A stretch of DNA of 30,300 nucleotides, from UHGV virus genome UHGV-1280366; one strand, given 5' to 3'. Positions within the stretch are counted from its first letter, which is position 1; each line of letters begins with the position of its first letter. The notes under the pieces are model-generated. The model was not told where the DNA came from and searched no databases. It was given only the letters and a program-made list of their open reading frames with translations. The position numbers were made by a program, and so were the translations under genes. This DNA comes from a virus. Below, in pieces: positions 1 to 30,300 of this stretch.

Positions 1-287
1 CATGATACCAACTCAGGTTAAAACAATGCTTAACAGTGGAGCAACATCAAGAGATTCAGCAGGGAAGAAACAGGTTCGTGTCTTCAATGCAAAATAACTT
101 CCCGCTGGACCCGAACGACAAAAACAATCAGGCAGCGGTAGACCGTTATTTCGCGCAGGATATCGCGCCTTCGTTTTCCATATCTGATCCGCAGAGCATC
201 AATACACTGGTCACCGTCACAACTAAAAGCGGCATGATACCAACTCAGGTTAAAACAATGCTTAACAGTGGAGCAACATCAAGAGAT
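1..287. repeat. 55-bp exact direct repeat, copies at 1-55 and 233-287 (offset 232 bp)
   Basis: Identical strings catgataccaactcaggttaaaacaatgcttaacagtggagcaacatcaagagat at both positions; flanks diverge (tcagc vs cctgc). Copy 1 may extend upstream of the window. Confidence 0.9.
2..97 (+). CDS. 3' end of an upstream virion gene, truncated by the window start; reads ...MIPTQVKTMLNSGATSRD... then stops at TAA 95-97
   Basis: Open frame 2 from the window edge to TAA at 95-97; shares the 18-aa peptide encoded by the 55-bp repeat with the next ORF. Partial, function unknown. Confidence 0.3.
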   Translation: MIPTQVKTMLNSGATSRDSAGKKQVRVFNAK

Positions 288-1223
288 CCTGCGCTGGTTG
301 TCCCGATGGCAAAATTCTACGGTCAGTTATTCGATAATAATCCGGCGGCAGCGGCAACACTTGATAAAAGTACGATGGCATTTTACGGCAAGGTTTACGA
401 TTATTCCCGCGCTGGCGTGCCGGAGGATAAGGCTGTTGATATGGCTTACAGCCAGGTGTTCCAACAGGATGACCGAATGAAACAGATGCTTTCCACTGCC
501 ATGCGAGACAAAAAATATGTCGCGGCGAGGGCAACTGCTGCACAAAATAACGCCAGCAGTCTGACTTCCTTTGGTTCGTGGTCTCCGGATATTACCGATC
601 CAGGAAAATCAAATGCGGCCTATCAGCGAGATTACCAGACAATTTACGATGCTAACTTTGTACAGACAGGTGGCGATGCAGAACAGGCTGAGAAAATGAC
701 CAATGCCATGATCAGAACCACCTGGGGAGTTTCTACGGTTAATGGCAAAGCAGAGGTTATGAAGTATGCACCTGAGGCATTGTACGGAGTAAATAATGGT
801 GCTGGTAACTGGATACAGGGGCAGTGGGAGCAGGAAAAACGCGAGCTTAAATCAAAATCCTTTGGCGGTCCTCGCAGTGATACGGACTTAATACTTGTTT
901 CTGATGGCCTTACGGCAAGGGATAGGAGTTATGCTGTTATGGTTTTACAGCCTGACGCAAACGGAGCGATAGAACCGAGAAATTATATTGGAGAAAATGG
1001 TCTCCCTGTTCGTTTCAAGCCGGATCAACTGACATCTCCAATGTACAGGCAAACCATTCAGTTACAGCAACAGCGTGTTGATGAGGCTAGAGTGCGGAGA
1101 GAAGGCAATCCGCTGCCGCAGTTCAGCAATAAAGATGGATATACTCCTCCAGATCTGACCAAACCATTCGGTTATGGTTCAGCCAATTACCTTCCGAGCA
1201 ATATATACGCAGGGGGCAAATAA
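36..1223 (+). CDS. virion protein, putative DNA-ejection/internal protein (395 aa); start uncertain (ATG 36 or internal ATG 234)
   Basis: Long ORF with ATG start; stop overlaps the next start (TAATG at 1221-1225), indicating translational coupling within the structural operon upstream of the tailspike. Function inferred from position only. Confidence 0.55.
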   Translation: MEQHQEIQQGRNRFVSSMQNNFPLDPNDKNNQAAVDRYFAQDIAPSFSISDPQSINTLVTVTTKSGMIPTQVKTMLNSGATSRDPALVVPMAKFYGQLFDNNPAAAATLDKSTMAFYGKVYDYSRAGVPEDKAVDMAYSQVFQQDDRMKQMLSTAMRDKKYVAARATAAQNNASSLTSFGSWSPDITDPGKSNAAYQRDYQTIYDANFVQTGGDAEQAEKMTNAMIRTTWGVSTVNGKAEVMKYAPEALYGVNNGAGNWIQGQWEQEKRELKSKSFGGPRSDTDLILVSDGLTARDRSYAVMVLQPDANGAIEPRNYIGENGLPVRFKPDQLTSPMYRQTIQLQQQRVDEARVRREGNPLPQFSNKDGYTPPDLTKPFGYGSANYLPSNIYAGGK

Positions 1224-4200
1224 TGCCGATATATGAACAGAATCCTAAAGAGTTGCTTGGCGAGGATATTCAGCAAATAGCAGCACCTGATGACAGTAAT
1301 TTCTATATGGAAACACCTTCTTTGCTTTCTGCTGTGAACCCATTTACCAGTGATCAACGCGTTCAAAGGTCTAGACAAGCAGCATTTCGTATAGATAACA
1401 CGCTGGGTAGCTTTATTGCCAGTGCTCCTTTCAGTCAGTTTGACAGGGTTGAAGGATATAACCCATTTGATAACGATGCAGCAGATATTAAAGGCTATGA
1501 AGATTTTGCAGATTCGTTTATCAACTCCGGTTCGCATGAAGAAACAATGGCAATTAAACATCGAATCGATAAGCAAAGAACAGATAGAGAATATCTATCT
1601 GAAATGGGTGGTGCTGGTACTATTTCAAGCTTAGCAATGGGAATGATAGACCCGGTTAATGTGGCTGCAATGTTCATCCCTGTAGGGGCGGTAGCGCGTG
1701 GAGGAAGTATTGCTGAGACGGCAGGGCGTTTTGCCCTAGCGAATGCTGCTGGTGGGGGAGTATCAGAAGCCGCATTACAGGCCACTCAGGAAGCTCGCTC
1801 ACCGATGGAGAGCGTATCGAACGTTGTTGTTGATGCTCTCGTTGGTGGGATCCTTGGTGCTGGTGCACAGCTACTTGCTGGACCTAGCGCGCGCGAGGCA
1901 GTGGTTAACTCAGTAGGTAATCATTTGCGAGGTATGGATTCTCCTCAAAGCATTGGTGCAGCTCAGGTTTTCAATACCACACTCGATCAGGAACAGCTCG
2001 CTGGACTTGGACTTGCTAACAAAACGTTGAGTGTCACTCCTGCTGGCCGCTTGGCTCAATCACCATCTCTTGTCTCCCGTCAGATTAACCAGCAGCTTGC
2101 CGAAAATAACTATTTCTTCGCCAAAAATGATGAGGGGTTGGCTACGTTTACGGCAGTCGAGACTAAGATTAAGCAATACGACGCCATGCTTTATAAGCAG
2201 ATGGAAGCCACTCGTGATGCTTACCAGCAGTACAGCAAATCTGTTAGCGCCCGCGGCGTGAAGAGGATGAGCTTTATTGATTTCAATGAAGCTGTTGGCA
2301 TGGCTATGCGCCGTGGTGATCAGAGTGATATTCCTGAGGTTTCACAAGCAGCCGCCAGAATCCGCCCCATTTTCGAGACCACAAAAGCCCGTATGCAGGA
2401 ACTGGGGATCCTTCCTGAGGATATCGATGTCGTGACGGCGAAAAGTTATCTTCCCCGCATTTATAAGTTCGATAAGATACTTTCCGACCGCACTGAATTC
2501 AGAGGGCGAATTGCCAACTGGATACAAGGGATTAGTGCCAAAGGTGCTGACAAAGCAGGTCAGCGAATTGAAAGGATAAATTCATTGCTAAAAACTGCAG
2601 AGGAATCGGCACCGCGCGCTGATGCTCTCGCTAGTGAAATCGCTGAAGCGGAGAAATGGTCTGGTAAAAAAATTCTACTTATGGAAGAACTGGATAAACG
2701 AAATAAGCTTATATCTCAGGAGACTGACACACAGGCGCGTCTTACAAGAATAGAAAAAGAGTTGGCCGAGACTTCATCAGAAAAACTTCAGGCAAGAATG
2801 ATGAAAGAAAGCTCTGACCTTAAAACACGCCTTGATGATATAGCGCAGGCAAAGAGTGAGCTTCCTGTCTATCAGCGCCATATGGAGTTGCTGGATAATC
2901 CACGGAAATATCGTTCTGAGCTTCGCCGACTGCAAAAACGGGCAAATTCAACCACAAGGCTGAATGCAAGCCGCGAACGAGCACTGAAGCAGATGGAGCC
3001 TCTATCCCGAGAGGAAGCAGAGGACGCTGCTGACGAGATCGTGAATAAAATAATAGGCGCACCTTCCGGGCTTGTACCAGCCGATATTATCCCAGAGAGA
3101 CTCGTTGGTCGGGCTGGTTTCACTAAAAGCAGAACGCTGCTTATTCCTGATGAGCGTATAGAAGATTTTCTTGAATCAGATGTTAACTACATCATGGAAA
3201 GTTATCTCCGGCAGGTGGCACCAGAAATTGAGCTGACTGCGCAGTTTGGCCGTAAAGATATGGGGGAGCAAATCCGTCAGGTTAGTGAGGAATATACCCG
3301 GCTAATAAAAGAGGCTAAAACACCTAAACGACGTGCAGTTCTTGAGAAGCAACGGGAGGCTGATATTAGGGATATTACGGCTATGCGTGATCGACTGCTT
3401 GGTACTTACGGTGCACCTCAAGATCCACGCAGTTTCTTTGTTCGTGCCGGGCGAGTTGCTAGGAATATTAACTTCCTCCGTTTGCTTGGTGGAATGACTG
3501 TCTCCGCTGCAACTGATCTGATGCGACCGATGATGCAGCATGGCCTGAGAAAATCTCTCGGACCAATGGTAAGCATGCTTAAAAATATGGACTCAGTGAA
3601 AATTGCAACCAGGGATTTGCGAGAAATGGCCGTTGGGCTTGATTATGTCCTGTCTACGCGTACAAAGGCTATAGCGGATCTTACTGACCCCTATAGCCGG
3701 AGAAGCGCCGCTGAGCGAGGTCTGAACTGGATGACGCAGAAATTCGGTAACTGGACGCTGATGAATCAGTGGAACAGCGCACTTAAATCATGGTCCGGGA
3801 TGATAGTGCAGTCGAGGATACTTGACGCGGCTCGCCAAGTTTCTGCTGGTGGCACGCTCTCCAAAAGTGAAATGCGGAAGATGGCACAGGTCGGCATCAA
3901 TGAAGATGTTCTGCGCCGAATCGGGGAGCAATTCGGGAAGCACGGAGAGGATATGGACGGGCTGTTAACCGGGCATAGTCATCTGTGGGATGACCGTTTC
4001 GCTAGAGAGATTTTCCAGTCTGCAGTGCTGAAAGATGTAGACTCAGTGATTGTAACGCCTGGCGTAGGTGATACACCGCTGTTTTTTAGTAAAGAAGGCT
4101 GGAAGATGATCACGCAGTTCAAAACGTTTATCTTCGCACAGCATAACAGGGTGCTAGTATCTGGTATCCAGCAGGGCGATGCTGCATTCTATCTTGGTGC

Positions 4201-4612
4201 GCTTGGCACGATTGCGCTTGGCTCAATGGTCTATATGATGAAACAGAAGTTAAGCGGTCGCGATATCGACTACAGCTGGAATAACCTTGTGAAAGAGGGG
4301 ATCGACCGGGGCGGAATGCTTGGCTGGCTCTCTGAGCCGCTGAATACCGTTGAGAACATAAGCGGCGGTAGGTTTGGTCTTGGCGCGATGTTTGGTGCGC
4401 CTCCGGTATCAAGGTTTCAGAGTCGTAATGCTATTGGTGCTTTACTTGGTCCTACCTTTGATCTTGGCGGTGATGCCGCGACGGTTGCGAATGGTGTACT
4501 TAACGGAGAATTTGACAGCCAGCAAACCCACGCGGTCCGTAAAATGCTACCTTTTCAGAACCTGTGGGCGATATCACCGTTACTAAATAAAGTTGAAGAG
4601 CAGATGAAATAG
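1223..4612 (+). CDS. large virion protein (1129 aa), putative DNA-ejection/internal virion protein
   Basis: 3.4-kb uninterrupted ORF; Gly/Ala-rich hydrophobic segment near residues 130-230, charged coiled-coil-like central region, hydrophobic C-terminal part. Last large gene of the structural module before the accessory island and tailspike. Family not recognised. Confidence 0.75.
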   Translation: MPIYEQNPKELLGEDIQQIAAPDDSNFYMETPSLLSAVNPFTSDQRVQRSRQAAFRIDNTLGSFIASAPFSQFDRVEGYNPFDNDAADIKGYEDFADSFINSGSHEETMAIKHRIDKQRTDREYLSEMGGAGTISSLAMGMIDPVNVAAMFIPVGAVARGGSIAETAGRFALANAAGGGVSEAALQATQEARSPMESVSNVVVDALVGGILGAGAQLLAGPSAREAVVNSVGNHLRGMDSPQSIGAAQVFNTTLDQEQLAGLGLANKTLSVTPAGRLAQSPSLVSRQINQQLAENNYFFAKNDEGLATFTAVETKIKQYDAMLYKQMEATRDAYQQYSKSVSARGVKRMSFIDFNEAVGMAMRRGDQSDIPEVSQAAARIRPIFETTKARMQELGILPEDIDVVTAKSYLPRIYKFDKILSDRTEFRGRIANWIQGISAKGADKAGQRIERINSLLKTAEESAPRADALASEIAEAEKWSGKKILLMEELDKRNKLISQETDTQARLTRIEKELAETSSEKLQARMMKESSDLKTRLDDIAQAKSELPVYQRHMELLDNPRKYRSELRRLQKRANSTTRLNASRERALKQMEPLSREEAEDAADEIVNKIIGAPSGLVPADIIPERLVGRAGFTKSRTLLIPDERIEDFLESDVNYIMESYLRQVAPEIELTAQFGRKDMGEQIRQVSEEYTRLIKEAKTPKRRAVLEKQREADIRDITAMRDRLLGTYGAPQDPRSFFVRAGRVARNINFLRLLGGMTVSAATDLMRPMMQHGLRKSLGPMVSMLKNMDSVKIATRDLREMAVGLDYVLSTRTKAIADLTDPYSRRSAAERGLNWMTQKFGNWTLMNQWNSALKSWSGMIVQSRILDAARQVSAGGTLSKSEMRKMAQVGINEDVLRRIGEQFGKHGEDMDGLLTGHSHLWDDRFAREIFQSAVLKDVDSVIVTPGVGDTPLFFSKEGWKMITQFKTFIFAQHNRVLVSGIQQGDAAFYLGALGTIALGSMVYMMKQKLSGRDIDYSWNNLVKEGIDRGGMLGWLSEPLNTVENISGGRFGLGAMFGAPPVSRFQSRNAIGALLGPTFDLGGDAATVANGVLNGEFDSQQTHAVRKMLPFQNLWAISPLLNKVEEQMK

Positions 4613-5053
4613 CTATTCACAATTAGTGATGGCGTATGTATCAAATATATTGCCATCACTAAATACATACCTATACTCAATCTCTCCGCCAAGGTGAATA
4701 AATGCTTTCATTTGCCTGTTGGAGCAAATGCTCGATTTTGAATAATTTCGCATTACACTCTTTAATTTATTTTCTAAGGTTACATCACCATTATAAACTT
4801 TTGATAAATAGCTGTTGTTGTAATTAAGATGCGCTACAACTAAGAGTTTGTTTAGTATTGCATTTATTGAAACAATAGACATATTATCATTCAATTTTAT
4901 GGGAAGTGACTTTCCTGCTTCTGATGCAATTTTGTTTGCATGTGCACACATATCCTCATTTATTAAATTCTTAAAACATATGTCGTTTGCAAACGAAAAA
5001 ATTGGTAGGATAAACAAAACGGTAGCTGTAATAGCGTGCATCGGCTTAATCAT
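4613..5053 (-). CDS. small hypothetical protein with predicted N-terminal signal peptide (MHAITATVLFILPIFSFA); moron-like
   Basis: ORF in a visibly AT-rich stretch (about 4620-5050) unlike the flanking phage genes; hydrophobic N-terminus ending in A-x-A-like site. Alternative start at 5041. Diverges from the next gene with almost no spacer. Confidence 0.45.
   Translation of the reverse strand: MIKPMHAITATVLFILPIFSFANDICFKNLINEDMCAHANKIASEAGKSLPIKLNDNMSIVSINAILNKLLVVAHLNYNNSYLSKVYNGDVTLENKLKSVMRNYSKSSICSNRQMKAFIHLGGEIEYRYVFSDGNIFDTYAITNCE
4623..4662. repeat. 11-bp perfect inverted repeat (ttagtgatggc / gccatcactaa) with 18-nt spacer
   Basis: Seen directly, at the convergent junction of the 1129-aa gene and the minus-strand gene 4613-5053; no flanking T-tract. 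Confidence 0.6.
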
Positions 5054-5065
5054 TAGGTGACCTTT

Positions 5066-5515
5066 ATGTTCAAGAAGATGATCAACAGATTAATCGGTGG
5101 TAAGGAGGTTAGCAATAAAATTCAACCTCTTATCTTTAAGGATAACTTTTCAGCTTTTGAGTATGCGTGTAAGTATCTTGACACAAGCCTTTCAGCCAAT
5201 AAACCAATGCCAGCCATCATCATACCTGGTCCCAGTGGGGAACAGCCAGTTTTGCTGGATTCTGGAAGACAAAGGGCAATGCTGAAGGTGTGCTCAGCTG
5301 ATGGTGGATTTTTTGTTATTGCCGATTCATCTTACAGCAAAGGACCAAAGCTGAGGATTGGTGATCTTGTTGCTTGGTTGCCTGTGAGTTATGCCGAAGA
5401 ATTAACGGATAAAATAGAAGATCCTCGCTCCGCTATGGTTGGCTTTATATTGGGAACCATTCATCCTGAACTAACATCTACTGGCTGGAAGGGTAAAGAA
5501 AGATTTCGCAAGTAG
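5066..5515 (+). CDS. hypothetical protein (about 149 aa)
   Basis: ORF; track start 5057 is GTG, so ATG 5066 was chosen, preceded by AGGTGA 6 nt upstream; followed by an intrinsic terminator. Confidence 0.5.
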   Translation: MFKKMINRLIGGKEVSNKIQPLIFKDNFSAFEYACKYLDTSLSANKPMPAIIIPGPSGEQPVLLDSGRQRAMLKVCSADGGFFVIADSSYSKGPKLRIGDLVAWLPVSYAEELTDKIEDPRSAMVGFILGTIHPELTSTGWKGKERFRK

Positions 5516-5529
5516 CGTGACATGTCACA

Positions 5530-5553
5530 GGCCGCTTTCGCGGCCTTGTTTTT
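5530..5553 (+). terminator. rho-independent terminator (GGCCGC-tttc-GCGGCC then TTGTTTTT)
   Basis: Perfect 6-bp GC stem, 4-nt loop, T-rich tail immediately after the stop of 5066-5515. Confidence 0.6.
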
Positions 5554-5593
5554 AACGAATGCCACCGCCGCCCGGGTGGGAATCCGCAGACAC

Positions 5594-5614
5594 AAAAAAG
5601 CCCGCGCCGCGGGC
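5594..5614 (-). terminator. rho-independent terminator for minus-strand gene 5620-6252
   Basis: On the minus strand GCCCGCG-g-CGCGGGC followed by TTTTTT (A-run 5594-5599 on the + strand). Confidence 0.55.
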
Positions 5615-5619
5615 TTCTA

Positions 5620-6252
5620 TTAATGCAGTTTATCTTTGCTTATAACCAGTAGTCTGTGGGTATGCACATCTTTATCACTGCCCCAACAGAAATCAGCCCA
5701 CTGGCTATAGAAATCATCCCATGATGTCATGAAGCTAAGAGGTCTATCTTCTTCAGAGCCATCTGAAACGTATACATTATATCCCGGGGTGTTTATAGCC
5801 CAAGAAATCATTCTTTCCCAGAATCTTCTCCCATCGATTGTTTGTTGCTCATCAGATACAACGATCGCATATTGCTCTAGGAAGAACTGAAAAAAAATCT
5901 GAGGCAAACCATGAACAGCACGGTCATGAATAACATTAGGCGTACGCCATACCATGATCTGCGTACATGTTCTTTTGGCTTCGACGATATCTTCCCGAAA
6001 GATTAACTTAACCGCATACACCGTTTCTGGAGTATCGCTGGTAGTAATCATTCTGTAATGATCGCCATTACAAGATTTTACAAGGCGATAACCATAAGGT
6101 GTTGTGAATCCCGGAAGAACGAAATCAACCACACCTTTCGCTAAGTAGCTTTCGGTGTGACTAGTGTTCTTCTCAGACATGTTCAGTTTTCTATCGAAAT
6201 CTGCTTCTGGGATAATGTATGGCATCGCTTTTCTTGTTGTATTTGTTTTCAT
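5620..6252 (-). CDS. hypothetical protein (210 aa), accessory island
   Basis: ORF with ATG at 6252 and GGAGG 6 nt upstream on the minus strand; bracketed by a terminator and an upstream TTACC-N5-GGTAA palindrome. No family recognised. Confidence 0.6.
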   Translation of the reverse strand: MKTNTTRKAMPYIIPEADFDRKLNMSEKNTSHTESYLAKGVVDFVLPGFTTPYGYRLVKSCNGDHYRMITTSDTPETVYAVKLIFREDIVEAKRTCTQIMVWRTPNVIHDRAVHGLPQIFFQFFLEQYAIVVSDEQQTIDGRRFWERMISWAINTPGYNVYVSDGSEEDRPLSFMTSWDDFYSQWADFCWGSDKDVHTHRLLVISKDKLH

Positions 6253-6311
6253 TTCGTCCTCCCATGTTTGGCTACAGGACGCGTTTTGAAGGGAAGATTA
6301 AAAACGCTTTC

Positions 6312-6326
6312 TTACCCGTAAGGTAA
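6312..6326. promoter_or_regulatory. palindromic motif TTACC-cgtaa-GGTAA(TAT), copy 1 of 3
   Basis: Seen directly, about 60 bp upstream of minus-strand gene 5620-6252; same motif at 7372-7386 and 7754-7768. Confidence 0.35.
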
Positions 6327-6391
6327 TATTACGCGAATCTACATCACATCGCCAATGATTATTTTAAAGGCACATCCCTGTGCCGCCGCCG

Positions 6392-7102
6392 TCAGAAGAA
6401 CCCTGCCTTGTCGTTGATGTACTCCGCGTGCGTCTGGATATCACGCAGGCATTTGCTCACACCGACGATGTAGCAGAACATGGTGGTCAGCTCCGCCGCC
6501 GCGCCCGATACGTCGTGCCCGTCTTCCTGTAACTGGTTCAGCAGATTCATCAGCAGTGAGTTTTCCGTCAGGCCGAGAACACCAGACGGAGAATGAATCA
6601 GGCTGCGGTAGCCGGGCTTCAGTGGGGCGCTGTAGGTTTTGTTCTCTATCTTCATTGCCTGCATCACTGCTGATGCTGTGGCGTTGGCTACCTGGTCGGC
6701 AACCATCTTTATGCGTTCTTCCTGCGGGAGCGAGTTTTTAATGTAACTTCCTGTGCGGCGGATCTGAGGAAGAACCTCACCTGTAACCCATTTACGAAAG
6801 CGGTAGGGGATAGTGCCTGGTGTTACTGCATCGCGGCAGCGGAGGATCAGTGTGTAGAGGCCTGACTCGGAGATGATGTTGATCTCTTTTACTCGGCTGT
6901 CAAAAATTGCACGATGTTCATGCCCTATGTTGAACATAGACCTTTCATCATCATCCAGTTTTTCAAGTGATTGGGTGACGTTTTGGATACGCAGCGCACT
7001 ACAAACGTCTTGGGCTACAAACCATGGTTGGCCATCGATAATGATGGAACGGATAGGGTTAACAGATTCAAATTTGAAGATGGCAGTTTGAGCATTAGCC
7101 AT
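6392..7102 (-). CDS. Bro-N / KilA-N family antirepressor-like protein
   Basis: N-terminal region (FKFESVNPIRSIIIDGQPWFVAQDVCSALRI...) resembles Bro-N DNA-binding domains of phage antirepressors; start moved to MANAQ (ATG 7102) with GGAGATAA upstream. C-terminal domain is paralogous to the product of 7418-7675. Confidence 0.7.
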   Translation of the reverse strand: MANAQTAIFKFESVNPIRSIIIDGQPWFVAQDVCSALRIQNVTQSLEKLDDDERSMFNIGHEHRAIFDSRVKEINIISESGLYTLILRCRDAVTPGTIPYRFRKWVTGEVLPQIRRTGSYIKNSLPQEERIKMVADQVANATASAVMQAMKIENKTYSAPLKPGYRSLIHSPSGVLGLTENSLLMNLLNQLQEDGHDVSGAAAELTTMFCYIVGVSKCLRDIQTHAEYINDKAGFF

Positions 7103-7258
7103 GGTGGTTATCTCCACTTAGTGATTTTAATCACCACCGCAACGCCAATTACTGGTGGTGAACTGGACAAGGTTGGCGTACCGGCCTAAGTGGTACCGGC
7201 GTCCTTTCGGACCCCTGCCCAGCCCACCATAATTCGGATATAGCTGTGCTTAACGCAT

Positions 7259-7280
7259 AAAAAAACCACGTCTGGCGTGG
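7259..7280 (-). terminator. rho-independent terminator downstream of minus-strand gene 7418-7675
   Basis: CCACG-ccaga-CGTGG hairpin followed on the minus strand by seven T (A-run 7259-7265 on +). Confidence 0.55.
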
Positions 7281-7371
7281 TATGCGCCACTTAGTAACTC
7301 GGGACGCCAATCCCGGCACTGGATTTTGCCAGTGCCCGATTACTATGGCACAAGAGGAGTGCAATGTAAAT

Positions 7372-7386
7372 TTACCGCAAAGGTAA
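7372..7386. promoter_or_regulatory. palindromic motif TTACC-gcaaa-GGTAA(ATAT), copy 2 of 3
   Basis: Seen directly; between the stop of 7418-7675 and the terminator at 7259-7280. Confidence 0.3.
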
Positions 7387-7417
7387 ATATAAGCACTCCA
7401 TTTGGTAATTGCAAACC

Positions 7418-7675
7418 TTATCTGGTTTGTTTTCGTAATTGTTCGGCACAATAGTCGAGATGTGTTTGCAGATCCTGCATAGACATCTGTGAGCTGGTGA
7501 CGTAGTTAATCAGTGCAGTCAGTTCGGCAAGTGGGCCATCGACATTAAATCCATCCTTATCGAGATCCCGGAGTAATTTCATCAAGTGCGATCCCTCCAC
7601 CAGTGACCTGACGCCTCCCGGCGTGTGAATCCTTTCGGTAAATCCGTCTTCCAGTGGATAGTGATACTGCTGCAT
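7418..7675 (-). CDS. short antirepressor C-terminal-domain paralog (about 85 aa), candidate SOS-regulated antirepressor
   Basis: Product aligns with the C-terminal 65 residues of the 6392-7102 protein (shared IH.P.GV..L.E.S.LM.LL..L..DG..V.G..AELT...Y...D.QTH). ATG 7675 chosen for GGAGAAG about 8 nt upstream; alternative ATG 7690. Confidence 0.6.
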   Translation of the reverse strand: MQQYHYPLEDGFTERIHTPGGVRSLVEGSHLMKLLRDLDKDGFNVDGPLAELTALINYVTSSQMSMQDLQTHLDYCAEQLRKQTR

Positions 7676-7694
7676 CTTAATCTTCTCCATGCAA

Positions 7695-7714
7695 TAACTG
7701 TATGTTTATACAGT
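7695..7714. promoter_or_regulatory. LexA (SOS) box, aaCTGTATGTTTATACAGta
   Basis: Matches CTGT-N8-ACAG with an AT-rich spacer (consensus TACTGTATATATATACAGTA); 5-20 bp upstream of the start codons of 7418-7675; overlaps a TATAAA -10-like hexamer on the minus strand. Confidence 0.6.
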
Positions 7715-7753
7715 AGCAAATAATTTGTTTGCTATCCAGCACGTTTTGCAAAT

Positions 7754-7768
7754 TACCTGAAAGGTAAT
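7754..7768. promoter_or_regulatory. palindromic motif TTACC-tgaaa-GGTAA(TAT), copy 3 of 3
   Basis: Seen directly, between the LexA-box gene and the tailspike gene (about 100 bp upstream of ATG 7872). Confidence 0.35.
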
Positions 7769-7871
7769 ATCTATTCATATTCACAGTCTTTCTATCCATA
7801 TGTGGTTTTTCAGGTAATAGAATAACCAGATATGCGGCGCAACGGGTGCTGCGACTATCTGGAGATTTAAC

Positions 7872-9980
7872 ATGACGGTCTCAACCAAAGTTGACCACAA
7901 CGAATACACAGGTAACGGCGTTACGACATCGTTTCCGTATACTTTTCGAATTTTCAGAAAATCAGACCTGGTTGTTCAGGTGTCTGACCTGAACGGGAAC
8001 GTAACAGAATTGGTTCTGGATACCGGTTATACGGTAATTGGGGTGGGAGCTTATAGTGGTGGTACAGTGGTTCTTCCGTCGCCGCTTGCTGCTGGCTGGC
8101 GAATCACTATAGAGCGTGTGCTTGATGTGGTGCAGGAGACTGACCTTCGAAATCAGGGGAATTTTTTTCCAGAAGTTCATGAGGATGCATTTGACTACCT
8201 GACGATGCTGATTCAGCAGTCTTTTTCTGGTCTATCTCTTGCACTCAGAAAGCCATCACGTTTATCAAATTATTATGATGCTCGTGATAACAGAATCCAA
8301 AACTTAGCAAGCCCAATTCTCCCGAACGATGGTGTAAACCGTAATTTTGTAGAAAACCTTTTTATTGATAAAAGCGCATCTGCTTCTGCATTGCGCTCTT
8401 TGCTGGAAAGCGCAGCTGGGGCTGGAATAATTGGTACATTGCAGGGATTAACCGTTCAGTCAGTTTTAGATAATGTAAAAATCCCACTGACGTCATTCGT
8501 GTTTTCTATTCCTGATGATTTTGCTAATGCAGATTCTTTAGCAGAATATCTTGAAAATAGATGCTATACCGGCACGCAAGTAATAGTACATGTCTCAGCA
8601 GGCACTCATAATTGGAATACTCTAAATAAGATTTTTGGGAAAGAGTGGGGTTTTGGCCGACTTAAATTTGTTGGTGAAGGAATGGATTTGACAATTATTC
8701 AGTTTCTTAAACAGGACGGAATTTATGCTGAAGCAGGTGAGTGTTATGGTCATGCGCCACAGTTTCCCGTGAGTGGTGGTGATATAATACCAATATTTAG
8801 TAATTTAACTATATCAGGAATTGACAGAGATTCAGGAATTGATGATCCATATCTTGATTCAATGGGGATAAGGGCGTTTGACGGCGGTGTTGTTGTACTT
8901 GATGAAAGCGTAAGAATAACTCAGTTTTCCAGGTGTGGAGTTATGGCTGAGAGGCATGGTATAGCTTTTGTTCCTGGGGTTAAAGTCGATACTACAGGTT
9001 CTGATTGTTTCGCTGCCTCTGAAGGTGGTTATATCTATTGTCCAGACTCTACAGCAAGCAACCCGAAAGGTCATTGCTACATCGCATATTCTGGAGGGCA
9101 GCTTTATATGCCTAACTGTATTGCTCAGAATGCAGAGACACACAACTCGTCAAATGTAGGGGGATCTGGTCTTGTGTTGACCGGAAGCAGTTACGCTTAC
9201 GCTATTAATCTTCAAACTAAAAACAATGCTCAACGTGGAATTAGTGTGGCGTTAGGGTCTTTTCTACGAGCTGACGGGTTTACTGAGAGTGAAAATATTC
9301 TACCTGTGACTGTTTCGCAGGGTTCCACGTTGGTTTCTCCAAATTGCACAATAAACAAACCAGATGCTCTTGCGCTTTTAATTGAGAAAGGAGGAAAGGC
9401 ATTTTTCCAGGTAGCAACAACTGATAAGTTTACTATGTATGGTAGAGCAACAGTACAGTCAATGGGGGTTCTTCATGCACCAGATGGCGACATAACGAAC
9501 AGTTCAGGCAATTCAATATCTGCAATTAACTCAACAGTTGACGTTGACAGAACAACTTTCCATGGTTCTCCTGCTGTAGCTATCTATGCCATGGATGGAG
9601 CGATGGTTAAATGTAGCAATGGAGAATCTCAGACAACTACAGGGACAACAATTATTGCTCAAAATGCAAAGGTTATCGCTGATGGCTTTAAGGTAAAAGG
9701 AAATCCATCAATAGGGTTTAGAGCAACTATGTCTGGAATAATTTCTGCGAAAAACACATCAGTTATCAAGGCCGGTCAATATGGTTACTTTTCTGAAAAT
9801 ATGGGGGCATTTATTGATGCTACAGGTGCTACAGTAGGAGATGCTTTCTCTGGTTTTAAAGCAATAAACGGAGCCAGAATTAATGCTACGCAATCAGATG
9901 CTACAGGATCATATACAGGAGGTGCTTATAGCCCATCAGTAAATTTAGCAGATGAAAAACTAACAATAATAATAAAGTAA
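7872..9980 (+). CDS. tailspike / tail fibre protein (702 aa)
   Basis: N-terminus (NEYTGNGVTTSFPYTFRIF...DLVVQV) carries the conserved podovirus tail-fibre/tailspike N-terminal adaptor motif; Gly/Ser/Thr-rich C-terminal 500 aa consistent with a beta-rich receptor-binding domain; GGAG RBS; last late gene before attP. Confidence 0.8.
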   Translation: MTVSTKVDHNEYTGNGVTTSFPYTFRIFRKSDLVVQVSDLNGNVTELVLDTGYTVIGVGAYSGGTVVLPSPLAAGWRITIERVLDVVQETDLRNQGNFFPEVHEDAFDYLTMLIQQSFSGLSLALRKPSRLSNYYDARDNRIQNLASPILPNDGVNRNFVENLFIDKSASASALRSLLESAAGAGIIGTLQGLTVQSVLDNVKIPLTSFVFSIPDDFANADSLAEYLENRCYTGTQVIVHVSAGTHNWNTLNKIFGKEWGFGRLKFVGEGMDLTIIQFLKQDGIYAEAGECYGHAPQFPVSGGDIIPIFSNLTISGIDRDSGIDDPYLDSMGIRAFDGGVVVLDESVRITQFSRCGVMAERHGIAFVPGVKVDTTGSDCFAASEGGYIYCPDSTASNPKGHCYIAYSGGQLYMPNCIAQNAETHNSSNVGGSGLVLTGSSYAYAINLQTKNNAQRGISVALGSFLRADGFTESENILPVTVSQGSTLVSPNCTINKPDALALLIEKGGKAFFQVATTDKFTMYGRATVQSMGVLHAPDGDITNSSGNSISAINSTVDVDRTTFHGSPAVAIYAMDGAMVKCSNGESQTTTGTTIIAQNAKVIADGFKVKGNPSIGFRATMSGIISAKNTSVIKAGQYGYFSENMGAFIDATGATVGDAFSGFKAINGARINATQSDATGSYTGGAYSPSVNLADEKLTIIIK

Positions 9981-10077
9981 GCAATATGCTATAGTTCATG
10001 ACTTATTAATGATAACTATATGCACAAAGCTTTGCACTTGATTGCAATGCTTTGTGCCATTCTATAGTTAAGGTGGA
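9981..10077. other. candidate attP region between convergent tailspike and int genes
   Basis: 97-bp AT-rich spacer with ctatagtt direct repeats (9989-9996, 10061-10068) and a 9-bp inverted repeat GCACAAAGC...GCTTTGTGC; position by analogy to lambda/P22 attP adjacent to the int 3' end. Core not identifiable without attB. Confidence 0.35.
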
Positions 10078-11236
10078 TCACTCCACCTTTTCATCAAGCC
10101 AGTCCGCCCACCACTGCATCATTTCTCTGCGCTTATCTAGATACTGAGCATGGTTGTAAATACCGCGCACAGATCCGCCGTTGGCATGTGCCAGTTGCAC
10201 TTCAATAGCGTCAGCAGGCCATTCATGCTCGTTCATAATCGTGCTGAATTCATGCCTGAATCCGTGACCGCTTTCCAGACCTTCATAGCCGATTTGTTTG
10301 ATCACAAGTAGCACCGCGTTCTCGCAGATTGGCTTCTTCTTATCGTTGCGTCCGGCAAAAACAAACTCTGATACTGGTTTAGTGATGGAGCTTAGCGTAG
10401 TGAGAAGTTCAACCACCTGGTCTGACATCGGGACCACATGAATTTTGCGTCCCTTCATCACACTGGCGTCGATGGTGATAATCCTGTTTTCAAAATCGAC
10501 GTTCTTCCATTGCATGGAGCGAAGCTCTTTCGTTCTTAGGGCTGTGTAGCGTAAAACTTTGGTCGCAATGAGCGATACGATACTTCCTGAAAATGTTGCC
10601 AGTGCTTTGTTGAATGCCGGGATCTGGTCTGCAGGAAGAAACGGGAAGTTCTTCTTGCGGTATCCCTTCATGGCGTCAGCAAGGTCAGGTGCCGGGTTAT
10701 ATTTAGCCCTACCAGTGACAATAGCGTAACGGAAAACCTCGCCGCATCTTCTGCGGGCTTTGTTGGCTCGCTCCATTGCACCGCGATCTTCAAATCTGCG
10801 GATTACTTCCAGCAGTTGCATCGGCTCAATATCCAGAATCTCGAGACCGCCGATGATGGGTAAAATGTCGTCATCAAACATTTTGGCAAGTTCAGTCGCA
10901 TACCCTACAGACCAGACTTGCTTCTTGTGCTCGTACCATTCCTTGTAAATGGCGCTAAAGGAATTGTTGTTAGACGAAGCCTTTTTCGCTTTTACCGGAT
11001 CTATGCCAACCGAGATGTCTTTCCTCGCAGTCCATGCTCTATCCCTTGCCTCCTGCAAAGTCATAAGCGGATATTTTCCGACAGTCAGGATTTTCTCCTT
11101 ACCGTCAATCTTGTAGCGAAGCTGCCATACCTTTTTCCCGGATACAGGGACATAAAGATACAGGCCATTACCATCGAGAAGGCGGTATGGTTTTTCTTTC
11201 GGCTTTGCTGCTTCAATCTGCTTAACGGTTAGCATG
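10078..11236 (-). CDS. int: tyrosine integrase (P4-like, N-terminal arm-binding domain)
   Basis: N-terminus MLTVKQIEAAKPKEKPYRLLDGNGLYLYV matches the arm-binding domain of P4-family integrases; C-terminal region has catalytic-domain features (HGFRH, tyrosine near the C-terminus). Track start 11271 is GTG; ATG 11236 chosen. Confidence 0.9.
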
Positions 11237-11500
11237 GGTAAAAATCCGGTGGGTAAAATTATTTTATCCACTTTTTACCCGTCATGGTGTGCGGCTGTCA
11301 ACGATCTGACGCGAACCATGACGAACCGTGAATATACGGAAGGCTTGATATTCAGGGGATTTTGCGGACTGGTGCGGATGGGAGCGAACTGATAAATGGT
11401 GTCCCCTGCAGACATCTACTTGAGGCAGCAGGGGATTGATTGGAATGGTGTTTTTGAGATGTGAGAAATATTTTACCCGCTATTTTACCCATTGGCGCGG
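11233..11500. repeat. cluster of GGGTAAAA / TTTTACCC octamer repeats around the int start and the int-xis spacer
   Basis: At least five copies in both orientations (about 11235, 11252, 11273, 11473, 11486); possible Int/Xis or regulator binding sites. Confidence 0.4.
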
Positions 11501-11685
11501 CTTAAGAGCTTATTTTTGAATTCACAATGGTCACGATATAACCATCTTGCTCGTCCGTGGATAACTTTGGCTTTAGGCAGGTCGCCGGACTTAATCCGGT
11601 CATAGATGAAGGTTTTACCGAAGCCAGTATCGGCCATGATGAATTTCAAATCAACCAGTGAATCAGGCTGTAGTTCGTGTTGCAT
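11485..11685 (-). CDS. xis: excisionase / AlpA-like DNA-binding protein
   Basis: Small basic protein immediately upstream of int; ATG 11685 with GGAG RBS; winged-helix-like motif (FIYDRIKSGDLPKAKVIHGRARW). Confidence 0.65.
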   Translation of the reverse strand: MQHELQPDSLVDLKFIMADTGFGKTFIYDRIKSGDLPKAKVIHGRARWLYRDHCEFKNKLLSRANG

Positions 11686-11730
11686 GAGTGCTATCTCCAA
11701 ATAGGGAATCAAACCTGCAAATCAGGCAAT

Positions 11731-11751
11731 AAAAAAACCGCATTGATGCGG
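11731..11751 (-). terminator. rho-independent terminator on the minus strand upstream of xis
   Basis: CCGCA-ttga-TGCGG hairpin followed on the minus strand by seven T. Confidence 0.5.
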
Positions 11752-12071
11752 CGATGGTAGGTCTGGATATCTTGATAAATGAAAATGCCTCATCGAGTGT
11801 GAGGCGGTGTGATTTCTTTATTTCCACTCTTAATGTTTGTCAGTGAATGGTTTCTCCATCTCCATTAATGCCTTATTCATCTCATTTCGTAGCTCTATAG
11901 CCATCCTGACGGCTTCAACTTGTGCAGGATGTCGGTTAATTGCTGGAGAATATCGTCGGGAGCGAAGGATTGAGAAAACAAAGATAATGCAAGCAACTAT
12001 CTGAATTGCATTGCATATTATTGATACAATGTGGATTGCAGCCATCTACTACCCCAAATAAAAAACCGCCA

Positions 12072-12239
12072 TCAGGCGTCTTGGTGTTCTTTCAGTTCTT
12101 CAATTCGAATATTGGTTACGTCTGCATGTGCTATCTGCGCCCATATCATCCAGTGGTTATAGCAGTCGTTGATGTCCTCTGCTTCGATAACTCTGTTGAA
12201 TGGTTCTCCATTCCATTCACCTGTGACTCGGAAGTGCAT
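12072..12239 (-). CDS. small hypothetical protein (55 aa, MHFRVTGEWNGEPF...), not in the ORF track
   Basis: ATG with GGAGATGATAA RBS; stop lies within a terminator-like hairpin (CGCC-tgat-GGCG plus T-run on the minus strand). Confidence 0.4.
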   Translation of the reverse strand: MHFRVTGEWNGEPFNRVIEAEDINDCYNHWMIWAQIAHADVTNIRIEELKEHQDA

Positions 12240-12482
12240 TTATCATCTCCATAAAACAAAACCCGCCGTAGCGAGTTCAGATAAAAGAAATCCCCGCGAG
12301 TGCGAGGATTGTTATTGTCTTTTCTTCGTGCATTTGTCGCACTTTCGGCACCATCCAGATAGGCACATCCGTCCGCAATTAACACATATAGGCCACATCA
12401 TTTTTCCTCTTTTGGTTTATGAATCTGAATGGTCATGCCGCTTTGAGTGGTGACTACAATGACAGAACCAGGCTGAAGACTG

Positions 12483-12680
12483 TTAAGATTGAATGCTTCG
12501 TAAAACGAATCCAAGGCCAGCGCTTTTTTTATTCTTTCGGTTCCACCAACGCCATCCCTTGCTACAGGCTACACTGACAATCCACTGCCCACTCCTGTAA
12601 GCCATATAAAACCAGATGAGCAAAACCTGAAGGAAGGCTATCCAGTCAATAATCGTATATTTCGCGAAGGAGTCCATCAC
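12483..12680 (-). CDS. small hydrophobic hypothetical protein (65 aa)
   Basis: ORF abutting the Lar-like gene (stop/start overlap at 12677-12680); hydrophobic, Trp-rich. Confidence 0.3.
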   Translation of the reverse strand: MMDSFAKYTIIDWIAFLQVLLIWFYMAYRSGQWIVSVACSKGWRWWNRKNKKSAGLGFVLRSIQS

Positions 12681-12973
12681 TTCACCTCCTGCGGAGTAGC
12701 CTTTACAAGCACTGGTGTAAATCCATCTTCATTAAGGTTATGAATATAGACTTCTGTTCTCCTGCGCTCTTCAACGTTTAATATTGTTTCTGGATCATAA
12801 ACCCATACTTTCATTCGACTATTCCATGAAGAAATCGCTTCAGATCTAGTTCGTTTTTCTGGTCCTTGGGCACCACATTTGCATGACACATAGCGCATTT
12901 TCCCTCTGATACTGAATGAGTATCCGATGTTAAGCACAGTGGAACCACAGAATGGGCAGCGATATAGATTCAT
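12677..12973 (-). CDS. Lar-family restriction-alleviation-like zinc-ribbon protein
   Basis: N-terminal CPFCG...CKCGA...AISSWNSR resembles the Lar family; overlaps upstream gene stop (12970-12973). Confidence 0.5.
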   Translation of the reverse strand: MNLYRCPFCGSTVLNIGYSFSIRGKMRYVSCKCGAQGPEKRTRSEAISSWNSRMKVWVYDPETILNVEERRRTEVYIHNLNEDGFTPVLVKATPQEVK

Positions 12974-13554
12974 AAATCATCCACCTTAGGCGCAGCTGAG
13001 ACAGCAACATTCCAGAACTCAGAAAACATATTGTATGCACCAGATAGATTGGAAGTGGCATACCCTCCAAGCTCACTTCTAATCTGAACGGCTCTCATCA
13101 TTTCCGGTGTTAACTCCTTCGGCACCATAACCCAACCATCCGGAGTTACCGGAGAGTTGCCATTTACATCGAAGTTTGGCTCTGCGTCCTGAACCAGGAG
13201 GATGTAACCATTCTTGGCAGTATCAAGTTCTAACGCCTCGGTGACGGTACCGAAATAGCGATTACCTAAATCCGCATCACAAGTGCTTACATCAATGGAA
13301 ACCTCCATGCCTTCGATTAATTCTGGCAAGTTGTAAGTTTGGCTTACAGGTTCTGCTCCCAGTGATGCCAGTGCAATTCGTGCCAGCTCACGCACAACTT
13401 CAGGGGGCGCGTGACGGTCATTCAGGTCATCCCACAGACGTAGCATGTCATCGCTATCAGGGTTAACATCCTCATTAGTTCCGGCCAGCGCACTAATAAC
13501 CTCATCGGCTGCTTCAATAATTTTCTGTGCCTGTTCTCTGGTAATAGTGGTCAT
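12970..13554 (-). CDS. hypothetical acidic protein (194 aa)
   Basis: ORF with ATG start in the early-left operon; no family recognised. Confidence 0.55.
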   Translation of the reverse strand: MTTITREQAQKIIEAADEVISALAGTNEDVNPDSDDMLRLWDDLNDRHAPPEVVRELARIALASLGAEPVSQTYNLPELIEGMEVSIDVSTCDADLGNRYFGTVTEALELDTAKNGYILLVQDAEPNFDVNGNSPVTPDGWVMVPKELTPEMMRAVQIRSELGGYATSNLSGAYNMFSEFWNVAVSAAPKVDDL

Positions 13555-13564
13555 TTGTTATGCC

Positions 13565-13762
13565 TCAATACACGAAATCTGTTTTAAATTCATGGTTACA
13601 TTCTGGACAGCATGTTTCGTAACCTTTTATTTCTTCACATGCCTGTTTAGCTCCAGAAAACTCCCAGAAATCAGCATCACAAAGCAGATCGAAATTGTGA
13701 CCGCATTTTGGGCATTCGGTATCAAGTGACAGATTCCAGTAAGCAGTGGTGTTTTTATCCAT
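13565..13762 (-). CDS. small zinc-ribbon hypothetical protein (65 aa; CPKCG...CCPEC)
   Basis: Internal ATG 13762 chosen with AAGGAG-like RBS; two Cys pairs. Confidence 0.45.
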   Translation of the reverse strand: MDKNTTAYWNLSLDTECPKCGHNFDLLCDADFWEFSGAKQACEEIKGYETCCPECNHEFKTDFVY

Positions 13763-13763
13763 A

Positions 13764-13985
13764 TCAGTCTCCTTTACCCGCTGCTTTCTCCTGCTCTTTA
13801 GCAAGCCGCTCCGCTTCTCTGAAATCCCAGTCAACTCGACGTGCTATATCAATTGCAGAACGCACGGTCCGTTCAATTAGCGTATCCAGATTATCGATTG
13901 TCATTGCCATATCTGGATTGCGAGATAAAATCTCCGCCCTCTGAATCTGCCAGTTGTTGCAGGTTTCAAGTAATGAATTAGCCAT
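13764..13985 (-). CDS. hypothetical protein (73 aa)
   Basis: ORF trimmed to internal ATG; tightly packed with neighbours. Confidence 0.4.
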   Translation of the reverse strand: MANSLLETCNNWQIQRAEILSRNPDMAMTIDNLDTLIERTVRSAIDIARRVDWDFREAERLAKEQEKAAGKGD

Positions 13986-14202
13986 TATCTTTACCCCGCG
14001 CTCCATATGCAGATAAGCACTCTTCAAATCCAGCCTGATTATCCGTTTGACCAAAACTGAAGCCATGCTGAAGACCATGACGAAATGCGCTATCTTGCAA
14101 TTTATCTGCGCTATCGAGCTTCGCTTCCAGTTCAGCGATTCGCTTCTCTGCGGCTTCCAGCTCATCCAGCAGAGCCAGTACGGTTTCAGAGTGGATATCC
14201 AT
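13978..14202 (-). CDS. hypothetical coiled-coil protein (74 aa)
   Basis: ATG at 14202; track start 14211 is GTG. Confidence 0.4.
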   Translation of the reverse strand: MDIHSETVLALLDELEAAEKRIAELEAKLDSADKLQDSAFRHGLQHGFSFGQTDNQAGFEECLSAYGARGKDNG

Positions 14203-14267
14203 GTTGAACACTCAATGCTCTTGGGCTTTCTCTGCTGATTGGCGCAGCGCCTGTTTGTCGATGTTGC

Positions 14268-15029
14268 TCATGCAGCCTCCTCATCTCGTGGCTTACAGAA
14301 AATACCGCACTCAAAATCCATATCCTTCATCGGCCTACCAATAGCATCTGGCGGTAGTTCATCAAGGAACATGCGAACGCCTTTATGGCGAACTAGCCTT
14401 GCTCCGATTCGACGAGACTGCTCAGCGCGATGCTGGAAAACCTCAGGGTGAACTTTTCTTACGTGATTCCAGTAAGTCGGAGATGTGGCTTTTACGCAGC
14501 CAATGCAGTTGGCGTTGTGGTATCCAAGCTGATAGATGCGAGGCAGGACAATTCCGGCCTCGAGTAAAATCGTGAAGCAGTCGCCCTTGGTAAGCCCGGC
14601 ATCAATAAGCACTGGCAGCAAGTCGTGCCGTTCATTTTTGACAAAGTTCTCTGCGCGATGTGCTTCATCTGCCGTAAATCCCAGAACAACATGGTCACAC
14701 TTATTGCTTTGCTCCCAATGCTTCCTGGCGAGCTTCTTGAGTGCTTTGGTGCATGGAGCACCTGCAATGCCAGACATGTACTGTTGGTGGTCCCACACCT
14801 CTACCGCGCTGGCATTAGGGAACATCGGATTTACTACTGACTCGATTCTGATACCCAGCCATCCCTCGACGTCATGCAGAAAGCGGACATTATCTTCATC
14901 CTCTTCAGCGACCGGGTTGTTCAACACGCGAATCTCGTGAGTATCCCCATATTTCTCAAATGTCAGCTTGGCGGCCACGGCGCTGGCAGCCCCGCAGGAA
15001 AACCAAACTGCTATTACCGGCTTGCTCAT
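14268..15029 (-). CDS. PAPS-reductase-like (PP-loop ATP pyrophosphatase superfamily) protein
   Basis: N-terminal VIAVWFSCGAASAV resembles the PP-loop SGGxDS motif; Cys-rich C-terminus; ATG 15029 overlaps the upstream stop (ATGA). Confidence 0.7.
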   Translation of the reverse strand: MSKPVIAVWFSCGAASAVAAKLTFEKYGDTHEIRVLNNPVAEEDEDNVRFLHDVEGWLGIRIESVVNPMFPNASAVEVWDHQQYMSGIAGAPCTKALKKLARKHWEQSNKCDHVVLGFTADEAHRAENFVKNERHDLLPVLIDAGLTKGDCFTILLEAGIVLPRIYQLGYHNANCIGCVKATSPTYWNHVRKVHPEVFQHRAEQSRRIGARLVRHKGVRMFLDELPPDAIGRPMKDMDFECGIFCKPRDEEAA

Positions 15030-15730
15030 GCTGCACCGCCTTTGCGAAGTTTCTGCGCCAGCCATTCGAGCGCCATTACCGGCACACCGATGTGACCAGT
15101 TCCTTCGAACTTCTTGATAAGATGCTCGATTGAAGCGTCCACACCGCTGGCCCGCACTTCAGCCAGGAAAGCGTCGGTGGCCGGGGTGTTGATTTCTGGC
15201 TTGGCATATACCGGCCAGCAATCAGTACCGTCGGAATTCTTGTGGCCAGCATCATCGTGAACATCAAGATACTCACCGCACGGGAGAGGGTCTTCCCATG
15301 TTGGCGGGATAGTGTGCCAGGATAGATAGGCTTGAGGCTTGTCAAACGCAGCCTTCAGCCCCGCATTCTCCGCAGCCAGCGCCGAAAACTTCTCGTGTGC
15401 CAACTTAACGGCTGCATCTGCCTGCCTCATTGCCTCCATTGCTTTCTCGTTATCAGTTGCTAGCGCCGCGCACTTGGCTTCAAGTTCGGCAAACTTATCA
15501 GCCACTGATTTCGGCCCGTCTTCGCCGCAAGCCTGCATCATTGATGACTCCCATGCTCTTTCTGCTGCTTCCGATAGCTTTAATTGCACTTCAAGTAATG
15601 CAATCTTTGATTCAAGCTCACCAAATTTACGCACCAGATATTCAGCGTTTGTTTCGTTAACCTTTAAATCTCGTGGGATGCATTTACCTTTCAGAAATCC
15701 ATACATCTCAATTAGTGTCATTTGTTTCAT
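15026..15730 (-). CDS. Ea22-like coiled-coil hypothetical protein
   Basis: Track start is GTG; ATG 15730 with GGAGTGGG RBS; long Ala/Glu/Lys coiled-coil segment typical of lambdoid Ea22-like proteins. Confidence 0.55.
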
Positions 15731-15887
15731 TTTTTCCCACTCCGCCACATCGCATTCAGATATTTGTTTTGATTCACTGATGGAAAAGAATTTCTCTTAA
15801 GCAATTCCTCTCTCGATGGCATTGGCTTTACGCGTTGGCGAATAATCATTTCTGCTGGAAGAATGCCGGGATTGTATGCAAGTCCTC

Positions 15888-16178
15888 TCATGATTTACTC
15901 TCCACGAACTGGTCAATAGCCATGCTAAGTGACACACCTAAATTCTCGATATGTTGCTGAATATCCTGTAGCGTCTGCGCCTGAGATAACAGGATTTCAC
16001 GGTTGCATAATTCTTTAACCAGATGCTCAAACTTGCTGTAATAACCGATACGGCTTAGTGTTTCTTTCCCTGCATTCTCGCCTTCTTTGATAATTCCTCT
16101 TTCACTAAGAATCAGGTCGTGTTTGGTTCCGGTAATAACGTATTTTCCGAGGTCGATGTTTAGCTTCATTGTTTTCAT
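15888..16178 (-). CDS. hypothetical protein (96 aa)
   Basis: Internal ATG 16178 with GAGGAA RBS; track ORF extended upstream into the neighbouring gene. Confidence 0.45.
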
Positions 16179-16188
16179 GGTAAATTCC

Positions 16189-16482
16189 TCAGTCATTACT
16201 GATAGCGCCATAGCGTGAGCGGTAATTACGCAGGCGCGGGTCAATTTCAGGGAAGTGGGTATATGTGGCTTTGCGGAATGGTCGGATTGATGTCTGGTAA
16301 ATTCGCTCGCGTTCTTCTTTCTCTGCAAGCCATATACAGTGGCGAAATTCCTTTTCCTCTTTCGTTTCCTGCGGTAGCGACATTATCCGATCGTAGTTTT
16401 TTCTGAATTTATCCAGCACCTCCGATACGGAATTGCCGGAACAGCGGCGCGCGTCATCCGCACCATACAGAGGCGCTGGCAT
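16189..16482 (-). CDS. hypothetical protein (97 aa)
   Basis: ORF with ATG start; weak RBS. Confidence 0.4.
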   Translation of the reverse strand: MPAPLYGADDARRCSGNSVSEVLDKFRKNYDRIMSLPQETKEEKEFRHCIWLAEKEERERIYQTSIRPFRKATYTHFPEIDPRLRNYRSRYGAISND

Positions 16483-16505
16483 AATGGGAGCCTTATTTTC
16501 AGTAA

Positions 16506-17093
16506 TCAGAAAGGAGGGTAATCGTTCTGGCTGTAACCATAATCATCTGCATGATTCTGGCTTACGTTTTTAGAGCGATTGTCTTTATCTTTGAGATTGG
16601 CAACCATGTTGGCGATAGTTTCTGGTTGCTTGCCTTCTGCCTTTTCTTTTAGGGTTTGACCTGTTTGTGCAATAAACGGGATGCGTATCTCCATCTGGTA
16701 ACTGTCTGCGCCAGTCTTTTTGTTTGTGGTTAATACTTTCTGGAGCACTAACCCGATTTTCTTTCCGTGAAACTCAGGAGCAACAAATTTACTGGCGGAA
16801 ACCATATGTTGCGTTAATTGCCCAATCCCGGCACACCCCATCATAGCGTGAACGACATTTGCGCCAAATTTGTTTTCCGTGCCGTCATTTTTCTGAACAC
16901 AAACGCTAAGATACTGGATTTTACGACCGTCGTCGGATTCTCCAGAAAACTCAATAAATTTGGCTCCTTTTTCTGATTGCTTTAGTTCTGCTTCAGTAAT
17001 TGTAATGATATGAGCGCCAGTTTCGTTAATAAAACCGCCTTGTCCTGCGGTCAGTGCTGCTTCTTCGTTATAAGTAAAAATCACGTTGCTCAT
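16506..17093 (-). CDS. putative single-stranded DNA-binding protein partnered with the Sak4-like ATPase
   Basis: Start overlaps the stop of the ATPase gene (ATGA); ends in an acidic/aromatic tail (...DDYGYSQNDYPPF) reminiscent of SSB C-terminal tails. Assignment is inferential. Confidence 0.5.
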   Translation of the reverse strand: MSNVIFTYNEEAALTAGQGGFINETGAHIITITEAELKQSEKGAKFIEFSGESDDGRKIQYLSVCVQKNDGTENKFGANVVHAMMGCAGIGQLTQHMVSASKFVAPEFHGKKIGLVLQKVLTTNKKTGADSYQMEIRIPFIAQTGQTLKEKAEGKQPETIANMVANLKDKDNRSKNVSQNHADDYGYSQNDYPPF

Positions 17094-17770
17094 GCGGCGT
17101 TTTCCTTAATTTGATGAACATTATTGATGCCGTAGTAATCACAAACAGTGGCATCGACGAAAGAGAGATCGTTATCAATCTCATTGGAGTCAAACATTCC
17201 CATTGGGGATTTAACAGTGTCTGCACCGTTGTTTTTTGTGGTGAAAAAGAACTGGTCATCGCGGGTAAGAGTGCGAAGAACTATAGTAAACATGCCTTCG
17301 ACAGTGATTTTCTCGTCCAGCATTTTGCCGATAGTCTTCATTTTCACGCGCCCCATAGGGGTTTCTTCGGTGTGCGCAAGAAAATAGACTCTCAGGTCAT
17401 CAGGTGCATCCTGTGCAGCCTTAATCACCTCCCATGCGTGGCGGCCTATCTCAGTAAATTTATCAAACGATTTTTCTTCTGAGCGGCGCATAAACTCATT
17501 GCTCATCACATACTGGAAGTCATCAACAATAACGATTCTTTTTCCGTATTCGTGAGCACGCTTAATTACAGCAACTATTACGTCCCATTTGTCAGTGGTA
17601 ACTACGGTTCCTTTTTTTGCTCTGGCATCCCATGCAAGCCAGTCTTTTGATTTAAATGGTAGCGGCTTGCCTATTGGTTTTATAAGTATTGCATCCTCTG
17701 GATTGATATTTCTCATGCTGGTTGATTTTCCGGTGCCAGACTCACCGAGTATTAATGTTGCAGTTCCCAT
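17090..17770 (-). CDS. Sak4-like RecA-fold ATPase (recombination/annealing module)
   Basis: Walker A GESGTGKST near the N-terminus and hhhhDD Walker B (IVIVDDFQ); size and position match Sak4-type proteins in lambdoid early-left operons. Confidence 0.7.
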   Translation of the reverse strand: MGTATLILGESGTGKSTSMRNINPEDAILIKPIGKPLPFKSKDWLAWDARAKKGTVVTTDKWDVIVAVIKRAHEYGKRIVIVDDFQYVMSNEFMRRSEEKSFDKFTEIGRHAWEVIKAAQDAPDDLRVYFLAHTEETPMGRVKMKTIGKMLDEKITVEGMFTIVLRTLTRDDQFFFTTKNNGADTVKSPMGMFDSNEIDNDLSFVDATVCDYYGINNVHQIKENAA

Positions 17771-17778
17771 AATTTTCC

Positions 17779-17967
17779 TCAGAATGGTAATTCGGATGGG
17801 GAGGAAAGAAACTCGCGCTCATTCATGCGCTCTCTTTGCGCCTGCCATAAACAAAGTTGTTTCTTTGATTTATCTCCCGCTTTACGCCAGTAACGAGCCT
17901 CAGCAATGTGATATTCTCTTTTTAATCTACTTAACTCTGGAGTTTTCGCCAGTTCTACCGGAATCAT
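17779..17967 (-). CDS. small hypothetical protein (62 aa)
   Basis: ATG 17967 with GGAGG RBS, abutting the kil-like stop. Confidence 0.4.
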   Translation of the reverse strand: MIPVELAKTPELSRLKREYHIAEARYWRKAGDKSKKQLCLWQAQRERMNEREFLSSPSELPF

Positions 17968-18077
17968 TTTGACCTCCATTTTCTGTAGGCTTCGACGGCC
18001 TCACGAAACATCTTTTCATCGCCAATAAAAGCGGCGATAGTGAATTTAGTCTGGATAGCCATAAGTGTTTTATCCAT
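17964..18077 (-). CDS. kil: Kil-like host-killing protein
   Basis: MDKTLMAIQTKFTIAAFIGDEKMFREAV... resembles lambda Kil as recalled; AGGAG RBS; sits immediately downstream of cIII as in lambda. Confidence 0.5.
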   Translation of the reverse strand: MDKTLMAIQTKFTIAAFIGDEKMFREAVEAYRKWRSK

Positions 18078-18210
18078 TTTTTGGGACTCCTGGCTGATTA
18101 AGTATGTCGATAAGGCGTTTCCACCCGTTACGTAATTTACGGGTGATTCGTTCAAGTAAAGATTCGGAAGGGCAGCCAGCAACAGGCCACCCTGCAATGG
18201 CATATTGCAT
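18070..18210 (-). CDS. cIII: CIII protease-inhibitor (stabilises CII)
   Basis: MQYAIAGWPVAGCPSESLLERITRKLRNGWKRLIDILNQPGVPKNG is near-identical to lambda CIII as recalled; AAGGAG RBS. Confidence 0.8.
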   Translation of the reverse strand: MQYAIAGWPVAGCPSESLLERITRKLRNGWKRLIDILNQPGVPKNG

Positions 18211-18270
18211 GGTGTGCTCCTTATTTATACATAACGAAAACGCCTCGAGTGAAGCGTTATTGGTATGCAT

Positions 18271-18294
18271 ATAAAAGGCCCTCAATCTGAGGGC
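18271..18294 (-). terminator. tL1-like rho-independent terminator between N and cIII
   Basis: GCCCTCA-gat-TGAGGGC hairpin followed on the minus strand by TTTTAT. Confidence 0.6.
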
Positions 18295-18387
18295 AAAGAA
18301 GATTTCCAATAATCAGAACAAGTCGGCTCCTGTTTAGTTACGAGCGACATTGCTCACATAGCAGACTCGTAAATCTGCTATAGGTGC

Positions 18388-18549
18388 TTATTCGCATCGC
18401 ATGACAACATCAAATTTTTCGAGATTACTTTGTCGCAACAATCCCTCTTCTACGCGGTCAGCTTTTCTATAATTATCAAATTCGAAATGTTTAATTACTT
18501 CTTTCGTTTCTCGCTCTATAACTTCAACGATGTATTTCTTATTCATCAT
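18388..18549 (-). CDS. small hypothetical protein (about 53 aa, MMNKKYIVEVIERETKEV...), not in the ORF track
   Basis: ATG with GGGGAAG RBS; between N and tL1 where lambdoid phages carry small genes such as ral. Confidence 0.35.
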   Translation of the reverse strand: MMNKKYIVEVIERETKEVIKHFEFDNYRKADRVEEGLLRQSNLEKFDVVMRCE

Positions 18550-18663
18550 TCTTCCCCAAGAGATTTGCTGATTGCTGACTGTGCTTTCGATACTTCATCA
18601 GGATAATGGTCATTCCAGTTTTGCTTGTATGCCTTGTTTAGCATCGCTTGCAGGGCATTCCTG

Positions 18664-18801
18664 TTATTTATCCCACCAAGTTCCGTATCTATCTATCCAG
18701 TTACACCAGTCATCGACACTCCATTTTGTTGTGTCGCATTTTGGCAACTGGCATGAATATCTACCTTCTTTGTAAAGTCGACGTTTGACTTTCTTGAGCA
18801 T
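18664..18801 (-). CDS. small Cys/Trp-rich hypothetical protein (45 aa), not in the ORF track
   Basis: ATG 18801 immediately after the N stop; open to TAA. Confidence 0.3.
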   Translation of the reverse strand: MLKKVKRRLYKEGRYSCQLPKCDTTKWSVDDWCNWIDRYGTWWDK

Positions 18802-18809
18802 GGCTCACC

Positions 18810-19115
18810 TCAATCGTAATAAGCCGGAATTGATTTTCCGCGTTGCTTCTGGCGGCCTGAGCAAGTCACCCCCATTTCACTGCGTGGCTTGCGGTAGTAA
18901 ATACGGTTCTGTTTACTCTCGACTTCTTCTGCCTTCTTGCAGCGAAGGCTTCCGAGTGAAGCTGCTTTGTCTGCTCTGACGCAACCGGAGAGCTTTAGCG
19001 CAATTTTTCGCGCCAGTCGCTGCTCTTGCATTGCCTGCTCACGTTGAGCCTGTCTGCGTGCTCTGCGGCGATTTCTGGCGTTATCGTCAGCCAGATATGT
19101 AATGACTACTGCCAT
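18810..19115 (-). CDS. N: antiterminator N (arginine-rich motif; phage-21-like)
   Basis: N-terminal ARM (NARNRRRARRQAQREQ); C-terminal ...ARKIALKLSGCVRADKAASLGSLRCKKAEEVE... matches phage 21 N as recalled; GGAGG RBS; downstream of nutL. Confidence 0.85.
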   Translation of the reverse strand: MAVVITYLADDNARNRRRARRQAQREQAMQEQRLARKIALKLSGCVRADKAASLGSLRCKKAEEVESKQNRIYYRKPRSEMGVTCSGRQKQRGKSIPAYYD

Positions 19116-19220
19116 GTTGACCTCCGATGATTGACTTTGGCGGTGACGCGCCGGGTGCTTATCTTCCGGTTGCCGTCGTGCAGCTGCACTTCACGTCACC
19201 CCAAAGCCAACTACTCTTTG

Positions 19221-19263
19221 GTTCCCGCATTTCGGCGGGACAATCCCATCAATGTTAAAGAGC
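19221..19263 (-). promoter_or_regulatory. nutL (boxA GCTCTTTAACA plus boxB hairpin TCCCGCCGAAATGCGGGA on the minus strand)
   Basis: boxA-like element 5' of a stem-loop; the boxB sequence is identical to that of nutR. Confidence 0.7.
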
Positions 19264-19299
19264 CTGCCAATCTGTTCCGTTTGGCTACCAGCGTCCTGC

Positions 19300-19380
19300 T
19301 GATGGCTTAAATTTAAGATCTCTTTAATTAATGGTCAAGAGTATTTTTGAAGAAAACTTAAATTTTCTTTCGTAACTTAA
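19300..19380 (-). promoter_or_regulatory. pL promoter with OL operators
   Basis: Minus strand: -35 TTGACC (19337-19332), 17-bp spacer, -10 TAAATT (19314-19309); overlapping ATTTAAG...CTTTAAT-type palindromes resembling P22-type operators. Confidence 0.6.
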
Positions 19381-19429
19381 GTTTGGCTTTGATTTTTAAA
19401 GGAAATAAAAAAAAGGGGCGAATGCCCCC

Positions 19430-20080
19430 TTATGGAAGGTTTGCTAGTTTTGCATCGACAACTACGCCGATGATTTTGCAGTTTCCGTTGATCTCGATCA
19501 TCGGATATTGTGGGTTAAGTGGTTTTAGAAACTTCCTGCCTGCATCAATAACTAACTTCTTGAAAGTTGCCTCGTTTTCTCCTTCGAGCTTTGCAACTAC
19601 CAGTTTCCCGTTACGCGGCTCTACTTCAGGATCGACAAGTATTATCATTCCTTCAGGGATACTGAGACCGGCCGGAGCCGTCATTGAGTCTCCCTTCACG
19701 TCCAACCAAAACGAATCTTCTGAACAGTCTACGGTTGTATCGTACCAGTTATCTATTGCACGCTTATGATATGGTTCTACAGCTTCCATCCAGCATCCTG
19801 CGCTCACCCAGCTAATCAGAGGGAATGACCCTCTTGGATCATGCCTACTGTGATAGGCAATGTTTGAAAGACTTTCCTCTCCTTTCATCAGATAGTCAGG
19901 GGAACACTTCAACGCATTAGCCAGGGCGAGAAGATTCTCTCCATTTGGCTCTGTCTCAGAGCGTTCCCACTGAGATATGGCAACATTAGACACGCCGACC
20001 ATCTTTCCAAGTGCGGCCTGCCTGATCTTGAGTTCTTTTCTCCGAGCGCGAATGCGCTCTCCCATCAATTGAGTTTTCAT
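19430..20080 (-). CDS. c2: c2/CI repressor (HTH plus LexA-like S24 autopeptidase domain)
   Basis: Protein is near-identical to P22 c2 as recalled (MKTQLMGERIRARR...VVDAKLANLP); Ala-Gly cleavage site and Ser/Lys peptidase domain. Confidence 0.95.
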   Translation of the reverse strand: MKTQLMGERIRARRKELKIRQAALGKMVGVSNVAISQWERSETEPNGENLLALANALKCSPDYLMKGEESLSNIAYHSRHDPRGSFPLISWVSAGCWMEAVEPYHKRAIDNWYDTTVDCSEDSFWLDVKGDSMTAPAGLSIPEGMIILVDPEVEPRNGKLVVAKLEGENEATFKKLVIDAGRKFLKPLNPQYPMIEINGNCKIIGVVVDAKLANLP

Positions 20081-20150
20081 AGTTAAGACATCTTAAATAA
20101 ACTTGACTTAAGATTCCTTTAGTGGATAATTTAAGTATTCTTTAATTTCG
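20081..20150. promoter_or_regulatory. OR operator region with pR (-35 TTGACT 20103-20108, -10 GATAAT 20125-20130); divergent pRM expected
   Basis: Three P22-type operator palindromes (e.g. AGTTAAGACATCTTAAAT, AATTTAAGTATTCTTTAATT) between c2 and cro; sigma-70 hexamers with 16-bp spacing. Confidence 0.65.
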
Positions 20151-20160
20151 GAGCGAGTCT

Positions 20161-20346
20161 ATGTACAAGAAAGATGTTATCGACCACTTCGGAACCCAGC
20201 GTGCTGTAGCTAAAGCGTTAGGCATTAGCGACGCAGCAGTCTCTCAGTGGAAGGAAGTCATCCCAGAGAAAGACGCCTATCGACTGGAAGTCGTTACAGC
20301 TGGCGCCCTGAAGTATCAAGAAAGCGCTTACCGCAAAGCGGCATAA
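20161..20346 (+). CDS. cro: Cro repressor
   Basis: MYKKDVIDHFGTQRAVAKALGISDAAVSQWKEVIPEKDAYRLE... matches P22 Cro as recalled; GGAG RBS. Confidence 0.9.
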   Translation: MYKKDVIDHFGTQRAVAKALGISDAAVSQWKEVIPEKDAYRLEVVTAGALKYQESAYRKAA

Positions 20347-20351
20347 GCAAA

Positions 20352-20397
20352 TTGCTCTTTAACAGTCATGGTCCTCATTCCCGCCGAAATGCGGGAA
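20352..20397 (+). promoter_or_regulatory. nutR (boxA TGCTCTTTAACA plus boxB hairpin TCCCGCCGAAATGCGGGA)
   Basis: Immediately downstream of the cro stop; same boxB as nutL. Confidence 0.7.
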
Positions 20398-20454
20398 TAC
20401 AACGCGCATAAGTTGATGCGCATAACTTCTTATTTGTTAAGGAAATACTTACAT

Positions 20455-20748
20455 ATGGTTCGTGCAAACAAACGCAACGAGGCTCTAAGAATCGAGAGTG
20501 CGTTGCTTAACAAAATCGCAATGCTTGGAACTGAGAAGACAGCGGAAGCTGTGGGAGTTGATAAGTCGCAGATCAGCAGGTGGAAGAGGGATTGGATTCC
20601 AAAGTTCTCAATGCTGCTTGCTGTTCTTGAATGGGGCGTCGTTGACGACGATATGGCTCGATTGGCACGACAAGTTGCTTCGATTCTCACCAATAAAAAA
20701 CGCCCGGCGGCAACCGAGCGTTCTGAACAAATCCAGATGGAGTTCTGA
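20455..20748 (+). CDS. cII: CII transcriptional activator
   Basis: [97 protein letters not shown] is essentially lambda CII as recalled; the track ORF from 20368 is an upstream extension across nutR. Confidence 0.9.
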
Positions 20749-20780
20749 GGTCATTACTGGATCTATCAACAGGAGTCATT

Positions 20781-20927
20781 ATGACAAAACAACTCAGTCC
20801 TTACCAGGACAAAATTCACAAACACATACTACGTGATCGCTTCCTGTCCAGCTTCAAGCAGCCTGGTCGATTCCGGGCTGAGTTGGAAAAAGTGAAGCTG
20901 ATGCAGAAGGAGAAAGGTCATGAGTAA
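20781..20927 (+). CDS. small ORF (48 aa) between cII and O, possibly P22 orf48-like
   Basis: ATG with AGGAG RBS; stop overlaps the O start region; not in the ORF track (under 60 aa). Confidence 0.4.
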
Positions 20928-21780
20928 TCTTGCAACCGTAACACATTTAAGGCCTTCACAACGGCCTGTGGAGCGTCGTGTGGCAGAAGTTGAAGATGGT
21001 TATACCCGTCTTGCAAATGCCCTGTATGAAGAGCTTATCGGCGCAGATTTAACGAAAAATCAGAGCAAGGTTGCCCACGCCATATGCCGTAAAACATACG
21101 GCTACGGTAAAAAGATGGATCGCATCTCTGATAGTCAGTTAGCTCAAATTACCAGGCTGCCAAGACAGAAGGTAAATAAGGCCAAGAATGAGCTTATCGC
21201 GATGAAGGTTATCCTTCGCGAAGGCCAGCAAATCGGGCCTAACAAGAACATCGAGGAATGGCAAATAGAAGGGTGTCACTACTCTGGTGATAATGTCACT
21301 GCATTGGTGACAAAAAGTGTCACCAAAACGGTGACAGCGCTGTCACCAAAACAGGGACACACAAAAGAAACTATTACAAAAGAAAAAAGAAATAATAAAA
21401 ACACTATGTCCGAAAGTGTTCGGACGGAGTGTGAAAAATCACATGACCGTCACGAAGAAACCGACAAGGCATTCGAGGAAATATTCTGGTGTGCAGGCAT
21501 GCGGAAAGCCGGGAAGAAAAACGCAGCTTCGGCATTCAGAACACAGTTCAGGGAATGGCGTAAAACTACCAGGGGTACGGCAAGAGAGTTTGCCACGATG
21601 CTGGCAGAAGACATCGCATGCAGGAATGGTAAGCAGTTCGGATTCGACAGGTTGTTACCATCGAGCTACCTGAACGGTCAACGCTGGAACGACGAGAAGC
21701 CAGAAACTATTCAACCACAATCCAAACCATCATCCGCAATCACCGTATCGAAAACTGGCTACGTGTTTTTCGACAGGTGA
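20920..21780 (+). CDS. O: replication initiator O-like protein with divergent C-terminal domain
   Basis: N-terminal 110 aa resemble lambda O ([14 protein letters not shown]...DLTKNQSKV...[18 protein letters not shown]...GPNKNIEEW); the gene contains the ori iterons; the C-terminal half is unlike the lambda P-interaction domain. Confidence 0.85.
21273..21400. repeat. origin of replication: iterons (GGTGACA / TGTCACC palindromic repeats) followed by AT-rich tract
   Basis: Repeated tgtcac/gtgaca units at 21273-21350 then an A-rich stretch 21361-21400, inside the O gene as in lambda ori. Confidence 0.65.
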
Positions 21781-21887
21781 ACCATGAAATCAAAAATCAA
21801 ATCGCTACTGGTCGCTGGTTATAACCACGGTTGGTTAAGTATTTCGTTTGTCGATTTCTGGTTTAAAAATCTCAATCTGAGGGAATC

Positions 21888-23768
21888 ATGACGCCAAGTG
21901 AACTCAGCGACCTGCTTTGGGCGCAGGTTGACAGGGTGGCTCCGCACCTGTTGCCAAACGGCAAGAAAGAGGGGCATGAGTGGGTTGCCGGTAACGTCAA
22001 CGGCGACAAGGGAAACAGCCTTAAGGTCAACCTTAGCGGCAAGAAAAAATGGGCTGATTTCGCTGAGGGAGACGGCGGTGACATGCTTGATTTATGGATG
22101 GCATGTCGTGGAATTAACCTGCATCAGGCTATGCAGGAAGCGAAAGCATTTCTCGGTATCAAGGATGACGATCACCATTTCGATGCCAGACGTGAGAAGA
22201 AATTCTCCAGACCTGACCGCAAGAAAATCGCCCGCTACGTTACCAGAACAGAATCCCATCTTGAGTACCTGCAATCGCGTGGCATATCTCCAGAAATCGT
22301 AAAGCGCTACGAGGTTGTCAGCGGCAAGGTGTGGAATGGAGAGCGAGAACTGGATGCTCTGGTGATTCCGTACAAACGCGATGGTGAGTTGTTGCAGGTC
22401 AAGCGAATCAGCACTGAGCGCCCGGACGGGAAGAAAGTCATTATGGCAGAAGGTGATTGCGAACCTTGTCTGTTCGGATGGCAGGCTCTGGACGCTGGCG
22501 TGAGGGCGGTTGTACTTTGCGAAGGCGAAATTGATTGTATGAGCTATGCGCAATACGGCATCTCGGCGTTATCCGTGCCGTTTGGTGGCGGGAAAGGCGC
22601 TAAGCAACAGTGGATTGAGTTTGAGTATCACAACCTCGACAGGTTTGAGGAAATATTCATCTCGATGGACGTTGATGATGTTGGTCGTGAAGCCGCAAGG
22701 GAAATCGCAAGCCGACTCGGTGAACATCGTTGCCGTCTTGTTACTCTGCCGTACAAAGACATCAACGAATGCCTGATGAACGGTGTTACCGAGGATGAAA
22801 TCTGGCAGTACATCGGCACGGCATCCTACTTCGATCCTGAAGAACTCTACAGCGCGCGAGAGTTTTACCAGGACACTATCAACGCTTTCTACGGCAAGCA
22901 GCAGTATCTGTTTAATCCACCGTGGGAATCTCTGGCAGATAAATTCCAGTTCCGTGAGGCCGAGTTGACGCTGGTCAATGGTGTGAACGGTCACGGAAAA
23001 ACGGAGGTTGTCGGGCATATGGCACTTGAGGCAATGCGTCAGGGGGTGAAGACGTGCATCGCGTCACTTGAGCTGAAGCCTGGTATTCTCCTTAAGCGCC
23101 TTACCCGTCAGGCGACGTGCTGCAAGATGCCGCCAGTGCTGGAAATTGACTCTGCATTTAAATTTTATGACGAAAGACTTTGGGTGTTTGGCCTGACCGG
23201 AACGGCGAAAGCCGACAGGCTGATCGAAATATTCGACTACGCTCGCCGCCGATACGGGATCCAGTTATTCATCATCGACAGCCTGATGAAATGTGGCATA
23301 GGCGACGATGACTATAACGGGCAGAAGGCGTTTGTTGACTCGATTTGCGACTTCAAAAACAAAACAAACTCCCACGTCATTCTCGTTACTCACTCGCGAA
23401 AAGGAGACAGCGAAGAAAAACCAACCGGGAAAATGGACGTAAAAGGCTCTGGAGCGATAACAGACCTGACAGACAACCTTTTCATCATCTGGCGTAACAA
23501 GGCTCGCGAGAGAGCGTTACAGAGAGTTCAGAGTGGTGAAAAGATGTCAGAGAAGGACGAACAGCTACTGGCATCTCCGGCATCTGTTTTGATGCTTGAA
23601 AAACAACGTAACGGCGAAGGTTGGGAAGGTGGTGTCCCGTTGTTCCTTGACGAGCAATCGCACCAGTTCCTGCAACTTGAATCAGGATCGCCATATAGCT
23701 ACATCGCCAATATGCCGAAATCGGAATATGACGAGTCGTGGCGACAGGAAAACGTGACGGAGTATTAA
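21888..23768 (+). CDS. bifunctional DNA primase (TOPRIM) / DnaB-family helicase
   Basis: TOPRIM-like motif (VVLCEGEIDCMS), Walker A GVNGHGKT and Walker B LFIIDSL; the N-terminal region resembles a primase zinc-binding domain but lacks the cysteines. Confidence 0.8.
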   Translation: MTPSELSDLLWAQVDRVAPHLLPNGKKEGHEWVAGNVNGDKGNSLKVNLSGKKKWADFAEGDGGDMLDLWMACRGINLHQAMQEAKAFLGIKDDDHHFDARREKKFSRPDRKKIARYVTRTESHLEYLQSRGISPEIVKRYEVVSGKVWNGERELDALVIPYKRDGELLQVKRISTERPDGKKVIMAEGDCEPCLFGWQALDAGVRAVVLCEGEIDCMSYAQYGISALSVPFGGGKGAKQQWIEFEYHNLDRFEEIFISMDVDDVGREAAREIASRLGEHRCRLVTLPYKDINECLMNGVTEDEIWQYIGTASYFDPEELYSAREFYQDTINAFYGKQQYLFNPPWESLADKFQFREAELTLVNGVNGHGKTEVVGHMALEAMRQGVKTCIASLELKPGILLKRLTRQATCCKMPPVLEIDSAFKFYDERLWVFGLTGTAKADRLIEIFDYARRRYGIQLFIIDSLMKCGIGDDDYNGQKAFVDSICDFKNKTNSHVILVTHSRKGDSEEKPTGKMDVKGSGAITDLTDNLFIIWRNKARERALQRVQSGEKMSEKDEQLLASPASVLMLEKQRNGEGWEGGVPLFLDEQSHQFLQLESGSPYSYIANMPKSEYDESWRQENVTEY

Positions 23769-23797
23769 ATGACCATCTACATCACTGAGCTAATAAC

Positions 23798-23830
23798 AGG
23801 CCTGCTGGTAATCGCAGGCCTTTTTATTTT
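23798..23830 (+). terminator. rho-independent terminator (tR2-like) before the nin region
   Basis: AGGCCTGC-tggtaatc-GCAGGCCT stem followed by TTTTTATTTT. Confidence 0.65.
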
Positions 23831-23845
23831 GGGGAGAGGGAAGTC

Positions 23846-24286
23846 ATGAAAAAACTAACCTTTGAAATTCGATCTCCAGCACATCAGCAAAACGCTATTC
23901 ACGCAGTACAGCAAATCCTTCCAGACCCAACCAAACCAATCGTAGTAACCATTCAGGAACGCAACCGCAGCTTAGACCAAAACAGGAAGCTATGGGCCTG
24001 CTTAGGTGACGTCTCTCGTCAGGTTGAATGGCATGGTCGCTGGCTGGATGCAGAAAGCTGGAAGTGTGTGTTTACCGCAGCATTAAAGCAGCAGGATGTT
24101 GTTCCTAACCTTGCCGGGAATGGCTTTGTGGCAATAGGCCAGTCAACCAGCAGGATGCGTGTAAGCGAATTTGCGGAGCTATTAGAGCTTATACAGGCAT
24201 TCGGTACAGAGCGTGGCGTTAAGTGGTCAGACGAAGCGCGACTGGCTCTGGAGTGGAAAGCGCGATGGGGAGATCGGGCTGCATGA
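23846..24286 (+). CDS. ninB: NinB (Orf) recombination mediator
   Basis: Near-identical to lambda NinB as recalled (MKKLTFEIRSPAHQQNAIHAVQQILPDPTKPIVVTIQERNRSLDQNRKLWACL...). Confidence 0.9.
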   Translation: MKKLTFEIRSPAHQQNAIHAVQQILPDPTKPIVVTIQERNRSLDQNRKLWACLGDVSRQVEWHGRWLDAESWKCVFTAALKQQDVVPNLAGNGFVAIGQSTSRMRVSEFAELLELIQAFGTERGVKWSDEARLALEWKARWGDRAA

Positions 24287-24810
24287 CTATCAAATCAAAT
24301 ACGCCAGCACACGACAAGGACTGCTGGCAAACGCCGCTTTGGCTTTTTGATGCACTGGATATTGAATTTGGATTCTGGCTGGATTCGGCAGCGAGCGACA
24401 AAAATGCTCTGTGCGCTCACTGGCTAACTGAGGCTGACGACGCGCTAAATTCTGAGTGGATAAGCCACGGTGCAATCTGGAATAACCCACCGTACAGCAA
24501 TATCAGGCCGTGGGTGGAAAAAGCCGCTGAGCAGTGCATACAACAGCGACAGACGGTAGTTATGCTTGTGCCAGAGGATATGTCAGTCGGATGGTTCAGC
24601 AAGGCTCTGGAGAGTGTCGACGAAGTTCGCATTATCACTGATGGACGGATTAATTTTATCGAACCATCGACAGGGCTGGAGAAGAAGGGAAACAGCAAAG
24701 GCTCCATGCTGCTGATTTGGCGACCGTTCATCAGTCCTCGACGGATGTTTACTACCGTATCCAAAGCGGCATTGATGGCGATCGGGCAGGGCGTCAGGAG
24801 GGCGGCATGA
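24283..24810 (+). CDS. dam: phage DNA N6-adenine methyltransferase (Dam family)
   Basis: [13 protein letters not shown]...FDLD-like N-terminal motif and NPPY catalytic motif; ATGA overlap with the ninB stop; sits where lambda has ninC. Confidence 0.8.
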
Positions 24811-24983
24811 GACGACAGCGACGAAGTTTCACCGACATCATCTGCGAAAACTGCAAATACCTTCCAACGAAGCGCTCCAGAAATAAACCCAAGCCAATCC
24901 CAAAAGAATCTGACGTAAAAACCTTCAACTACACGGCTCACCTGTGGGATATCCGGTGGCTAAGACATCGTGCGAGGAAATGA
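24807..24983 (+). CDS. ninE: NinE
   Basis: [53 protein letters not shown] matches lambda NinE as recalled; ATGA overlap with dam. Confidence 0.8.
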
Positions 24984-25387
24984 CAATGCTTTTAATTCAA
25001 CCTGGATTTGGCCTTAGCATCAAAAAAGGGCACATGTTTGGCGAGAAAGAGTCTCAACGAAAAATGGTGTCGATACAGTTGCCATTTATCAGTATTTGTT
25101 GGCTAAACAGGGAGGCAACAAATTATTGGTATACATGCGCCAGAGCAGCATTTAACGACCCTGACTGGTTTGTGAATAACCACCACGCAGTTCGTCAGGC
25201 AAAGAGAAAGGCCAATACGACATACATGAAGGCGTATCGAAAAGCATGGAAAGAACACCGGGATCGATACCAGCAAGACATGGAAAAGCTTGAATCAGAA
25301 AACATGGAATTAAGACGAAAGCTTGGTGAAGCAAAACGAGACATTGATGCTTACAAGCGACTTTTTAATGGTGAAAGCCATGCTTAG
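24980..25387 (+). CDS. hypothetical nin-region protein (NinX-like by position)
   Basis: ORF between ninE and ninF; track start is GTG, ATG 24980/24986 with GAGGAA RBS; its 3' part lies inside the duplicated unit. Confidence 0.5.
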
Positions 25388-25556
25388 CCCATCCCAATCC
25401 CTTCAATACCAGAAAGAAAGCGTCGAGCGGGCTTTAACGTGCGCTAACTGCGGTCAGAAGCTGCATGTGCTGGAAGTTCACGTGTGTGAGCACTGCTGCG
25501 CAGAACTGATGAGCGATCCGAATAGCTCAATGTACGAGGAAGAAGACGATGAGTGA
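25380..25556 (+). CDS. ninF: NinF (copy 1)
   Basis: [58 protein letters not shown] matches lambda NinF as recalled. Confidence 0.8.
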   Translation: MLSPSQSLQYQKESVERALTCANCGQKLHVLEVHVCEHCCAELMSDPNSSMYEEEDDE

Positions 25557-25671
25557 TTACCTGAAATGGTATCTCTGCCACCGCTGGTTAATTAAGTTTG
25601 CTGTAAAAGACTGGATGACAGCGGATGCCAACAAGCTTAAGCAAAGAGAAAGGCCAATACGACATACATGA
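25549..25671 (+). pseudogene. truncated chimeric copy of the 70-aa gene created by the duplication junction (MSDYLK...[14 protein letters not shown])
   Basis: Same start context as 25991-26203 but the frame runs across the junction into a new stop after 40 codons. Confidence 0.45.
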
Positions 25672-25821
25672 AGGCGTATCGAAAAGCATGGAAAGAACAC
25701 CGGGATCGATACCAGCAAGACATGGAAAAGCTTGAATCAGAAAACATGGAATTAAGACGAAAGCTTGGTGAAGCAAAACGAGACATTGATGCTTACAAGC
25801 GACTTTTTAATGGTGAAAGCC

Positions 25822-25998
25822 ATGCTTAGCCCATCCCAATCCCTTCAATACCAGAAAGAAAGCGTCGAGCGGGCTTTAACGTGCGCTAACTGCGGTCAGA
25901 AGCTGCATGTGCTGGAAGTTCACGTGTGTGAGCACTGCTGCGCAGAACTGATGAGCGATCCGAATAGCTCAATGTACGAGGAAGAAGACGATGAGTGA
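25822..25998 (+). CDS. ninF: NinF (copy 2, identical duplicate)
   Basis: Identical sequence to 25380-25556, shifted by 442 bp. Confidence 0.75.
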   Translation: MLSPSQSLQYQKESVERALTCANCGQKLHVLEVHVCEHCCAELMSDPNSSMYEEEDDE

Positions 25999-26203
25999 TT
26001 ACCTGAAATGGTATCTCTGCCACCGCTGGTTAATTAAGTTTGCTGTAAAAGACTGGATGACAGCGGATGCCAACAAGCTTAAGCAAAGAAAAGACTATTA
26101 CTACGCCAGAATGAAGGAAAACTACTGCTCAATTCGCACTCGCATATTTATTAAAAAAGACCTTCAGTCAATTCTTCAATTGCGAGGGAAGGTAAATGGC
26201 TAA
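25991..26203 (+). CDS. hypothetical nin-region protein (70 aa)
   Basis: ORF with ATG overlapping the ninF stop (ATGAGTGA); intact only in the second copy. Confidence 0.5.
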   Translation: MSDYLKWYLCHRWLIKFAVKDWMTADANKLKQRKDYYYARMKENYCSIRTRIFIKKDLQSILQLRGKVNG

Positions 26204-26486
26204 CCTACGCAAAGAAGCGCGCGGCAGAGAATGCCAGGTACGTATTTACGGCGTATGCAATGGCAACCCTGAAACTACAGTTCTGGCACATTACCGGATG
26301 GCTGGAATTTGCGGAACGGGAATGAAGCCTGACGACCTGATCGGCGCATGGGCTTGTAGCGCGTGTCACGATGAAATCGACCGACGCACCCATAACCTCG
26401 ACAACAAAGACGCCAGACTTTACCACCTCGAAGGCGTGATCAGGACGCAGGCGATACTGCTGAAGGAGGGGAAGATTAAGTCATGA
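26196..26486 (+). CDS. DUF1364-family (YbcO-like) zinc-binding nin-region protein
   Basis: 96 aa with CxxC...CxxCH pattern; positioned immediately upstream of rusA as ybcO is in DLP12. Confidence 0.7.
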   Translation: MANLRKEARGRECQVRIYGVCNGNPETTVLAHYRMAGICGTGMKPDDLIGAWACSACHDEIDRRTHNLDNKDARLYHLEGVIRTQAILLKEGKIKS

Positions 26487-26845
26487 ACGAATATCAGTTT
26501 GTGCTTCCATACCCGCCGTCGGTGAATACCTACTGGCGAAGACGGGGAAGCCAATACTACATCAGCGATAAAGGCCAGAAATACCGAAAAGACGTTCAGC
26601 AAATCATCCACCAACTCAAGTTAGATATTTTCACCAAATCACGACTCCGCATCAAAGTCATCGCAGACGTTCCAGACTCCCGCCGCCGCGACCTCGATAA
26701 CATCCTGAAAGGTTTACTCGACTCCCTTATCCACGCCGGATTTGCGGAAGACGACGAGCAATTCGATGACATTCGCGTAATTCGTGGCGTGAAAGTACCA
26801 GGCGGAAGGCTTGGAATAAAAATCACCGAACTGGAGAACGTATGA
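26483..26845 (+). CDS. rusA: RusA Holliday-junction resolvase
   Basis: 120 aa; conserved motifs (LPYPPSVN.YWR, PDSRRRDLDN, GGRLGIKITE) match RusA. Confidence 0.9.
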   Translation: MNEYQFVLPYPPSVNTYWRRRGSQYYISDKGQKYRKDVQQIIHQLKLDIFTKSRLRIKVIADVPDSRRRDLDNILKGLLDSLIHAGFAEDDEQFDDIRVIRGVKVPGGRLGIKITELENV

Positions 26846-27030
26846 ACGCCACAATTCAAACGATACCAGAGCTTCTTATCCAGACACGAGGCAATCAGAC
26901 CGAAGTGGCGAGGATGCTTTCCTGCGCAAGAGGAACAGTGCTCAAGTACAACCGAGACAGCAAAGGCGAGCGTCACGTAATAGTTAACGGCGTCCTGATG
27001 GTCAAACATGGCAAGAGGGGAAGACGATGA
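26842..27030 (+). CDS. ninH: NinH
   Basis: ...YGNQTEVARMLSCARGTVLKY...VLMV resembles lambda NinH HTH protein; overlaps neighbours by 4 bp. Confidence 0.7.
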   Translation: MNATIQTIPELLIQTRGNQTEVARMLSCARGTVLKYNRDSKGERHVIVNGVLMVKHGKRGRR

Positions 27031-27515
27031 GCATAAGAGAACTAAACCTCACCAAAGAACAGCACGATTGGCTGAATGGCTGGCTTGAACTGTGGGGCGC
27101 ATGGGTTTATTCAGGCCGCCTGGAAAAGCGCATGAGCAGCGTAATAGCGAAGTTCATGGAGAGCGTAGAGCCGGGAAGAGTTATGACAAGGCCAATGTGT
27201 AATGATGATGATGGAATGTTGATTTCTCAGGTCGTCGATTCCGTCATGTACATTGACAAGAAAGCCTTTGGCATCCTCCTCAGCTACTACGCTCATGGAT
27301 CTTCCAAGCATGCCATTGCATCTTACTATCATCGTGTCGCAAGACCTCGCAAGATGTTATGCCGTGGCGGCGGGCGTATTCAAAAACCATCGCTCGCAAC
27401 CTGTCGCCGGGAAGTTGACGAAATCCTTAATGCCTCGTTGTTTATGATTTATCCAGTTCTGGATAGTGCGTTTAAAAACCGGAAATGTGTAGAGAAAATT
27501 AAACATGTAGCATAG
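27027..27515 (+). CDS. Q: late-gene antiterminator Q
   Basis: Positioned before pR'/tR' and the lysis genes; WGAW...PMCNDDDGMLIS pattern resembles Q proteins of the phage 21/82 type as recalled. Confidence 0.75.
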   Translation: MSIRELNLTKEQHDWLNGWLELWGAWVYSGRLEKRMSSVIAKFMESVEPGRVMTRPMCNDDDGMLISQVVDSVMYIDKKAFGILLSYYAHGSSKHAIASYYHRVARPRKMLCRGGGRIQKPSLATCRREVDEILNASLFMIYPVLDSAFKNRKCVEKIKHVA

Positions 27516-27519
27516 AACG

Positions 27520-27560
27520 TGTTGACATCATTGAGCAAATGAGCAACACTATTGGAATAA
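27520..27560 (+). promoter_or_regulatory. pR' late promoter / qut region
   Basis: -35 TTGACA at 27523-27528 just after the Q stop; the -10 is not confidently placed. Confidence 0.45.
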
Positions 27561-27562
27561 GC

Positions 27563-27605
27563 TGCCGTTAGTGACTCTTAAGTTGCAACGGTGGCTTTTT
27601 TATTT
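27563..27605 (+). terminator. tR' terminator
   Basis: CCGTT...AACGG hairpin followed by GGCTTTTTTATTTG. Confidence 0.5.
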
Positions 27606-27679
27606 GCACAACAGGTAAGAGCATTGAACCCGCAGACCTCGCGGAATTGGCGAAAGGTGCCGCGCAGTGCTCTTATCGT

Positions 27680-27806
27680 TGTGGTGAAGCTCAATGGCGA
27701 GCTAGCAGATAGGCGATAGTGAAAATACTAGTCATGTAGCTGACCGCCGCGCGTACTGCAATCGGCAGCGCACCGATGGAAGCCGGTTCGATTCCGGCCG
27801 CCACAA
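27680..27806 (+). pseudogene. tRNA-like remnant (acceptor/D-arm-like 5' part and canonical-looking T-arm plus acceptor 3' part separated by about 55 extra nt)
   Basis: T-arm GCCGG-TTCGATT-CCGGC (27782-27798); 7-bp acceptor pairing TGTGGTG (27680-27686) with CGCCACA (27799-27805); D-arm-like GCTC-aatggc-GAGC; ATCGG-cagcgca-CCGAT stem-loop at 27761-27777. Overall length 127 nt is too long for a functional tRNA. Confidence 0.3.
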
Positions 27807-28051
27807 CCCAAACTGAGCCGTAGCCACTGGCTATCCTGAATTCATCAGTGATAGTTACGCTGCGGCCTTCTACACATGACCTTCGTGAAAGCGGGTGGCA
27901 AGAGGCTGCGCTAACAACCTCCTGCCGTTTTGCCCGTGCATATCGGTCACGAACAAATCTGATTACTAAACACAGTAGCCTGGATTTGTTCTATCAGTAA
28001 TCGACCTTATTCCTAATTAAATAGAGCAAATCCCCTTATTGGGGGTAAGAC

Positions 28052-28375
28052 ATGAAGATGCCAGAAAAACATGACCTGTTAGCCGCCATTCTCGCGGCAA
28101 AGGAACAAGGCATCGGGGCAATCCTTGCGTTTGCAATGGCGTACCTTCGCGGCAGATATAATGGCGGTGCGTTTACAAAAACAGTAATCGACGCAACGAT
28201 GTGCGCCATTATCGCCTGGTTCATTCGTGACCTTCTCGACTTCGCCGGACTAAGTAGCAATCTCGCTTATATAACGAGCGTGTTCATCGGCTACATCGGT
28301 ACTGACTCGATTGGTTCGCTTATCAAACGCTTCGCTGCTAAAAAAGCCGGAATAGAAGATGGTGGAAATCAATAA
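28052..28375 (+). CDS. S: holin S (S107; S105 would start at 28058)
   Basis: Near-identical to lambda S as recalled ([41 protein letters not shown]...), dual-start motif MKM. Confidence 0.95.
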
Positions 28376-28835
28376 TCAACGTAAGGCGTTCCTCGATATG
28401 CTGGCGTGGTCAGAGGGAACTGATAACGGACGTCAGAAAACCAGAAATCATGGTTATGACGTCATTGTAGGCGGAGAGCTATTCACTGATTACTCTGATC
28501 ACCCTCGCAAACTTGTCACGTTAAACCCCAAACTCAAATCAACAGCAGCCGGACGTTACCAGCTTCTTTCCCGTTGGTGGGATGCTTACCGTAAGCAGCT
28601 TGGCCTGAAAGACTTCTCTCCCAAAAGCCAGGACGCTGTTGCGCTGCAGCAGATTAAGGAGCGTGGCGCTTTACCAATGATTGATCGCGGTGATATCCGT
28701 CAGGCAATCGACCGTTGCAGCAATATCTGGGCTTCACTGCCGGGTGCTGGTTATGGTCAGTTCGAGCATAAGGCTGACAACCTGATTGCAAAATTCAAAG
28801 AGGCTGGCGGAACGGTCAGAGAGATTGAGGTATGA
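28359..28835 (+). CDS. R: endolysin R (lytic transglycosylase)
   Basis: Near-identical to lambda R as recalled ([39 protein letters not shown]...). Confidence 0.95.
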
Positions 28836-29299
28836 GCAGAGTAACCGCGATTATCTCCGCTCTGGTTATCTGCATCATCGTTTGCCTGTCATGGGCTGTT
28901 AATCATTACCGTGATAACGCCATCGCCTACAAAGAACAGCGTGATAAAAAAGGCAGTGAGCTGAAGCAGGCGACCGCCACCATTACTGACATGCAGCAGC
29001 GCCAGCGGGATGTTGCTGCACTCGATGCAAAATACACGAAGGAGTTAGCTGATGCGCAAGCTGAAAATGATGCTCTTCGGCGTAAGCTTGATAATGGTGG
29101 TCGGGTGCTCGTCAAAGGAAAATGCCCTGTGCCAGCCTCAGCCAAAACTTCCAGCGCCTCCGGCATGGGCAATGATGCCACCGTCGAACTCTCTTCAGTT
29201 GCTGGACGAAACGTTCTCGGTATCCGGGAAGGAATTATCCGCGACCAAACAGCACTGAGAGCGCTTCAGGAATACATCAGGACGCAATGCCTTCGATGA
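28832..29299 (+). CDS. Rz: spanin inner-membrane subunit Rz
   Basis: N-terminal TM helix ([23 protein letters not shown]) and coiled-coil, as in lambda Rz. Confidence 0.9.
29052..29258 (+). CDS. Rz1: spanin outer-membrane lipoprotein Rz1, embedded in Rz in a different frame
   Basis: Lipobox (LIMVVGC) and proline-rich mature region ([16 protein letters not shown]); lies entirely within Rz. Confidence 0.8.
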
Positions 29300-29724
29300 T
29301 AGCGATAATTTTACTCATCATCCTTCACATCTGGCTCTGTAGACAGGGTGGTGATCACTTCTGGAGTGAATCCAGATTAAACATCTCATTGCTGGTGCTT
29401 GAAGTTGAGCATCTGGCGCGCGGTAAGGGGCTGCGTTGAGATAAGAGCCAGTTCATTACAAAGCCCATCTACGGGTGGGCTTGATAATGAAACCGTGATT
29501 TACATCCCTCACAATCCAGGTATGTAAAAGCTGGATCATGCGAGAACGGATTTAACTAAATCTGTGCACCACCAGTTACGGCAGTACAGCGAAACAACCA
29601 AAGCCAGTAAGTGGGGAAATAACACTGGCAGCCACTGAAAGATGAACCTCCTGCCTTATGGCAAAAAAGATTCTTTGTGGTGGCGGACTGATGGAAAGAC
29701 ATCCGCTGAATCGATAACGAACAA

Positions 29725-29913
29725 GTGGAAGATGTTGCGATGGTTTCCGTAAACAAAGACCAGAAGGAAGGCGTTGAATACATCACTGGTGCTGATGGTG
29801 TGAAAAGGCCAATGGCTTATTACAAATCGGCTGAAGAGAGAGCAAGAATGGAAAATCCCCCTAAATGCGGCTCATTTTTCGACATGCTGAACCTTCAGCA
29901 ATGGAAGTTGTGA
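29725..29913 (+). CDS. small hypothetical protein (62 aa)
   Basis: ORF followed by a terminator-like hairpin; no family recognised; weak RBS. Confidence 0.35.
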   Translation: MEDVAMVSVNKDQKEGVEYITGADGVKRPMAYYKSAEERARMENPPKCGSFFDMLNLQQWKL

Positions 29914-29923
29914 ACAACTAACA

Positions 29924-29946
29924 GGTCGCTCAGGCGGCCTTTTTAT
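29924..29946 (+). terminator. rho-independent terminator
   Basis: GGTCGC-tcag-GCGGCC (one G-U pair) followed by TTTTTAT. Confidence 0.5.
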
Positions 29947-30051
29947 CGCCATCACAAAAGCCATTCCTTACTGAGTGGCTTTGACAATGGCTTATACCCT
30001 ACACGGGATAACTTAACTGATATCCCTTTTAACGGATAAACGGAGCCAACA

Positions 30052-30300
30052 ATGGCAGAGATTATTCCCATGACTGAAGAACAGAAATTCCAGTTAGAGA
30101 TTTACAAGCTGGTCATGAACCAGAACGCAGCCGCAGAGGAAGCATTTCAATTCATTGGCACTGACGAGCTGAAGCTTGAACTATTCAAAATTCACTTCCA
30201 GTCAGGCGGCGCTAATTCAGATATCACGACCCGCACTATCGAAGCGGTGCGTAAATCGAAGGAAGCGTTAGACCTGTTCACTACCGAAGCAGCGGACGCC
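30052..30300 (+). CDS. 5' part of a gene running off the window end (MAEIIPMTEEQKFQLEIYKLVMNQ...), possibly the first packaging/structural gene
   Basis: ATG at 30052 with GGAG-containing sequence upstream; open to the window end; not in the ORF track because it is incomplete. Confidence 0.4.
   Translation, partial: MAEIIPMTEEQKFQLEIYKLVMNQNAAAEEAFQFIGTDELKLELFKIHFQSGGANSDITTRTIEAVRKSKEALDLFTTEAADA

Follow-up and report, generated by a model that had tools for sequence, protein, structure and literature searches.

The window analysed here, a 30.3-kb stretch of the virus genome UHGV-1280366, carries a replication cassette. A gene for an O-type replication initiator with an internal origin (20920..21780, exact coordinates, 286 aa) is followed by a conserved 35-aa open reading frame (21784..21891) and by a gene for a predicted bifunctional primase-helicase of the T7-gp4/Twinkle type (21888..23768, 626 aa; Pfam, PHROG, phmmer and Foldseek). 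All coding features given below lie on the + strand. The initial annotation had given the same outer limits (20920-23768) and had identified both proteins correctly, but had missed the conserved gene between them. Its stop codon overlaps the start of the primase-helicase gene (ATGA). Phages LMessi and Fraca have a 35-aa homologue at this place even though their primase-helicase is only 61% identical, and ES18 gp60, epsilon34 gp51 and g341c 46 are positional counterparts. The family-profile searches matched the 35-aa product to no family. Between the primase-helicase gene and ninB lies a terminator-like hairpin with a T-run (23798..23821, + strand), called from a consensus scan only. Among public clusters, 1,106 O proteins are near-identical to the one described here, and the cluster that the 626-aa protein matches at 99% identity has 5,632 members.

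The N-terminal domain of the initiator is of the lambda type, as had been proposed. Residues 20-114 match Pfam Phage_rep_O (E = 1.3e-37; 128.6 bits, cut-off 28.7), TIGR01610 (phage_O_Nterm) is matched at 105.5 bits (cut-off 45.5), and BLASTP aligns aa 1-157 with lambda O at 49% identity. The window O has the winged-helix origin-binding domain of the lambda O family and, also as in that family, the origin lies inside the initiator gene, where iterons with inverted symmetry precede an A/T-rich block. The predicted O-internal origin was confirmed as four 19-bp iterons, TGTCAC-N7-GTGACA, at 21274-21292, 21294-21312, 21318-21336 and 21341-21359 (span 21274..21359). Their spacing of 20/24/23 bp is that of the annotated lambda iterons (39034/39054/39078/39101), and elsewhere in the window the pattern has a single weak match with 2 mismatches. 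The lambda iteron sequence (ATCCCTC...GAGGGA) is different, so the DNA-binding specificity of the window O would differ as well. The A/T-rich block (21360..21403, 18% G+C) is presumed to be the DNA-unwinding element from its sequence and its near-identity to the A/T-rich region of the lambda origin. On the right side of the origin an inverted-repeat search identified an imperfect palindrome with 14-nt arms and a 4-nt gap (21401..21432), which we take to occupy the position of the lambda ori palindrome. The two phages thus share the fold and family of the initiator N-domain, an O-internal origin, four equally spaced iterons, a near-identical A/T-rich block and the gene order cII, O, partner, nin.

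Beyond aa 157 BLASTP detected no similarity between the window O and lambda O, the PHROG families matched by the two C-termini show zero overlap, and hhalign of the window C-terminal half against the lambda O C-terminus gave E = 0.57. By these three comparisons the lambda-type, P-binding C-terminal domain is absent. The C-terminal half had been described as unrelated to lambda O, and an alignment to canonical lambda O, which would contradict that description, was looked for and did not occur. The half consists of a helical core delimited by alignments (aa ~176-262; 21445..21705), with a motif beginning D-AFE-IFW-AGMRK, and a tail formed by the last 17-18 residues (21724..21777), a candidate docking peptide on the basis of its conservation. 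The core matches PHROGs 33384, 270, 9474 and 9327, the last of which is labelled 'primosomal protein', and matches no Pfam family. Within the tail T275, S277, G280 and V282 are at least 90% conserved, and the linker before it varies. Among O proteins that are 53-84% identical the tail is kept at the protein level, while the preceding 12 residues vary freely; an identical tail is present in initiators of the SI8 and S107 types, from which the core is missing. The DNA of the tail also contains the ribosome-binding region of the 35-aa ORF.

The 626-aa protein belongs to PHROG 239, 'DNA primase/helicase' (E = 2e-171). By sequence it is matched by T7 gp4 (5ikn/6n7i; phmmer, E ~1e-23) and by Twinkle (6e-14), and these two were also the top structures in Foldseek searches with its predicted structure. 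A structural prediction devoid of a primase or helicase fold would have spoken against the assignment, and such a result was not obtained. The two AlphaFold2 models had only moderate overall confidence (pTM 0.48 and 0.35). A Toprim catalytic core of a primase occupies aa 207-298 (22506..22781; Toprim_2 at aa 209-296, E = 3e-12). Its residues E212, D261, D263 and D291 align to E157, D207, D209 and D237 of T7 gp4 and are retained in 77-78 of 78 full-length relatives that are only ~35-55% identical over the N-terminal 190 aa. An SF4 (DnaB/RecA-like) helicase domain follows at aa 355-594 (22950..23669; AAA_25/DnaB_C and the T7 alignment), in which K371, E395, D464 and H502 align to T7 K318, E343, D424 and H465. 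R574 belongs to an invariant EKQRNG motif and probably corresponds to T7 R522 in the KCRF motif, a pairing obtained by residue counting in the T7 alignment and not by direct alignment. K519 was considered as a replacement of the arginine finger and rejected, as the residue count pairs it with T7 R487 and leaves no anomaly. The protein has these features of the gp4/Twinkle class: Toprim acidic residues, SF4 Walker A and B motifs, a catalytic glutamate, a histidine sensor and a likely arginine finger. The TOPRIM and DnaB-like helicase motifs noticed in the initial annotation were recovered by Pfam, PHROG and the aligned residues. Its view that a primase-helicase stands in place of lambda P also held: BLASTP found no similarity between the 626-aa protein and lambda P, and the gene after O does not match PF06992 (Phage_lambda_P), a profile that lambda P itself matches at E = 6e-62.

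The N-terminus of the primase-helicase (aa 1-95; 21888..22172) is a homologue of the DnaG-type zinc ribbon, detected by TIGR01391, Pfam, hhalign and the AlphaFold2 model, and it has none of the Cys/His ligands. TIGR01391 (NCBIfam dnaG) aligns over positions 27-155 to aa 26-143 (E = 2e-9); its full-length score, 36.8 bits where the cut-off is 283.6, places the protein outside the DnaG equivalogs. The DnaB-binding C-terminal domain of DnaG is absent, and the helicase domain stands there instead. Pfam Zn_ribbon_DnaG (PF01807) gave weak matches in 9 of 33 family members (best E = 2.9e-4), and hhalign against E. coli DnaG aa 1-110 gave E = 5.5e-4. In this last alignment G35, N38, D57 and E60 stand at DnaG C40, H43, C61 and C64; L22 and G25, an earlier candidate for the first lost pair, were replaced by G35 and N38 on this ground. 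None of 90 diverged full-length relatives has a Cys or His at the four columns. In fold and sequence the domain is homologous to the CHC2 ribbon of DnaG-type primases but lacks its zinc ligands. The missing ligands had been noted initially and interpreted as a loss in this protein; the absence is real, but it is a trait common to the whole protein family. The Cys4 zinc-binding domain of gp4 was matched by hhalign at E = 0.23 only, with no Cys/His in conserved columns, and a profile of the ribbon-like domain retrieved chance matches only from PDB sequences. The predicted domain (pLDDT 80-90) has five short strands and two helices, and Foldseek aligned 368 columns to the zinc-binding and RNA-polymerase domains of Aquifex DnaG (2au3). 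A search with the N-terminal 190 residues gives about 2,700 cluster representatives at E <= 0.001. The literature searched for zinc-free prophage primases, or for an intein in Stx phages, contained no specific earlier report.

T7 gp4 requires its zinc domain for template-directed priming and makes no template-directed primers when the domain is removed. With all zinc ligands missing, priming by the window protein is therefore not assured. It might be a helicase only, with a primase half inactivated by loss of the metal site and with primers supplied by host DnaG. All four ligand positions are replaced, as they are throughout the 90 relatives, and metazoan Twinkle lacks the ligand cysteines and is not known to have primase activity. 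The helicase gp12 of P22 works together with DnaG, according to Wickner (1984) as cited in PMC8022706. Against a dead primase stand the Toprim metal-binding residues, kept in nearly every one of the 78 relatives. The ribbon-like domain is itself strongly conserved, with L21, S44, G51, D57 and L69 invariant, which argues for its continued use. Metazoan Twinkle differs in this respect, having lost its Toprim residues too. We consider a helicase without primase activity rather unlikely, and a primase-helicase whose zinc-free ribbon would probably still be the template-contacting module of the primase is the reading that we carry forward.

The cassette is already catalogued, annotated and described in print, and the window does not represent a new kind of system. 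Sf101, mEp043 and vB_EcoP-720R6 match the window at 98.3-98.7% DNA identity, with nothing substantial differing, over a region that runs from the DUF2740 ORF to ninB and includes O, the small 35-aa ORF and the primase-helicase gene; SEN22 is 91.6% identical over this region. In modules of the Sf101 type GenBank annotates the first protein as 'replication protein O' and the second as 'DNA primase/helicase' or as 'toprim domain-containing protein'. ES18 (gp59-gp60-gp61), epsilon34 and g341c share the C-terminal half of O (94-96% aa identity), the small ORF and the primase-helicase (~94%), but the N-domain and iterons of ES18 and epsilon34 are of lambda's own type (94% to lambda O aa 17-148); the window N-domain is 49% identical and its iterons have another specificity. 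Casjens and colleagues have described this module type as an O homologue with a primase-helicase that stands in for a DnaB-like helicase (PMC10307801, PMC2629481). The Eru5 unit of the Shiga-toxin phages Stx2a_F403 (the Eru5 reference phage), Stx2a_F451, phi24B and Min27 is 97% identical in DNA from window position 21396 on, which covers the C-terminal half of O and the primase-helicase. Its initiator has an HTH_36 N-domain where the window has Phage_rep_O, and its helicases carry a LAGLIDADG intein in the Walker A loop that is absent from the window allele.

More distant systems each share a part of this arrangement. Lambda has an unrelated O C-terminal half followed by P and borrows host DnaB and DnaG, whereas the window module encodes its own helicase-primase. 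Genes 18 and 12 of P22 likewise specify an O-type initiator with internal iterons and, instead of a loader, a replicative helicase of the phage's own, but gp12 is of the DnaB type, has no primase domain and works with host DnaG; the window helicase is of the gp4 type and forms a single protein with a Toprim primase. T7 gp4 and Twinkle have the same domain order (ribbon, RNA-polymerase/Toprim, linker, SF4 helicase) and the same catalytic residues. The T7 alignment is only ~26% identical, begins near aa 110-190 and thus excludes the ribbon, which is DnaG-like (CHC2 type) without metal ligands in the window and of the Cys4 type in T7. T7 is not known to use an origin-binding initiator.

Comparison of mosaic genomes revealed that the downstream partner, P or primase-helicase, tracks the type of the O C-terminus. 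Two junctions were located. The first lies at ~21392-21396 within the A/T-rich block, where the match to PhiR12 stops (21392) and the matches to the Stx/Eru5 phages start (21396); the second is at 21721-21727, at the start of the O tail. Both are sharply defined and are seen again in independent lineages. PhiR12_1 has the N-terminus and iterons of the window (99.6% identical up to position 21392) joined to the C-terminus of lambda O (100% identical), and P follows. Conversely, three N-terminal domains are joined to the window-type C-terminus and followed by the primase-helicase: the window type, the lambda type (8 IMG/VR loci, ES18/epsilon34) and HTH_36 (Stx2a_F451/phi24B/Min27). A scan of IMG/VR by alignment of the O C-terminus yielded 80 loci, and in 79 of the 79 with enough sequence the primase-helicase lies ~110 bp downstream; these relatives are all at least 95% identical, and the scan informs on linkage, not on diversity, which was sampled from GenBank phage records. 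Among the loci examined, none had a lambda-type O C-terminus beside a window-type helicase or a window-type C-terminus beside P.

The second junction narrows the linked segment. Eight Salmonella phages have a different sequence in place of the core, and their homology to the window begins only 17 codons before the initiator stop, so that these phages keep the primase-helicase and the last 17 initiator residues. Pseudomonas phages 5399 and BR200a have primase-helicases that are 70% identical and initiators alike only in the last ~75 residues. Judging from these alignments, the last 17 residues are the only part of the initiator that always accompanies the primase-helicase. The core itself is found with other partners: distant copies adjoin a DnaC-like loader (Skulduggery) or small non-helicase proteins (Vibrio D59, PVA1). 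A P-like protein after the D59 and PVA1 initiators was considered and dropped (Pfam E = 0.063 in PVA1, no match in D59). Primase-helicase relatives at 40-60% identity occur with initiators that lack the helical core. O and primase-helicase from the same genomes have diverged to a similar degree (81% and 83% identity in Pseudescherichia vulneris, 69% and 76% in Pantoea sp. FN060301, ~50% and 61% in Fraca). The swaps support the initial suggestion that the O C-terminus matches its replication partner and sharpen it toward the tail; the part that did not survive concerns the core, which is not partner-specific. We infer a contact between O and the primase-helicase from linkage alone, and adjacent genes are co-inherited anyway.

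We propose that this is a replication cassette of a P22/lambda-like temperate phage in which O and its origin work with a phage-encoded primase-helicase recruited by the C-terminal region of O, a reading that we regard as probable. The literature searched reports no experiment on this module. The cassette, located after cII, would be transcribed rightward from the cro-side promoter. Dimers of O would occupy the four iterons and deform the A/T-rich block, in the manner of the lambda O-some. Where the lambda O C-domain captures P-DnaB, the C-terminal region of O, chiefly its last 17 residues, would here recruit the phage ring helicase-primase, which would unwind the origin and synthesize RNA primers for host DNA polymerase III. 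Initiation would be independent of host DnaB and DnaC, and probably of DnaG, and would involve no DnaK/DnaJ/GrpE step to free P.

The two proteins might also never touch: their linkage would then come from the genes lying side by side and from recombination within short stretches of common sequence, and the helicase would load itself on DNA opened by O or be guided by the 35-aa peptide. Rings of the T7 gp4 type load on single-stranded DNA without a loader, the O core has other partners elsewhere, distant helicase relatives are paired with unrelated initiators, and the tail DNA also includes the ribosome-binding region for the next ORF. We nevertheless judge such independence unlikely: tail conservation at the protein level next to 12 freely varying residues, the two sharp and recurrent boundaries, the same tail-only sharing in the Pseudomonas phages and the lack of mismatched pairs in the loci examined all speak against it. 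It is very unlikely that the O core recruits a host factor such as DnaB or a primosome protein, leaving the primase-helicase to later fork progression or rolling-circle replication rather than to initiation at the origin, for although the core is also present in initiators accompanied by a DnaC-like loader alone or by no helicase gene, matches the 'primosomal protein' PHROG 9327, and has a parallel in the ~11% of lambdoid phages that encode an O homologue alone (PMC12315714), it is dispensable in the eight Salmonella phages that replaced it while keeping the helicase, and no motif for binding a host factor was identified.

Two refinements emerge from the analysis: the 17-residue tail as the part of the initiator that stays linked to the helicase, and, throughout the family, a zinc-free ribbon of the DnaG type beside an intact Toprim site. 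From these we tentatively draw a broader possibility, which may not hold, that in a large family of prophage primase-helicases a DnaG-type ribbon folds and works without zinc, and that the helicase is brought to the origin without a loader by the extreme C-terminal peptide of whatever initiator stands before it, a portable docking tag held to the helicase gene by recombination. The cassette is widespread and is part of a recognised replication type, Eru5, in some Shiga-toxin phages. If it is independent of host DnaB, DnaC, DnaG and the DnaK chaperones, its control would depart from the lambda scheme that is generally taken as the model for such prophages, and this difference would bear on prophage induction in Stx phages.

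Gene order and Pfam matches identified the window as the early region of a P22/lambda-like temperate phage, with cI (19430-20080, minus strand), cro, cII, a 48-aa DUF2740 ORF, O, the primase-helicase gene, ninB, and a Dam-type methylase gene. The O gene (20920-21780, 286 aa) and the primase-helicase gene (21888-23768, 626 aa) lie exactly where the initial annotation had placed them. The cII ORF (20368-20748) was mechanically listed as 126 aa; Pfam CII spans aa 30-120 only, and the true start is probably an internal Met. A strong hairpin with a T-run lies on the opposite strand inside the cII 3' end (20724-20697, minus strand), where lambda carries its oop terminator. The DUF2740 ORF between cII and O (20781-20927) is labelled "tail protein" in PHROG 1913 and RefSeq records, very likely a propagated mis-annotation, because the ORF sits in the early-right operon. 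In the nin region a 442-bp unit is present in tandem (25199-26093, 2.0 copies, 99% identical), doubling a 77-aa Cys-rich ORF (25323-25556 = 25765-25998) and repeating the 3' part of a 147-aa ORF (24944-25387).

By sequence comparison, the N-terminal part of O was classified as a bona fide lambda-O domain. It matched PF04492 (128.6 bits vs. a cut-off of 28.7) and TIGR01610 (105.5 vs. 45.5), and aa 1-157 are 49% identical to lambda O. Four 19-bp iterons (TGTCAC-N7-GTGACA) are located inside the gene at 21274, 21294, 21318, and 21341; elsewhere in the 30.3 kb the motif gave one weak match, with 1.15 expected by chance. The iterons are spaced (20/24/23 bp) identically to those annotated in lambda, whereas their sequence differs, and specificity is therefore different. 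Directly after them follow an A/T-rich block (21360-21403, 18% G+C), almost base-for-base that of lambda, and a palindrome (21401-21432). The ori DNA encodes the O linker (aa 117-175), predicted to be disordered in the structure model. The claim of a lambda-type N-domain with iterons and ori inside the gene was thus confirmed.

The C-terminal half of O had been described as unrelated to that of lambda O, and this held. BLASTP revealed no similarity to lambda O past aa 157, hhalign of the two C-termini gave E = 0.57, and the PHROG families matched by the window C-terminus (33384, 270, 9474, 9327) showed no overlap with those matched by the lambda C-terminus (277, 2357, 391, 2514, 9773, 4880). 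Neither C-terminus matched a Pfam family. In the O model, aa 179-252 form a helical bundle of high confidence (pLDDT 82-92), whereas the tail is of low confidence.

The gene after O encodes, as annotated, a primase-helicase, and the protein is a member of the T7 gp4/Twinkle family. It contains Toprim_2 (aa 209-296) and AAA_25/DnaB_C (aa 355-594) domains, matched PHROG 239 "DNA primase/helicase" (E 2e-171), and retrieved T7 gp4 (E ~1e-23) and Twinkle (6e-14) in phmmer searches of PDB sequences. Both structures also ranked top in Foldseek searches with the AF2 model, where 368 columns aligned to the zinc-binding and RNA-polymerase domains of Aquifex DnaG. No similarity to lambda P was found. Toprim residues E212, D261, D263, and D291 aligned to T7 gp4 E157, D207, D209, and D237, and helicase residues K371, E395, D464, and H502 to K318, E343, D424, and H465; each of the eight is retained by 75 or more of the 78 diverged relatives. 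Close relatives show no variation in the arginine-finger motif EKQRNG (R574). The last ~25 residues (23694-23765) are acidic/aromatic (Y-x2-ANMP-x-SEYDE-x-W-x3-NVTEY), conserved in close but not in distant relatives, and resemble the acidic, Phe-ended tail by which T7 gp4 binds its polymerase. A terminator-like hairpin (23798-23821, plus strand) follows immediately 3' of the gene. The allele of phage Stx2a_F451 (gp36, 2001-4907 in comparison record L091) is 968 aa long, and its Walker A loop is interrupted directly behind GHGK, at the equivalent of window codon 371/372 (about 22998-23003), by an intein of ~342 aa (Hint plus LAGLIDADG homing endonuclease). Judged by match length, the phi24B and Min27 alleles have the intein too; it is absent from the window allele.

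The first 95 residues were assigned as a homologue of the DnaG CHC2 ribbon: aa 26-143 aligned collinearly to NCBIfam dnaG (E 2e-9), Pfam Zn_ribbon_DnaG matched 9 of 33 family members (best E 2.9e-4), and hhalign against E. coli DnaG gave E = 5.5e-4. The loss of zinc ligands was correctly noted, with G35, N38, D57, and E60 occupying the hhalign positions of DnaG C40, H43, C61, and C64. A full-library search with aa 1-190 yielded 2,740 cluster representatives. Among 90 full-length relatives (33-55% identical over aa 1-190) none had Cys/His at the conserved ribbon columns, so ligand loss is a family trait rather than local decay; D57 is nearly invariant (89/91). Since the Toprim site is intact, the protein is likely to have priming activity.

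Between the two genes lies a 35-aa ORF (21784-21891), missed by the initial annotation, whose stop codon overlaps the start of the following gene (ATGA) and which is apparently translationally coupled to the primase-helicase. A 35-aa homologue (MKxxLKRLLVAGYNRG...), conserved at the protein level, is located at the equivalent position in LMessi and Fraca phages, whose primase-helicases are only 61% identical to that of the window; ES18 gp60 and epsilon34 gp51 are also found there. No family could be assigned to its product.

The initial annotation had further proposed that the O C-terminus is matched to the primase-helicase. Natural swaps, linkage, and similar divergence of O and primase-helicase in the same genomes support this idea, by the kind of argument classically used for the lambda O-P pair. 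Phage PhiR12_1 is 99.6% identical to the window, N-domain and iterons included, up to 21392; beyond this junction (21392-21396, the first mosaic junction, within the ori A/T-rich block) its O C-terminus is 100% identical to that of lambda and is followed by P and Ren. The window-type C-terminus was found behind three N-domains (window type, lambda type, and HTH_36), each time with the primase-helicase next. Among 80 IMG/VR loci with this C-terminus, the primase-helicase lies ~110 bp downstream in 79/79 with enough sequence.

The helical core of the C-terminal half (aa ~176-262) is not confined to this partner. In Vibrio and Pseudomonas phages, copies 31-44% identical are followed either by a DnaC-like loader, in Skulduggery, or by small non-helicase proteins, in D59 and PVA1, and primase-helicase relatives at 40-60% identity have upstream initiators without it. 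The strongest case is provided by eight Salmonella phages (SI8, SF6, SI5, SF10, Si3, S107, S135, S137), in which the primase-helicase is 94% identical (protein) and the shared stretch ~96-97% identical (DNA), and the initiator combines an HTH_36 N-domain with a different middle domain. Similarity to the window sets in at 21721-21727, just 17 codons ahead of the initiator stop, and these initiators share the 17-residue ending of window O. This tail is conserved among O proteins 53-84% identical, in which the dozen preceding residues vary. The main rival explanation is that adjacency alone accounts for this linkage of tail and helicase. A parallel comes from Pseudomonas phages 5399 and BR200a. 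Their primase-helicases belong to this family and are 70% identical, and their initiators (2105-3004 and 1898-3004 in their records, L088 and L090) are alike only in the last ~75 residues and otherwise unrelated; the common motif is YPF-x2-PRGY-x2-E-x-HEFWH...TVLS-x2-THD. On this basis, we propose the extreme C-terminal peptide of O as a candidate helicase-coupling element. The odds of a direct tail-helicase contact are slightly better than even.

Starting from the observed parts and their motifs, O would bind the iterons and open the A/T-rich block. Recruitment of the phage helicase-primase would fall to the C-terminal region of O, mainly the tail, and the enzyme would unwind and prime for host Pol III. 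Initiation would proceed without P, DnaB, or DnaC, and probably without DnaG, and chaperone-driven release would not be needed. We consider this overall reading of the module fairly probable.

Phages Sf101, mEp043, and vB_EcoP-720R6 carry the entire cassette at 98.3-98.7% identity, annotated as replication protein O and DNA primase/helicase. Stx phages phi24B, Min27, and Stx2a_F403/F451 are 97% identical from 21396 onward, and Stx2a_F403 is the reference phage of the Eru5 replication type (PMC8951638). ES18, epsilon34, and g341c share the O C-terminus and primase-helicase but have a lambda-type N-domain. Published accounts (PMC10307801, PMC2629481) treat a module of this type as an O homologue with a primase-helicase. 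Window O matches a public cluster of 1,106 sequences at 100% identity, and the primase-helicase one of 5,632 at 99%; no experimental study of the module was found in the searched literature. The finding is real, its main lines were correctly read, and it is already known; the small, bench-testable additions are the mapping of the tail, the family-wide zinc-free ribbon, and the 35-aa gene.

Follow-up and report, generated by a model that had tools for sequence, protein, structure and literature searches.

The nin region of the phage genome UHGV-1280366 contains what appears to be one stretch of DNA present twice in direct succession, which raises the questions of whether the repeat belongs to the phage or to its assembly, how and when it could have formed, and what it does to the genes that it cuts. 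We approached these questions by comparing the window, i.e., the whole stretch of DNA that was analyzed (30,300 nucleotides), with itself, with protein and RNA family collections, and with related phages, prophages, and metagenome contigs.

A perfect head-to-tail repeat in the nin region

The two copies announced by a sequence-only reading of the window were found at exactly the expected coordinates (Table 1). They are identical at 442 of 442 positions (0 mismatches) and stand head to tail, with nothing between them. At a period of 442, identity covers exactly 449 bases (25199-25647 versus 25641-26089): it extends 0 bases leftward and 7 bases rightward, and breaks at G 25648 versus A 26090. 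These seven bases, GCAAAGA, open the unit and recur directly after copy 2, in agreement with the 7-bp boundary microhomology that had been claimed, and the sequence across the novel junction (about 25633-25653) reads AAGCTTAA/GCAAAGAGAAAGG, with the slash at the joint. Tandem Repeats Finder returned the duplication as the sole tandem array of the 30.3-kb window (period 442, 2.0 copies, score of 1783). A perfect repeat of 442 bases cannot have arisen by chance. Either copy could be the newer member of the pair.

Table 1. Features of the duplicated segment and its surroundings (window coordinates)
Feature	Coordinates	Strand	Evidence or remark
Intact 133-aa gene, PHROG 1511, function not assigned, not NinX	24986..25387	+	phrog_1511, E=2e-85
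ninF copy 1, 58 aa, zinc-ribbon-like	25380..25556	+	Pfam NinF PF05810, 47.3 bits (cutoff 27.5); phrog_672, E=1e-37
Chimeric ORF, 40 aa	25549..25671	+	33 N-terminal residues of the 70-aa protein, followed by 7 residues read out of frame from the 133-aa gene and a stop
53-aa ORF, residues 81-133 of the 133-aa protein	25668..25829	+	phrog_1511 positions 81-133
ninF copy 2, identical to copy 1	25822..25998	+	
Intact 70-aa gene, PHROG 3973, function not assigned	25991..26203	+	phrog_3973, E=2e-52
Tandem duplication copy 1, 442 bp	25199..25640	.	442/442 identity to copy 2
Tandem duplication copy 2, 442 bp	25641..26082	.	With either copy deleted, the window aligns without gaps to the single-copy relatives L001, L090, and L094
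Left 7-bp microhomology GCAAAGA, progenitor left site	25199..25205	.	Same place in 6/6 single-copy relatives sharing the arrangement
Novel junction TTAA/GCAAAGA, one retained microhomology copy between the repeats	25641..25647	.	
Right 7-bp microhomology GCAAAGA, progenitor right site	26083..26089	.	Present in L001, L090, and L094

The window comes from a temperate phage of mosaic, P22-like/lambdoid type, and its genes stand in vegetative (non-integrated) order. Ejection-protein genes are followed by the tailspike gene (7872-9980), the integrase gene (10078-11271, minus strand), an early left operon encoding a Sak4-like annealing protein and an SSB, a cI-like repressor, O, a primase-helicase, the nin region, Q, and the lysis genes. 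Only 97 bp (9981-10077) lie between the tailspike stop and the end of the integrase gene, which indicates a vegetative or circular order with an intact attP and no integrated prophage. Within the nin region, Dam (24283-24810) is followed by NinE (24807-24983), the 133-aa protein, NinF, the 70-aa protein, YbcO/DUF1364 (26196-26486), RusA, a NinH-like protein, and Q. All neighbors from Dam to Q overlap by 4 or 8 nt, except that 2 nt separate NinE from the 133-aa gene. The same arrangement is found in the lambda ninR region, described in an entry of the reference list of PMC10695390 as a "chain of interlinked genes."

Several other features of this phage were noted along the way. The recombination module (16506-17770, minus strand) pairs the Sak4-like single-stranded DNA annealing protein with an SSB-like protein, while many relatives have Erf or Red-beta instead; NinB and RusA are also encoded. 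Directly upstream of a Bro-N antirepressor-like ORF, Rfam matches were obtained to the C4 antisense RNA, at 66 bits, and to isrK, at 67 bits (7151-7335 and 6392-7117, both minus strand). This P1/P7-type c4-ant immunity module occupies the place of immI in P22, with the ejection-protein genes on one side and the tailspike gene on the other. Another strong Rfam match (18165-18223, minus strand; 88.5 bits) is to the lambda cIII thermoregulator element and indicates that the early left operon includes a cIII gene of the lambda type. The same operon carries a 265-aa ORF (14268-15065, minus strand) that matches the PHROG "phosphoadenosine phosphosulfate reductase" (phrog_424, E=4.5e-43) and no Pfam family at E<=0.001.

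Genes and reading frames at the breakpoints

The left breakpoint coincides with codon 72 of the 133-aa gene, and the right one lies inside codon 31/32 of the 70-aa gene. Both breakpoints are intragenic, yet each of these two genes is kept as an intact copy. The duplication additionally yields two intact, identical ninF genes and a truncated chimeric ORF, both as previously claimed; the chimera has 40 aa and an out-of-frame tail, and its residues 1-34 match phrog_3973. Its TGA is overlapped by 4 nt (ATGA) by the ATG of the 53-aa ORF, which in turn overlaps ninF copy 2 exactly as the native 133-aa gene overlaps ninF copy 1. Because the new ORFs overlap their neighbors by 4 or 8 nt, the interlinked chain from Dam to Q runs on without a break, and we expect little polarity. 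With this spacing, the 53-aa fragment could be translated by coupling, and translation of both the 40-aa and the 53-aa ORF is predicted from their reading frames. Promoters, terminators, and Rfam RNAs were searched on the coding strand of the 442-bp unit and none was found; on the minus strand, there was only a weak terminator-like pattern, below the number expected from shuffled sequences.

The sequence-only reading had also described a promoterless duplicate of the 3′ end of a NinX-like gene. The duplicated 3′ part is indeed present, but the gene, a member of PHROG 1511, is "NinX-like" by position only. No match to PF10765 (Phage_P22_NinX) was obtained for the 133-aa protein at E<=0.01. The genuine NinX of phage vB_EcoP-683R2 (L002:1695-2048) scored 79.1 bits against this family and did not align with the 133-aa protein in BLASTP at E<=100. 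The only feature common to both proteins is their position between NinE and NinF, and the 133-aa protein is an alternative occupant of this slot. Nor is the lack of a promoter a relevant property of the duplicate, as nin genes form a promoter-less chain on the pR transcript in which starts and stops overlap by 4 or 8 nt.

We also considered that the duplicated C-terminal fragment might correspond to a natural stand-alone gene, given its matches to the 56-aa family phrog_18832. This candidate was rejected, since 57 of 58 phage records have the full-length gene, and split matches to the 133-aa gene turned out to be two-piece (frameshifted) copies, for example in AU5Stx1 and H-19B. Salmonella phage GE_vB_TR, in which the 133-aa protein matched in two places, was set aside as well: it is an UNVERIFIED record with indels and contains no duplication.

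Residues 66-127 of the 133-aa protein are predicted to form one long helix, with pLDDT values of 84-97 over residues 81-130 in a single-sequence model. The C-terminal half (residues 66-133) consists of a basic stretch followed by a coiled-coil-like segment and shows sub-threshold similarity to the bZIP proteins C/EBP alpha and Nrf2 (E of about 0.6-0.8), while the N-terminal 40 residues have no confident model. A function for NinF, the 133-aa protein, and the 70-aa protein was looked for in Pfam, PHROGs, NCBIfam, PADLOC, and the PDB, and none was found, nor any defense or anti-defense annotation; comparisons with NCBIfam, PADLOC, and the PDB gave only sub-threshold coiled-coil or bZIP-like similarities for the three proteins. 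Lambda can do without its nin region, ninF included; the region acts mainly by polarity on Q, which is its only influence on plaque formation (PMC10695390). Our search of the literature for a function of NinF found this dispensability and no assigned role.

Single-copy relatives and the origin of the repeat

Comparison with related genomes, which had been suggested as a check, identified several relatives with a single copy. A 1,901-base query was fully covered in seven complete E. coli genomes, where it spanned 1,459 bases (1,901 minus 442). When one copy was collapsed, the query aligned without gaps (1459/1459) to a prophage of E. coli E7476, with 26 mismatches and GCAAAGA at both breakpoints. 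Two closer relatives, L090 and L094, are metagenome scaffolds found through contigs encoding exactly the phage's 133-aa protein. Both are single-copy and 100% identical to the window across the unit and 100 bases of flank at either end. In L094, an E. coli prophage on an ENA metagenome scaffold of 379,887 bp, all 1,938 bases corresponding to window positions 24461-26840 match, minus the extra copy. GCAAAGA is present at both breakpoints in L094, L090, and L001, the latter two being likewise colinear with the window and single-copy. Judged by its sequence, L094 is the exact pre-duplication allele.

These relatives also date the event. Within the unit, the remaining single-copy relatives and the window differ at 6-9 positions, and the probability that the two copies would still be identical if the duplication were as old as those lineage splits is 0.0001-0.0025, which points to a very recent duplication. 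The combination of the 133-aa gene, ninF, and the 70-aa gene occurs in only 6 of 105 related loci. Among these six, the right-hand site is polymorphic, with GCAAAGA in L001, L090, and L094 and a degenerate version (ACAACGA or GCAACGA) in L086, L008, and L057, so that the perfect 7-bp substrate is specific to certain lineages.

The novel junction was contiguous in none of the 50,697 phage records and 5,426 complete E. coli genomes searched by megablast with an 80-mer, and its exact 40-mer was absent from IMG/VR, GTDB species genomes, and JGI metagenome contigs. Matches reported at "100% coverage" of the 80-mer consist of two pieces about 449 bp apart, i.e., both ends of one single copy. An exact look-up of the 40-aa chimeric protein among called genes returned no record, and self-BLAST detected a local direct repeat of at least 60 bp in 0 of the 105 related nin loci. 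The duplication is so far unique to the UHGV-1280366 sequence.

The same comparisons brought out further variation in this part of the genome. In most of 80 IMG/VR relatives (L003-L082), homology to the window starts exactly at the ninF ATG (25380), and in many its other end also lies no more than a few bases from the ninF stop (25556). On these homology limits, ninF is a mosaic module whose edges are its own start and stop codons; the gene upstream of it varies and may be NinX, the 133-aa protein, a DNA methylase, or NinD/NinE. HNH_3 endonuclease genes are found at differing nin junctions of relatives (L090:5056-5580, L099:3441-4008, and L101:3441-3947), where they separate YbcO from RusA or NinF from the 70-aa gene, suggesting mobile homing-endonuclease-like insertions. 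A 99%-identical copy of the 70-aa protein, encoded inside an enterobacterial-type nin region, was also found on a 9.7-kb contig in a Cellvibrionaceae MAG bin (L083; JAUVQU010000080.1), which is probably a mis-binned E. coli phage contig.

A direct repeat that flanks the progenitor unit and remains as a single copy at the joint is the signature of illegitimate recombination between microhomologies. The earlier suggestion of a microhomology-mediated duplication, either very recent or artefactual, thus agrees with the presence of GCAAAGA at both breakpoints of single-copy L094 and of one copy at the window junction. We consider it likely that the repeat is a real, very recent, and probably neutral tandem duplication of this kind. 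The progenitor would have carried one 442-bp unit flanked by the 7-bp direct repeat, with its two sites 442 bp apart. In a RecA-independent illegitimate event, the right-hand GCAAAGA of one strand or molecule would have paired with the left-hand GCAAAGA of the template, most likely through backward slippage of the nascent strand (template switching) during replication. Unequal annealing of sister or concatemer copies, aided by the phage's Sak4-like protein, SSB, and NinB, would be a less likely route given the very short 7-nt homology: seven bases are too few for known annealing proteins to act efficiently, and we infer this mechanistic step from precedent. Either way, the 442 bases would have been copied twice, leaving a single GCAAAGA at the new junction and, as the outcome, intact 133-aa and 70-aa genes together with an extra ninF, the 40-aa chimera, and the putative 53-aa helical fragment. 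No DNA secondary structure joining the two GCAAAGA sites was found; the minimum free energy resembled that of shuffled sequences (z = 0.04) and the sites were unpaired. Moreover, the collapsed nin region contains 247 comparable 7-mer repeat pairs spaced 50-1000 bp apart, showing that the GCAAAGA pair is not special.

Such a duplication would most likely be selectively neutral and would have survived because so short a repeat is lost only slowly. Short duplications are known to disappear slowly (for 2.6 kb, the rate of loss is about 1e-4 per generation) and to be hard to detect by short-read assembly (PMC12607827; Lee et al., mBio 2025). The persistence of the 442-bp repeat hence needs no selection, and an unselected repeat of this size can persist and yet be rare in databases.

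An assembly or finishing artefact would also account for perfect identity of the copies and for a duplication seen in one sequence only. In a circularly permuted genome, a 442-bp overlap between contig ends could be joined or rotated untrimmed, leaving a false internal tandem repeat, and assembled phage isolates, whose contig ends are arbitrary, typically show the vegetative or circular order seen in the window, where 97 bp separate int from the tailspike gene. Terminal-overlap artefacts of circular or permuted assemblies are likewise perfect direct repeats, internal and in tandem if rotated untrimmed, but they differ in that their ends are arbitrary. Boundary microhomology of at least 7 bp is found at only 42 of 27,416 arbitrary 442-bp offsets in the window sequence (0.0015, i.e., 0.15%), and a naive join of a 449-bp overlap would place two adjacent GCAAAGA at the junction, where only one is present. 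To our knowledge, 442 bp is not a common k-mer overlap length, which also counts against this explanation. Furthermore, short-read assembly usually collapses or misses tandem duplications rather than inventing them (PMC12607827). We therefore regard an artefact as unlikely. If it were one, the deposited genome would be 442 bp too long and would carry four spurious ORF annotations.

Positive selection would instead require that a doubled ninF dose or a new small protein (the 40-aa chimera or the 53-aa helical fragment) helps the phage, perhaps against host defense in the way of the dmd-tifA amplification of T4. Adaptive amplification bounded by microhomologies has a precedent in T4 (PMC9391042), and ninF is contained whole within the duplication. 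The 53-aa fragment is well placed for coupled translation, and its long helix, confidently predicted, could pair with the full-length protein. However, the copy number is only two, local duplication does not recur in any of the 105 related nin regions, the three proteins have no known function or defense-related annotation, ninF is dispensable in lambda, and short duplications persist unselected, making a selective benefit improbable. We hold it equally improbable that the locus represents early gene birth or dosage adaptation, in which a free 53-aa coiled-coil fragment, produced by coupling, could modulate the 133-aa protein while NinF is doubled, and in which either change would be favored in the host of isolation, for instance against a defense system. 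Finally, the modular behavior of ninF might suggest that gene conversion has kept the copies of an old duplication identical, or that the second ninF came in as a module by mosaic recombination, but this reading is effectively refuted: the unit ignores module boundaries with both ends intragenic, no other genome searched has it duplicated, an exact single-copy progenitor with identical flanks exists, and import from another phage would not yield 442/442 identity and a microhomology junction.

Relation to known duplications

The recent microhomology-mediated duplication favored here is an instance of a well-known mutation type and involves no new system or mechanism; its main value is as a quality-control case and a clean example for textbooks. 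If it is real, it captures illegitimate recombination in a lambdoid phage before divergence, with a known progenitor, intragenic breakpoints, and intact by-products (the spare ninF, the chimera, and the fragment). It would then also exemplify the raw material assumed by the "random illegitimate recombination plus selection" model of phage mosaicism.

Among the classical examples, tandem duplications in lambda, such as those of Bellett, Busse and Baldwin in 1971 and of Emmons and colleagues in 1975, were reportedly isolated by selection for packaging size among deletion phages, and RecA-independent duplications between short homologies in E. coli, such as those at ampC by Edlund and Normark in 1981, are said to have been isolated by ampicillin resistance. 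These classical lambda and E. coli duplications are spontaneous, their novel joint comes from recombination between direct repeats of a few bases, and they are mostly kilobases long. In contrast, the duplication described here measures 442 bp and was found by sequence alone, and its exact progenitor allele comes from a metagenome.

More recent work offers two further points of comparison. The duplications whose slow loss was measured in Pseudomonas aeruginosa were engineered and 2.6-497 kb long (PMC12607827), whereas that of UHGV-1280366 would be spontaneous and lies in a phage. The closest likeness in anatomy is to the segmental amplifications of dmd-tifA in T4, where 6-10-bp microhomologies flank the progenitor unit and one copy is retained between the repeats (PMC9391042; Srikant, Guegler and Laub, eLife 2022). 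Both cases share head-to-tail repeats and the same microhomology anatomy. The T4 amplifications, however, arose repeatedly and independently under toxIN selection, with several copies and compensating deletions, whereas the present duplication occurs in a temperate P22-like/lambdoid phage, with two copies, no recurrence in relatives, and no known selection.

Follow-up and report, generated by a model that had tools for sequence, protein, structure and literature searches.

Between the late antiterminator gene Q and the lysis genes of this phage lies a sequence which has the outline of a tRNA, and the question it raises is whether it represents a tRNA, what is left of one, or an RNA of a different nature. 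The first-pass annotation of the window (the whole stretch of 30,300 nucleotides that was analysed) had proposed a degenerate or interrupted tRNA and mentioned a structured RNA of another kind as the alternative. It is this alternative that comes closest to the evidence, which is that of a conserved and covarying five-way junction.

Architecture and position of the element

The tRNA-like element occupies positions 27678-27810 and is composed of an acceptor stem, a D arm, an extra arm (the X arm), an anticodon-like arm, a T arm and a CCA (Table 1). The canonical T arm and the D-arm-like hairpin had already been recognized in the first-pass annotation, together with about 55 extra nucleotides between the D arm and the anticodon-like arm, and all of these are present. 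The acceptor pairing recorded there is also real; its length, given as 7 bp, is in fact 9 bp.

Table 1. Features of the late leader and of the tRNA-like element in the window
Feature	Position	Strand	Remarks
Q-like late antiterminator gene	27027..27515	+	ORF; PHROG phrog_943 'anti-termination protein Q-like', E = 2.3e-89
pR' late promoter region	27522..27551	+	-35 TTGACA at 27522-27527; aligns with annotated pR' of HK75 and Sf6
tR' terminator of the short late-leader RNA	27561..27605	+	identical to annotated tR' in HK75 and Sf6; stem followed by UUUUUU
U module, 64-nt hairpin	27614..27677	+	basal stem GGUAAGAGCA/UGCUCUUAUC; abuts acceptor stem; MFE fold
Acceptor stem, 5' strand	27678-27686	+	GUUGUGGUG; 9 bp with 27799-27807
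D arm	27688-27703	+	AGCUC-AAUGGC-GAGCU; carries A14, R15, G18, G19
Extra (X) arm, 55 nt	27705-27759	+	inserted at the D/anticodon-stem junction
Self-complementary hexamer ACUAGU	27727-27732	+	X-arm apical loop; putative kissing-loop dimerisation site
GCGCG, unpaired, conserved	27749-27753	+	X arm, 3' strand; columns 74-78 nearly invariant
Anticodon-arm-like hairpin, 5 bp	27761-27777	+	AUCGG-CAGCGCA-CCGAU; A33, C37
T arm	27782-27798	+	GCCGG-UUCGAUU-CCGGC; canonical T loop, G53-C61
Acceptor stem, 3' strand, and CCA	27799-27810	+	CGCCACAAC at 27799-27807; CCA at 27808-27810
Conserved leader segment, cassette slot to S start	27811..28051	+	nearly identical in Sf6, HK75, CUS-3 and HK629; lambda aligned over the first part only, ~27811-27850
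S holin/antiholin, first downstream gene	28052..28375	+	ORF; PHROG phrog_126 holin/anti-holin, E = 2.3e-40

Together with the 5 bp of the T stem the acceptor stem forms a stack of 14 bp, whereas a canonical tRNA has a 7-bp acceptor and a 12-bp stack. The X arm rises from a basal stem (GCAG/CUGC) and also contains an inner stem, the conserved strands AUAG and GCGCG-UA and an apical loop of ~20 nt. The loop CAGCGCA of the anticodon-like arm presents A33 and C37 where tRNA has U33 and a purine at 37, in agreement with the lack of U33 previously remarked upon, and this loop cannot decode. The five-way junction is reproduced by the minimum free energy fold (-49.1 kcal/mol, z = -2.55, with 5 of 200 shuffles as good). 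The structural signal from the single sequence of the window is modest, and it becomes decisive once the relatives are added.

The element lies 240 nt upstream of S, and the consensus scan found no promoter or terminator of its own adjoining it in the window; in its strict sigma-70 form the scan does not call pR' at 27522-27551 either, this promoter being assigned by homology. The location had been described as one that often holds tRNA genes or remnants of them in lambdoid phages, and this is right: tRNA genes for Asn and Thr exist in lambdoid late leaders (Sf6, phage 21), those of Sf6 occupy exactly the same slot, and the CCA of the element aligns with the CCA of the Sf6 tRNA-Thr. The slot is a mosaic junction, in which the authors of CUS-3 annotated 'boundary sequences', and HNH endonuclease genes are found near the element in several loci. 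Two small ORFs overlap the region (27591-27719 on the plus strand and 27691-27804 on the minus strand); a protein-coding role was rejected on account of 1-nt indels in the relatives (columns 22, 45 and 62) and of the compensatory nature of the stem substitutions.

Conservation and covariation among relatives

A covariance model was built which finds 72 relatives, 69 of them distinct, from lambdoid, P22-like, Skatevirus and Pantoea phages and from enterobacterial prophages, and the window scores 156 bits with it. Across the 69 distinct homologues 97.1% of the cells are paired and 20 of the 37 pairs have changed on both sides. None of 500 shuffles matches the pairing and covariation of this alignment, and sliding the partners gives at most 7 two-sided pairs. 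Compensatory changes, those in the insert included, are likewise seen in an alignment built by hand. Purifying selection acts on the element together with its insert, and compensatory changes are numerous.

All arms contribute to this result. Two-sided changes affect six of the nine acceptor pairs and three of the five T-arm pairs, and in the D arm 98.8% of the cells are paired. The basal and inner stems of the X arm also covary, as illustrated by pair 30-83 (CG 39, GC 26, AU 1, UA 1) and pair 39-70 (GC 37, UA 24). The anticodon-like stem is kept as AUCAG/CUGAU, AUUGG/CCAAU or AUAGG/CCUAU in variants found with an independent anchor, and its loop, although not that of a tRNA, is conserved in the family with the consensus YNK-CGCA, C35 and G36 being invariant. 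The elbow nucleotides of tRNA are present throughout the 69 sequences: a T loop reading UUCGAUU or UUCGACU, the closing pair G53-C61 and the G18G19 of the D loop are invariant. A CCA or ACCA follows the acceptor stem in 97 of 143 elements; it is missing in about one third of the relatives, namely in Skatevirus and in the 'u1' class, and in the relatives residing in pL leaders the 9-bp stem is followed by an A and then by the terminal CCA.

The hexamer in the loop of the X arm is self-complementary in all 69 distinct sequences although it is represented by five or more different hexamers, among them ACUAGU, UCUAGA, UCGCGA, GCUAGC and ACCGGU. Its pairing amounts to 100% against 71% in shuffles, a value reached by none of the 500 shuffles. 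Positions 1 and 6 are AU in 38 cases, UA in 28 and GC in 3, and positions 3 and 4 are UA in 51, GC in 14, CG in 2 and UG in 2. A second copy of the hexamer nearby, which could act as a partner in cis, is absent in 54 of 56 elements. This pattern suggests a kissing-loop homodimer formed between two copies of the RNA. A tertiary pairing between the GCGCG bulge and the CGCA loop was also considered and dropped, as covariation does not support it; the all-against-all column scan is dominated by a two-clade phylogeny.

The architecture recurs in unrelated phages, at least four groups of them, and in several genomic contexts. The usual position is in the leader of an antiterminated operon, either from nutL to N or from Q and tR' to the holin, so that the element is embedded in a longer transcript region. 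Some relatives are placed 21-25 nt upstream of N-like genes and downstream of a boxB-like hairpin, others upstream of holins; where the pL leader contains the element, the first gene is in some phages not recognizable as N. The exception is found in Skatevirus, in which the element forms a stand-alone unit with a promoter-like site and with a terminator-like hairpin that was read from the sequence, in antisense orientation to the neighbouring tail genes. The relation to terminators varies, the element being downstream of tR' in the window and upstream of a terminator elsewhere: 22 elements share a 3' flank; in L216 this flank forms a strong intrinsic terminator at a distance of 9 nt from the element, an arrangement known from tRNA operons. 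Pairing between the flanks, as read by eye, lengthens the acceptor helix to ~21 bp in one class. Moreover, three contigs carry a second tRNA-shaped element ~145 nt upstream, in tandem.

A second family retains the acceptor, D-like and T-position hairpins around interiors of 48-224 nt; in the 9 scaffolds compared, 100% of the scaffold is paired and two-sided changes affect 9 pairs. Model R1 recognizes neither the other cassette types (B, C, D and lambda) nor the Sf6 tRNAs, and the kinship of these to type A is drawn from shared flanks and architecture only. Pattern matches in GTDB from Actinobacteria, Vicinamibacteria and Pseudomonadales scored 15-18 bits, gave no ARAGORN tRNA call and were taken as chance. 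One contig labelled as a 'Cellvibrionaceae MAG' is near-identical to lambdoid sequence and was probably misbinned.

The element is carried, unannotated, by about 200 complete genomes of E. coli as well as by many phage records; some E. coli strains have a 100% match. The only labels that were found over it are '58-nt tRNA-Ser', 'polyubiquitin-A' and 'hypothetical protein', and no Rfam family, GenBank annotation or paper was found that describes the tRNA-shaped element. In the window ARAGORN reports neither a tRNA gene nor a tmRNA. Rfam searches, both at gathering thresholds and by E-value, match the T arm alone with 10-12 bits against a gathering score of 47 (10.2 bits in the case of the tmRNA family RF00023), and no family of Rfam 15 comes near its gathering score in the window region or in nine related loci comprising cassette types and U modules. 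The first-pass annotation had held that the lack of a covariance-model hit would speak against the element. Rfam does lack one, which shows that the family is absent from Rfam and not that the element is unreal.

When the X arm is deleted in silico (27705-27760), ARAGORN at default settings calls a tRNA-Arg(GCG); with relaxed thresholds or in intron mode its calls are inconsistent and were left out of the argument. The idea of an interrupted tRNA-like structure is upheld by this call, whereas that of a degenerate remnant is contradicted by the pairing and two-sided changes reported above. In a BLAST search of 50,697 phage records, the arm-deleted sequence matches generic T arms only among the matches listed, and no parent tRNA appears there. 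Among the 40 matches listed, which stand beside 169 further records, there is no uninterrupted copy and all the full-length ones carry the insert.

Proposed processing, possible function and competing explanations

We lean, if only slightly, towards regarding the whole as a tRNA-derived and tRNA-scaffolded small RNA which does not decode, is excised by the host tRNA-processing enzymes, dimerises and acts in trans. The parts of a tRNA that have been retained, i.e. the acceptor helix stacked on the T arm, the elbow of D loop and T loop and the 3' CCA, are those which the host enzymes would recognize. With no promoter of its own in this phage, the element would be transcribed within the late leader once Q permits readthrough of tR'. 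We infer that RNase P would cut at 27677/27678 and that RNase E or exonucleases would act at the CCA. The same cuts would generate a 3' end for the 64-nt hairpin RNA upstream and a new 5' end for the mRNA of the lysis genes. The tRNA body may thus serve as a scaffold for precise processing and stability with the extra arm as its cargo, and the hexamer in the cargo loop would most simply join one copy to another in a kissing-loop dimer. After its release the RNA would most likely be a tRNA mimic which binds a tRNA-binding host or defence protein and not the ribosome.

The upstream hairpin provides a link with a known small RNA. By alignment with lambda, the U module is a sequence variant of the lambda hairpin holding the LPR2 probe site. 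The northern probe for LPR2 maps inside the 63-nt U hairpin of lambda, which extends exactly up to the start of the acceptor-like stem; the LPR2 band measures ~63 nt, the ends of LPR2 being deduced from band size and probe position only, and in lambda, whose cassette differs from that of the window. The U module is also present in Skatevirus and Jilinvirus phages. PreS/LPR1 was rejected as the identity of the region, as it sits in the early left operon.

Several points count against the proposed excision and function. RNase P is poorly served by a 5' leader in which a hairpin abuts +1, and this disfavours excision by the enzyme. The 14-bp acceptor/T stack in place of the canonical 12 bp, the CCA missing in about one third of the relatives and the fact that no partner protein gene is consistently adjacent to the element have also to be set against it. 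A mere cleavage signal could do without the conserved X arm and without the invariant CGCA loop, and therefore the function in trans is the most interesting part of this explanation as well as the least supported.

A wider version can be put forward tentatively, as a possibility rather than an expectation. Enterobacterial phages, relatives of lambda, 933W and P22 included, might use natural tRNA scaffolds as an expression platform, with frames located in the leaders of antiterminated operons and exchangeable RNA cargos that would be cut out by the host tRNA-processing enzymes. The family in the window would then be a dimerising tRNA mimic whose target in trans would be a host factor that binds tRNA; it could, for example, serve as a decoy for a synthetase or for a defence toxin directed at tRNA, and its excision would set the ends of small RNAs such as LPR2 and uncouple the N or lysis genes from their leaders.

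The rival that survives best, which we nevertheless consider unlikely, is a purely cis-acting processing signal or 'punctuation', in which the fold would attract RNase P or RNase E and part the first cistron from the nut or qut leader and from the LPR2-like hairpin, the excised piece having no function. The RNase III site in the lambda N leader offers a comparison. Such a role would suit an element that is usually found between an antitermination site and the first gene, at 21-25 nt from the start of N, and both the flank-extended acceptor helix read by eye in one class and the LPR2 link fit with it. The stand-alone units of Skatevirus, however, being antisense to tail genes, are not followed by a cistron that could be uncoupled; in the window the element is separated from S by a further 240 nt; and a cleavage signal would not call for anything near the conservation seen in the X arm, in its self-complementary loop and in the CGCA loop.

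The position in the leader, on the same strand and at a short fixed distance from N or the first ORF, might instead be that of a cis-regulatory RNA, either one that modifies RNA polymerase, as put RNA does in HK022, or a translational operator, comparable to the tRNA-like one of thrS, bringing in a tRNA-binding protein to control the first gene. This would agree with the pL-leader phages whose first gene is not a recognizable N and with the class placed directly before a terminator. It appears improbable as the relation to terminators is not constant, the Skatevirus copies stand alone and in the window the ribosome-binding site of S is 240 nt away.

Conservation at the level of DNA, as a recombination boundary, a protein-binding palindrome or an attachment or homing site, could be suspected from the mosaic-junction slot with its 'boundary sequences' in CUS-3, from the HNH genes nearby in several loci and from the hexamer being a DNA palindrome. 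It is very improbable, since the changes are compensatory in the RNA sense, G-U pairs included, and strand-specific, and since a hexamer whose sequence varies while it stays self-complementary would not be tolerated by a sequence-specific DNA-binding protein.

Still harder to accept is a decayed or interrupted tRNA gene, i.e. a pseudogene formed by an insertion and with no present function. The missing ARAGORN and Rfam calls, the loss of U33 and R37 and the genuine tRNAs in the Sf6 slot would all be expected of it, but not the pairing of 97% of the cells, the 20 two-sided pairs in 69 sequences, an insert that itself covaries and is found in every full-length match among the 40 listed, or one architecture in at least four phage groups and several contexts; furthermore, the multiple pair types exclude an alignment of recent copies with no independent substitutions. 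A tRNA precursor, from which removal of the extra arm would give a functional tRNA-Arg(GCG), as the call after deletion and the invariant C35 and G36 (identity elements for ArgRS) could indicate, is scarcely credible in view of the conserved A33 and C37, the 9-bp acceptor with its 14-bp stack and the selection acting on the loop sequence of the arm, and to our knowledge no bacterial machinery splices at position 26/27.

Relation to known RNAs and significance

Compared with canonical tRNA (RF00005), the element has the acceptor, D, anticodon-like and T arms in the same order, the tRNA elbow nucleotides and the 3' CCA. It differs in the 9-bp acceptor, the 55-nt extra arm with its five-way junction, the YNK-CGCA loop devoid of U33 and R37 and the lack of detection by ARAGORN and Rfam. 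Engineered tRNA scaffolds and tmRNA share with it an acceptor/T/D framework with a replaced or expanded centre, a description that also applies to the second family. In contrast with tmRNA, ARAGORN makes no tmRNA call on it and therefore reports no tag peptide; in addition, the cargo is placed at the D/anticodon junction and the anticodon-like arm is kept.

Among small stable phage RNAs, T4 'species 1 and 2' are encoded in the tRNA cluster, measure ~120-140 nt, are matured by RNase P and have no known function. The M3 RNA of phi80 and the C4 RNA of P1 and P7 are phage RNAs also processed by RNase P (PMC11143913). All of these are matured by a host tRNA-processing enzyme, and the element is likened to them by description only. 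A C4 RNA is also found elsewhere in the window (7151-7234) and is unrelated to the element.

The region downstream of pR' is known to express small RNAs in other phages, namely LPR2, 6S RNA and the EHEC anti-sRNAs AgvB and AsxR (bioRxiv 10.1101/2024.10.31.621285; PMC4104026), and the element has this late-leader location in common with them. LPR2, AgvB/AsxR and the like are, however, short Hfq-bound base-pairing RNAs, whereas the element is a tRNA-shaped RNA of 130 nt with no sequence similarity to them. A tRNA-shaped module in a longer transcript, beside a small RNA, is also found in MALAT1/mascRNA, in the t-elements of plant mitochondria and in the tRNA-miRNA units of MHV68 (PMC1920247). By analogy with the mascRNA type, cleavage at the ends of the element would define the end of its neighbour, and the U/LPR2 hairpin does stop at the 5' end of the acceptor. 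Those systems are eukaryotic or organellar, whereas the element would be cleaved in a phage transcript and has extra conserved domains suggesting a function of its own.

As to the proposed dimerisation, the dimer initiation site (DIS) of HIV-1 is a 6-nt palindrome in a hairpin loop, and the hexamer described here covaries to remain self-complementary. ROOL and GOLLD (PMC12286853) are homo-oligomeric and phage-associated RNAs; the element is also phage-encoded but much smaller and unrelated in sequence, and its oligomerisation is a proposal made from the sequence.

Few regulatory regions have been studied as intensively as the nutL-N and Q-S leaders of lambdoid phages, yet these leaders hold an unannotated, strongly covarying RNA of 130 nt. 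If the proposed model is true, the ends of the recently discovered lambda small RNA LPR2 would acquire a testable origin, the RNase III site of the N leader would have an alternative of the RNase P type, and the engineered tRNA scaffold would have a counterpart in nature. A self-pairing tRNA mimic would represent a novel type of RNA encoded by phages and an obvious candidate for interfering with tRNA-directed host defences or enzymes. Annotation pipelines overlook the element, and the covariance model could be the seed of a new family.

Structure and conservation of the element

The window belongs to a lambdoid phage or prophage, and the element lies within about 450 nt of non-coding DNA between tR' and S. 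No consensus promoter was found by scanning the window between tR' and the element, so Q-mediated readthrough should be needed for its expression here. Both tRNA genes and sRNA genes have been described before from the DNA downstream of pR' (PMC8022706, PMC4104026).

Features of the element and its surroundings (window numbering)
Feature	Position	Remarks
Q-like antiterminator gene	27027-27515	
Late promoter region pR'	after the Q-like gene, before tR'	by identity with annotated HK75 and Sf6 features
tR' terminator	27561-27605	by identity with annotated HK75 and Sf6 features
64-nt hairpin	27614-27677 (+)	directly 5' of the acceptor stem
Acceptor stem	27678-27686 with 27799-27807	9 bp
D arm	27688-27703	AGCUC-AAUGGC-GAGCU
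Extra arm	27705-27759	55 nt, separately folded
Self-complementary hexamer	27727-27732	ACUAGU, extra-arm apical loop
Anticodon-like hairpin	27761-27777	AUCGG-CAGCGCA-CCGAU
T arm	27782-27798	GCCGG-UUCGAUU-CCGGC
CCA	27808-27810	directly 3' of the acceptor stem
S holin	28052-28375	followed by R and Rz

The first-pass annotation had described a canonical T arm, a D-arm-like hairpin, about 55 extra nucleotides before a candidate anticodon arm and a loop in that arm lacking U33. All of these are present, the extra nucleotides forming an arm of their own; the acceptor pairing is also there, but with 9 bp and not the 7 proposed. ARAGORN found no tRNA in the window, and the single-sequence fold was only moderately better than shuffles (z = -2.55). 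When the extra arm was deleted in silico, ARAGORN at default settings called tRNA-Arg(GCG) for both the window and one distant relative, which bears out the earlier description of a tRNA cloverleaf with extra sequence inserted between its D and anticodon arms. The element departs from tRNAs in escaping native detection, in its 9-bp acceptor stem, in its five-way junction and in the absence of U33 and R37.

BLAST against phage records found the element with 98% identity in HK75, 94-95% in Salmonella Skatevirus phages and 73-81% in gmqsjt-1, Pantoea phage PdC23 and one P22-like phage. The extra arm is present in every full-length match among the matches listed (40 rows; 50,697 phage records). 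Further copies were collected by IMG/VR pattern scans, with the hairpin as first anchor and the D arm as an independent second one; the homologue set, coming from two sequence anchors, probably lacks the most divergent members. A covariance-model check had also been proposed in the first-pass annotation: Rfam matched only the T arm (10-12 bits), whereas a model made from 33 distinct sequences found 72 copies (69 distinct) scoring 130-156 bits. Among GTDB representatives the confident matches, four at 144-156 bits and one, truncated, at 45 bits, were all in Enterobacteriaceae save one, on a contig labelled Cellvibrionaceae which is probably misbinned; the remaining pattern matches scored 15-18 bits.

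In the alignment of the 69 distinct sequences (A5), which was fitted to the model with the palindrome outside it, standard pairs fill 97.1% of cells and 20 of the 37 pairs have changed on both sides, in a family whose two main clades inflate simple column statistics. None of 500 shuffles equalled these values, a slid-partner control gave no more than 7 such pairs and no more than 47% pairing, and a hand-made alignment yielded the same picture. The covarying parts are the acceptor stem, the T stem, both extra-arm stems and the anticodon-like stem; for the last, the variants collected with the independent anchor supply the evidence (AUCAG/CUGAU, AUUGG/CCAAU, AUAGG/CCUAU). No variation is seen in the T loop, G53-C61 or G18G19, and the non-tRNA loop is itself kept as YNK-CGCA. 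The conserved five-way junction has the shape of a tRNA and a canonical elbow; a 3' CCA is often present, one loop is non-decoding and another is self-complementary. The element is not the remnant that had been suggested, and a pseudogene is ruled out by the covariation. D-loop 16/17 and T-loop 59 (A5 columns 18 and 117; window 27695 and 27792) also co-vary, U with U and C with C, which could be explained by an elbow contact or simply by the two-clade phylogeny.

The apical-loop hexamer is self-complementary in 69 of 69 sequences while its sequence varies (ACUAGU, UCUAGA, UCGCGA, GCUAGC, ACCGGU, and UCUGGA with G-U). Its outer positions are AU in 38, UA in 28 and GC in 3, the two central adjacent positions are UA in 51, GC in 14, CG in 2 and UG in 2, and pairing is 100% against 71% in shuffles (0/500). 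Since adjacent bases are unable to pair inside one hairpin loop and 54 of 56 elements have no second copy within 400 nt, intermolecular pairing is the simplest reading, and we infer a kissing-loop homodimer formed through the hexamer. In its palindrome the element resembles kissing-loop RNAs.

A shared slot and its genomic contexts

What lies between tR' and the conserved segment before S differs from phage to phage. In Sf6 this slot holds tRNA-Asn and tRNA-Thr, and the CCA of the latter aligns with that of the window element. The outer stem and flanks are common to lambda, HK629, CUS-3 and others, with different interiors. The shorter lambda cassette (44855-44945; L206) lacks both D-like and T-like loops; in the outer stem GUUGUGCUG/CAGCACAAC, which CCA follows, a compensatory G-C to C-G change sets it apart from the window stem. 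The N leader of 933W and mEp234 type likewise carries a different interior between the same outer stem and ACCAAAG. In mEp234 (L238, 933W-type immunity region, about 330-480) and also in Stx phages this cassette is placed between nutL boxB and the N start, with the outer stem GGUGUGGUG...ACCACACC-ACCAAAG as in the element and an unrelated interior.

A second family is made up of types B, C and D and of further copies, found in a Jilinvirus phage and in pL leaders; its members include CUS-3 (L003), HK629 (L004), vB_EcoM-ep3 (L237) and the loci L006/L082 and L148/L182/L198. Its scaffold consists of a 9-bp acceptor stem, a D-like hairpin (loop GGCUGA) and a T-position hairpin (loop AG(A/U)UCAGC(A/G)), and the interior measures between 48 and 224 nt. 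Across only 9 scaffolds, pairing is 100% and 9 pairs have changed on both sides. GCUGA and UCAGC are complementary over 5 nt, and a Watson-Crick contact between these loops may stand in for the tRNA elbow; this stays a suggestion because these bases never vary. Three contigs carry both kinds on one strand, the second-family element about 145 nt 5' of the type-A element, an arrangement reminiscent of a small tRNA cluster. HNH or homing endonuclease genes were seen near cassettes in HK629 (L004, 83-595, between pR' and tR') and in the loci L216 (435-920), L128 (2090-2590) and L126 (2965-), and may bear on cassette exchange.

As a tRNA gene might, the element occurs either within leaders or as a unit of its own. 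Among 143 elements classified by their flanks, 65 have the lambda-type late-leader flank of the window. Another 32 have the 9-bp stem followed by A, CCA and AAG, lying in pL leaders in the examples examined, and 22 share a 3' flank; in L216, the example examined, this flank is a strong intrinsic terminator that stands 9 nt downstream, ahead of holin genes. Five come from Skatevirus. Elements of the pL class stop 21-25 nt short of the start codon of N-like antiterminators, one of them a true lambda-type N, and in one P22-like phage the element lies directly 3' of a boxB-like hairpin. In lambda an RNase III site is found at the corresponding place, after boxB in the N leader.

Alternative pairings are suggested by the flanks of pL-leader relatives (e.g. 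L128 1482-1640, L130, L152): CUUUGG, next to the acceptor on its 5' side, can form a small hairpin with a CCAAAG further upstream, or it can pair with the CCAAAG of which the 3' CCA is part. A 12-bp pairing of GGAAUGUUUUGG with CCAAAGCAUUUC in one class lengthens the acceptor helix to about 21 bp, which might be an RNase III substrate.

The Skatevirus element is a stand-alone unit antisense to tail genes, with a promoter-like site (TTGACA-17-TAGATT) and a terminator-like hairpin, the latter read from the sequence. A 13-bp inverted repeat (CUUAACAUCCAGC ... GCUGGAUGUUAAG) stands there right after the acceptor stem and before the terminator (L125 1646-1710, L236 758-822).

The upstream hairpin and lambda LPR2

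The basal stem of the 64-nt hairpin, GGUAAGAGCA/UGCUCUU(A/U)(U/C)C, is kept in lambda, HK75, CUS-3, HK629, Skatevirus and Jilinvirus with a varying interior, and in Skatevirus and Jilinvirus phages this type of hairpin accompanies different cassettes. The window hairpin is a sequence variant of the lambda one (L206 392-455), which bears the LPR2 probe site. In a 2024 preprint (10.1101/2024.10.31.621285), LPR2 is reported as a lambda late-operon sRNA, Hfq-bound and expressed in the lytic cycle, with a band of about 63 nt and a function not known; its northern probe (supplementary file 6) maps to lambda 44816-44850, inside the hairpin. A count on the sequence gives exactly 63 nt for the lambda hairpin, whose end meets the start of the acceptor-like stem. 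LPR2 would correspond to this hairpin; if so, cleavage of the late leader falls at the site expected for RNase P acting on a tRNA-like substrate.

Proposed maturation and alternative readings

Host tRNA-maturation enzymes would excise the element, and their cuts would also define the upstream hairpin RNA at its 3' end and give the downstream message a new 5' end. The tRNA frame may provide processing and stability, with the extra arm as functional cargo, and the product could dimerise and, by mimicking a tRNA, act on a tRNA-binding factor. Three points speak against processing: the hairpin abutting position +1, an acceptor/T stack of 14 bp rather than 12 and the absence of CCA from one third of relatives. 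Function of the product in trans is the weakest step; no consistently adjacent partner gene was found.

A pure cis processing signal would fit the leader positions, but it does not fit the stand-alone Skatevirus units and the conserved extra arm. For a cis regulator of put-like or operator-like kind a constant relation to terminators or ribosome-binding sites is missing. Splicing to a tRNA-Arg conflicts with the conserved A33 and C37, and no machinery for it is known. A DNA-level site would leave the strand-specific compensatory changes, G-U pairs included, unexplained.

The element is like a tRNA in shape and probably in maturation; in logic it is akin to tRNA-like processing modules (mascRNA, t-elements), tmRNA and engineered tRNA scaffolds. 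No family was found by Rfam for the element and related loci, and no paper describing it was found in the openly searchable literature, an earlier description in subscription-only literature being possible. GenBank features under the matches gave no informative annotation, reading 'none', 'hypothetical protein', 'polyubiquitin-A' or a 58-nt 'tRNA-Ser'. Such labels are misleading in PQ186186.1 (L125 1587-1644), ON470589.1 and Skate MH321493.1 ('tRNA-Ser', 'polyubiquitin-A' CDS, 'hypothetical protein' CDSs), the 'tRNA-Ser' covering only the 3' part of the element.

Elsewhere in the window, Rfam matched C4 antisense RNA (7151-7234, minus strand, 66 bits) and, beside it, isrK (7259-7335, minus strand, 67 bits), both above the gathering score. 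The two are the RNAs of a P1/P7-type antirepressor control region, and of C4 it is known that RNase P cleaves it. The lambda cIII thermoregulator element (RF01804) was matched at 18165-18223 on the minus strand with 88.5 bits, which places the early left operon on that strand.
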